NCBI GenBank assembly: GCA_030390025.1
Contig: CM059432.1
Location: 45,882,001-45,946,000, forward strand
Length of the DNA stretch: 64,000 nt
Origin: Squalus acanthias
Lineage: Eukaryota
Direction of reading: 5' to 3'
Under the pieces are notes generated by a model that saw nothing but the letters and a program-made list of their open reading frames with translations, did no database searches and was not told the origin of the DNA. A program made the translations under genes and the position numbers. Every line of letters begins with the position of its first letter. Position 1 is the stretch's first letter. Shown here piece by piece: positions 1-64,000 of the stretch.

Positions 1-1185
1 CATATCCCTCACTCTACCATTACTGCCAAGCCAGGGGACCAACCCTGGTTCAATAAGGAGTGTAGAAGAGCATGCCAGGAGCAGCACCAGGTGTACCTAT
101 AAGTGAGGTGTCAACCTGGGGATGCTGCAACAAAGTACTACATGCATGCTAAAAAGCGGAAACAGCATGCTATAGACAGAGCTAAGCGAGTCGACAACCA
201 ACGGCTCAGATCAAAGTTCTGCAATCCTGCCACATCCAGTCATGAATGGTGGTGGACCATTAAACAACTAACAGAAGGAGGAAGCTCCATGAACATCCCC
301 ATCCTCAATGATGGTGGAGCCCAGCACGTGAGTGCAAAAGACAAGGCTGAAGCGTTTGCAACCATCTTCAGCCAGAAATGCCGAGTGGATGTTCCATCTT
401 GGCCTCCTCCTGAGGTCCCCACCATCACAGAAGCCAGTCTTCATCCAATTTGATTCACTCCACGTGATATCACGAAACGGCTGAGCACACTGGATAGAGC
501 AAAGGCTGTGAGCCCTGACAACATCCCGGCTGTCATGCTGAAAAATTGTGCTCCAGAACTAGCCGCGCCTCTAGCCAAGCTGTTCCAGTACAGCTACAAC
601 ACTTGCATCTACCCGACAATGTGGAAAACTGCCCAGGTATGTCCTGTCCACAAAAAGCAGGACAAATCCAATCTGGCCAATTACCGCCCCATCAGTCTAC
701 TTTCAATCATCAGCAAAGTGATGGAAGGTGTCATCGACAGTGCTATCAAGTGGCACTTACTCACCAATAACCTGCTCACCGATGCTCAGTTTGGGTTCCG
801 CCAGGACCACTCAGCTCCAAAACTCATTACAGCTTTGGTCCAAACATGGACAAAAGATATGAATTCCAGAAGTGAAGTGAGAGTGACTGCCCTTGACATC
901 AAGGCAGCATTTGACCGAGTGTGGCATCAAGGAGCCCTAGTAAAATTGAAGTCAATGGAAATCAGGGCAAAAACTCTCCACTGGAGTCATACCTAGCACA
1001 AAGGAAGTGGTTGTTGGAGGCCAATCATCACAGTCCCATGACATCGCTGCAGGAGTTCCTCAGGTCAGTGTCCTAGGCCCAACCATCTTCAGCTGCTTCA
1101 TTAATGACCTTCCCTCCATCAAAAGGTCAGAAGTGGGGATGTTCGCTGATAATTGCACAGTGTTCAGTTCCATTCGCAATAATAA
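1..1185 (+). mobile_element. CR1-group non-LTR retrotransposon ORF2 fragment ('family A'), RT region, degenerate
   Basis: Frameshifted ORFs 103-453, 508-996 and 1007-1198 carry RT motifs NYRPISLLSIISKVME, QFGFR, LDIKAAFDRVWH, GVPQVSVLGP and MFADN. Nearly the same sequence occurs at 48680-50080. Confidence 0.9.
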
Positions 1186-1525
1186 ATACTGTGAATAGTT
1201 GAGGCTCCAACACAAATCCTTGCGGGACACCACTAGTCACATCCTACCAGTTTGAGTACCCACCCATTATCCCTACTGCCTTTCTTCTGCCGTTCAGCCA
1301 ATTTCCTAACCAGGTCAATAATTTGCCCTCAATTCCGTGGTCTTCTACCTTAGTTAACAATTTTTTATGTGGGACTTTATCAAATGCCTTCTGGAAGTCC
1401 ATATAAATAATGTCCATAGACATTCCCCTGTTTACTACTTTAGTCACCTCCTCAAAAAGTTCAATCAGGTTTGTCAGGCATGATCTATCTTTCATAAATC
1501 CATGCTAGCTGTCTCTGATCAACTG
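1186..1525 (-). mobile_element. CR1/HER1 LINE ORF2 RT fragment
   Basis: ORF 1244-1495 reads SCLTNLIELFEEVT...YMDFQKAFDKVPH. Confidence 0.9.
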
Positions 1526-2545
1526 CTGCTGAACGCTGTTCAACTCTGCGAGGTTAATACAGGCCGTTAGTTCTAGCGATGATGACGAAAATGGCAGCAC
1601 TGACGTCAAATCAGCATTGCACGCTGATTGACATCATGATCTCCCTACTTACCATACTTCCAGCGCACGCTCCTAACAGCCGCCCTACCACCCTCACCAA
1701 GATTCTATCCGACACGACCCACACCACATCGGCACCCGTAGCGCCCAAACAACGGGCACTATGCAACCGAATGGTCACCTTGTCAGGCACAGGCTTGTCC
1801 GTGCCCTACTTTGAAGTTGTGGCTGTAGGAGTCGGCAGATTTCAGTCACAACCTCTGTTGTGAAGCGAAGACGTCTCATGTATTGGTCCTCCCTGATGTT
1901 GAGGTAAAAGAATTGCTCCCTAAAGACCCTCTGCGGATATGACCTCCTGCTGAGAGCCCTTCTCCTCCTCCTCCTCTCCCCTCTTCTCGCAGGTTGTCCT
2001 GCTCTGCGTGGCCTCTCTTAATTCTCCCAGTCATGTTCAATTCCCAGAGGAAGCCTTACCAGGCCACCAATGTCTGGAAGCAACTTGTTTCAGCACAAGC
2101 TTCTAAATGAACAAAAAAGTATTTGAGCACCAGCCAGACCACTTCCTGTAGACTATTCAAACTTTAGCCAAGTATAGGAAAGCTCCAAAACATACAATGC
2201 ACCAGCAGCCAGAGAAATAATCCATCAACTAACCTGTAAGTGGTTCATAATCCCTTTAACTAGCGCTGGTGGGGTGTCCTTCAATCTGTTCAGCAGTGCG
2301 AGGTTAAGGCTGGAGTGTACAATTGGAAAATGACAGCGCTGGTGTGAAATCCACATTGCACATCATCTTGCTGCTCTACATGCTCCCGGCAGTCGTTAGG
2401 CACATGCAAACCCCTTTACCAAGATGGCGTCCTGCGCACTTCCCATCGGATGTGTGTGCATGCGCATCTCAGACCCCATTTTCGAACGTTAGGTGGCTGC
2501 GTAGCGCCTAAAGAAATAGGCACTACACAGCCCAATTTAGCCCCC
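1526..2545 (-). mobile_element. Harbinger deletion derivative with transposase N-terminal remnant and one terminal inverted repeat
   Basis: Minus strand ~1790-1975 translates RRALSRRSYPQRVFREQFFYLNIREDQYMRRLRFTTEVVTEICRLLQPQLQSRARTSL, which matches the N-terminus of the 46938-48098 transposase. The element ends in CCCAATTTAGCCCCC (TIR-like) at ~2545. Confidence 0.75.
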
Positions 2546-3147
2546 TATGATTCTATAAATTTCCCAAGTTCAAAGAATGAACTGATATAATAAACTTGAA
2601 AAAGAATAATATAACCTGGAAATTACTGTCACTGTTAGTTAGCTGCAGGATGCAAGGGTTACAGAGCTGTAATATTGGGTGTGCTTAGATTTCATCGCTT
2701 CTGATTGCTGTTCAGAGGAAATGGGTGAAGATGTGTGATAGTCTTGTTCAGGACATTATTACTGGCATACTAACTCATTCATTTCGAAAGTAGACAATGC
2801 TCAGAAACTCACGCCATGCAGTGCATTGCTAGCCCTTCAATGAAAACAGTGTTGCAGCAGAGGCTGTGTACTGTTCTCGGGATTAATAGGAGAACTGCTG
2901 CACAGTTGAGCTATTCGCTGCAGGAATTGAATTTAGTGCTTCATTGAGCATTGCACTTGGTTGCTGAAGGCTTGCAAGGGAATGAAAAGACTGCAGTAGA
3001 TGTCAGCTGGCATGTAAGGCTGTACCGTCAGGTCCTGTGGGTATACAATATTTCAAATCTCCCATCCCAGGCACAACTACTTGAGAATAGAATCAATGTG
3101 TGTTATAAGAGGCTTAGCAGGAAGGCTCTAATGGATCAGTGCCACTT

Positions 3148-3660
3148 CAACAACAACAATAACAATTATATTTATATAGCACCTTTACCCAAGTAAAATG
3201 TCCCAAGGTGCTTCATTGGAGCGTCATGAAACAAAATTTGACACCGAGCTACATAAGGAGATATTAGGACGGATGACCAAAAGCTTGGTCAAATAAGTAG
3301 ATTTTAAGCAGCTGCTTAAAGAAGGAGAGAGAGGTAGAGAGGCGGAGAGGTTTAGAGAGGGAATTCCAGAGCTTAGGGCCTCGGCAGGTGAAGGCTCGGC
3401 CACCAATAGCGAAGCGATTAATATCAGGGATGTGCAAGAGGCCAGAATTGGAAGAGAGCAGAGATCTCAGAGAGGTGTAGGGCTGGAGGAGGTTACAGAG
3501 ATAGGGAGGGGCGAGGCCATGGATGGATTTGATAACACGCATGAGAATTTTAAAATTGAGGTGTTGCTGGACCGGCAGCCAATGTAGGTAAGCAAGCACT
3601 GGGGTGATGGGTCAACGGGACTTGTTGCGAATTAGGATATGGGCAGCAGTGTTTGGGATT
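3148..3660 (-). mobile_element. L2-clade LINE 3' fragment
   Basis: ORF 3264-3599 reads LHWLPV...FKIL...HGLAPPYL...GGRAF...PKLWNSL, the L2 ORF2 C-terminus. A (AAC)n tail lies at ~3148-3165. Confidence 0.88.
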
Positions 3661-4123
3661 CAGACTCTCAGACACAATCAATCATCTGTATGACACTGCC
3701 AGTGGTGGTTAGTCATGTCGGCCCTTGATTTTTGTGACATTACAATGGGAGCATCTTTAGTGCCAGCCAATTTGCTGCCTATAGAAGCATCAAGGTCACA
3801 AACGTATTGTACAGCAAGGCCCACAACGTCATCGCTTTCGCCACTGACCAGCAGCAGCAGTATGAGGGCACAACACAATTATACAGTCAGCTGCTTTCCT
3901 CAATCCAGGCCCTCATTCATTACACCCATATTACTATTTGGACCCTTACATACAATGTTGTGTCTGATATGAACCATAAGGTCCAGTTGATACGCAACCA
4001 CCAGAACAGAATAATGCATGTCTATATTCTAAGGGGCTCTCACAATGCCGCCATTTTAAGACAATCATGCCACCCTCATTCAAAGGTTACGAAAGAGTAA
4101 AAGGATGGCTTCTTGGAGACTGT

Positions 4124-4905
4124 GGGGGCGATTTTGCCAGCACTGGGGAGGCAGGTTTGGAGGCGGGACTGCCGGGAAAATGGCAGAATCTGGGGGTGGG
4201 TACCCATCCTGCCCCCAACCCGCCTCCATGCCATCTTCCCAGGAGGCGGGTACCCGACCCGTGCCGGGTCCCGTGTCCTGGAGACGGGAAGGGGATTACA
4301 GACACTTAACTGCCTGTTAACAGGTAGTTAACAGGCAGTTAAGAGGATTATCCCCATTTTTCCAGCAGAGGTGCAGGCTTCCCGATGTCGGGAAACCCCA
4401 CCAGGGTCACCGAGGCGAGCAGTGGGTCTGCAGGGGTCTGCGGGGGTCCAAAAGTGCGCTGTGGAGGTGAGTGATGGGTGCAAGTGTGGAGAGGTAAGTA
4501 TGTGAGGTGAGTGAAAAGTGATAGAAAAAGTTTCCTTACCTTTGTTTCTACCTGCAGGCTTCAATCGTTGGGGATGCGGCGGCTCCGGCATCTCAATGGC
4601 AGAGATGACAGAATGGCTGCTGCATTCTCCGATGCAACAGCCATCTGCTTTCTGCTCAGGAAATAGGTTTGGTGAGTCTTGAATACAAGGACTCACCAAA
4701 GAACAGAGATTGTCAGTGTTTGACAGCTTCACAAAGCTCTGTCACCGGCTTCCCCTTAATTGGCCTGCTAAGCCCGCTGGGCGGGCTTAACAAGGTCAAT
4801 CAAGGGAAAATAGCGTGGGTTGGCCGTACGTCGATGGAGGCGGGACTAAAACCCGGCAAGCAGCAGTCCCGCCTCCAACGCGCCCCCATTGGCAAAATCA
4901 CCCCC
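4124..4905. mobile_element. Non-autonomous Harbinger-type element (MITE), copy 1
   Basis: TIRs GGGGGCGATTTTGCCA / TGGCAAAATCACCCCC; 3-bp flanks TGT/TAT. It is an inverted copy of 15996-16840. Confidence 0.85.
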
Positions 4906-6099
4906 TATGGGTTTGCAGACATGGTTTATGACCCACTTGCATCAACCACAGATAAAAGCAGAGCGTGGGTGCAAGGAGGTTACAACTAGAATGATTATCT
5001 GCCATACCATTGGAATCTTACAGCAGCATATCAGATATCTCAATTGATCAGAATGTACCTAACAGTGCCTCATCCCCTCCAGGGTCTCACAAATGATTAC
5101 TGCCTGGTGCATGCTCCAAAGAGTACTCACCATGGATGTTGAAATGAAGAGCCATGACAGAACATGTGGATGAAAGTGACAACTCGGAATTTGCTGCTCA
5201 ATTAATAATGCACCGAGGAAGATGGTGCACCAGGCATTGATTCAGGGTACCTTCCAATGAGTGCCAGAGTTGCCACATTTCTTAAAGCTGCAATCTGCAT
5301 CTTCAAATTATCTTCCCGGTCTACACTTCCCTGTGCAGTTACTCACATACCATCTATTCCCATTTTTTTCTGGACTCCTGTATTGTTTTAATTAAAAAAA
5401 ACGTACAAGTACTCATCAAAATGATCAGATCAAGTGCAGTGCATTTATTTAATTAATTGTCTGATGTGTGCCAGTAGTTCCTGTGTTTTGCGATTGCGTT
5501 TTGCCTTTATGCAGGTGAATTGTCTGTGATGTGTAACACCTCACCTTGTACCCCTCCTTAGTGATTCTGGTATGGAAGAAATAAGTGTGATGGCTGACTG
5601 CAAGGTTTCACCGTCAGCCTGCTGTCAGTCTAGCAGCCCTAGATCTCCTTGTACTGTTCATTATGATGGCTGAACATCTACGCCAGCCATGTCCAGTGCT
5701 GTCAAAATGTGTTGACGGCTTGACATCGGTAAAGGTGAGGGAGCACAATTGAAAGCAGGAGAGGCGACCTTTATTAATTGGAATTCAATAATATATTACT
5801 TTGTTAAACAGCTGAAGGACAGCCAAGTGAACTAATCGAATTGCTGAACCAAAAATTTTTAAGTCCTTTCATCCACTATTTTCTTGCAGTAACTAAAATT
5901 TCAAATGCCCAAAATAAGAATTTAAATGAAATAAAAGCATGAAAAACTTACTTATTTCACAATAACAAGATTAAACTTACCTATAAAATTATTTTTTGTG
6001 TGTTTCAGTAGCTTCATTAGTGTGTTAATATGAAGACCTCATCCCTGTCTCAAAGTTGCTTCTACAAGTGAATCTTTAAGATTTGAACCCGATGCCTCT

Positions 6100-6920
6100 A
6101 TCTCAACAGTGTGAGCATTCATGATAGATGCTCCACATGTACTTATGACCTGTGCCACTCAGGGTCATGGCAGATGCCACAGGAATTGCCATGCTCTCCA
6201 TGGCACACTGAAGTGCATAGAACACGGTAACTGCAGAGATCTGGCTTGTGGACTCTTCCATACTCTTTCCAAGACCTTGCAGTGTATTTTGCCTGGACAC
6301 AAGTGAGTCAGACAACAATTTCCTTCCTTTTGTACTCAAATCATGTAAGGTCTGAATTACTAGGTTCTGGAGCAGAAGTAAGAAGCATGCTGGACTTGGA
6401 GCCAGTAGGTGCCTGGCCTTGAAGAGCCAACACCACTTTCTCCTTCTCACCCATAGCCTTTGACTCACTCTGGTTTTCATCAATATCATTTGAGGTATGT
6501 GTAACTGTAACTGCTGCCTGTCAGAAGTGATGATAGTGATGCAAGGTGCTGTGAGGTTTGGTTTTCTCTGGGACACTGACTGCGACTTGACTTACTTCCA
6601 TTTATGAGTAAAATAGAAGAGAATAAAATATCAAAGTGCTGCCTTTTGTCACCACCTCCAAGCACTAGTTTCATTACATGACATCTTTTTGTGATGTCAC
6701 TCACTTTCAGCGTGTGCCTGCTTGACAGTCACTCAGTGGGACAATGTTACAGGATCTGAATGTTCTGTTACTAGTCATGACCTCAGGGGCAGCCTCCAGC
6801 TTCACCATCTCCCACTCCCTTGATTCTCTCTTAGCCAGTGATGTCAAGGAGAGCCGCCTTGAAAGGAGTCTAACTCTTGAATGGCTTCAGGTCACTGCCT
6901 GTTCCAGTCTATTCCTGCTA
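6100..6920 (-). pseudogene. Possible decayed Harbinger Myb/SANT partner gene
   Basis: LQGLGKSMEESTSQIS...AMESMA in ORF 6103-6576 resembles SMSRSMEESGTNL...NMELMA in the partner gene at 40557-41279. It lies next to a decayed Harbinger transposase. Confidence 0.4.
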
Positions 6921-6999
6921 ATTAAATGTCACTTCTTGCTGCAAGCAGAAGAATAGCAGGGATATTGAAAGTACAGATGGATAAGGCAAGAAGTATTGA

Positions 7000-7260
7000 A
7001 TACGAAAGTTGAGATGTCATGGTGACGATATAGAAAACTACTGTAAGACTACAGTTGGAGGACTGTGTGGAGTTTTGTGTTCCACAGTATAGGAAGATGT
7101 TGAGGCAATAGAGAGAGTACAGAGCAGAATCACTAGGATGCTGCATGGGGTGAGGAAATACAAATAGGAGTAAACACAGTTGCATTAGGATTAGGCCTAC
7201 TACTTATGTGAAGGATAAACCCCAACATGGACTGGTTGTCATTTTCTGTGTAATTCTATG
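7000..7260 (+). mobile_element. Old CR1 3' fragment
   Basis: Degenerate VRLQLEDCVEFCVPQYRK...IERVQSRITRM, followed by a CR1-like tail. Confidence 0.7.
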
Positions 7261-8440
7261 AAAATGAGTACAATGAGAATTGAGCCTGAAGCAGTGCATG
7301 CGTGCAGCAGTATCAGAATAGACATCTGTCTCTCATGTCAGTGCCAGGAATGTGTCACCACTAGACTGTGCATAAAGTGTCACCGGTGTTCCTGGAAGCA
7401 GTAATGCCCTTGAAGGAATGGCACAGGACATTCTTGGCATATCTGCTAAGCCTTTAATAGCACAAGCAGTTAAAGATAGGTGCCAGCAGAAACCAAAAGC
7501 TGTGCAGAGTACAGCTCGCAGGAAGCCTCCACACTTACACCTTCCATTAAAAACCTGCACAAAACTAATTCACAGCTCAGACATGCAATAGGGCATCACT
7601 TCACAGAAAGTGCAGTGGGCCATCACATTACAAACACACTAGAGACACTCATTGTTAGTATACTAAGCACTCATGACTTCACAGAATCCTCAGGTTTATT
7701 TACTGCTTTATGGATAGTGTCAATGTCTGCATGGCTATAGTCCCCCTCCATTGGAAAATAGCCAGATAAGGACAACAAGATTGTTGCGGAATTTCAGTCA
7801 TTCTAATGCTGACCCATTGGAGAAGCTCTGTGCAGGTCTCCCCTCAGTGTCTGGTGCACTCCTGCAGAAGTGGCTGTTGAATTGTTGAATGCTTCCATGC
7901 ACCATCTTCCTCATCACCTTCCTGTTTTTGTAGTTGCAGCTTATTAACTTTCAGGGTAATACTGTGTACAACCAAGGGCCACACTGTGAACACAAAAAAG
8001 ACTACAATTATTTTGCCAACTCTTTCTGGAGTGAACCAAACATCAAACATGTTGCTTCAACATCCCAAAGATCTGCTATATGATTCTCCAGGACTGATAA
8101 TGTGATGGCTGTGCCTGTATCATCAGGCATGGAAGCCTGAGGCCTCCCACATGTCCAATGGGCTCAGTGCAGTCCACCTCCTTGGGACTATCAGCACAGC
8201 ATGAGCTACATACTGACAGTGCTGCAAAAATATTTAAATGAGCTTAATTTGCATTATAGTACAAGGTCAGCTCAATTGTGTGCAAAAGCTGGGAACATGT
8301 GAACAGTTATGACCCTGGTGGTGCTGGCAGGGACTACTTTATTGATCTCTCCTTGAACTCACACAAGCCTAATTGTATTTGGTCTCGACTGGGCTCTGGG
8401 GATTTTGCAGCGGTATGAGAAGCCATTGATACAGCAGGTA

Positions 8441-9221
8441 CATACTCATGTGACTCGGCCAACGTTGTCTACCTCATACGTTGCAGGAAAGAATGCACTG
8501 CGGCATGGTACATCGGCGAGACCATGCAGACACTGAGACAACGTATGAATGGACACCGCGCAACAATCGCCAGGCAGGATTGTTACCTCCCAGTCGGGGA
8601 ACACTTCAGCAGTCAAGGACATTCAGCCTCGGATCTGCGGGTAAGCGTTCTCCAAGGCAGCCTTAGAGACACACGACAACGCAAAATCATCGAGCAGAAA
8701 CTGATAGCCAAGTTCAGCACTCATGAGGACGGCCTCAACCGGGATCTTGGGTTTATGTCACGATACATGACGTAGAGTCATCCAGACTCGAGTCGTCGTT
8801 GGCTTGTTCACAGATGTGATTCCCAGTAAAAAAGTAAAATTTTTAAAGTTTATCGTTTTCCATACCGACTGCAGCTTTTGACACATTAGACCCCCTGTAA
8901 CCCCACCTCATTGTCTCAGTTGTATCTTGCTATGTCTTTGATGTGGTGCCTTCCTGGCTGACCTGATTGCCTTTTGTCACACCTCGGCAGATAAACAATC
9001 AGGAGGATTAAATGTAGTCGTCTGCCATTGTAAGTTACACATGCATTGTTCTCTATCTATATATGCTTTGTCGATTTTGTATTCCTTTACTTCACCTGAC
9101 GAAGGAGCAGCCGCTCCGAAAGCTTGTGATTTCAAATAAAACTGTTGGACTATAACCTGGTGTTGTGCGACTTCTCACTTTTGTCCACCCCAGTCCAACA
9201 CTGGCATCTCCGCATCATCAC
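8441..9221 (+). mobile_element. Penelope-like retroelement 3' fragment (GIY-YIG endonuclease plus 3' UTR), copy 1
   Basis: Reads NVVYLIRC...WYIGET...RMNGHR...EQKLIAKF...GLNRD. Flanked by the direct repeat ATACAGCAGGTA (8429-8440, 9222-9233). Confidence 0.9.
9092..9129 (+). ncRNA. Minimal type I hammerhead ribozyme motif
   Basis: TCAC-CTGACGA-A-GGAGC-agcc-GCTCC-GAAA-GCTT-GTGA. Contains the conserved CUGAnGA/GAAA core, stem II, stem I TCAC/GTGA and palindromic AAGCTT at stem III. Confidence 0.85.
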
Positions 9222-9676
9222 ATACAGCAGGTAAGGCAGATATCTTGGGAGTCATCTGTCCAATCTTTGTTCTACCTCAAAGAGTTCCAGTAGATTTAAT
9301 TGTAGCCAGGTGAAGGAGTGATGTTAACACCCCAATATCTAATGCTCACACGCATAATTCTCTTATAAGCACTGCAGATCACCTGGACATTCATGAAGTA
9401 ATATCCCATTCTGTTCACATATGCCATAACATGATCTACAGGTGCATGGTGGGCTACAGGGCCAATGACACCTTGGACCTTGGGAAAGCTACCATTTACG
9501 AAAAAATCTTTTGGCCTTTGCTTCTGCTGTTGTACACACAATTGTATATAAGTGGCTGTGTGTGAAAATAGGACATCAGTTACATACCGGATGACACAGT
9601 GAAGTACAAATTGGTGGATTCAGAGATATCCCCTGACAGACACTGGAAAGACCATTTAACATAAAGATTTAAGGCT

Positions 9677-10766
9677 GTCGTCCAGTACTTCCCCGGAGCG
9701 GAGAAACTACGCCATGTTCTTCGCAGCCTTCAACATGTCATCGATGACGACAAATACCTCGCTAAGGCCATCCCCACGCCTCCACTACTTGCCTTCAAAC
9801 AGCCGCCTAACCTCAGAAGTACCATCGTTCGCAGCAAATTACCCAGCTTTCAGGATAACAGCGACCACGACACCACACAACCCTGCCACGGCAAACTCTG
9901 CAAGACATGCCAGATCATCAACACAGATACCACCATCACACGTGAGGACACTACCCACCAGGTACATGGTACATACTCATGTGACTCGGCCAACGTTGTC
10001 TATCTCATACGTTGCAGGAAAGAATGCACCGCGGCATGGTACATCGGCGAGACCATGCAGACACTGAGACAACGTATGAACGAGCACCGCGCAACAATCG
10101 CCAGGCAGGATTGTTACCTCCCAGTCGGGGAACACTTCAGCAGTCAAGGACATTCAGCCTCGGATCTGCGGGTAAGCGTTCTCCAAGGCAACCTTAGAAA
10201 CACACGACAACGCAAAATCATCGAGCAGAAACTGATAGCCAAGTTCAGCACTCATGAAGACGGTCTCAACCGGGATCTTGGGTTTATGTCACGATACATG
10301 ACGTGATCCGGACTCGAGTCGTCGTTGGCTTGTTCACAGATGTGATTCCCAGTAAAAAAGTAAAAATTTTCCCAGTAAAAAAGTAAAAATTTTAAAGCTT
10401 TTCGTTTTACATACAGACGGCAGCTTTTGACACGTTAGACCCCCTGCGACTCCACCTCATTGTCTCAGTTGTATCTTGCTATGTCTTTGATGTGGTACCT
10501 TCCTGGCTGACCTGATTAACTTTATCACACCTCGGCAGATAGTCAGGATGATTTAATTTAGTTGTCTGCAATTGTAAAGTACACATGCTTTGTTCTCTAT
10601 CTATATATGCTTTGGCGATTCTGTTTCTATTTACTTCACCTGAGGAAGGGGCAATCGATAGCTCCGAAAGCTTGTGATTTCAAATAAAACTGTTGGACTA
10701 TAACCTGGTGTTGTGCGACCTCTCAATTTTGTCCACCCCAGTCCAACACCGGCATCTCCGCATCAT
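9677..10766 (+). mobile_element. Penelope-like retroelement 3' fragment, copy 2 (Cys-rich linker plus GIY-YIG; Neptune-type)
   Basis: Open frame 9677-10306 reads VVQYFPGAEKLRHVLR...FKQPPNLR...PCHGKLCKTC...NVVYLIRC...WYIGET...GLNRD. The 3' UTR is homologous to copy 1. Confidence 0.9.
10636..10677 (+). ncRNA. Minimal type I hammerhead ribozyme motif
   Basis: TCAC-CTGAGGA-A-GGGGC-aatcgata-GCTCC-GAAA-GCTT-GTGA. Confidence 0.8.
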
Positions 10767-11774
10767 AACTTTAACTGCCAGTGGGACACGAGTGCTGACA
10801 GAATCTGCAGGTTCTGTTATAAGAGGTGCCATGTGTTAGTGACAGACTTCCTTCTGAGCCTTCATGTTCACTGCCCCTCTGACTGCCCCAAAGCGCTGAC
10901 CTTGGGTATGGTATACCTTATGCCTGCAGATGGGATGTGGTCTGTGTATCCTCCTCTGATGGCCTGTCCACTCCTGTCTCGACTCCTCTTCCTCCACAAT
11001 TCACAATGGTTGATATTGGCTGCCCGGCCCTTGTTGTAACTGAACTGACTTGTCACTGACCTCTCTGTATCTGCTATATAAGCAACCCAGATTTAACCCG
11101 ACTCTTATTTGAAGAGAAACATAAAATAAACATGACTACTGTTAGGCTACTGAATTTAGCTAGATCTCCCCTTCATTGGCAAAAAGGACTGGCACAGGGG
11201 AAAAAAATTACATCTCAGAACTAGGGTAAAAGGACTACAATTTCAATTTCAAAATAAATACTAGGAACAAACAAGCTTTACTTTATTTTGAGCTCCTGAC
11301 CTTGTATGCAAAAGATCCTAAGGGACAATGAAACGAGAATGTGTCAACAATTTAGGAGAAAAGAGCATTTTAGTGCATGAGACATCGACTTTCTAGAGAA
11401 GGGTAGGAGCTTTATACTCACCACAGTACCTGTCTTTTTGAAGTGTTTCCATGGTATTTCATGATATAATGCAAGTTTCATAGAAGTGACAGCTGAACAA
11501 AGTAAGACATCACCACCCAGCATTTTGCCTTCGGCAGAAAGCTGCAGTCATATGAGCCTTATTCAGCTACCAGATTTCACTGGCTGACGTGCCTATTGTG
11601 TTGCTTTCTTTATTTGACAATATAGGACACCATCATGTGCAGTAGCAAGGCATTTGTGTTTTTAAGGTGGTACAATAGAACTGAAAAGTTTGGATTTTTA
11701 TTTCAAAATAGCAGAAAAAAGAAATGTTTTTATATATGTATTTGTTGTAAGTGAAGGATGTGTGGCAGAATTAC

Positions 11775-12600
11775 AGAATAGAAACATAGAAAAATAGAAA
11801 AATAGGAGTAGGCCATTCGGCCCTTTGAGCCTGCTCTGCCATTCAATATGGCTGATCCTCTATCTCAATACCATATTCCCACTCTCTCCCCATACCCCTT
11901 GACGCCTTTTCCATCTAGAAATCTATCTATCTCCTTCTTAAATATATTCAGTGACTTGGCCTCTACAGCTTTCAGTGGTAGAGAATTCCACAGGTTCACC
12001 ACCCTCTGAGTGAAGAAATTTCTCCTCATCTCAGTCCTAAATGTCCTACCCCGTATCCTGAGACTATGACCCCTCGTTCTAGACACCCCAGCCAGGGGAA
12101 ACATCCTCCCTGCATCCAGTCTGTCTAGCCCTGTCAGAATTTTATACGTTTCAATGAGATCCCCTCTCATTCTTCTAAACTCTAGTGAATACAGGCCTAA
12201 TCGACCCAATCTCTCCTCATACGACAGTCCTGCCATCCCAGGAATCAGTCTGGTGAACCTTCGCTGCACTCCCTCTATGGCAAGTATAGCCTTTCTTAAA
12301 TAAGGAGACCAAAACTGCACACAGTACTCCAGGTGTGGTCTCACCAAGGCCCTGTATAACTGTAGTAAGACATCCTTGCTCCTGTACTCAAATCCTCTTG
12401 CAATGAAGGCCAACATAGCATTTGCCTTCCTAACTGCTTGCTGCACCTGCATGTTTACTTTCAGTGACTGGTGTACAAGGACACCCAGATCCTTTTGTAC
12501 ATCAGCATTTCCCAATCTAGCACCATTTAAATAATGCTCTACCTTTCTGTTTTTCCTACCGAAGTGGATAACTTCACATTTATCCACGTTATACTGCATC
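11775..12600 (-). mobile_element. CR1/HER1 LINE 3' fragment
   Basis: ORF 11865-12656 reads MQYNVDKCEVIHFG...LVRPHLEYCVQFWSP...RRNFFTQRVVNLWNSLP. Followed by a 3' UTR and a CATAGAAA-type tail. Confidence 0.93.
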
Positions 12601-12852
12601 TTACAAATAGAGGTTGAAATTCGGCTGAAAACTGTACTTAATGTATTGGCTAGCACGCTTGGGTAAAAGTCCTATGCTCAATATTTTAAGAAGTTTGCTA
12701 ACTGGTGGGTTAATGATTCTTCGATAATAACATAGAATGGAAATTTAAACAGTTCTATAAAAATAGTGCTGAATGGAATTCAAACCCTACCAATAATAAG
12801 CAAACTCCTCTTGCTGCGGTTTGATATGATTTGTGTTTCTTTAAGAACCTAT

Positions 12853-13446
12853 GGGGGAAAAAATGGCTCGAGCCCCTTTGGGCCGCTACTTTTAGTGCCA
12901 CGAAAAAGATAGCACCCCCGTGCCCGAAATTCAATGGTAGCGCCCCAAGCAGGAGGCGGGGCGCTACTGTAAGCGCTCCCCCTCCCTCTTGGGGTGCTCC
13001 CATTGAATATCGCGGTGCTACGTGCAGCAGCGCCACGCGCGTCGACACGTAGCCCCGCGGTACTACAGGCCTCCCTCCCCTGATTAAAAGGGAGGGGCCT
13101 AGCGCAGCGCGCACCGGGGCCCTGCTGGATCACCGTGGAGCGGGGTGCCGGGAAAAGAGCCGGATTGCAGCTGGCACCCCGCAGGAGGAGGTGGGAGGGG
13201 GCAGGTGCTGGCAGGCGGCCCAAAAAAAAATGGCCGCCCGGCACCTGCCCTTTAATTTGCGCCGCAGAAAAACGCCCCCCTGACCCCGTTGGACATAGTG
13301 TCCAGCGGTAGGTCAGGGGGCGCGAGCCAAGTTTACGGCTGCGGCGTGAGTGGGGCGCTGCGCCCGGCTACTGCCGCCGCTAACCTCCCACTGAATTTCC
13401 CTCGGGGCGCTAACGGGTGGCGCAAAGCAACCGAATTTTTCCCCCC
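12853..13446. mobile_element. GC-rich Harbinger MITE
   Basis: TIRs GGGGGAAAAAAT / AATTTTTCCCCCC; TSD TAT on both sides. Homologous (inverted) to 24551-26837. Confidence 0.85.
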
Positions 13447-14039
13447 TATGAGTTTCATGGTCCTTTATTTGATAATTTTAGAGAAAAAGCAGATGTGACT
13501 ATAAAGTGGGAAACAGCACCTTATACTTTCCTCTCTTTTACTAAAATTAGCAAACATAGGAAAGTAAACCCAGTGTAATTTTCCTCTCAGGCAAGCCCTT
13601 GTGGGTTAAGTTAAACCTTGCAAAGTAACAATTTTTTTTTGGTAAAGCACAGGCTAGTTACCAGTTTTCCTTTGAAACTATATTTAATCTAAATGTAAAA
13701 GTAGAAAAAAAAACATTGAACATTAATTTATGCCTCACCACATCTTCTAAGGGTTGAAATTGTTCTTAGTGACTGAAGGGCAGATTAACCTGTTTTACTT
13801 GTTATTCATGAACCACTGATAAAATAGCAAATGCTTGCGATGTTTAAACAATCAACTTTTTGCAAAATGGCTGAATCAGCAAACCGAATCAATGCACCTC
13901 AACTAGATACCCAGAATTTGTGTTCGCTGCTGGCCCCGAAGTACGCTCTGCACAAGGATCTCGCAATCCCTGTATCGAGAACTTTGGGTTTTCTGACCTG
14001 GAATTCAATTCAACGGACCTTTATTGGGATCCCCTTTTT

Positions 14040-14265
14040 CGAACAGAGAGTGATGAGAATGTGGAAATCGCTACCACAGGGAGTAGTTGAAGCGAATAGT
14101 ATAGATGCATTTAAGGGGAGGTTAGACAAGCATATGAGGGAGAAGGGAGTAGAGGGTTATGCTGATAGATTTAGATGAGGAAAGACGGGAGGAGGCTCGA
14201 GAGGAGCATAAAAGCTGACATGGACTGGTTGGGCCGAATGGCCTGTTTCTGTGCCGTATATCCTA
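14040..14265 (+). mobile_element. CR1 3' end fragment
   Basis: Reads QRVMRMWKSLPQGVVEANSIDAFKGRLDKHM, followed by the tail GGGCCGAATGGCCTGTTTCTGTG. Confidence 0.85.
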
Positions 14266-14488
14266 TGAACTGCTGTGATGTCAACAGGCTGTCTAAACAG
14301 CCAATCATAAGGCAGAATTCTCACAGACAGTGACCAAGGAAGTGAGTAAGCTCTTAAAATTCTATCTTTTTTTAAATAGTTAGAGAGAGCAAAAGAAAGA
14401 TTGGGGTTCTCGCATGGGGAAAAGGCAAACCTAAAATAAAGATGCACAAACTTAAACAAAATAAAAAAGGGACAGTGGAAACCCCAAA

Positions 14489-15052
14489 GGGGGAAAAATT
14501 GGGTTGGTTTGCGCCTCTCGTTAGCATGCCCAGGGGGCGCTAACAGAGCGCAAATCCCCTAGTGCCCAAGCGCGGCGCTGCTAACGCTTTCCACAAAATT
14601 CAGCGGGAGGTTAGCGGCGGCGGTAGCCGGTAGCACCCCGCAGTGCTGTGCCGCTGGCGATGACGTCATCGCCGAGCGACGCCACCCCTTAGCACCCCAC
14701 CGCGGTCCCTTATCGCCCCACAGCAGAAATTCGGCTGCGCCCCGCGAAGCTGCCACAGACAATGTCAATGGACTACAGAGTGCGCAGCATCCCTCCCCTT
14801 TAACGGAAGGGGAGGGGCGATGAAATGCGTCAGCGCTATGCGGAGCAGCCGCATAGTGCTCCGGCGCTACCGCGCTTTGCGCCCCAGACACCACCCCTAG
14901 AGGAAGTGGAGCGCCCAAGATAGCACTCTGCTACCCTGCCGGGGCGGTATGCCCAATTTAGTGGCCGGGGCGGTACTCCCACGCCAGGTGCTAAATGTCT
15001 GGCACTAATTTGGTTACCGCCCCCAAATGGGGCGCAACCGAATTTCTCCCCC
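14489..15052. mobile_element. GC-rich Harbinger MITE
   Basis: TIRs GGGGGAAAAATT / AATTTCTCCCCC; TSD AAA on both sides. Subterminal sequence matches the ends of the element at 44463-48610. Confidence 0.85.
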
Positions 15053-15159
15053 AAAGAATTTCCCACTGCACCACCCTTGCTGGGTAAAATACACTAGAGC
15101 CGACATCAGGAGCAGAACTTCAGCATCAAGGTTGCAAAGACTCCATAAACTTGAGGTCA

Positions 15160-15660
15160 TCTAAAACTCTGCCGCCATTGTCCTAACTCGTACTAAGTCC
15201 TGTTCACCCATCACCCTTTTGCTCGCTGACCTACATTGGCTCCCGGTTAAGTAACGCCTTGAATTTAAAATTCCCGTCCTTGTTTTCAAATCCTTCCATG
15301 GCCTCCCTATCTCAGTAATCTCCTCCAGCCCTACAACCCTCCAAGATCTCAAGCGCTCCTCCAATTCTGGCTTCTTAAGGATCCCCGATTTTAATCGCTC
15401 CACCATTGGCAGCCGTGCCTTCAGCTGCCTAGGCCTATAGCTCTGCATTTCCCTTCCTAAACCTCTCCGCCACTCTACCTCTCTTTCCTCCTTTAAGATG
15501 CTCCTTAAAATCTATCTCTTTGACCAAGCTTTCGTTCATCTGCACTAATATCTCTTTATTTGGCTCGGTGTTAAATGTTGTCTGATAACGCTCCTGTGAA
15601 GCGCCTTGGGAAGTTTTACAATGTTAAAGGAGCTATAGAAATTCAAGTTATTGTTGTTTC
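15160..15660 (+). mobile_element. L2 LINE 3' fragment
   Basis: Contains CATCACCC...CTACATTGGCTCCCGG (HIT..L..LHWLP) and a TTGTTG tail. Homologous to 3148-3660. Confidence 0.85.
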
Positions 15661-15995
15661 ACAGACCAAGATCCGACTGTCCCTAGTGGATTGTGTAATG
15701 GAGAAACCATAGGGCTTTTCTGGTACAAAAAAAGCCAACAAGACATGGAGGCAGGCCGCGAGAAATTCAACAACAGAATTATATGTAATTAATGTCTATC
15801 ATTTGGAGAGCAAAGGGAAGGCAAGAGGATTCTTGTAAACAAACAGTGGAAGAAATACATATATATTTATTCCCTGAGGGAATGTCCATCTGTCCTTTTG
15901 CTTTAAGTAGCTGTATGACATTTGATTGCCTCAGAATGAAAGCAATATGCATAATGTGTATGGTCATTATTTTTTGTGAGGGAGTCATACGCCAT

Positions 15996-16840
15996 GGGGG
16001 TGATTTTGCCAATGGGGACGTGATGGAGGCGGGACTGCAGCTTGTCGGGTTTTAGTCCCGCCTCCATTGACATCCGGCCAACCCACGCTATTTTCCCTTG
16101 ATTGACCTTGTTAAGCCCGCCCAGCGGGTTTAGCCGACCAATTAAGGGAAAGCCGGTGACAGAGAACGTCAACGTATGACGTTTCATCGGTCAAAATGTT
16201 TAACAGATGAATTGCCATCGCTTGACAGCTTTGAGAAGCTGTCAAACACCGACATTCTCTGTTGTTTGGTGAGTCCTTGTATTCAAGACTCACCAAACCT
16301 ATTTCCTGAGCAGAAATCAGATGGCTGTTGCATCAGAGAATGCAGCAGCTATTCTGTCATCTCTGCCGTGGAGATGCCGGAGCCTCCGCATCCCCAATCA
16401 TTGAAGCCTGCAGGAAGAAACAAAGGTAAGGAAACTTTTTCTAAGACTTTTCACTCACCTCACATACTTACCTCTCTACACTTGCACCCATCACTCACCT
16501 CCACAGCGCACTTTTCAAACCCTCTGACCCCCGCAGACCCACTGTTCACCTCGCTGACCCTGGTGGGGTTTCCCGATGTCGGGAAGCCCGTACTTGTGTT
16601 GGAAAAATGGGGATAATCTTCTCAACTGCCTGTTAACTACCTGTTAACAGGCAGTTAAGTGGCTGTAATCCCCTTCCCGCCTCGAGGAGAATGAGTCCCA
16701 GCCCAAGCGGGGACCCGCCTCCTGGGAAGATGGCATGGAGGCGGGTTAGGGGCGGGTTCGGTACCCGCTCCCAGTTTCTGCCATTTTCCCGGCAGTCCCC
16801 CCTCCAAATCCGCCTCCCCAGGGCTGGCAAAATCGCCCCC
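15996..16840. mobile_element. Non-autonomous Harbinger-type element (MITE), copy 2
   Basis: TIRs GGGGGTGATTTTGCCA / TGGCAAAATCGCCCCC; TSD CAT on both sides. Confidence 0.88.
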
Positions 16841-16884
16841 CATATGCATTTTGATGGAATAAGAGCTCTTCCTGTTTAGGTATC

Positions 16885-17448
16885 TGACTCCCCAAAGCCT
16901 TTCAACCATCTACAAGGCACAAGTAAGGAGTGTGATGGAATACTCTCCACTTGCCTGGATGACTATAGCTCCAACAATACTCAAGAAGCTCGACACCATC
17001 CAGGACAAAACAGCCTGCTTGATTAGCACCCCATTCACCACCGTAAACATTCACTCCCTCCACCACCGGCGTACCGTGGCTGCAGTGTGTACCATCTACA
17101 AGATGCACTGCAGCAACTCGCCAAGGCTTCTTTGGAGCAACTCCCAAACCCGCGACCTCTTCCACCTAGAAGGACAAGGGCAGCAGGCGCATGGGAACAC
17201 CACCACCTCAAGTTCTCCTCCAAGTCACACACCATCCTGATTTAGAAGTATATCGCCGATCCTTCATCGTCGCTGGGTCAAAATCCTGGAACTCCCTCCC
17301 TAACAACACTGTGGGAGTACTTTCACCACACGGACTGCAGCGGTTGAAGTAGGCGGCTCACCATCACCTTTTCAAGGGCAACTAGGGATGGGCAATAAAT
17401 GCTGGCCTTGCCAGCGATGCCCACATCCCATAAATGAATTAAAAAAAA
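16885..17448 (+). mobile_element. CR1-group 'family A' LINE 3' fragment
   Basis: Reads YKAQVRSVMEYSPLAWM...IHSLHHRRTVAAVCTIYKMHC; 3' end GGGCAATAAATGCTGGCC...AAAAAAAA. Confidence 0.88.
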
Positions 17449-17882
17449 ATGCCTTTAGGTTGTTGGTAAGCACCTGAATGGCTACAGGTGTACAGTCCAT
17501 TGTGGCTTGTGCCTTGAGGAAGCTTGGTAGGTTTTGCCTCCCTCTGCTGCTCATGGTCATGGTTGAAATGTATGTAGTTGGGTGAATGGCAAAACAAGCC
17601 TTCAGTTACCACCTTAACAGTGTGATGTGTGCAAAAGTACCTGTCTCCTACATACAGGCCAACGTACAAAACACATAAAACCTGCAAACAGCTTCTAAAA
17701 ATATGCAGCTGAAAAGCACCCCTCAATATAGCTCCATGACCAAGGTCACTGCTTCAAGGTGCCTGAATAAAAATTTTTTTTTAATTACATTGGATTTGAG
17801 GATTTTTATTAGTGTTTTTGGGATCACATTCTGCAATTCAGTTAATTTTTCTGTGAAAACTGAAAGCCAATAGCCTCACAAG

Positions 17883-19665
17883 ACATAAGAACATAAGAAC
17901 ATAAGAAATAGGAGCAGGAGTAGGCCAATCGGCCCCTCGAGCCTGCTCCGCCATTCAATAAGATCATGGCTGATCTGATCCTAACCGCCAATCTACTATC
18001 TATCACAGAACCATCTCCTGCATCTAACAGAATTGCACACACGAAATAGGAGCAGAATCAGGCTACACAGTCCCTGGGCCCGCTCCACTACCCACAGGGC
18101 CATGACCGATCCGAACCTAGACTCATGTCCAAATTCCTGCCCGCTCCCCGTAACCCTTAATGCCCTTTACTTCTAGGAAACTGTCTATTTCTGTTTTAAA
18201 TTTAATTAATGTTGTAGCTTCTACAGCTTTTTGTGGCAGCATATTCCATGGACCTACCACCCTCTGAGTGAAGTAGTTCCTCCTCATCTCAGTTTTGAAA
18301 GAGCAGCCCCTTATTCTAAGACTATGTCCCCTAGTTCTCGTCTCACCCGTCATCGGGAACATCCTCCCCGCATCCACCCGATCCAACCCCTTCACAATCT
18401 TATATGTTTCAATAAGATCGCCTCTCATTCTTCTGAACTCCAATGAGTAGAGTCCCAATCTACCCAACCTCTCCTCATATGACCACCCCCTCATCCCCGG
18501 GATTAACCGAGTGAACCTTTTTTGCACTGCCTCGAGAGCAAGGATGTCTTTCCTTAAGTAAGGACACCAAAACTGTATGCAGTATTCCAGGTGCGGTCTC
18601 ACAAATACCTTGTACAACTGAAGCAATACCTCCCTATTTTTATATTCTATCCCCCTAGCAATGAAAGCCAACATTCCATTTGCCTTCTTAATCACTTGCT
18701 GCACCTGCATACTAACCTTTTGAGTTTCGTGCACCAGGACCCCCAGATCCCTTTGCACTTCAGTACTCTCCAGTTTCTTGCCATTAAGATAATAAATTGC
18801 TCTAGGATTTTTCCTGCCAAAGTGCATCACCTCACACTTTCCAGTGTTGTATTCCATCTGCCAAATCTCTGCCCACTTACTTAGCCTGTCTATGTCCCCT
18901 TGCAGGTTTTTTATGTCCTCCTCACTCACTACTTTCCCTCCCATCTTAGTATCATCTGCAAATTTTGATATGTTACACTTGGTCCCTTCCTCCAAATCGT
19001 TAATATAGATTGTGAAGAGTTGGGTCCCAGCACTGACCCCTGTGGAACACCACTAGTTACTGATTGCCAGTCTGAGAATGAACCATTTATCCCAACTCTT
19101 TGCTTTCTGTTAGATAGCCAATCCTCTATCCATGCCAGAATATTACCCCCAATCCCGTGATTTTTTACCTTAAGCAATAATCTTTTGTGTGGCACCTTGT
19201 CAAATGCCTTTTGGAAGTCTAAATACACTACGTCCACTGGTTCCCCTTTATCCACTCTATATGTTACTTCCTCAAAGAACTCCAGCAAATTTGTCAAACA
19301 TGACTTCCCCTTCGTAAAACCATGCTGACTTTGTCCTATTAAATTATGATTATCCAAATGTCCTGTTACTGTTTCCTTAATAATGGACTCCAAAATTTTA
19401 CCTACCACAGATGTTAGGCTAACCGGTCTATAGTTACCAGCCTTCTGTCTACTGCCCTTTTTAAATAAGGGTGTTACATTAGCAGTTTTCCAGTCTGCCG
19501 GGACCTTAGCGGAATCCAGGGAGTTTTGAAAAATTATTACCAATGCATCTACAATCCCTACCGCCACTTCCTTCAAGACTCTAGGATGTAAGCCATCAGG
19601 TCCAGGTGATTTATCCGCCTTGAGTCCCATTATTTTACCGAGTACCACTTCCTTAGTGATTTTGA
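17883..19665 (-). mobile_element. CR1/HER1 LINE, RT through 3' tail, one frameshift
   Basis: ORFs 18929-19648 and 18123-18995 carry YLDFQKAFDKVPH, GVPQGSVLGP and KFADD. Ends in an (ACATAAGA)n tail. Confidence 0.95.
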
Positions 19666-19849
19666 TTTAGAAGCAGTTACACGGGAGTGGGTGGGATATG
19701 AACTTGTCATGATTTGAGCTTCAGTTGTGTTATAGGAAATAAGTAAAGCACATATAAGTGCAATTTCTGCAATGGTGGGTTTAGAAATTTTTGAAGGGGT
19801 AAGTGATGATGCAAAATGTATTTTCTAAGGTAGGTCTGGGGGTATGCTC

Positions 19850-20540
19850 TGCCCAGAAAAATGTGATTTTTGACACATTTTGATGCTTTTCTGAAACAAA
19901 ACATGACGGTGAGTGGAGCTCACTCGATCTCCAGGTGAGCTGGCAACAACACAATGCTGTATGTTAAAAGGAGCACGTTTCAGAAATGCCCAGAACAAAC
20001 ACTCTGAAGCTGTCCTGTCCAATGTCACCCAACACATCACTGATGAAGACATCGAATGAAATGGTGGACAGTGGGCAATCTTGCTTTACTCCTATTGCTA
20101 GAGAAAAAGATTCAGTTTCCCATCTGATTTTACATGGACCTTGGAGCTGGAGTACATATCCTGGATAAAATCCAAGATGGCCTTTTACTCCCATTAGCTT
20201 TAGCTTTTTTATGAGGGCTGCACGAGGCACTAGGTCAAAAAGCTTACCAAAGTGAATGACAGCAGTGCAAGTGAGGTTCCCTTTTAGATTTACGATGTTC
20301 TGTGATCTCGAAAAAGCCACAAACTGTCCGGCCAATCCTTCCTGAGTGCACAGTGCCTGTTCCTTTCTGATTGCCTGCCGGCCTTCAAAGTATCTGATAC
20401 GTGTATTATGACAACCTGAAGGACCACCTTAAGAGATACTGATATCAGCAAAAGCAAATTTTGTGGCATTCTGCAGTGACTTACCAAGAAGTGCCAAAGG
20501 CAGTAATAAGTGCTGATTTCCATTAGCAAAGCTAAAAGGC
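19850..20540 (-). mobile_element. Highly degenerate non-LTR RT fragment (RTE/L1-like, clade uncertain)
   Basis: ORF 19964-20335 reads HFGKLFDLVPRAALIKKL...GVKQDCPLSTISFDVFISD. Confidence 0.6.
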
Positions 20541-20569
20541 AGACAGGACTCAGAAAACATTGACTGCCA

Positions 20570-20850
20570 GTGTGAAATGTGAATGGTTGGCACGTCTGGC
20601 TCTATAAAACCAGAAAGCCCCAAGTTCGATTCCTGGTCTTTGCTGAGTTAGTTCACCGCAGCGAGGATAGCTGGTGGGCTTTGCAATTGTCCTTAGTGTC
20701 CATCAGATATAGAGGGGGAAACCAGGGAGCCTTCCCAGCTCTGATCGCTGTCTGGTGACCCGCAGCTGCAAAATGTGCATAAGTGGATGTCGGTGTGATG
20801 CCCTGCAGTCAAATAGTCTATTAATATTCACTGGTAATCTGGTGACTAAG
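20570..20850 (+). mobile_element. Old SINE-like interspersed repeat
   Basis: Has a B-box-like GTTCGATTCC at ~20624. A related inverted copy lies at ~51300-51500 (AATTGGCCTCAGT...TTCCCAGTCCTGAT). Confidence 0.5.
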
Positions 20851-21139
20851 AACGTATGTTCTAAACATTTATATTTATCTGTTGAAGGAGAGATTCCTGC
20901 CCCAATCGTGCGGCAGAATGGGACTTCTGCACGCCCAAGTCCCACCAGAAATCACAGGGTTAGCCCATTAGAATATTGCCGGGCTGGACAAAGGTGTGAG
21001 TCATGCCAGCAATTGGGAAGTCTGCAAAACACGTGTGATGGGCAGAGGAAGTACTTTCGAGAAGCATAGATACAGCACCTAAATCTGGACTGCTCTTTGT
21101 GAGCAGGTGTAAAAAGCTGGAGAATCAGTACATGACCTT

Positions 21140-21470
21140 GGATAGGGCTGTGCACAGTCAGGTTTCAACCAGACCACAAGGGAGTCATGACTCTCAGCAA
21201 AATTAGACTGAAGCATAATATATCTGGAACTAGAACAGGACATACTGAGGAAAGGATAGAATGAATATTAAAGGGGTCAAGAAGAGATTCAGTGGTGGTA
21301 GCCCACCTAGGAGTAAATGACAAAGGGACTAATAACATAAGGGCCTTAAAAGTCATTTACATGAGGATCAGCTCCAAAATCAAAGGTAGAAGATGCGAGA
21401 TAAAGTTCTCTGGTTTAACTCCTGTGCTTGGGAAAGGAGCAGAATTTATTGAAAAAATTCAGATATAGAT
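21140..21470 (+). mobile_element. CR1 ORF1 (SGNH esterase) remnant
   Basis: DSVVVAHLGVNDK resembles the VVVHVGTND esterase block. A second remnant, MGDSIVRGID, lies at ~23046-23075. Confidence 0.55.
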
Positions 21471-21699
21471 TAATCATTCTGTAAAAACAATAATGTATTG
21501 TTCATAAATAACTGGTGATACTTTCAAAACAAATTTTGGAAGGGATTTTTTCCCTAATTGGCCTGGGTTTTTAATCTGTTTTTTCATGTCTCCAAGGAGA
21601 TTACATGGTTTCCGGGTACGGTGGGATGTGTATGTATTATAAGACATCACAATTATATGGGACAGGATGCATCTATAGGTCTTTTCCTGTCCTTCATTT

Positions 21700-22050
21700 T
21701 TCATATGTTCATAGATGTTTAAAATAATGAAGGGTTGGGAGACGATTGATAGAAACATAGATATAGACAATTGATTAAATGTGTAATTTAGGACAGAGTG
21801 CAGGCGAAACTTTTTACACAGTTTTGTGAGGCTAAGGCATGCAGAACCAGAGCTAATGATTGGAGGAGATATTATCATGTCATCTTTTAAGAACAAGTTA
21901 GATAGGTGGTTGAAAGAAAGACGGATAAAACGATATGGGAATAGGGCAGTCACATGGGCTAAGGACTGCCGCTCATGTAGATGATAAACACCAGCACAGA
22001 CTGTTTGGGCCAAATGGCCTGTTTCTGTGTTGTAATTTCCATGTAATTAT
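21700..22050 (+). mobile_element. Old CR1 3' fragment
   Basis: Degenerate RRNFFTQ...FKNKLDRWLK, followed by the GGGCCAAATGGCCTGTTTCTGTG tail. Confidence 0.7.
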
Positions 22051-23639
22051 GCAAAAACCAACATTATTAGCAAAATAACCATTCTGTTCTAAACTGGCAG
22101 TTCTTAAAATCTCCTTTTCCAAACCTTACAGCCACAGAAGCCCAATAAGAAGAAATAACAATCAGAGTTTTCTTTGATTTTATTCACTATAATGGCACTA
22201 ATAAAACAACCTGACCATCAACCAAGATTCTTTACCTATACTGCAGCTATAAATGTCAGCATACATTATTTATGCACGTTACGAATATTGCAGAGGTTAT
22301 CAGAAGGGCACACTGCCATGGGAAATATCAACACATTCTCTGCAGCCACATATGTGTGTACTTGTATTAATCTGAAGGTATATTACAGTGTGTCGAGCTT
22401 TCATTTCAGGTGAATTTTTTTAAAAGTCATGACGGATAATATACAAATTTGAATCATTGGTGTAATACTATTGTTAAAGAATGCCTTAGAGTGCTTACAT
22501 CCTTTGTACAGGGGCCTGCAGGCTATATGTCAAATTATATGCCTTCTCTGGTACTGGTACACTACAGATGTTTGTAAGAACACTTGCAACATATTTACTG
22601 CATGAATTATTTTGCTGTATCAATTAATGAACAGTATCTTTCTACCAATAACATATTAAAAGTCCTGCGTGTAGTGCCTACTTTCTGTAAGTGTCGCATC
22701 TACTTCCTGTGACATTTTTCCAATCACAGTTTCCTTGACACACTTTGTTGATAGGCTCAAATTACAACTGCAGCGAATCAGAACTGAAAAGGTAGGTAAC
22801 TTGTGAATCAAATGCAAGGAAAGCAGCTGGAAAATTTCCAATCATAAACTACTAAGGACTTATGAAAATAACCAATCCCCGGATAACCAGTCAGTAGAAA
22901 CTAACAATAAAAGACATTCTAAAATGATGAATCAATCAAATCACTTAGAGGAGGGTGGTCTTGAGTAGCATTACGACACTGTGGAGCAAGGGACTACCCA
23001 AGGGGGTGAGAGGCAGGTAGACTACAAGAATAGGAAAGTGGTGTAATGGGAGATTCTATAGTCAGGGGTATAGATAACCTCTTCTGATGTTGCCTCCCTA
23101 GTGCCAGAACAGTCATACTGGGTTAGAAACAATGATATAACTAGAGGTACATTTGAGGTCTTGCAGAGGAAGGTTAACGAGTTAGGCTCTAAACTGAAAA
23201 ACCTCAAGGGTGGCAATCTCCAGATTGTTCTTGTGTCACATGAAGATGGCTTGATTTATGCTGAGTAATTTGTCAAAATAGAATGCAAATTGTATCTCTG
23301 TCTTACTGTAAAGTAATTTAATGCACTCATATTAGTTGTTTTAACATTATTAGAGATTTCTTATTAATCACAAAATGCATTTGTAGCATCATAATAAATA
23401 CTGTGAATTAAATTAATTTTTATTTTATGAATCAGTTCCATATATAATATAACATGTATGGGAAATTTGGAACTAAGCACTTGTCTAACAATGTACGTTT
23501 ACACACAAAAAAAGGTTTTTGGAAACCATCCTGTCAACTTACTTAAAGCTAACCCTTTCTCCAATTATTCATTTAAGTTGTATTTTAATCATTAGCATGA
23601 TAATGCATTATTGCTGTGTTTAACTTATTGCAGAAAATA

Positions 23640-24015
23640 TAAGATTACTGTAAGGATCAGGAAAGCAAAGAAAGTATGAGGAGAGAATCTCAAAAATATT
23701 CAAATGAACTTTAACGTTTTCTACAATATTTCAATAAAATGAGAATTGTTAAATGTGATGTGGGACCTCTGAGTGGAGAGGACAAGCAAAAATTGATGGG
23801 GATACTTAACAAGTACTTCACATAATTGTTTAAAAAAGACAAGGATATTTGGGAGGGTGTAAATCCTGAATTGGTTAGAAGTGGGAGGAGAGACGTTATA
23901 ATAAATAAAAGGAAAGTATTAGAGAAGTTAGTTACAGGAGGACAAGTGCTGGGCTTTAATGCGATATATCCAAGGATCCTGAGGGAAATGGGAGTAGATA
24001 TAGCAGTGGCCCCAG
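23640..24015 (+). mobile_element. Degenerate CR1 ORF2 fragment
   Basis: Reads LNKYF...KVLEKL...IYPRILREMGVDIA. Confidence 0.6.
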
Positions 24016-24550
24016 AAATGATGAAGTCAATTTTAACCCCAAACAGGTTGGAAAGGTGGGGGATGGGGGTGGAAGTGTGGGGGGGGGCGGGGGGGCGGGG
24101 AGGTGGTCGAGGGGCAAGTGCAAATACACTCGCTGGCCTAAGTATGAGATCCTGTAACTCTATTTATTGACTATGGAGGTGCTATTACACCAGGGAGAAC
24201 AGTAGAGGTGGGAAACCACCTGAGAACCAGTGGGATGAGAGCATAGAAAGTAAAGGCAAGGCAGCTGTGGAATAGATTGCCAGAGCTGTCACTATTAGCA
24301 TAGGTGGAGGCCCAGAAAAGAAAGAACTGGTAGTTCGAGAGAGCAGTTGAGTGGGGCCTTGTGGTAGTTTTAGTAACATTTGTTATTAATGTCAGTCAGT
24401 AACAAACAAGAAAAGAATTCAGAGCGAACAAATATGTACTGTTTTTTGCTCAGCCATTTTTAACTAACTACATGCAGTTGTCAATTATATTCACACCTTA
24501 AGGTCACAGGGGATAAACTATGTATACCAAGATACAGCAATATTGATATA

Positions 24551-26837
24551 GGGGGAAAAATTTGGTTGGTTTGTGCCTCTCGTTAGCACCCCTGGGGGTG
24601 CTAACGGGGCGCAAATCCACTAGCGTGCGGGCGCGGCACAGCTAATGCCTCCCGTGAAACTCAGTGACATCATCGCCATGCGCAACGCACCGCTTGTGCC
24701 CCAGCCGCAAACTTCACTTGCGCCCCAAACCTATCGCCGGACAATATGTCCGACAGGATCAGGGGGCGTTTTTGCAGCGGCGGCGGTGCTACTTAAAGGG
24801 CAGGTGCCGGATGGCCATTTTTATTTTGGCCGACTGCCAGCACCTGCCCCCTTTCCCTTTTTTCCTCGGAATGCTGGCCGGGATCGCTCAGCCCAGCACT
24901 CCTCTTGAGTGCCGGGCTGTTTTCCCGGCACCCCGCTCCCCGGTGGTCCAGCAGGGCCCCGGTGCGTGCAGTGCTAGGCCCTGTAAGGGGTCAACGGTAC
25001 TGGTGCGAGGTTAGGCCTTCGTTGCCTATACTATTGCTTGCTCTGGTCTCCGGCCAGCCTTTTTGCAATAAGCATCTGTGAGTGGTTCGACCCACTCGCC
25101 CTTACGGTTCTGACACCTAGACTTAGATGCAAGGAGCAGTAATGCAGAGAAAACTCAAATAGACCCGGTTGAATAGCACAAAATGAATATCTTTATTGCA
25201 TGGCGTCTAAAATCATGAAATACATGTCATAGGCGCAGATCAAAGAGAGTACAAGTATACACACGTTCATAAAACTTGGTCTATGGAAATGGAGAACACA
25301 CGGCACATCGTAAAAAGGGGAACACATTATACCTTAACCTTATTAAAAACCACCCTCCCTTAACAATATACCTAAACTACGTCTGGATTTGTAGGATCGG
25401 AAAACATGCTCACCACTCGGCTTACTTCGGAAATTTAAAAAGTGAGGCACTCAGCTCGTTTCGCTGCAGCGCCTGACTGTCACGTGGTTGTAAGGGTTTC
25501 TGCACCCCACTCGTTTACTCTCGCTGCCGCGAAAGGCAAGCCAGACTCCCTGATGTCATGAAGCAGTCGATGGACTCAAACCGGATCATGAAGTAGTTCG
25601 TAGAATTCAAAGGAAACGGTACATGTAGAAGTCGGTAGAATTCAAAGATGAGTTCTGTCGTTATATTTTCGGGCGCGGTCGGGGTTTACTGACCGTGGCG
25701 GCACGTGGAATTTCTTCTCGTCTTTCTTCTCGTCTTTCGTCTCGTCACTCGGGCCTCCGGGTCCGGACACCGTTTACCGACACTCGGGATGGTGTACCCT
25801 GTTACTTGCCCTATCGAGGCGGCTCGTTCCGATTGAGCTCCACCCAACACTCGAATAACCGACCAGCACGGCTAAGAGTCAAGAGTCAAGAGAGACCAGC
25901 AAGAGCTTCAGGAAGAGTCCAGACAAAATCAAGAGCCCAGAGTCAAGGAAGAGAGTCAAGAGACCGATGGACATTTGTCCTCTATAGTTATACTGTTATG
26001 TCGGCCTTATCTCCCGCTCAAATCTAAATGTTATCCTTTGTGTGATTTTGGCGCTCAAAACTCCCAGCATGGGGCGATTATCTTCTTAACGGGTTTCGGT
26101 AGCACCTGAAACTGGCCAACTATCCGTTAATACCTTCTCCATTGTTGAGCCAGCCAGGATGTGTATGAATCGTCTCCTCGACTGGTTTTGGGGCCCCCCG
26201 AATACTGGCTTAATCACCCGCCAATGTCTCTCTCATTGTTGAGCCGGGGGGGTATTTGTGTATTGATGTGTCTAGATGGGTTCTCGATGGCCCAGTTCAA
26301 TGATCCTTACTGTGCGTAGGAAACGATTCCAGCACTTATATCATTGCTATTGTTCAAAATGCAAACGGGTTGCATCCTGTCTTTATCAATGTGTACCGAG
26401 TACGATCCAATCTGATACTGAATGTATATTCGACGCCATCTTGTCTGCCCACTGTATCTCTGGAAGCTTCTGCCACGATGTGCGGCGGCCATTTTACAGG
26501 CTTCTGTGTCCTTTATTATCAGGACAGCATTTCGTTTAATAAAAATGATCAATTGAATCTGCTTCTCTCATGTTGTTTTGAATCGCGATAATTGCGAAAC
26601 TCTACAGCCCCTCCCCTTTAATCAGGGGAGGAGGCCTGCAATGACGCGGCGCTATGTGCCGCCGCGCGTGGCGCAGTTGCACGTAGCGCAGCAAACTTCA
26701 GTAGTAGCGTCCCAAGCAGGAGGTGGAGCCCTTTCCAGTAGCGCGCCACCTCCTACTTGGGGCGCTACTACTGAATTTACGGCGGAGGGGCGTAAACTTT
26801 TTCGGGGCGCTAAAATTCGCCACTCAATTTTTCTCCC
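24551..26837. mobile_element. Harbinger MITE interrupted by a solo LTR
   Basis: TIRs GGGGGAAAAATTTG / CAATTTTTCTCCC; TSD ATA. The two halves rejoin at GCTAGGCCC|CTCCCC as in the 12853-13446 copy. Confidence 0.85.
24982..26606 (-). mobile_element. Putative solo LTR (1625 bp; Gypsy or ERV)
   Basis: TGTA...TACA termini, 4-bp TSD GCCC and no coding motifs. Minus strand has AATAAA (25192-25197) and TATA-like TATAACTATAG (~25982-25992). Confidence 0.75.
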
Positions 26838-27506
26838 ATAGCTTTTTTTCCAGGGACAGAATGAGTAGGTAGAAGGGTTGGTGTAGGCAAGGGAATGTAC
26901 AAGTGGAACAAGAATAGGGAGTGACTGGAAATGGTCCTGTTTGAACAATGTTTAAAATAAATAGATTAATGCCTCAATTAAAATAGTGTACGGAGGAGTT
27001 TGATACGTATTCAGTGTGCAGACGACACTATCACACAGTGTAATATCCAAGAATATTGGGGTCATTTTAATCTTCGCTGCTTGGTCAGCAGACTGGCGGA
27101 ACAGATCACCCACACATGATTGAACCCGCTCATAATTTCAGTTGAAGATCAGCGGAATCAATATTTACGTTGCATAGAGATTCGGCCGATCTCCCACCAA
27201 AGTCACGGTGCCCGATTGGGAGAACCCAGGAGAAAATTTCTGGCAATAGTTTAGAATTCGTAAGTGGTTGCAGCTCGAGCCTGGGTTTCAGCTCATAGAT
27301 CTTTAGTGGGCCACTTAAACAACACCACCCTTATTAGATTATTGAGATACTTTCTGGAGTCTACACAACTTTATTTTTTTACATTTTGTTGCTTTTTTGG
27401 ATGCTAAGTTAGCTCAAGTGTTTTAACAGCCAACCTCCACAGGTAACTCCATTCTGAGCCTCTAATTTCCTATTTCCTTTTTATGCATATTTGACTAAAA
27501 TAAGAA

Positions 27507-27661
27507 GGGGGAGTGAAAGTCAATTTCAGTGGGTACAAAACAGGCAGTGATGGATCAGTCACCTGTTACATAAACCGCCCAATTTTCAGGCAGGGTGAAT
27601 AATGGGTGGCCGATTCATTACCTCCCACTTCGCACCCCCACTGAAGTTGAATTTCACCCCC
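27507..27661. repeat. Short inverted-repeat (MITE-like hairpin) element
   Basis: Arms GGGG(A)GTGAAAGTCAATTTCAGTGGG and CCCACTGAAGTTGAATTTCACCCCC. Confidence 0.6.
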
Positions 27662-27822
27662 AACATCGTTTAAGACCTTTGCTAGTGTTTAACATGATTT
27701 GTTTTTCTGCTACCACCAACAAAAACTAAGATGAATGTTACACTTTTGGGTCCTTTATCATTTTAGGCTAGATCTATTCTAACTTGGAGCTAGGAAGAGG
27801 CGTGGGGGTGAGTTCACGGGAG

Positions 27823-30800
27823 GGTAGGGGAATCGGACATCGCGGGAGTGTAGGGGAATCGGACATCATGGGAGTGTAGGGGAATCTGACATCGCGGGAG
27901 TGTAGGGGAATCGGACATCGCGGGGGTGGGGGGGAATCGGACATCGCGGAGTGTAGGGGAATCAGACATCGTGGGGGTTGGGGGAATCGGACATCGCGGG
28001 AGTGTAGGGGAATCGGACATCGCGGAGTGTAGGGGAATCGGACATCGTGGGAGTGTAGGGAAATCGGACATCGCGGGAGTGTAGGGAAATCGGACATCGC
28101 GGGAGTGTAGGGGAATCGGACATCGCGGGGATGGGGGGAATCGGACATCGTGGGGGTGGGGGGGAATCGGACATCGCGGAGTGTGGGGGAATCAGACATC
28201 GCGGAGTGTAGGGGAATCGGACAACGCGGGAGTGTAGGGGAATCGGACATCGCGGGCGTGTAGGGGAATCGGACATCATGGAGTGTAGGGGAATCGGACA
28301 TCGCGGGAGTGTAGGGGAATCGGACATCGCGGGGGTGGGGGGGAATCGGACATCGCGGGAGTGTAGGGGAATCGGACATCGCGGGCCTGTAGGGGAATCG
28401 GACATCGCGGGAGTGTAGGGGAATCGGACATCGCGGAGTGTAGGGGAATCGGACATCGCGGGGATGGGGGGAATCGGACATCGCGGGGGTGGGGGAGAAT
28501 CGGACATCAAGGGAGTGTAGGGGAATCGGATATCGCGGGCCTGTAGGGGAATCGGACATCGCGGGAGTGTAGGGGAATCGGACATCGCGGAGTGTAGGGG
28601 AATCGGACATCACGGAGTGTAGGGGAATCGGACATCGCGGGCCTGTAGGGGAATCGGACATCGCGGGCCTGTAGGGGAATCGGACATCGCGGGAGTGTAG
28701 GGGAATCGGACATCGTGGGGGTGTAGGGGAATCGGACATCGCGGGAGTGTAGGGGAATCGGACATCGTGGGGGTGTGGGGAATCGGACATCGCGGGAGTG
28801 TTGGGGAATCGGACATCGCGGTCCTGTAGGGGAATCAGACATCGCGGGGGGGGGGGGGGAATCGGACATCGTGGAGTGTAGGGGAATCGGACAACGCGGG
28901 AGTGTAGGGGAATCGGACATCGCGGGAGTGTAGGGGAATCAGACATCACGGAGTGTAGGGGAATCAGACATCGTGGAGTGTAGGGGAATCGGACAACGCG
29001 GGAGTGTAGGGGAATCGGACATCGCGGGAGTGTAGGGGAATCAGACATCACGGAGTGTAGGGGAATCGGACATCGTGGGGGTTGGGGGGAATCGGACATC
29101 GTGGAGTGTAGGGGAATCGGACATCGCGGGAGTGTAGGGGAATCGGACATCGCGGGAGTGTAGGGCAAATCAGACATCACGGAGTGTAGGGGAATCGGAC
29201 ATCGTGGAGTGTAGTAGAATCGGACAACGCGGGAGTGTAGGGGAATCAGACATCACGGAGTGTAGGGGAATCGGACATCGTGGAGTGTAGGGGAATCGGA
29301 CAACGCGGGAGTTGGGGGGAATCGGACGTCGCGGAGTGTAGGAGAATCGGACATCGCGGGAGTTGGGGGGAATCGGACATCGCGGAGTGTAGGGGAATCG
29401 GACATCGTGGGAATGTAGGGGAATCGGACATCGCGGGGGTGGGGGGGGAATCGGACATCGCGGAGTGTAGGGGAATCGGACATCGCGGAGTGTAGGGGAA
29501 TCGGACATCGCGGAGTGTAGGGGAATCGGACATCGCGGAGTGTAGGGGAATCGGACATCGGGGAGTGTAGGGGAATCGGACATCGCGGGAGTGTAGGGGA
29601 ATCGGACATCGCGGGGGTGGGGGGAATCGGACATCGTGGGAGTGGGGGGGAATCGGACATCGCGGAGTGTAGGGGAATCGGACATCGCGGGAGTGTAGGG
29701 GAATCGGACATCGCGGGGGTGGGGGGAAATCGGACATCGTGGGGGTTGGGTAATCGGACATCGCGGGAGTGTCGGGGAATCGGACATCGTGGAGTGTAGG
29801 GGAATCGGACATCGCGGAGTGTAGGGGAATTGGACATCGCGGGGTGTAGGGGAATCGGACATCGCGGAGTGTAGGGGAATTGGACATCGCGGAGTGTAGG
29901 GGAATCGGACATCGTGGGAGTGTAGGGGAATCGGACATCGTGGGAGTGTAGGGGAATCAGACATAATGGAGTGTAGGGGAATCGGACATCGTGGGAGTGT
30001 AGGGGAATCAGACATCATGGAGTGTAGGGGAATCGGACATCGCGGGAGTGTAGTGGAATCGGACATCGCGGAGTGTAGTGGAATCGGACATCGTGGGGTT
30101 GGGGGGGAATCGGACATCGCGGAGTGTAGGGGAATCGGACATCGTGGGGGTTGGGGGAATCGGACCTCGCGGAGTGTAGGGGAATCGGACATCGCGGCAG
30201 TGTAGTGGAATCGGACATCGTGGGGATTGGGGGAATCGGACATCGCGGGAGTGTAGGGGAATCGGACATCGTGGGAGTGTAGGGGAATCGGACATCGCGG
30301 GAGTGTAGGGGAATCGGACATCGCGGGGGTGTAGGGGAATCGGACATCGTGGGAGTGTAGGGGATTCGGACATCGCGGGGGTGTAGGGGAATCGGACATC
30401 GCGGGGGTGTAGGGGAATCGGACATCGCGGAGTGTAGGGGAATCGGACATCGTGGAGTGTAGGGGAATCGGACATCGCAGGGGTGTAGGGGAATCGGACA
30501 TCGCGGAGTGTAGGGGAATCGGACATCGCGGGGTTGTAGGGGAATCGGACATCGCGGGGGTGTCGGGGAATCGGACATCGCGGGGGTTGGGGGGGAATCT
30601 GACATCGTGGGAGTGTAGGGGAATCGGACATCGTGGGGGTTGGGGGGGAATCTGACATCGCGGAGTGTAGGGGAATCAGACATCGTGGGGGTGTAGGGGA
30701 ATCGGACATCGCGGGGATTGGGGGAATCGGACATCCCGGGGGTGGGGGGGAATTGGACATGGCGGGAGTGTAGGGGAATCGGACATCGTGGGAGTGTAGG

Positions 30801-33800
30801 GGAATCGGACATCGCGGGGATGGGGGGAATCGGACATCGCGGGGGTGGGGGGGAATCGGACATCGTGGAGTGTAGGGGAATCGGACATCGCGGGAGTGTA
30901 GGGGAATCGGACAACGCGGGAGTTGGGGGGAATCGGACATCGCGGAGTGTAGGGGAATCGGACATCGCGGAGTGTAGGAGAATCGGACATCGCGGGAGTG
31001 TAGTGGAATCGGACATCGCGGAGTGTAGGGGAATCGGACATCGCGGAGTGTAGGGGAATCGGACATCGCGGGAGTGTAGGGGAATCGGACATCGCGGGAG
31101 TGTAGGGGAATTGGACATCGCGGGGGTGGGGGGGGAATCGGACATCGCGGAGTGTAGGGGAATCGGACATCACGGAGTGTAGGGGAATCGGACATCGTGG
31201 AGTGTAGGGGAATCGGACAACGCGGGAGTGTAGGGGAATCAGACATCACGGAGTGTAGGGGAATCGGACATCGTGGAGTGTAGGGGAATCGGACAACGCG
31301 GGAGTTGGGGGGAATCGGACATCGCGGAGTGTAGGAGAATCGGACATCGTGGGAGTTGGGGGGAATCGGACATCGCGGAGTGTAGGGGAATCGGACATCG
31401 CGGGAGTGTAGGGGAATCGGACATCGCGGGGGTGGGGGGGGAATCGGACATCGCGGAGTGTAGGGGAATCGGACATCGCGGAGTGTAGGGGAATCGGACA
31501 TCGCGGAGTGTAGGGGAATCGGACATCGCGGAGTGTAGGGGAATCGGACATCGCGGAGTGTAGGGGAATCGGACATCGCGGAGTGTAGGGGAATCGGACA
31601 TCGTGGAGTGTAGGGGAATCGGACATCGCGGGAGTGTAGGGGAATCGGACATCGCGGGGGTGTAGGGGAATCGGACATCGCGGGGGTGGGGGGGAATCGG
31701 ACATCGCGGAGTGTAGGGGAATCGGACATCGCGGGAGTGTAGGGGAATCGGACATCGCGGGGGTGGGGGGGAAATCGGACATCGTGGGGGTTGGGTAATC
31801 GGACATCGCGGGAGTGTCGGGGAATCGGACATCGTGGAGTGTAGGGGAATCGGACATCGCGGAGTGTAGGGGAATTGGACATCGCGGGGTGTAGGGGAAT
31901 CGGACATCGCGGAGTGTAGGGGAATTGGACATCGCGGAGTGTAGGGGAATCGGACATCGTGGGAGTGTAGGGGAATCGGACATCGTGGGAGTGTAGGGGA
32001 ATCAGACATAATGGAGTGTAGGGGAATCGGACATCGTGGGAGTGTAGGGGAATCAGACATCATGGAGTGTAGGGGAATCGGACATCGCGGGAGTGTAGTG
32101 GAATCGGACATCGCGGAGTGTAGTGGAATCGGACATCATGGGGTTGGGGGGGAATCGGACATCGCGGAGTGTAGGGGAATCGGACATCGTGGGGGTTGGG
32201 GGAATCGGACTTCGGGGAGTGTAGGGGAATCGGACATCGCGGCAGTGTAGTGGAATCGGACATCGTGGGGATTGGGGGAATCGGACATCGCGGGAGTGTA
32301 GGGGAATCGGACATCGTGGGAGTGTAGGGGAATCGGACATCGCGGGAGTGTAGGGGAATCGGACATCGCGGGGGTGTAGGGGAATCGGACATCGTGGAGT
32401 GTAGGGGAATCGGACATCGCGGGGGTGTAGGGGATTCGGACATCGCGGGGGTGTAGGGGAATCGGACATCGCGGAGTGTAGGGGAATCGGACATCGTGGA
32501 GTGTAGGGGAATCGGACATCGCGGGGGAGTAGGGGAATCGGACATCGCGGAGTGTAGGGGAATCAGACATCGCGGGGGTGTAGGGGAATCGGACATCGCG
32601 GGGGTGTCGGGGAATCGGACATCGCGGGGGTTGGGGGGGAATCTGACATCGTGGGAGTGTAGGGGAATCGGACATCGTGGGGGTTGGGGGAGAATCTGAC
32701 ATCGCGGAGTGTAGGGGAATCAGACATCGTGGGGGTGTAGGGGAATCGGACATCGCGGGGATTGGGGGAATCGGACATCCCGGGGGTGGGGGGGAATTGG
32801 ACATCGCGGGAGTGTAGGGGAATCGGACATCATGGGAGTGTAGGGGAATCGGACATCGCGGGGGTTGGGGGGGAATCGGACATCATGGGAGTGTAGGGGA
32901 ATCGGACTTCGTGGAGTGTAGGGGAATCGGACTTCGTGGAGTGTAGGGGAATCGGACTTCGTGGAGTGTAGGGGAATCAGACATCGCGGGGGTTGGGGGG
33001 GAATCAGACATCACGGGGGTTGGGGGGAATCGGACATCGTGGGATTGTGGGGGAATCGGACATCGCGGAGTGGGGGAATCGGACATCGCGGAGTGTAGGG
33101 GAATCGGACATCGCGGAGTGGGGGAATCGGACATCGCGGGAGTGTAGGGGAATCGGACATCGCGGAGTGGGGGAATCGGACATCGCGGGAGTGTAGGGGA
33201 ATCGGATATCGCGGGAGTGTAGGGGAATCGGACATCGCGGGAGTGTAGGGGAATCGGACATCGCGGAGTGGGGGAATCGGACATCGCGGAGTGTCGGGGA
33301 ATCAGACATCGCGGGGGTGGGGGGGAATCGGACATCGCGGAGTGGGGTAATCGGACATAGTGGAGTGTTGGGGAATCAGACATCGCGGGGGTGGGGGGGG
33401 AATCGGACATCGCGGAGTGTCGGGGAATCAGACATCGCGGGGGTGGGGGGGGAATCGGACATCGCGGAGTGTAGGGGAATCGGACATCGCGGGAGTGTAG
33501 GGGAATCGGACATCGCGGAGTGGGGGAATCGGACATCACGGGGGTTGGGGGGAATCGGACATCGCGGAGTGTAGGGGAATCGGACATCGCGGGGTTGGGG
33601 GGAATCGGACATCGTGGAGTGTAGGGGAATCGGACATCGTGGGGGTGTAGGGGAATCGGACATCGCGGGGGTGGGGGGGAATCGGACATCGCGGGAGTGT
33701 AGGGGAATCGGACATCGCGGAGTGTAGGGGAATCGGACATCGCGGAGTGTAGGGGAATCGGACATCATGGGGGTGGGGGGGAATCGGACATCACGGGGGT

Positions 33801-34468
33801 GGGGGGGAATCGGACATCATGGGGGTGGGGGGGAATCGGACATCGTGGGGGTGGGGGGGAATTGGACATCACGGGGGTGGGGGGGCATCGGACATCACGG
33901 GGGTGGGGGGGAATCGGACATCGCGGGAGTGTAGGGGAATCGGACATCGCGGAGTGTAGGGGAATCGGACATCACGGAGTGTAGGGGAATCGGACATCGC
34001 GGAGTGTAGGGGAATCGGACATCGCGGGGGTGTAGGGGAATCGGACATCGCGGAGTGTAGGGGAATCGGACATCGCGGGCGTGTAGGGGAATCGGACATC
34101 ACGGAGTGTAGGGGAATCGGACATCGCGGAGTGGAGGGGAATCGGACATCGCGGGCGTGTAGGGGAATCGGACATCGCGGGAGTGTAGGGGAATCGGACA
34201 TCCCGGGGGTGGGGGGGAATCGGACATCTCGGGAGTGTAGGGGAATCGGACATCGCGGGAGTGTAGGGGAATCGGACATCGCGGAAGTGTAGGGGAATCG
34301 GACATCGCAGGAGTGTAGGGGAATCGGACATCGCGGGAGTGTAGGGGAATCGGACATCGCGGGAGTGTAGGGGAATCGGACATCGCGGGAGTGTAGGGGA
34401 ATCGGACATCGCGGGAGTGTAGGGGAATCGGACATCGCGGGAGTGTAGGGGAATCGGACATCGCAAGG
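27823..34468 (+). repeat. G-rich minisatellite, 22-23-bp unit GGGGAATCGGACATCGCGG(G)AGTGTA, roughly 300 units
   Basis: Directly visible tandem array with the near-invariant core GGAATCGGACATCG. Confidence 0.97.
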
Positions 34469-34579
34469 GGGATTGAGCATCGTGGGTGGTTGGGTCGGCT
34501 ATCTTTGGGGAGGGTGGGGGTCAACCGATCGTGGGGTTGGGGCGTGGGGGAGGGAGTCACCCAGCTTCCTTAAAATATT

Positions 34580-35328
34580 GGCCTAGAAATTCGATTCAGA
34601 GGCTTGCCACGGGGGTAAGGATCGCGCGCGCTCTTACCCACCGCGTCTGCCGTTCTTGTTTGCCCCCGCAGGAACTTCGGGTCCTGGGCCTCTCCCTAGT
34701 GCCGGCGCGCAGTGTGTGCGTGTTCCAGGGGCGCAGTTAGTGCGATGCAACCCCTGGGATCACGTGGCCATGGAGAGCCAATGGCAGCAGACCATCTTTC
34801 ATTCATAGATTTGACAGGAGACCTGTCAAATCTGTGAATTGCAATCGGCCCCAAAAGAACAGCTAAACCTCAAATAAATTTAAAAAAACCATCACATTAA
34901 TAAAATAACTATAGTTAAATAAATTAACCACTTTAAACAAAAATTAAAATTTTGAAAAAATTAAAATACTTATTAAAATAAACTTACCTTTCTTTAAAGT
35001 CTCTTAAAAAGATAAACCTTTTGAAAAAAATTTAAAATTATACTTAATTACCTACTTACCTTGTTCAAAAGGCGTCTTAAGCCTCCTTTTTGCTAGCGTA
35101 GTATCTTCCATACTTACCCTCACGTTGAAACCTGAAAAAAAACCTAAGTGTGCTGCGGCACGCAGCCTCTAGTGCGCACGCGGTTCACCTAGGAACCGCC
35201 CCCTTCGCCATACCAGAAGTGCCGGTTTCCCGCGCATGCGCAGTGCATGCAGGAAACCGGCACTTCGGGAATGAATACGGGTGAGTACGCACTGAGTACT
35301 CACCCGAGAACGGCCGAATTTTTGGGCC
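34580..35328. mobile_element. Harbinger-type MITE
   Basis: TIRs GGCCTAGAAATTCG / CGAATTTTTGGGCC; flanks ATT/ATG; AT-rich centre. Confidence 0.65.
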
Positions 35329-37149
35329 ATGTACTGACCGACCCGTCTCCTGAGAGCCCACCCCCAAACCCATCTCCGTTAAAACTGAAAGTGGACGGGT
35401 TGGCTTCGGGTTCCTGTTTTTACATTTTTAACCCCCCTCCTCCACTCCAACTGCCCTGGGGTGTTAAAATTACCCCCATTGTGTCAGCATTTCTCTCATA
35501 GGTGAGCCTCAGTCCCTAATCTTGCAAAATTAGTGCCACAAGTAGGAGAATTGTTCCAAGATTTAAGGTTTCATTAATATTGTTGCACAGTGCCAGGATT
35601 GCAATTAAGAAAATTATAATACCATTAAATAGCAGGCTCTAACTGCCAACCATATTCATTTCAGGACTAATATAAAGATCTTGTGGAATCTGTAAAAAAT
35701 ACAAATGGAACAAGGTTGCCAATGAAATAACCATGGTTGCACTAAGACCCAGCTCCATTCACAGACCTCTCTCACTGTTCAGTAAGCTGGGTTTGCTCAT
35801 GTAGAACATTGCTTAAAGTACGTGGTCCACAGTTGTAAGTATATTGACTGCATCTGGAAGTGTTTATGTGGATATGATGAAAGGCTGCTCTATAATTACC
35901 TTAAGCAGCACTGATGAATTGTGGGAAGGCAACTGAAGTATCTACATAGATGATTACCCTGGCATAAGTATCTAAACATGCTTGCATAAGTTCAGCAATT
36001 TAACTGCAAAAAAAATATTGATTTCTTACACAACCAAAAGTTCATGTTACCTTTGGGAAAGCCGAGTTTTACCATATAAAACATGTCACTTTAAGATTTA
36101 GAATTAAATATATAACGAGGTCATTATGCCCAGTGAGATTCAAACGTTTTATTATGTGGCTCCTGGCAAGAAAATGGCTATTCTAGAACAGTCTTGGAAT
36201 ATAGTGGGATTTTGATAAATACCACACTGAAAGAAGGAGGTGGGCTACATATTTGCTTTCCATGAAGATGTGGCTTCAGTTATTGAATCCATATATTTCT
36301 AGCATTCCCTGTAATTCTTGTTCCACTCTGTGAGGAGACATCTGTGCACTCTAACTTGTGTTAATCTAAATAAATCCATGTTGTCAAAGCTGGAAACCTT
36401 TACTGTGGCCCACACACAAAGTGAATCAGCTGCCAAACCTTGTACTCCCATCTAAAAGAAACGACATAACTGGAGAAAATAGAGTGAAACATTGCTTAAG
36501 CTGATTTAACTAATCAGCCCGTTGCCTCACCATTTTCTTAATTAAAAATATAAGTTATAAAGAAACTAATTCTACAGAAATTCTAAACCCAAGAATCTGT
36601 TCACAGTCTTCCATTATTCCTAAAAGTGCAACAAAATAATTAATTAATTTTGCCAGATAATTACATACTATGTTCAGCTAACTATTGTATCTGCTGTGCA
36701 AGCACTGATGGTGGATCTGTTTCAATTTCCAGTTTTCTACTCTTTGTTCTTTGGCCCCAATAAGGAGAAGGGGTAGTAGCTATACCCTTGCATGGTACTA
36801 ACATCACCTTAGGAGCTGTTCCAGAAACTGCCTTTAAACCAACAAACTCAGTAATTATTGTAACTTGTCATCATTGTCATTAACTGAGGTAATTGAGTGA
36901 TCAGTTGTAGGTTGGGGAAGGATATGAGAGAGTAGGAGATGTGCCGTATGGAAGGCATGAGCTTGAAGCAGTTGAAGCAAGAGATGGGAGAAAACTACAG
37001 CTTGGGGAGTAGCATGGGAGGAACAAAGGGGTGGTCACAAACAGAATGGAGAGGAGGGAAGGTCACAGCAGAGGCACCTACACAGAAAAACTCAGTCCTT
37101 GAAATGAAGAAATCCATTAGCTCTTTGCATTTGTTGTTGGAGTTGAGGG

Positions 37150-37960
37150 TGGAGTTTTGGATTAAAAATGATTTCCTCCAATTAAACATTGTGAAGACCG
37201 AAGCCATTGTCTTCGGCCCCTGCCACAGAATCCATTCCCTAACCACCAATCCCTTCCCGCTCCCTGGCACTGTCTCAGGCTGAAATAGACAGTATGCAAC
37301 CTCAGCGTCCTATTTAACCTCAGCTGAGCACCCAACCCCATATCCTCTTCATCACAAAGACTGCCGACTTCCACCTCTGTAATATCACCAGTCTCCACCT
37401 CTGCCACAGTCCCATCTGCTGCTAAAACCTTCATCCATGATTTTGTTACCTTCATATTTAACTATTTCAATGCTCTCTTGGCCAGCCTCCCATCTTCCAC
37501 CCTCCATAAACTTGAGCTCATCCAAAACAATGCTGCCCATATCCTAACTTGCATCAAGTCCCATTCACCCATCATCCCTGTGCTCATTGATCTACATTAG
37601 CTCCCGGTCCGACAATGCCTTGATATTAAAATTCTCATCCTCATGTTCAAATGCCTCCATGGCCTCGTCCTTCCCGATATCTATAACTTCCTTCAGCCCT
37701 ACAACCTTCTGAGAATTCGGCGTTTCTCTAAATCTGGGCTTTTGTGAATCACCCACTTCCTTCGCCCCACCATTGGTGGCTGTGCCTTCAGCCGTCTAGG
37801 AACTAAGCTGTGGATTTCCCTCCTGTAAACTCTCCACCTCTCTCTCCTCCTTTGAAATGCTCCTTAAAACTAACCTCTTTGACCAAACATTTTGTCACCT
37901 GCCCTCATGACTCCGCTTTGGCTTGACGTCAGTTTTTATCTGATTACGCCCCTGTGACGC
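37150..37960 (+). mobile_element. L2 LINE 3' fragment
   Basis: Reads WIKNDFLQLNIVKTEAIVFG and continues to an L2 3' end. Confidence 0.85.
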
Positions 37961-37969
37961 GCCTACAAA

Positions 37970-38410
37970 TACAACAACAACAACACCAACTTGTATTTAT
38001 ATAGAACCTTTAACGTAGTAAAACGTCCCAAGGTGTTTCACAGGAGTGATATAAAACAAAATTTGACACCGAGCCACATAAGGAGATATTAAGGCAGATG
38101 ACCAAAAGCTTGATCAATGAAGTACATTTAAGGAGCGTCTTAAAGGAGGAAAGAGAGGTAGAGAGACGGAGAGGTTTAGGCAGGGAATTCCAGAGCTTAG
38201 GGCCTAGGCAGCTGAAAGTACGGCCACCAATGGTTGAGCGATTAAAATCAGGGATGCTCAAGAGGCCAGAATTAGAGGAGCGCAGACATCTCGGGGGGTT
38301 GTGGGGCTGGAGGAGATTACAGAGATAGGGAGGGGCAAGGCCAAGGAGGGATTTGAAAACAAGATGAGAGTTTTAAGATCGAGGCATTGCTTAACTGGGA
38401 GCCATTGCAG
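37970..38410 (-). mobile_element. L2 LINE 3' fragment, tail-to-tail with the previous copy
   Basis: ORF 38010-38261 reads TIGGRTFSCLGPKLWNSLPKPLR; (CAA)n tail. Confidence 0.87.
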
Positions 38411-39180
38411 ATGTTGCGATCATGGCGACTTTTGGACAGGTAAGAGCCAGGGCGATTTTAATTGCCCACCTCCCAGGTTTCTGCTGAGCGAGTAGGGTTA
38501 AAATTCCCCCTGATAAATAAATTTGTGTCAGTGTTAAACTATACGCTCCAATTTTTAAAATCAGCTTACGGATTCTATCAGTTCCATCCTTCGTGCCCCT
38601 TTGCTTTGTAGCAGCAACCAAATATTAATTAAACAGGCAGTGATTTAGCTCTAGAAGGTGATTTATGGTATTAAAAGTACACAAACGCATTACTTTTGCT
38701 CAGCTCAGCCAAATCCAAAGTGGTTTTCTTTAATTTCCATTTACAGGAATTTCACTTGAGCAGCAGCTAATATTTATGGCATTCTGCCTACAGTCGTTGT
38801 GCTGTGTAGGTCTACTTGGAGTTGGCATGAAATAGCCTTTCTTTTATTGATTTCTTAAGCAAAGCTGTCAACTCCAAAGACATAGACAAAAAGCGCACGT
38901 GGCAGCTATACTTTAGAGTTGTCCGTCTGCACACAGAATACTCTTCCAGGCCACACAAGACTGTTTAAATACAGTGCATGCCCTTCAGAAAGCATTGTGT
39001 TATCACTTGATTTCTCTGCAGTTTTATTCAAATAAAAACTTCAAAATGATTGTCCTTGAATACAATGCCTTGCCATTGAAGGAGAATATTTGTTAAAGGT
39101 GACCTGTAACTCCTTGCTGATTCAGTTCCATGTGGAAATTACAACGCCCTATTCATCCACCACGCTGAAAATAACACACT

Positions 39181-41260
39181 GGGGGTTAAATTGGATAGCC
39201 CCCGAAAATAGGCACGTGGATCACGGTGCGCGATTACCCCGCGTCCATTCAGTGTAATGCAGGCAGCCGGACAACTTCATGATGCCTGCTCATTATTTCT
39301 GCGTGCAGCCAACGCTAACTGCGCATTTCATTGGTTGCACGCATCAGCAGGGGGCCCAACATTGTTACTTCCTAGTACTACTTAAAGCTAGCCTGAACTG
39401 ATTAAAGCTACCTGTACCTCTTAAAGGGAAGGTGTATTGTGGCTGCTGGTGGTACTGAGATCATTAAGAATAGTGTGATGTGCAACAATCAACAATGGCT
39501 GGCCATGGGAGAGCACGTGCACCACGGTTTTCAGATGCTGCACTGGAGGTCTTGGTGGAGAAGGTGGAAAGGAGGAGAGATGTCCTGTATCCGCAATGGG
39601 GCAGGAAGCCCTCCAGACACATGATAAGAAGACAGTGGGAACAGATAGCCACAGAGGTCAATGCCAGGAGTTTAGCTCAAGGACCTAGATGCAGTGCCAC
39701 AAGATGTTTAATGACCTCGCACAAGTGGTCAATGCCAGTGAATGCAACTTCAAATGCCATATCCTACCAACTGCACCATTATCTTCAGCCAATACTCAAA
39801 TCACCACATCCCCACCACTCACTTGCTATCAATCTCTATCAATCGGGACTCATAGCTAACATTCATATGCTTTACCTCACCCTCACACACTTAGCACTGT
39901 TGCAAATCTCTCACCCACATCCCACAGCTTGCACACACTGCCAGCTATTCGACCATGACAGCCACATCACCCAAACATATTGCATGACACTCACTGACAC
40001 CCTTCGCTCTCTCTTTCAGGAGAAGATGACACACAACCGGAGGCAGCAGGAACTAACTGGAGTGGGTGAAGTGCGCCTGCATTTTCTGACCCCCAAGGAG
40101 GAGACGGTGCTCACCATTATGGAAATGGCCATTGCCATGACCGTCGCCGGGGCTGAATCCATTGAAGAGGACAGCATCCTCATACCTAATCCTCCTTCTC
40201 ATATCGCACTTCCCCACCATCCCACAATCCCTCTGACTTAAAAGCTGCAGATGGTGTAAGCATGCACTTCCTACTTTCTCCTCTCCCCTCACCCCAATCT
40301 TATCCTTATCCCTTTCTCCATTGAGATACCCAAGGACTGCAACCTGCCCAGGAAGTGGAGTAACAGCAAGAAGGCAGTGATGATAAAAAAACATTGTCAC
40401 TTGATTTCACACTCGCCACCACCAGCTCAGATCCTGACACTGTGCGTATCTTAGAGGATAGCATAGCAGGGGGATCTGCTATGGTGGTGAGACACCGGGC
40501 ACAAGTGCGCTGCAGACAGGGCAGAGGGCAAGTATAGTGCACCAGCTTGCCGGAGGGTGAGGTCGCACATGAATTCTGCTGCAGAGGTATCAGATGGGGA
40601 CTTCGATAGGCCAGGCTACAGAAAAAGGCTGAAGGGTGCACACACCAAAATGCTTGGTGTATTGGGAAGCTTGCCAGAAAGCCTGTGCTCAATGTCAAGG
40701 AGCATGGAGGAGTCCGGCACCAACTTGGCACAGGGCTTTACACAGAGTTTGGAGCCCATCCTTTCAAACATGGAACTGATGGCCAAGTCCAAAAACACAC
40801 TTGTGGACCCAACCATGATGCAGTGTCTGATGGCCGATATCTCAGCTTCCATTGTAGCACAAGCAGCAGCTACCCAACGTCTGAGTGCTGCAGTGGAAGC
40901 TCAGACTTCTTCCATCGTGGCTCTGGATACCAGGGTTCAAAGGGGCTTCCAGGGTGTCACAGCAGTCCAGCAATCTGTCCTCCGACAGATTACTAGGATT
41001 GCTGAGACGCCACCCAGGGGAGTGGCAGTGGCTTCATGGAGCACAATCCTGCTGTCCAGCATTCGTGCTCCCACCCCTGCCACTCCGCCAGTTCCCTTGC
41101 TGTTCCCTGTCAGCCAGCCAGCCCAGACTGCTGCCACCCATGCCGAGATGGTGCAGTCTGCTACTGGGTCAAGAGCTGCTCGAGGTCGTCCTCCAAGGCC
41201 ATCTGCAGTCTCCTCCACTGAAAGTCAGCAGCCTTCCACCAGCCATGCTGCAGCCACTGA
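39181..41260 (+). mobile_element. Truncated Harbinger element with a decayed three-exon Myb/SANT partner gene
   Basis: TIR GGGGGTTAAATTGG at 39181. Reads RAPRFSDAALEVLVEKVERRRDVL...WEQIATEVNARS, with acceptor tttcag|GAGAAG at ~40020. The C-terminus AEMVQSA...QQPSTS is shared with 45663-46643. Confidence 0.85.
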
Positions 41261-41302
41261 TGGAAGCCCATGGAATTAAGGGGAAAGTGGCAGTATGGAT
41301 AC

Positions 41303-41837
41303 AAAAGGCACAAGTCAGGAGTGTGATGGAATACTCTCCACTTGCCTGGATGAGTGCTGCTCCAACAACACTCAAGAAGCTCGACATCCTCCAGGACAAA
41401 GCAGCTCGCTTGATTGGCACCCCGTCCACCACCTTAAACATTCACTCCTTCCACCATCGGCGCACCATGGCTGCAGTGTGTACCATCTACAAGATGCAAT
41501 GCAGCAACTCGGCAAGGCTACTTCGACAGCACCTCCCAAACCCGAGACCTCTACCACCTAGAAGGACAAGGGCAGCAGGCCCATGTCAACACCACCACCT
41601 CCAAGTTCCCCTCCAAGTCACACACCATCCTGACTTGGAAATATATCGCCATACCTTCATCGTCGCTGGGTCAAAATCCTGGAACTGCCTCCCTAACAGT
41701 ACTGTGGGAGTACCTTCACCACACGGACTACAGCGGTTCAAGAAGGCAGCTCACCACCATCATCAAGGGCAATTAGGAATGGGCAATAAATGTTGGCCTT
41801 GCCAGCGACGCCCACATCCCATGAATGAATTAAAAAG
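41303..41837 (+). mobile_element. CR1-group 'family A' 3' fragment
   Basis: Reads KAQVRSVMEYSPLAWM... and has the same 3' end as 16885-17448. Confidence 0.88.
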
Positions 41838-41980
41838 ATTGACTCAGTGACAGGAAGCAAAGGGTGGTGGTGGATGGATGTTTTTCAGATTGGGAGGTGG
41901 TTTACAGTGTTCCCCAAGGGTCAGTATTGGGTTGATTACTCTTTGCAATTTTTCTAAACGACTTAGACTCAGGTGTAACG

Positions 41981-44335
41981 ATGTAACGAGAAAGGATTAA
42001 TTAGCAATCTTGTTGTACGAGGCCCCTTGGGTCAGAGTGATCATAATATGATATAATTCTTCATTAGGATGGAGAGTGAAGTAGTTGAATCAGAGACTAG
42101 GGTCCTGAATTTAAATAAAGGAAACTACGATGGTATGAGGCGCGAATTGGGTAGGATTGATTGGGGAATGTCACTCAAAGGGTTGACAGTGGATAGGCAA
42201 TGGCAAACATTCAAAGGCTGCATGGATGAACTACAGAATTTGTTCATCCCAGTGTGGCATAAGAATAAAACAAAAAGGGTGACTCAACCGTGGCTAACAA
42301 GGGAAATTAGGGATAGCATAAGATCCAAGGAGAGGGCATATAAATTGGCCAGAAAAAGCGGTAACCCTGAGGATTGGGAGCAGTTTAGGATTCAACAAAG
42401 GAGGATAAAGGGATTAATTAAGAAGGGGAAAATAGAATATGAAAGTAAGCTTGCTGGGAACATAAAAACTGACTGTAAGAGCTTTTATAGTTATGTGAAG
42501 AGAAAAAGATTAGTGAAATCAAGTGTAGGTCCCTTGCAGTCAGAAGCGGGGGAAGTTATAATGGGGAACAAAGAAATGGCTGACCAATAAAATGCATATT
42601 TTGGTTCTGTCTTCACAAAGGAGGACACAAATAACCTCCCAGAGATGTTGGAGAACATAGGGTCTGATGAAAGGAAGGAACTGAAAGAAATCAGTATTTG
42701 CAGGGAAATGGTGTTAGGGAAATTGAAGGGATTGAAGGCCGATAAATCCCCAGGGCCTGATAATCTACATCCTAGGGTACTTAAGGAAGTGGCCCTAGAA
42801 ATAGTAGATGCATTGCTGATCATCTTCCAACATTCGATGGAATCTGGAACTGTACCCATGGATTGGAGGGTAGCTAATGTTACCCCACTATTCAAAAAGG
42901 GTGGTAGAGAGAAAGCGGGGAATTACAGACCGGTAAGCCTGACATCGGTAATGGGGAATATGCTAGAGTCCATTATAAAGGATGTAATAGCAGAGCACTT
43001 GAAAAACAGTGGCAGGATCGGACAAAGTCAACATGGATTTACAAAAGGTAAATCGTGCTTGAATAATCTACTGGAATTTTTTGAGGATGTAACTGGGAAA
43101 ATAGATAAGGGAGAACCAGTAGATGTGGTGTACTTGGACTTTCAAAAGGCTTTCGATAAGGTCCCGCATAAGAGATTAGCGTGTAAAGTTAAGGCACATG
43201 GGATTGGGGCCAAGGTATTGAAATGGATAGAGAACTGGTTGGCGGACAGAAAGCAGAGAGTAGGAATTAATGGGTCTTTTTCCGAGTGGCAGGCAGTGAC
43301 TAGTGGGATACCGCACAGGTCGGTCCTTGGACCCCAGCTATTCACATTATACATTAATGATCTAGATAAGGGAACTAAATGTAATATCTCCAAGTTTGTA
43401 GATGACACAAAGCTGCGTGGGCGTGTGTGCTGCGAGGAGGATACTGAGAAACTCCAGGATGATTTGGACAGGTTGGGTGAGTGGGCAGAAGCGTGGCAGA
43501 TGCAATATAACGTGGATAAATGCGAGGTTATCCACTTTGGTGTCAAAAACAGAAAGGCAGACTATTATCTGAATGGCAATAGATTGGGAGAAGGGGAAGT
43601 GCAATGAGACCTGGGTGTCCTTGTGCACCAGTCGCTGAAGGTAAGCATGCAGGTGCAGCAGGCGGTGAAGAAGGCAAATGGTATGTTGGCCTTCATAGCG
43701 AAAGGGTTTGAGTATAGGAACAGGGATGTCCTGCTGCAGTTGTACAGGGCCTTGGTGAGACCACACCTTGAGTACTGTGTGCAGTTTTGGTCGCCTTATC
43801 TGAGGAAGGATGTTCTTGCCATGGAAAGAGTTCAGCGAAGATTCACCAGGTTGATACCTGGGATGGCAGGAATGACATATGAGGAGAGATTGGGTCGATT
43901 GGGCTTATACTCGCTGGAGTATAGAAGAATGAGAGGGGATCTTATCGAAACATATAAAATTCTGACAGGTCTGGACAAACTAGATGCAGGAAGAATGTTC
44001 CCGATGGTCGGAGAGTCCAGAACCAGGGGTCATAATCTAAGGATAAGGGGTAAGCCATTTAGGACAGAAATGAGGAGGAATTTCTTCACCCAGAGAGTGG
44101 TGAACCTGTGGAATTCTCTACCACAGAAGGTAGTTGAGGCCAAGTCATTAAATATATTCAAGAATGAGTTAGATATATTTCTTAAAGCTAAAGGTATCAA
44201 GGGATATGGGGAGAAGGCAGGTACAGGGTACTGAGTTTGGATGATCAGCCATGATCTCATCGAATGGCGGAGCAGGCTCGAGGGGCTGAATGGCCTACTC
44301 CTGCTCCGATCTTCTATGTTTCTATGTTTCTATGT
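41981..44335 (+). mobile_element. CR1/HER1 LINE, 5'-truncated ORF2 with two in-frame stops
   Basis: ORFs 42069-42590, 42645-43607 and 43623-44234 are in one frame and carry RT motifs. Ends in a (TTCTATGT)n tail. Confidence 0.95.
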
Positions 44336-44819
44336 GTAGGGAGCAGCATTATAAAGTTTGCAGATGATACGAAACTCGGCAAAATAGTAGCTAGTGATGA
44401 GGATAGTTATAAACTTCATGATGACAGGCAGGATAGTGAAATGGGCAGAAACATGAAAGATGGGGGTAGAAATTAGGTCGCGCCCCATTTGGGGCGCAAA
44501 TATCGTCCGAGCGCAAATATTAGCGCCTGGCGCTAATTATCGGCACTGACAGGAAACTTCACTTTTACCGCCCCGGGAGGTGAGTGGAGCGCTAAATTAG
44601 GCGCTGCACACCTCTCTTAAGGTGCAAAGGCCTAGGAGTGAGGCGCTACCTCAGCGCACGAGCGCAGCGCAGCTGCTGCCAGTTAGCGAGGGAACACAGA
44701 CACACTGGCGCCGGACACTTCTTAAAGCGGGGGGGGCCACTTGCTCCCCAGCCACACCCTGCTCATTGCAGCCTTGAATCTCAGCCTGGAGAGACCTGTA
44801 ATCCATTTTGCTGCCAAGC

Positions 44820-46643
44820 ATGGAGAGGGTGAGAGAACGCGCTCATCGCTTCACCGAGCGGGCCTTGGATGCTCTGGTTGACGCAGTGGAGCACAGACGA
44901 TGCATGCTGTTGCCGGAGAGTGGCAGGAGGCCTTTGCCACGCGAGTTCAGAAGAGTGTGGAGGGAGGTGGCTCAGAGCGTCTCCTCCAGGAGCATGGTGC
45001 CCAGGACCCATGTTCAGTGCCGCAAAAAGTTCAACGACCTCACTCGGGTCGTCAGGGTGAGTGGCTTTTTCTCAATACCTCTCCATCCCTCCATCTCAAC
45101 CTCACTCTATGGCCAGAGGGTCTTAAAACCCCAATGCACAACACTCATGCAACACCTATGGCCCTTTCATCAAACACACACACACATTCCACACTTTGCA
45201 TACAGTAAGGGCTATTCACCTATGGGAGGCACATCAGGCAAGACCATGGCTGCATATTGTAAGGGCTATTCACCTATGGGAGGCACATCAGGCAAGACCA
45301 TGGCTGTATATTTACTCAGATGCTGTCCTTTTTCTTGCAGGCTAAGCTGGCTCATAATCGGAGACAGCAGCAACGGACGGGTGGAGGGCGGCTTCAGCTG
45401 CAACCCCTCAGCGATCTGGAGGAGCGCGTCCACAGGATTGTGGCAAGCCGGGTGATCGGTCCCGTCGCCACTGGGGACGCCGACCCCGTTGTGGACAGCA
45501 ATGGTAAGGTCATCACCTTTTTGTCCTCTGTCCTTCCACTTGTCCCTCACAATACCAGCCTTTGACACTTTCAATCCAACTTGCTAACTCGCTGCACTTA
45601 TTCCTCCCTTACTGCCACCCTGTCCTCACGCTAAAGCCACTCTTGTACCTCCCTGCTTTCAGATGGTGATTCACCAGCTGAGGAGACGGGCCCTGAAGCT
45701 GCCACTGGGAGTGATGCTGCAGCTGAGGAGGAAGAGGAAGCCGGAGCATCAGTGCCACCCTCTCCCGAGGAAGCCCATGGCCACACTGGGAACACGCCTT
45801 CCCCGGAGGGGAGCAGGGGGGAAGGGGCTGTTGATGGTGAAGCTCCAGGACCCAGCGGGCTGCAGCAACGCCATGGGGGGGGGGAGGGAAGAACGGGAGC
45901 CTTCTCCCCAGAGGGAGAGTATGCCAGACACTCCTACTGCAATGGACGCAGAGGAGGAGCGGCTGATTGCAGAAATGAACAGCCAGGCGGTGGGCATGCA
46001 CACTGAGCTCATGGGTGCAGTGGGAAGGGTGCCCGAATGCATTGAGGCACTGGCAAGGAGTGTGGAGCACTTCGCTGTAGCACAGGCGGATGCCACACTA
46101 AAGCTTAGTGCTGCAATTCAGTCACTGGCTGCCAGGAACCCATCTGAGACTGCTCTCATGCAGACTCAGATTGAGGCCACGCGAGCTCTGACTGCTGCCA
46201 TCCTCGATGGTTCGTGCACATGTCCCCGGGGCTGTCACCGCGCCGCAGCAGGCCTGCAATCTGTTCTCCGGCAAATTGCTCCGGATGCTGAAGTGCTGCC
46301 CCGTGGGAGTGCCAGTGTGTCGGGCGAGCAGGGAGTTGCTGTCCTCTCTCACGATGACAGCATTCCTGCTGCCAACACTGTCACTTCTCCACTGCACTTG
46401 CCACCGCCTGTAGGACAGACTGCTGCCGCCCATGCAGAGTTGGTGCAGTCTGCAGCCGGGCCCTCCAGGCCCAGAAGTGGTCGAGGCCGTCCTTCAGGGG
46501 CATCTGCAGTGTCAGGGTCTGACGAGCAGCAGCCTTCCACCAGCCTTGCTGCAGCCACTGAGGTCCCATTACGGAGGAGCAGTAGGGTTAGAAGGGGGGA
46601 AGTACGCAAGGGAAGGAGATCACCCTCGAAGGGCAAAAAGTAG
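44820..46643 (+). CDS. Harbinger Myb/SANT-like DNA-binding partner protein, three exons (44820-45056, 45341-45503, 45663-46643), with a frameshift at a G10 run
   Basis: Reads MERVRERAHRFTERALDALVDAVE...WREVAQSVS...QCRKKFNDL. GT-AG sites with matching phases: AGG|gtgagt, ttgcag|GCT, ATG|gtaagg, tttcag|AT. Confidence 0.85.
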
Positions 46644-46937
46644 GAGGTGTGCCAAAATGCTGGTCATTTTTTTATTAAAGGCCGAGATTCATGGCCCAAC
46701 TTTTGTTTAGTGTTTTGGACATTATCTCCAGGTTGTGAGAACCAGTTATGTTATTGACTGTTTTTTTGTGTTTATTTCTATGAGTTTGTCATGAGGAATT
46801 GACACACACAGAGTTTGTAAAATAAATAAGTTTCTGTATTCAAAATATACATGGCTGGTGGTTGGAATTATTGGTGCCTTGGCCGGCTTAGGGGTTGCGT
46901 GCTGGGTTGATTCGTGTTTGTAGCAATGGCAGGGGCC

Positions 46938-48098
46938 CTAGAAGCGGCTTGCTATTAGTCGTTGACGGACGGCCCTTGCAGTTTGACCATTGTGGGCCGC
47001 CCTCCTGCCTTGGTGCTGCTGATGATCATCGTCCTCGTCCTCTTCCTCCTCTTCCTCCTCCTCCTCTGGTGGTGCTACAAGGCCTGGTGGCATTGGCTGG
47101 GTCCTGAGGATTGCCATGTTGTGCAACATGCAGCACACGACTACGAAGTTCGAAACTTGCTCAGGCGAGTACTGCAGGGCTCCTCCGGAATGGTCCAGAC
47201 AGCGGAACCGTTGTTTCAGCACGCCGATTGTGCGCTCAATAATGTTCCTGGTTGCTTGATGGCTTTCCTGGTACCGCAGCTCAGCAGGGGTGTTTGGCGC
47301 ACGGAGCGGTGTCATCAGCCAGGTGCTCAATGCGTACCCCTTGTCCCCCAGAAGCCAACCAACTGGCTGATGCGGTGCCTCGAAAAGTTCTGCCACAGTA
47401 GTCTGGCGCAGGATGAAAGCATCGTGGCAGCTGCCCGGATAGTGGGCATTGACAGCGAGAATCACCTGTCTGTGGTCACAGACCAACTGCACATTCAAGG
47501 AATGGAACCCCTTTCTGTTCCTGAATTCCTCTGCATTCTCTCGCGGAGCACGCAAAGCCACATGCGTGCAGTCAATGGCGCCCTGCACCATGGGGAAGCC
47601 CGCTACCCTCGCAAAGCCCATAGCACGGTCATGCTGCTTGTCTGGGGTCATAGGGAAAGAGATGAAGTCTCGTCTCCTTCTGAAGAGGGCATTGGTGACC
47701 TGCCGGATGCAGCGATGCACCGCGAACTGGGAGATATTGGCGAGGTCCCCAACAGCAGCTTGGAATGAGCCAGTGGCGTAGAAGTTCAAAGCCACTGTGA
47801 CCTTCACTGCCACCGACAGAGACGTCCTGGACCTCAGCTGAGGCTGCAGATCTGGCTGCAGCAGGTGGCAGAGCTCAGTGACCACCTCCTTGCTGAATCG
47901 CAGCCTTTGCAAACACAGCTCCTCGGACATATGGATGTAGGAGAGCTGTTCACGATATACCCTGGGAGGGTAAGCTCTCCTGTACATGCGCCTGATGGCC
48001 CTCCTCCGTCTGGCCATCATTGCCACTCTCTGTCTGCGTCTCACTATCCTCCGATTCAGCTGGAGCAGGACGACGCCCCCAATCATTGCAGCCCCCAT
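46938..48098 (-). CDS. Harbinger DDE transposase (HARBI1-like, DDE_Tnp_4), intact 386 aa
   Basis: Motifs GAIDCTH, NRKGFHSLNVQLVCD, PGSCHDAFIL, LLGDKGY, IIERTIGVLKQRFRCL and CCMLHN. Confidence 0.95.
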   Translation of the reverse strand: MGAAMIGGVVLLQLNRRIVRRRQRVAMMARRRRAIRRMYRRAYPPRVYREQLSYIHMSEELCLQRLRFSKEVVTELCHLLQPDLQPQLRSRTSLSVAVKVTVALNFYATGSFQAAVGDLANISQFAVHRCIRQVTNALFRRRRDFISFPMTPDKQHDRAMGFARVAGFPMVQGAIDCTHVALRAPRENAEEFRNRKGFHSLNVQLVCDHRQVILAVNAHYPGSCHDAFILRQTTVAELFEAPHQPVGWLLGDKGYALSTWLMTPLRAPNTPAELRYQESHQATRNIIERTIGVLKQRFRCLDHSGGALQYSPEQVSNFVVVCCMLHNMAILRTQPMPPGLVAPPEEEEEEEEEDEDDDHQQHQGRRAAHNGQTARAVRQRLIASRF

Positions 48099-48677
48099 AT
48101 TCTCTTTGCCAGAAAAGTAATGAGGTACAGCAACTAAAGTAGCAACAATGTTAGGATGAACTAGGCAAAACTACCTCACAAAGCGTTGAGTCAATGTAGA
48201 AGTCTCTCTCTCTCTCTCTTCGAATCTCTCTCTCTCTCTCAGAACGAGTGGTGCATAAATGTCGACCACAGAAAAAGACAGGAAGAGGCCCCCTTTAAAT
48301 AGCGCCCCCCCCAGCCCCACACCGATTGATAACGTTCCAGTCTTCCGGTCGTTGGAAGCGCCAGGCGGTAAGGCAGGGGGCGCCACTCAATTTCCGCTCC
48401 GGGGCGCCCCAAGGGCGTTGCACCATGGAATGACGTCACAATCTGCGCGCGCAGGTGGTCGCAGCGGTAAGTTTTAGCGCTGCCGCACAATCTCAAGTTA
48501 AGTTCTCGAGCGGCGCAAACAGCGCTGCGCCCGGGCGTTAGCGGCTTAACGCCCCATTAGCGCCCTCTTAAGGCGCTAACGGGAGGCGCAACCAAGTGAA
48601 TTTTTACCCCATGGAATTCAATGTGGAGAGGTGTGAAGTGATGGGCTTTGGGAGGACTAATATGGAAAGACAGTATA

Positions 48678-50083
48678 AAAAGTAGAAGCAGAATGCTATA
48701 GACAGGGCTAAGCAATCCCACAATCAACGGATCAGATCAAAGTTTTGCACTCCTGCCACATCCAGTCGTGAATGGTGGTGGGCCATTAAACAACTAACGA
48801 GAGAAGGAAGTTCCGTGAATATCCCCATCCTCAATGATGGTGGAGCCCAGCACGTGAGTGCAAAAGACAAAGCTGAAGCGTTTGCAACCATCTTCAGCCA
48901 GAAGTGCCGAGTGGATGATCCATATCGGCCTCCTCCTGAGGTCCCCACCACCACAGAAGCCAGTTTTCAGTTAATTCGATTCACTCCACGTGATATCAAG
49001 AAATGGCTGAATGCACTGGATACAGCAAAGGCTATGGGCCCCGACAACATCCTGGCTGTCGTGCTGAAGACTTGTGCTCCAGAACTAGTTGCGCCTCTAG
49101 CCAAGCTGTTCCAGTACAGCTACAACACTGGCATCTATCTGACAACGTGGAAAACTGCCCAGGTATGTCCTGTCCACATAAATCAGGACAAATCTAACCC
49201 GGCCAATTACCACTCCATCAGTCTCTTCTCAATCATTAGCAAAGTGATGGAAGGTGTCGTCTACAGTGCTATCAAACGGCACTTACTCACTAATAACCTG
49301 CTCAGTGATGCCCAGTTTGGGTTCAGCCAGGACCACTTGGCTCCAGACCTCATTACAGCCTTGGTTCAAACATGGACAAAGGAGCTGAATTCCAGAGGTG
49401 AGGTGAGAGTGACTGCCCTTGACATCAAGGCAGCATTTGACTGAGTATGGCATCAAGGAGCCCTAGTAAAACTGAAGTCAATGGGAATCAGGGGGGAAAT
49501 GCTCCACTGGCTGGAGTCATACCTAACACAAAAGAAGATGGTTGGAGGTCAATCATCACAGCCCCAGGACATAGCTGCAGGAGTTCCTCAGGGCAGTATC
49601 CTAGACCCAACCAACTTCAGCTGCTTCATCAATGACCTTCCCTCCATCATAAGGTCAGAAGTGGGGATGTTCGCTGATGACTGCACAATGTTCAGTGCCA
49701 TTCACAACTCCTCAGATAATGAAGCAGTCCATGCCCGCATGCAGCAAGACCTGGATGACATTCAGGTTTGGGCTGATAAGTGGCAGGTAACATTCGCGCC
49801 ACAGAAGTGCCAGACAATGACTATCTCCAACAAGCGAGCGTCTAACCACTGCCCCTTGACATTCAACGGCATTACAATCACCGAATCCCCCACCATCAAC
49901 ATCCTGGGGGTCACCATTGACCAGAAACTTAACTGGACCAGCCACATAAATACTGTGGCAACAAGAGCAGTTCAGATGCTAGGTATTCTGCGGCGAGTGT
50001 CTCACCACCACCTTCTCAAGGGCAACTAGAGATGGGCAATAAATGCTGGCCTTGCAAGGGACGTCCACATGAACGATTAAAAT
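48678..50083 (+). mobile_element. CR1-group 'family A' LINE with an internal deletion near the 3' end
   Basis: ORFs 48815-49444 and 49481-50029 carry RT motifs (FADD). The sequence jumps to the 3' UTR at ~50002. Flanked by GTATA repeats. Confidence 0.9.
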
Positions 50084-51034
50084 GTATAGTATAAATGGCA
50101 CAATTTTGAACAGTGTAGACGAGCAGAGAGACCTTGGTGTCTATATACACAAATCCTTTAAGGTGGCTGTGCAAGTTGATAAGGTGGTTAAAACAGTGTG
50201 TGGGTTACTTGGGATTATAAATAGAGGAATAGAAGATAAAAGCAAAGAGATTATGCTAGAAATGTATAAATCACTAGTTCGGCCTCAGCTGGAGTATTAT
50301 GGACATTTCTGGGTACCACATTTCAGGAAAGATGTACAGGCATTAGCAAGGGTACAGAGGAAGTTTACCAGAATTTTACCAGGGATGAGGGACTTCAGTT
50401 ATGAGAAGAGGTTGGAAAAGTTAGGACTGTTCTCCTTGGAACAGAGAAGGTTAAGTGGTGACCTAATAGAGGTTTTCAAGATGATGAAAGGTTTTGATAG
50501 AGCAGATAGAGAAAAACTATCCCTTCTGACGAGTGGGTCAATAACCAGAGGTCATAGATTTAAAATCTTTGGCAAAAGATCTAGAGGAGAGCTGAGGAGA
50601 ATTTTTTTTCACTCAGAGAGTTGTTGGGATCTGGAACTCTCTACTTGAAAAGATGGTGGAAGTTGATTCCATGAATAATTTTAAAAGGGAGTTGGACAAG
50701 TATTTGAAGATGAGTAGCTTACAGGGTTATGGCCAAAAAGCGGGGTGTGGGACTAAGCACAACTTCCCTATCAAAGAGCCAGCACATGCACAATGGGCCA
50801 AATGACCTCCTTCTATGCTGTAACTTTCTATGATTCTATTATTACACGGTACAAAGCATAGTGATAATATGACAGTGCTTTCTGAGAAAGCTGGGTTTCA
50901 GAACACCATTTTTCACATACCTCAATGGTACTTATGGTCTAATAATAAATTTCCTCTGAAGTTTTTTTTATTTCAAACCTCCCCATTCATTTATTTTTAA
51001 AACCTTTCTTCCCTCAATTTGCAACCCTTCTTTG

Positions 51035-51228
51035 AAAGGGTGGTGGAAGCAGATTCAATAGTAACTTTCAAAAGGGAATTCGATAAGGAAAAGGGAAAAG
51101 AAAAATTTTGCAGGGCTATGAGGTAAGAATAGGGGAGTGGGACTAAATGGATAGCTCTTTCAAAGAGCCAGCACAGGCACGATGGGCCGAATGTCTTCCT
51201 TCTGTTCTGTATGATTCTATGATTCTTT
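51035..51228 (+). mobile_element. CR1 3' end fragment
   Basis: Reads RVVEADSIVTFKREFD, followed by the CAAAGAGCCAGCACAGGCACGATGGGCCGAATG tail. Confidence 0.8.
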
Positions 51229-52919
51229 CCTGAAGGTGGTGACTCATGTCTGCATACAGTTCCATGGGCGTTGGACGTCCTCTGGTACCTTGCCAAAGTG
51301 GCTATTTTGCATGTGTGAGCCTGGATAATGAGCGTTAACAGGCTTTTTGATGGTAGATAAGCTTGTCGTCATCTGATGTTGACACATGCGCACTTTTGAT
51401 TAGTAATCAGGACTGGGAATCAGTGGCTGCTTTTTTTGCTCCCTCTCTAAGCCAGGGTTACTGAGGCCAATTTTAGCACCCCAGCTGTTCTACGTTAGGT
51501 CAGGTCTTTCCAGGTTCTGAAAGCATTCATATCAAACTGCTGCATTTCAGGCTGTATCACAATATTTAACTTTAGCAATCAATTTATTAAAAGTGCCCCC
51601 AGATTGAAATTGCCTTACGCCATGCAGTAAAAACAAAAACTACAGAATTATTAGCTAAAGCTTGGGGATCAGGCCAAAATATAGGAGATTCTACTCAGAG
51701 GTATAATATTTCTGATTATATTTAGTGTCATCTTTTTTGGAAGGGGAGGGAAATGTGCTATTTGTTCACTGCAAGTTATACTTTTTCCCCTTTCAATTGC
51801 ATTTAATATATGATACACCCCATTCCTTTAATTACCAGCATCAATATGATGCACTTAGCCTGCAATTGCAAAAATGGCACCATTTAATTGCAAGCCTCAT
51901 TGGTTTGTGGTAACTACATAATCTTAGAAATAGCTGCAGAACCTATAAAATAGAAGTCTAGTAATTTACTCCATAAAAAATAGCAGCACATCTTCAGTTT
52001 AAAGAAATTCCTATTGGAAAAAGCACAGAATCTCCAAATATAATAATATTTATTTCTAATGGAATTGTAGGCTAGACTGTTTAAATTATATTGTGTGGCA
52101 TCAGCAGTTGAATGAAAGAAGTGATGATAATTGCAAGTTGTTGCCAGTCACGATGAAGGATGATGCCAAAGAAATGTTATAACTAAATATGGCTACTATG
52201 TTTCTTATGTGTGTGGTTGTGACTTTTAACAGCAGAATAGACCTTACTGACAAAATGCTTATAGTCAGGGAAAGTAATCATGCGATTAAATTTTCTACTC
52301 CATCATTTTGTATATTTATCAGTTAATTGAGTACAAAGTTCATGTGTAAGAGAGTTATATTATGGGCGACTGAAGGAGTTTTCAAAATTGGAGAATAAAA
52401 TAAAAATGGTTCAATCAGACAGATTACTACAAAGCCAGGGTGAATAAGCAAACTTGGCCTGAATGATTGGTTCAGTTCATGTGAACTAACCTCGGCCTAT
52501 GACACTCAGAGGTAGAACTGAACGATTCAGGTCTCCACTTTCTTTATGGGAATGAATGGATGGAGTACAAGTTTACAAAATAATCCAATTAAAACAGATG
52601 TTCGATTGGTTAGATATTATCTCCCAATTAAATTTGTTTCTATCTGTTGCTTCTGCCACCCATAGTATTTTCTCATTGTCTGTCTATCTCATTGTTTTCT
52701 ATAATGTTCTGCTCTCTTTCTCTATACATGTTTCTCCTATAGCTTTTTCCATGTTCTTCTTCACCTGCCCTCTCCATTACATTTCTAAATTGCCAAGAAT
52801 ATGACTCCAATTACCAAGAAAGTCAGTAATACTGTAATACAAATAAAAAGTGTACAAATTATTTTCATTTGGTCTTTGGATAATGACACCACTGACAAGG
52901 CAATAATTATTGACCATGC

Positions 52920-53200
52920 TACTTGCCTGGAGGGTATTAAGAGTCATCTGGAGAGAGTGGAACTGGAATCACATGTAGACCAGACCAGGTAGGGGTGGCA
53001 GGTTTCTTCCTTAAAGGACATAAATAAACCAGCAGGATGTTTATGACAACCCAACAGCTTTTGTGCTTATTTTGCTGGTGCTAGCGAATAAATTACATGA
53101 GTCATTGAATTTAATTTCACAGATTAGTATGGTGGGATTTAAACACAGAACCACTGGATTGCTAGGCAAGCACCATAACCATGAGCATACCATACCCACT
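52920..53200 (-). mobile_element. Old tRNA-derived SINE
   Basis: Minus-strand head with A/B-box-like TGGTTATGG...GTTTAAATCCCACC and body TGTCCTTTAAGGAAGAAACCTGCC...CTACATGTGATTCCAG. Confidence 0.55.
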
Positions 53201-53584
53201 TGTGAATCTGATCGATTACTATTACTGTGACAGAATAATGCAGCTTTGTGTAATTATCTCTTAGACTTTGGCCTCCTCACTCAAACCCTTGTGCGCATAG
53301 AGATAGGTACATCAAACCTGATTCTGTTGTAACTACTGCTGGTTATGAACCCAAACAAGAGACCTCTGCACCCAGGGATCAAAGACTACAGCCGCAATTT
53401 TACTAACTTCAGCGGATCTGTCGTGGGCGGCGTCAGTGGTGGGACCTGACCCCGCTGCTGGCTCCATCCTGGCCTCTGAAATGAATTGGGTTTGTTAAGC
53501 CCACCCAGCACGTTTCCCGGTCAATTAGAAGAAGCGGGTCTGGTGACATTATTTGATGATGTGTCATCAGCTGGTTTACTTAAA

Positions 53585-54981
53585 GAGACAGGGCTTTAAA
53601 CTAATGAAGAGGGTGGTGGGAGGATTCAGGAAAGATTAAATTTAAAAGCAGCGAGAGAACTGTCAAGGCTCTAGAGCAGAGTAGGGTTTTGGGTAAAAAT
53701 AAGCAGAGTGGGTCAGGAAGGGACAGAGAGAGTAACAAAGGTAATAAGGCATCAGTGACTAAGGTGACATCAGGGAAAAAGAGAAATAAGTCAAAATTAA
53801 AGGCACTATATCTGAATGTGCGAAGCATTCGCAACAAAATAGATGAAATAATAGCGCAGATAGAAATTAAGAAGTTTGATCTAATAGCCATTACGGAGAC
53901 GTGGTTGCAATGTGGCCAAGGCTGGGAACTAAATATTCCAGGATACTTAACTTGTAGAAGAGATAGGCAAAATGGAAAAGGTGGAGGGGTAGCCCTGATA
54001 ATAAAGGTTGGGACAAAGTCAGTAGAAAGAAAGGATCTTAGCTCCGAAAATCAAGATGTAAAATCAGTTTGGGTGGAGCTAAGAAATAGCAAGAGGCAGA
54101 AAACATTGGTGGCAGATGTTTATAGGCCCCCAAACAGTAGTTGTAATGTAGGGCAGAGTATAAATCAGGAAATTAGAGGCGCATGTAACAAGGGTAATAC
54201 AGTAATCATGGGGGACTTTAATCTACATATAGACTGGGCAAACCAAATTTGCAGTAATATTGTGGAGGACAAATTAATGGAATGTATGCAAGATAGTTTT
54301 CTAGATCAGTATGTTGAGGAACCAACTAGGGAATAAGGCTATTTTAGTTCTAGTATTGTGCAACGAGAAAGGGTTAATTAATAACCTTGTAGTAAAGGGG
54401 CCTTTAGGGAAGAGTGACCATACTATGATAGAATGATATATTAAGTTTGAAAGTGATTCAGTTAAATCTGAAACTAGTGTCTGAAATCTAAACAAAGAAA
54501 ACTACGTAGATATGAGGGGCAAGTTGGCTAAGGTAGATTGGGAAACTACATTAAAAGGTATAATAGTAGAGAAGCAATGGCTAGCATTTAAAGAATTAAT
54601 ACATAATTTACAACAAATATACATTCCTTTAAGGCACAAAAGCTCCACAGGAAAATGGTCCAACCATGGCTAACAAGAGAAGTTAAAGATAGTATTAGAT
54701 CAATGGAAGAGAAGAGGCTTATAATGTTGTCAAAAAGTGTAGTAAGCCTGAGGATTGGGAGGATTTTAGAATTCAGCAAAGGAGGACCAAGACATTGATA
54801 AAGAAAAGGAAAATAGAATATGAGAGTAAACTAGCGAGAGATATAAAAACAGACTGTAAAACTTCTATAGGTATGTAAAAAGGAAAAGATTAGCGAAAGT
54901 AAATGTGGGTCCTTTACAGGCTGAGACAGGAGAAACTATAATGGGGAATAAAGAAATGGCAGAGAAATTAAACAAATACTT
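53585..54981 (+). mobile_element. CR1/HER1 LINE, ORF1 end plus ORF2 AP-endonuclease domain, degenerate
   Basis: ORF 53689-54336 reads LYLNVRSIRNK, IAITETW, GGGVAL, VYRPPN and MGDFN. Confidence 0.92.
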
Positions 54982-54982
54982 T

Positions 54983-55860
54983 GGCCGGAATTTTGCCAGT
55001 GCTCAGAGTGTGGGTTTGGAGGCGGGACCGCTGTCAAAATCGCAAAGATTGACAGCGGGTAGGAAACCCGCTGTCAACCTGCCTCCACGCGAGTCTCCCA
55101 GGTGTCGGGTCTGTCAGCGCAGAACTGACCCGACACCAAGCGGCGGGGGATACAAATCAACTACTTAAATGGCTTGTTAAGAGCCAATTTAAGAGTCTTT
55201 TGAGGCTTACTTGTAATTTTACCTTCTCCCCCACTGGTTACCCGCTGTTCGGGGAACACACCAGCTCAACCTGGCGTGTTTTGAGTCTGGTCTGATGTTT
55301 GTGAAAAGATGACAGTTGCAGAAGTGGTGTTAAGGATACCATGTTGCACATGGTGAGTTTCAGAGCACAGAAAATGTTGGTTACTGCATTTTTACTACAT
55401 ATACAGATTTCTTTAGCTTACAAGTTTTTAAATCCAGCTGTATGTCCAGTGCCATCTCATTGGAAGGACCTCTCTCACCAGTGACAGATCACTTCTGTCA
55501 CCTCACCTGCAGCTGCCATCTATTCCAGCAACATCGGAGCCAATGAAACAATCAGACCTTGGTCCTCCGAGTCCTTCCACAATCATCCCCGACACCAACA
55601 TCACCAACCTAATCACCAACCTTCGCCGCCATCACCTGATGCTGCACTGGACAAATGGCATCAGCCCTTGATAAAATTGTTGGCCAGGATAGCATCACCA
55701 TGGCCAGACTTTCTTCACTTGATGCTGTAAACCCTGGCTGCCACATGATGCACCAGGTTGATACCATCCCACACCAGCACTGTAAAGCATTCCATTAGTG
55801 TCCAAGCCATTCCATGCACACACATCACTACAGCAAGGCAGGGGCGGGGCGGTGGGGGGG
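54983..55860. mobile_element. Harbinger-type element fragment
   Basis: Begins GGCCGGAATTTTGCCAG, resembling the MITE TIRs, exactly where the CR1 reading stops. Confidence 0.5.
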
Positions 55861-58590
55861 GGAGTTATAAGAACATAAGAACATAAGAAATAGGAGCAGG
55901 AGTAGGCCAATCGGCCCTTCGAGCCTGCTCCGCCATTCAATAAGATCATGGCTGATCTGATCATCACCTCAAATCTAAAGAACACAAGAAGTAGGAGCAG
56001 GACCCGGCCACTCAGCCCCTGGGCCCGCTATGCCACCCACAGGGCCTCGACCGATCCGAACTCAGCCTCATTTCCAATTTCCTGCCCGCTCCCCGTAACC
56101 CCTAATTCCCTTTACTTCTAGGAAACTGTCTATTTCTGTTTTAAATTTATTTAATGATGTAGCTTCCACAGCTTCCTGGGGCAGCAAATTCCACAGACCT
56201 ACTACCCTCTGAGTGAAGAAGTTTCTCCTCATCTCAGTTTTGAAAGAGCAGCCCCTTATTCTAAGATTATGCCCCCTAGTTCTAGTTTCACCCATCCTTG
56301 GGAACATCCTTACCGCATCCACCCGATCAAGCCCCTTCACAATCTTATATGTTTCAATAAGATCGCCTCTCATTCTTCTGAACTCCAATGAGTAGAGTCC
56401 CAATCTACTCAACCTCTTCTCGTATGTCCACTCCCTCATCCCGGGGATTAACCGAATGAACCTTCTTTGTACTGCCTCGAGAGCAAGTATGTCTTTTCTT
56501 AAGTATGGACACCAAAACTGTATGCAGTATTCCAGATGCGGTCTCACCAATACCTTATATAACTGCAGCAATACCTCCCTGTTTTTATAATCTATCCCCC
56601 TAGCAATAAAAGCCAACATTCCGTTGGCCTTCTTGATCACCTGCTGCACCTGCATACTAACTTTTTGATTTTCTTGCACTAGGACCCCCAGATCCCTTTG
56701 TACTGCAGTACTTTCCAGTTTCTCGCCATTAAGATAATAACTTGCTCTCTGATTTTTCCTGCCAAAGTGCATAACCTCACATTTTCCAATATTGTATTGC
56801 ATCTGCCAAATCTCTGCCCACTCACCCAGCTTGTCTATATCCCCTTGTAGGTTTTTTATGTCCTCCTCACTTTCTACTTTCCCTCCCATCTTTGTATCAT
56901 CTGCAAACTTTGATATGTTACACTCGGTCCCCTCCTCCAAATCGTTAATATAGATTGTAAAGAGTTGGGGACCCAGCACCGACCCCTGCGGAACACCACT
57001 GGCTACTGGTTGCCAGTCCGAGAATGAACCATTTATCCCAACTCTCTGCTTCCTGTTAGATAACCAATCCTCCACCCATGCCAGAATATTACCCCCAATC
57101 CAGTGATTTTTTATCTTGAGCAATAATCTTTTATGTGGCACCTTGTCGAATGCCTTCTGGAAGTCTAAATACACTACGTCCATTGGTTCCCCTTTATCCA
57201 CCCTGTACGTTATGTCCTCAAAGAACTCAAGCAAATTTGTCAGACATGATTTCCCCTTCATAAAGCCATGCTGACTTTGTCCTATCAAATTATGTTTATC
57301 TAAATGTTCCGTTACTGTCTCCTTAATAATAGACTCCAAAATTTTACCCACCACAGATGTTAGACTAACTGGTCTATAATTTCCAGCTTTCTGCCTACTA
57401 CCCTTTTTAAATAAGGGTGTTACATTAGCAGTTTTCCAATCTGCCGGGACCTTTGCTGATTCCAGGGAATTTTGGAAAATTATTACCAAAGCATCCACAA
57501 TCCCTATTGCCACTTCCCTCAAGACCCTAGGATGTAAGCCATCAGGTCCGGGGGATTTATCCGCCTTGATTCCCATTATTTTACTGAGTACCAATTCCTT
57601 AGTGATTTTAATCGTATTTAGCTCCTCCCCCCCCTAGAGCCCCCTGTTTGTCCAGTGTTGGGATATTCTTAGTGTCCTCTATCGTAAAGACTGAAACAAA
57701 ATATTTGTTCAGCATTTTTGCCATCTCCATGTTTCCCACCATTAATTTCCCGGTCTCATCCTCTAAGGGACCTACGTTTGCCTTAGCCACCCTTTTTCTT
57801 TTTATATAACTATAGAAACTCTTGCTATCTGTTTTTATATTTTTTGCTAATTTATTTTCATAATCTATCTTCCCTTTCTTAATCAATCCTTTAGTTACTT
57901 TTTGCTGTCTTTTGAAGACTTTCCAATCTTCTATCCTCCCACTAAGTTTGGCTACCTTATATGTCCTTGTTTTTAGTTGGATACTATCCTTAATTTCTTT
58001 ACTTAGCCACGGATGGCTGTCATTTCTTTTACACCCTTTTTTCCTCAGTGGAATATATATTTTTTGAAAGTTGTAAAATAACTCCTTAAATGAACACCAC
58101 TGCTCATGTACCGTCTTACCCTTTAATCTATTTTCCCAGTCCCCTTTAATCAATTCCGCTCTCATACCATCATAGTCTCCTTTATTCAAGCTCAGTACGC
58201 TTGTCTGAGAACCAACCTTCTCACCCTCTAATTGGATATGGAATTCAACCATGTTATGGTCACTCATTCCAAGAGGATCCTTAACTAGGACATTATTAAT
58301 TAATCCTGACTCATTACACAGGACCAGGTCCAAGGTTGCTTGCCCCCTTGTAGGATCAGTTACATACTGCTCAAGAAATCCATCCCTAATACACTCAATA
58401 AACTCTTCCTCAAGGCTGCCCTGCCCAATTTGATTTGTCCAGTTAATATGATAGTTAAAATCCCCCATAATTATAGCTGTTCCCTTATTACATGCCCCAA
58501 CTATTTCCTGATTAATACTTCTTCCAGCAGAGTTGCAACTATTAGGAGGCCTATATACTACTCCCACTAGTGTTTTTTTCCCTTTATTAT

Positions 58591-58784
58591 TGTGGTAACA
58601 CAATACAGCTTCCTGTGACTCGAACTTTATTGCATCACTTCCTGTGATTAGTCCAGGATAAATACTGGACTGAGCAGTTGGATCCTGGAGAGGCATAGAG
58701 TAAGACCTCTTTTGTATGTAGCACCTTTTTAGTTTTTTAAAGCTTACTTTAAGTTCACCACGCGTAAGGCTCATTCTTATGACA
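58591..58784 (+). repeat. 5' LTR
   Basis: TGTGGTAAC...TATGACA; differs from the 3' LTR at 3 positions by eye. Confidence 0.95.
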
Positions 58785-58862
58785 ATTTAATCAACTTTGA
58801 AAAACTTCGCACTCAAACTTTTTGGACGAACTCGGAACTAAGGATCCAGGGAATCACCCATC

Positions 58863-61800
58863 ATGGAAAACATCCTTAAACCATCGCGTCTTGACTTGGA
58901 CCCAAACACCCCAGCAGCCGGTAAGGTGTGGAAACACTGGTATCGCACGTTTGACAATTTTCTCGAATATTGCAAGGCTGATGATGACACAAAGTTGCGG
59001 ATACTCATCAACTGTGTCACTCCGAATGTATTTCAGTATGTTGAGGAATGGGGCAGTTATGAGGAGGCAATTCGGACGCTTAAAAGACTATATACTAAGA
59101 CACCGAATGAGGTCTATGCCAGACATCTACTAGCTACAGCCCAACAAGGGCCGGAGGAATCCATTGATAAATTCCTCCAAGAGCTTCGCAGACTTAGTAT
59201 GGACTGTAACTTTCAGGCGGCCTCAGCTGAGCTGTACCGTGAAGAAATGATCCGTGATGCTTTCATCTGCGGGCTTGCCTCCCCATTTATACGCCAGCGT
59301 CTACTGGAAAGTAAGACACTTGAGCTTCAGAGAGCTTATGACATGGCTTGCTCTCTAGATCTGGCAAAAAGAAATGCAGACCTTTATACAGTGCCCAGAC
59401 CTCGGTCTGCTGCCTTAACTACAGTCAGGCAATTTAAGAGGCCACAGGTGAACTCTATTAGGGAGGACTTTATCCCTGACGATCAATCTGATGACTTCAC
59501 TGATGAAGAGGATGATGACCCCACTGTGGCAGCCTCTTGGCAATCTAAGAAATGCTTCTTTTGTGGTGATGAGTTTCACCCTCGGAAATTCTGCCCTGCT
59601 CGCAATGCGTTTTGCAGTCATTGCAACAAAAAGGGTCATTTTGCAAAGGTTTGCCTATCAAGAGCCTCTACGAGGGCTTATCAAGCTAAGTCCTACCGAA
59701 CTGCCCCGGTAAGGGCCTATCAAGATGTTCCGGCTAAAATCTATCGTGCTTCCTCTCGGGTTTTCTCTCGAAGAAACACACCTAGAGTTTCAGCCACTCT
59801 TTGTGCAACGACACCAATTACAGCTGCTTGTCCTCAGAACCTATTCCATGCAGCTACAAAAGCATCAATTAATGGACATACTTTAGATGCCTTAATTGAC
59901 TCAGGTAGTACTGATAGTTTCATTAGGGAACAGATTGTTGCAGAGTTAAAGCTACATGTTTTCCCATCGGACCAGGCAATTGCAATGGCTCAGCCATCAC
60001 TTAATACCAGAATTTCTGGCTTTTGTATGGTTGAAATAACACTTAATGGTCGCAGGTATCCCTCCACCCGGCTTTCGGTGCTCAAGGACTTATGTAGTGA
60101 TCTTATCTTAGGGCTGGATTTTCAAAAGCAGCATAAGAAGCTCACCATTGAGTTCGGCGGATCCAAACCTGAACTCACTATTTCTAATATACGACCTCGA
60201 TTACCGTTCTGTGCATTGTCAGCAGCTTCACTGGATGAACCCTCACTGTTTACCAGTATCCCTCCTCGATGCAAACCGATTATAACAAAGTCACGACGTT
60301 TCAGTCAGGAAGACCAGTCTTTTATTGCGGCTGAGATTTCTCGGCTTTTAGCAGAGGATATCATCGAGCCTTGTTCGTCGCCATGGCGCGCCCAGGTCGT
60401 TATTGTTAAGAACCCTCTACAACCTCACAAGAAATGGCTGTGCATTGACTATTCACAGACCATCAATCAATATACGGACTTGGACGCATACCCATTGCCG
60501 CGCATCGATGATATGGTTAATAAACTGGCTGAGTACACGGTGTTCTCAACATATGATCTGAAAAGTGCCTATCATCAGGTACCCTTGAAGGTCTCAGACA
60601 AGCAGTATACGGCCTTTGAAGCCAATGGACGGCTGTATCAATTTCGTCGCCTCCCCTTTGGGGTCACTAATGGAGTGGCTGTCTTCCAGCGAGCAATGGA
60701 TGACCTGGTCAAACAGGAAGACTTGAAGGATACGTTTCCTTATCTGGACAATATTACTGTCGCAGGTCGCAATCAGCGGGAACATGACACCAATCTCCAA
60801 CGATTTTGGGATGCACTCCAGCACCGTAATTTGACATTAAATGCGGCTAAATCCATTGAGTCACAACCAACCATCAACATCCTTGGCTATTGTGTGGGCA
60901 ATGGCATCATTAAACCTGACCCTGAAAGGCTTCGCCCACTCCAAGAGCTCCCGCCACCTAAGAATCCAGCCTCCTTGCGCCGGGCCCTCGGCCTGTTTGC
61001 ATACTATGCTAAATGGATTCCTAACTTCTCAGACCGAATCCAACCTCTACTGAAGGCCAGCACATTCCCACTAGACACAGCGGCTGTTGCAGCCTTTAAC
61101 CTCCTGAAAAAACAGTTGGAGAAAGCGGCTCTTCACTCCATCGATGAGAGTCTTCCTTTTGTTGTTGAGTGTGATGCCTCGGAGGTGGCGATCTCGGCCA
61201 CTCTGAATCAGGAAGGTCGTCCGGTGGCATTTTTGTCTAGGACTTTTCAAGGGGCTGAGCTACATTATCCTCCAGTCGAGAAAGAAGCTACAGCCATCAT
61301 AGAGGCAGTACGGAAGTGGACTCATCTCCTAGCTCACCAGCACTTTACCTTAATCACGGACCAGCGATCGGTCGCCTTCATGCTCGATAATCGAAAACGG
61401 ACCAAAATTAAAAATAATAAAATCCAGCTTTGGCGGCTGGAATTGGCCTCTTTTGGTTACACCATCCACTATCGACCTGGCAAGGAGAATGTGGCTCCGG
61501 ATACCCTCACACGAGCATTCTGCTCCGCCATGGCACCCTCTACGCTAGTAGACATCCATGATGGGTTGTGTCATCTGGGCGTTACTCGCATGCTACACTT
61601 CGTGCGGTCCCGAAATCTCCCATTCTCTACCGGGGATGTAAAGAAGATGTGCTCGGACTGCAGAGTCTGTGCGGAATTGAAACCTCAGTTTTTCCGCCCC
61701 TCGGGTGGTATACTCATACAAGCGACCCAGCCAATGCAACGGCTTAGCATCGATTTTAAGGGGCCGTTGCCCTCTTCAACTCGCAACACTTATCTATTGA

Positions 61801-62819
61801 CCATGGTCGATGAGTATTCCCATTTTCCGTTTGCCTTTCCCTGCCCCAATATGCTGACGACCACGGTTATCAGCTGCCTTGAGCAGGTATTTGCTTTCTG
61901 TGGCATGGCATCCTATGTTCATTCGGATCGGGGCCCTTCTTTTATGTCAGGAGAACTCAAGGCCTATCTCTCGGAACGGGGTATTGCTGCCAGCAGAACG
62001 ACGCCTTATCATCCGGTCGGGAATGGGCAAGTCGAGCGTTTTAACGCTATCATCTGGAATGCGGTACGTCTGGCTTTGAGATCTCGGGGCCTACCCAACC
62101 AGCAATGGGAAGCAGTACTTCCAGACGCATTACACTCCACACGGTCCCTCCTTTCGACCGCCACAAATACGACGCCTCATGAACGGTTCTTCCGATTTCA
62201 GCGTCGCTCATCCTATGGGCTATCTCTCCCGTCGTGGCTGACTGCACCGGGACCAGTGCTACTCCGAAGATATGTCCGGGCGTCTAAGAATGACCCCCTG
62301 GTAGATGAGGTTGAGCTCACTGACGTCAACCCTACCTACGCCTATATTCGGTATCCTGACGGTCGGGAATCTACCGTGTCATTGCGGGATCTGGCTCCCT
62401 GCCCGCCGAAACATAGAGGGACACCAGGGGATGACATTGTACCAGGCACATCTCTGGGCTCGCCAGGTGCCTCTCATCACGATCTGGATCTGACGCCGAC
62501 TGGTACCTCACTCCAGCGTGCCGACCTGGGGCAGACTGACTATGAGCCCGTCGGGGCTCGCACGCACAGCCACGATCCACCCCGTACCATACGCTCGGAA
62601 ACGGATCTGCCACAGCCCTGCCCGACACCCGTTCGGGCACCAGTACACAGTCAGGATCGTCCTGACCCCTCACAGAGCGGGCTCTTTCACTCGGACTCTG
62701 GTCCACGGCCCGCGGCGGGTAAACGGGCTAGGGGCCCTCTACCGCTACGAGAACCCAAACGGGTGCGGCTCTCCCTCGTCCGGCGGCTACGAAATGGAGG
62801 GAGCATCCCGGCCTCCTAA
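58863..62819 (+). CDS. Gag-Pol polyprotein, 1318 aa (Gag, two CCHC knuckles, protease, RT, RNase H, integrase)
   Basis: Knuckles CFFCGDEFHPRKFC and CSHCNKKGHFAKVC; protease LIDSGS; RT DLKSAYHQ, LPFG, YLDN; RNase H CDAS...EKE...TDQ; integrase H-x4-H...CRVC, IDFKG, HSDRG, GQVERFN. The PR-RT-RH-IN order is the Ty3/Gypsy order. Confidence 0.97.
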   Translation: MENILKPSRLDLDPNTPAAGKVWKHWYRTFDNFLEYCKADDDTKLRILINCVTPNVFQYVEEWGSYEEAIRTLKRLYTKTPNEVYARHLLATAQQGPEESIDKFLQELRRLSMDCNFQAASAELYREEMIRDAFICGLASPFIRQRLLESKTLELQRAYDMACSLDLAKRNADLYTVPRPRSAALTTVRQFKRPQVNSIREDFIPDDQSDDFTDEEDDDPTVAASWQSKKCFFCGDEFHPRKFCPARNAFCSHCNKKGHFAKVCLSRASTRAYQAKSYRTAPVRAYQDVPAKIYRASSRVFSRRNTPRVSATLCATTPITAACPQNLFHAATKASINGHTLDALIDSGSTDSFIREQIVAELKLHVFPSDQAIAMAQPSLNTRISGFCMVEITLNGRRYPSTRLSVLKDLCSDLILGLDFQKQHKKLTIEFGGSKPELTISNIRPRLPFCALSAASLDEPSLFTSIPPRCKPIITKSRRFSQEDQSFIAAEISRLLAEDIIEPCSSPWRAQVVIVKNPLQPHKKWLCIDYSQTINQYTDLDAYPLPRIDDMVNKLAEYTVFSTYDLKSAYHQVPLKVSDKQYTAFEANGRLYQFRRLPFGVTNGVAVFQRAMDDLVKQEDLKDTFPYLDNITVAGRNQREHDTNLQRFWDALQHRNLTLNAAKSIESQPTINILGYCVGNGIIKPDPERLRPLQELPPPKNPASLRRALGLFAYYAKWIPNFSDRIQPLLKASTFPLDTAAVAAFNLLKKQLEKAALHSIDESLPFVVECDASEVAISATLNQEGRPVAFLSRTFQGAELHYPPVEKEATAIIEAVRKWTHLLAHQHFTLITDQRSVAFMLDNRKRTKIKNNKIQLWRLELASFGYTIHYRPGKENVAPDTLTRAFCSAMAPSTLVDIHDGLCHLGVTRMLHFVRSRNLPFSTGDVKKMCSDCRVCAELKPQFFRPSGGILIQATQPMQRLSIDFKGPLPSSTRNTYLLTMVDEYSHFPFAFPCPNMLTTTVISCLEQVFAFCGMASYVHSDRGPSFMSGELKAYLSERGIAASRTTPYHPVGNGQVERFNAIIWNAVRLALRSRGLPNQQWEAVLPDALHSTRSLLSTATNTTPHERFFRFQRRSSYGLSLPSWLTAPGPVLLRRYVRASKNDPLVDEVELTDVNPTYAYIRYPDGRESTVSLRDLAPCPPKHRGTPGDDIVPGTSLGSPGASHHDLDLTPTGTSLQRADLGQTDYEPVGARTHSHDPPRTIRSETDLPQPCPTPVRAPVHSQDRPDPSQSGLFHSDSGPRPAAGKRARGPLPLREPKRVRLSLVRRLRNGGSIPAS

Positions 62820-62837
62820 TCTTTTGGGGGGGGAGAA

Positions 62838-63031
62838 TGTGGTAACACAATACAGCTTCCTGTGACTCGAACTTTATTGCATCACTTCCTGTGATTAGTC
62901 CAGGATAAATACTGGACTGAGCAGTTGGATCCTGGAGAGGCATAGAGTAAGACCTCTTTTGTATGTAGCACCTTTTTAGTTGATTAAAGCTTACTTTAAG
63001 TTCACCACGCGTAAGGCTCATTCTTACGACA
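62838..63031 (+). repeat. 3' LTR
   Basis: TGTGGTAAC...TACGACA; contains ATTAAA. Confidence 0.95.
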
Positions 63032-64000
63032 ATTATTCCTTATCTCCACCCAAACTGTTTCATTATCCTGATCCTTTGACCCAAAATAATTTCTCTGTAA
63101 TACAGTGATTCCTTCCTTTATTAACATAGCTACCCCACCTCCTCTTCCTTCCTGTCTGTCCTTCCTGATTGTTAAATACCCTGGCATATTTAATTCCCAG
63201 TCGTTGTCACCCTGCAGCCATGTTTCTGTAATGGCCACAAGATCATACCCATACGTAGTTATTTGTACCGTCAATTCGTCTATTTTGTTACGAATGCTGC
63301 GTGCATTCAGATAAAGAACTTTTAAATATGTTTTGTGACAATTTATTCCTGCTTTTACCCCCTTTACTACTTTACCTTTATCTTTATATATTCTGTCCCT
63401 TCCTGACACGCTCTGGTTTTTAATTACCCCACTGCTACTTTGCTCTATTGCCTTCTCCGCTGACATTTTTATTTTTTGCTCTCTTGAAACCTCCCCCCCA
63501 CTAATTAGTTTAAAGCCTTCTCTACAGCCCTAGTTATTCGATTCGCCAGGACTCTGACTGAATGAATAATGACTGAACAATCACTGAAACTCAGTAAGAC
63601 ACTTCTCAATGTGCACTCAGATCAGTCCAATAAGGGGCACTTTTTGAAAAAGAGATTTCACTGTATGACAACACATTACCAGAAACTTCACATGGACATT
63701 GACTAAACCTTTCACGTGCCCACCCTTGTGTGTTGTTAGTTGGTATGCTTGCAGTGGAATGCGGGTGAGTGTGAAGGGTGGCTAGTGAGATGGGGAAGTG
63801 ATAAAGTAGATAGAGAGGGTTGGGTGGAGGTGTAAGGTAAGTTGGTGTCCTGGGGAGGTCTCTTCCACCCTTGGAAGGGAAGAGAACCTCCCTGCGTACT
63901 GTGACTCCCTTCATAAGCATATGGAGGGAGGCATTGGAGGGCACGGGTGCAAGAGTTCACCTTGGTGCAGTGAGTATCAGTGTTTTCAGCACCTCAATGC

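Follow-up and report, generated by a model that had tools for sequence, protein, structure and literature searches.

The Tf1/sushi chromoviruses, together with a single copia lineage of plants, are the elements that self-priming of reverse transcription has been described as characterising. Self-priming in Tf1, its pretzel structure and the Tf1/sushi group are treated in the accessible sections of PMC7175516, PMC5341516, PMC4600332 and PMC10085805, the last of which sets out the pretzel of Tf1 as three duplexes. Self-priming has also been predicted for moss Tcn1 and for the plant copia TAR lineage (Houba, Osr-1), from LTR/PBS complementarity alone as far as the accessible text of PMC6317226 goes. 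Here we describe a young Ty3/Gypsy element of a widespread animal clade that is quite probably primed by the RNA of its own LTR instead of a tRNA. With Tf1/Tf2, Tj1 and Tf1/sushi elements it shares an LTR stretch of about 11 nt complementary to the PBS, the lack of a tRNA and the Ty3/Gypsy domain order.

The window, by which we mean the whole analysed stretch of 64,000 nt, contains a complete Ty3/Gypsy LTR element at 58591-63031, with a polypurine tract and a 5-bp target duplication; all of its features lie on the plus strand. The two copies of the duplication, ATTAT, flank the element at 58586-58590 and 63032-63036. Between the 5' LTR (58591-58784, 194 bp, TG...CA) and the 3' LTR (62838-63031), which follows the polypurine tract at 62826-62837, a single gag-pol ORF of 1318 aa (58863-62819) encodes a Gag with a double zinc knuckle, a protease, an RT with the motif YLDN, an RNase H and an integrase, and no env is found in this ORF. 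The domain order is PR-RT-RH-IN, and the best PDB match of the protein is Ty3 Gag-Pol. YxDN replaces YxDD in 90 of the 120 listed homologues, and the term YLDN together with retrotransposon was not found in the literature searched; a member of this YxDN clade, the window family, has nonetheless recently spread widely. The insertion splits a minus-strand LINE, which we take to be CR1-like, within its endonuclease region (56068-58585 and 63037-63529, with endonuclease and RT matches).

The sequence-only reading of this DNA had reported a PBS without TGG and an 11-nt exact complement of it inside the 3' LTR, and both observations are confirmed. The 5' LTR is followed by A58785 and then, at the PBS position, by TTTAATCAACT (58786-58796); its reverse complement stands without a mismatch at 62978-62988. 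A match of 11 nt anchored in this way arises in 5 of 20,000 shuffled LTRs. This arm of the 3' LTR ends in ATTAAA, a candidate poly(A) signal, with which an overlap had been claimed. The two LTRs of the window copy mismatch at 3 of 194 sites (58735, 58736 and 58780), and their alignment bears out the claim that two of the three differences fall inside the pairing arm of the 5' LTR (58731-58741), the predicted primer. Eleven LTRs vary at the position of this 2-nt difference (58735-58736), and only one of them carries it; the contigs from runs X2, X6 and X13 show the family letters there. Judged from these sequences, the difference is private to the window copy or an assembly error. Directly behind the PBS lies a degenerate second copy of the PBS unit (58796-58806), to which the altered letters of the 5' arm are complementary, with 10 of 11 positions matching, and this suggests that the change arose by template switching on the adjoining inverted repeat. 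Folding predicts that this altered arm pairs 10 nt further downstream, and the window leader folds with a z of -0.45 as against -3.25 for a family-type copy, the latter forming the duplex; the 5' duplex of the window copy is thus predicted to be lost, and the copy may, as had been suggested, be disabled.

The junction of LTR end and PBS has 1,249 matches in the genome G000 (3.7 Gb). Among the first 100 of these junctions listed, 99 have an identical PBS, and the complementary arm is present in the 5' LTR of 29/29 other top copies. We fetched 20 further places in addition to the window and obtained 18 complete copies, 16 of which show a 5-bp target duplication. The family is very young, since LTR pairs without indels (n=16) differ by 0.5%. 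Compensated changes within G000, for which a single position was tested, were seen in none of the 3 PBS variants and in none of the 7 variants of the 5' LTR arm. Judged by spacing, head-to-tail tandem copies sharing an LTR occur at G000:C1:566449-575212 (4247 bp) and G000:C4:938041-942833 (4295 bp). The family also occurs at about 98-99% identity in runs X1, X5, X11 and X13, under several organism codes, which would reflect close host species or recent transfer.

Homologues about 46-67% identical were found, by source names, in crustaceans, a nematode, a cnidarian, a flatworm and a mollusc. Our scans yielded 80 metagenome loci and 13 genome-contig loci, and a Gag search added two further G000 families, the sisters L146 and L150; no relatives were found among viral contigs. 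Several loci, L111-L120, L122 and L123, are animal-type LTR retrotransposons in prokaryotic genome bins, pointing to host contamination of these MAGs. A Gag start or a leader was present in 37 loci, from which we removed 8 near-duplicates and L042, L054, L055 and L092, which have no usable leader, leaving 25 families. The covariation of LTR motif and PBS expected under self-priming held in these relatives: 20 of the 25 families have a PBS that pairs without mismatch over 10-18 nt with the LTR of that same family, with differing letters and 18 different PBS 11-mers among the pairing families. Mean pairing across the 25 families is 11.8 nt with the own LTR, 5.9 nt with swapped and 4.9 nt with shuffled LTRs, and the own LTR is strictly the best partner in 15. 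Permutations reached the observed own-LTR mean in 0 of 100,000 cases, a value that overstates independence because the families are related. The LTR end was picked at CA in 15 of the 25 families, which is partly circular, and was fixed independently by the 3' LTR in 10; the same choice of CA yields only 6-7 nt in non-pairing loci. Two families, L061 and L101, pair with one mismatch, and L075 pairs with its 3' LTR, all three being mismatched in the 5' LTR; L091 and L096 show no LTR/PBS complement. One paired change occurs within a family (L031 versus L040/L062) and fits a PBS that would be recopied from the primer. A PBS starting with TGG is found in 0 of the 25 families, whereas in the tRNA-type outgroups L120 and L123 the PBS begins with TGG and the own-LTR score is 4 nt. 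Since the PBS pairs with the own LTR and offers no tRNA docking site, the clade likely self-primes.

Among the 20 pairing families the duplex is offset from the LTR end by 1 nt in 18 and by 2 nt in 2, with loops of 23-77 nt. Its first two pairs are A-U in every family, and each of positions 3-10 shows 2-4 pair types. On the sequences compared, this fixed offset at the LTR edge is what the 3' end of a primer requires. The arm ends in AAA^GCCT or AAA^ACCT in 12 of the 20 families, and there is a tendency for a helix to start with the base after the arm (z -0.79 versus -0.01, p=0.001; swap p=0.02). In the window copy a small hairpin is predicted at 58742-58754, beginning directly 3' of the arm, with a predicted cut at 58741/58742 and weak cross-family support. 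A predicted stem-loop at the U5 end (58763-58781) is borderline across families (p=0.06). Covariation across families and the constant geometry speak strongly for the claim that the element self-primes; the complementarity on which it was built stands, but the proposed transcription start at AGTT finds less favour.

Another reading of the same duplex is that it solely conceals the 5' poly(A) signal, the PBS-side partner being present only beside the 5' LTR, and that some other primer is used. A canonical A(A/T)TAAA hexamer does close the arm in 12 of the 20 families, and the upstream TATA-like box would place the signal within the 5' transcript. Against this, the canonical signal is missing from 8 of the 20 arms, and in 2 of these it sits in the unpaired loop. 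Moreover, occlusion does not call for a duplex that stops within 1-2 nt of the LTR edge, and the duplex fills the sole position available to a primer. We consider this reading improbable. The earlier suggestion that the duplex masks the signal survives as a possible secondary role; it cannot be the common function, because the hexamer closes only those 12 arms.

The transcription start bears on how long a primer could be. In three G000 families that share little other LTR sequence, TATA-like boxes precede the arm by 73, 90 and 88 nt; the remaining 17 families show 1 weak site. In the window the box, with a putative promoter role, is at 58658-58664, within the loop that the 7-bp arms of an inverted repeat (58650-58671) enclose; such a box inside the loop of a short perfect inverted repeat is seen in the window family and in its sister L146. 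The usual spacing from TATA to start is 25-30 nt, so boxes at 73-90 nt would put the start about 45-60 nt upstream of the arm, and the upstream box argues against transcription starting at AGTT, as far as promoter motifs can tell. The TAGTT at the arm resembles an initiator (consensus in the accessible part of PMC3601003), so that either start, upstream or at the arm, is possible. In 8 runs, one of raw reads (0 reads) and the others of contigs, neither a transcript start or end nor a splice joint was found within the LTR, and a search for poly(A)-tailed retrocopies for mapping the 3' end gave 0 matches.

The primer might instead be the arm of the 3' LTR, with the RNA circularising, being cut after that arm and priming on its own PBS. 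Both LTR copies complement the PBS equally, and an upstream start would leave a long R ahead of the arm by which the jump could take place. The 5' arm, however, lies only 43 nt from the PBS and is predicted to fold onto it locally, a helix tends to begin directly after the arm, and the literature searched, in its accessible parts, holds no precedent; we regard priming from the 3' arm as unlikely.

We likewise see little likelihood that a piece from inside a nuclear or mitochondrial tRNA, or some other small RNA of the host, serves as primer, with the LTR arm acting as a competing switch. The opening letters of the PBS (TTTAA..) are partly conserved across phyla, as an external primer would also give, and half-tRNA priming is known in copia lineages (accessible part of PMC6317226). 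The 18 PBS variants nevertheless each follow their own LTR, not one shared sequence. A scan of the PBS against tRNAs, which the earlier reading had proposed, gave a best match of 5 nt in 7 host Lys/Cys tRNA sequences, a very incomplete set, and no Rfam match of note was found. Chance complementarity of AT-rich sequence, although 31 inverted pairs of at least 11 nt occur within 8 kb, is rejected by both the anchored shuffle and the swap permutation and is extremely improbable. A primer made by splicing was ruled out, as the genomic arm alone pairs over 10-18 nt and several arms have no AG.

Under the preferred reading, self-priming from the 5' LTR, the arm of the 5' LTR would fold onto the PBS and the RNA would be cut just 3' of the arm, usually at AAA^GCCT or AAA^ACCT, by the element's RNase H, by analogy with Tf1. 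The freed 3' end would then be extended through U5, and the strong-stop DNA would jump by way of the short segment that separates the cut from the poly(A) site, with the arm and the upstream LTR recopied afterwards from the 3' LTR. The 5' end of the RNA may sit about 45 nt upstream of the arm, which would make the primer longer than the 11 nt of Tf1, and some families would gain, as a by-product, concealment of the 5' poly(A) signal.

We placed the clade with RT-RH trees of 92 and 66 rows, built by a quick method with SH-aLRT support only. The chromovirus references were 28 chromodomain-bearing proteins, Mag-like and similar labels were given by motif, and the trees contain no named Tf1, sushi or Mag sequence. 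In both trees the clade has a support of 100 and a long stem (about 1.05 changes per site in one of them) and falls outside the Mag-like rows, and it also stands outside the chromodomain-bearing clade (SH-aLRT 99-100). In a 52-row tree, from which 14 rows were dropped for speed, it joins the Mag-like rows at SH-aLRT 92; across trees it is sister to them or unresolved, never nested. AU tests reject neither a sister position to the chromoviruses (p=0.49) nor a nested one (p=0.24), and the clade may thus be kin to the chromoviruses. The window ORF contains no chromodomain at E<=0.1, its last 139 aa match no Pfam family, and PF00385 is found in 0 of the 120 listed homologues; the non-chromoviral look first noted for the element holds in the best trees. 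The double zinc knuckle, present in the Gag of 111 of the 120 homologues listed, presumably links the clade to Mag. Profile matches in G000 comprised PF24626, which led to env-bearing retrovirus-like elements, 0 for PF03732 and 16 scattered for PF00385. L136-L142 and L145 are retrovirus-like G000 elements with a long ORF after the integrase, probably env.

If the proposed mechanism is true, a broad animal clade without a chromodomain self-primes, and escape from tRNA priming would be commoner than assumed. It would account for calls of "PBS not found" in annotation, and the clade would presumably lie beyond the reach of tRNA-fragment silencing at the PBS. With more than 1,000 near-identical copies, the primer, the start and the cut site are directly measurable from RNA. 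The literature searched (including the accessible parts of PMC5006619, PMC6934838, PMC3587641 and PMC13524379) gave no account of self-priming in a non-chromoviral animal Gypsy clade; a prior description is possible.

Compared with the animal lineages that lack a chromodomain and carry a double zinc knuckle, namely the Mag lineage (A, B and C clades; SURL) and the MolGy clades of molluscs, the present clade differs in not being nested in the Mag-like rows and in its RT, whose signature is WRAQ and, in most members, YxDN. Perhaps it corresponds to a MolGy clade that already has a name; the PBS is never mentioned in the accessible text of PMC6238403, which treats these clades. TAR belongs to another superfamily and Tcn1 is a chromovirus, and both are from plants, unlike the animal clade. 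In Tf1/sushi elements the first 11 nt of the RNA serve as primer. In the window family a start of the RNA at the arm is putative, and a TATA-like box precedes the arm by 73 nt. The duplex of the present clade spans 10-18 nt and closes in an A-rich, poly(A)-like hexamer. Furthermore, the clade carries no chromodomain and forms a separate clade in the best trees, and an arm 3' of the PBS like that of the Tf1 pretzel was not found (own 4.2 versus swap 4.5, p=0.85, in a crude test). The clade thus probably resembles Tf1 in priming and shows neither the chromodomain nor the pretzel of Tf1/sushi, and an independent origin is likely on this sequence comparison. More tentatively, and with the odds rather against it, self-priming may have arisen independently in this large animal Gypsy clade in a form unlike that of Tf1, with a primer internal to a longer leader (or to the 3' repeat) and a cut right after the poly(A) hexamer, such that one duplex would set the primer end, hide the 5' poly(A) signal and leave a very short repeat for transfer. 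The signal is real and conserved and most likely one of self-priming, a known mechanism with precedents in more than one lineage; in a non-chromoviral animal clade it is new to the literature searched.
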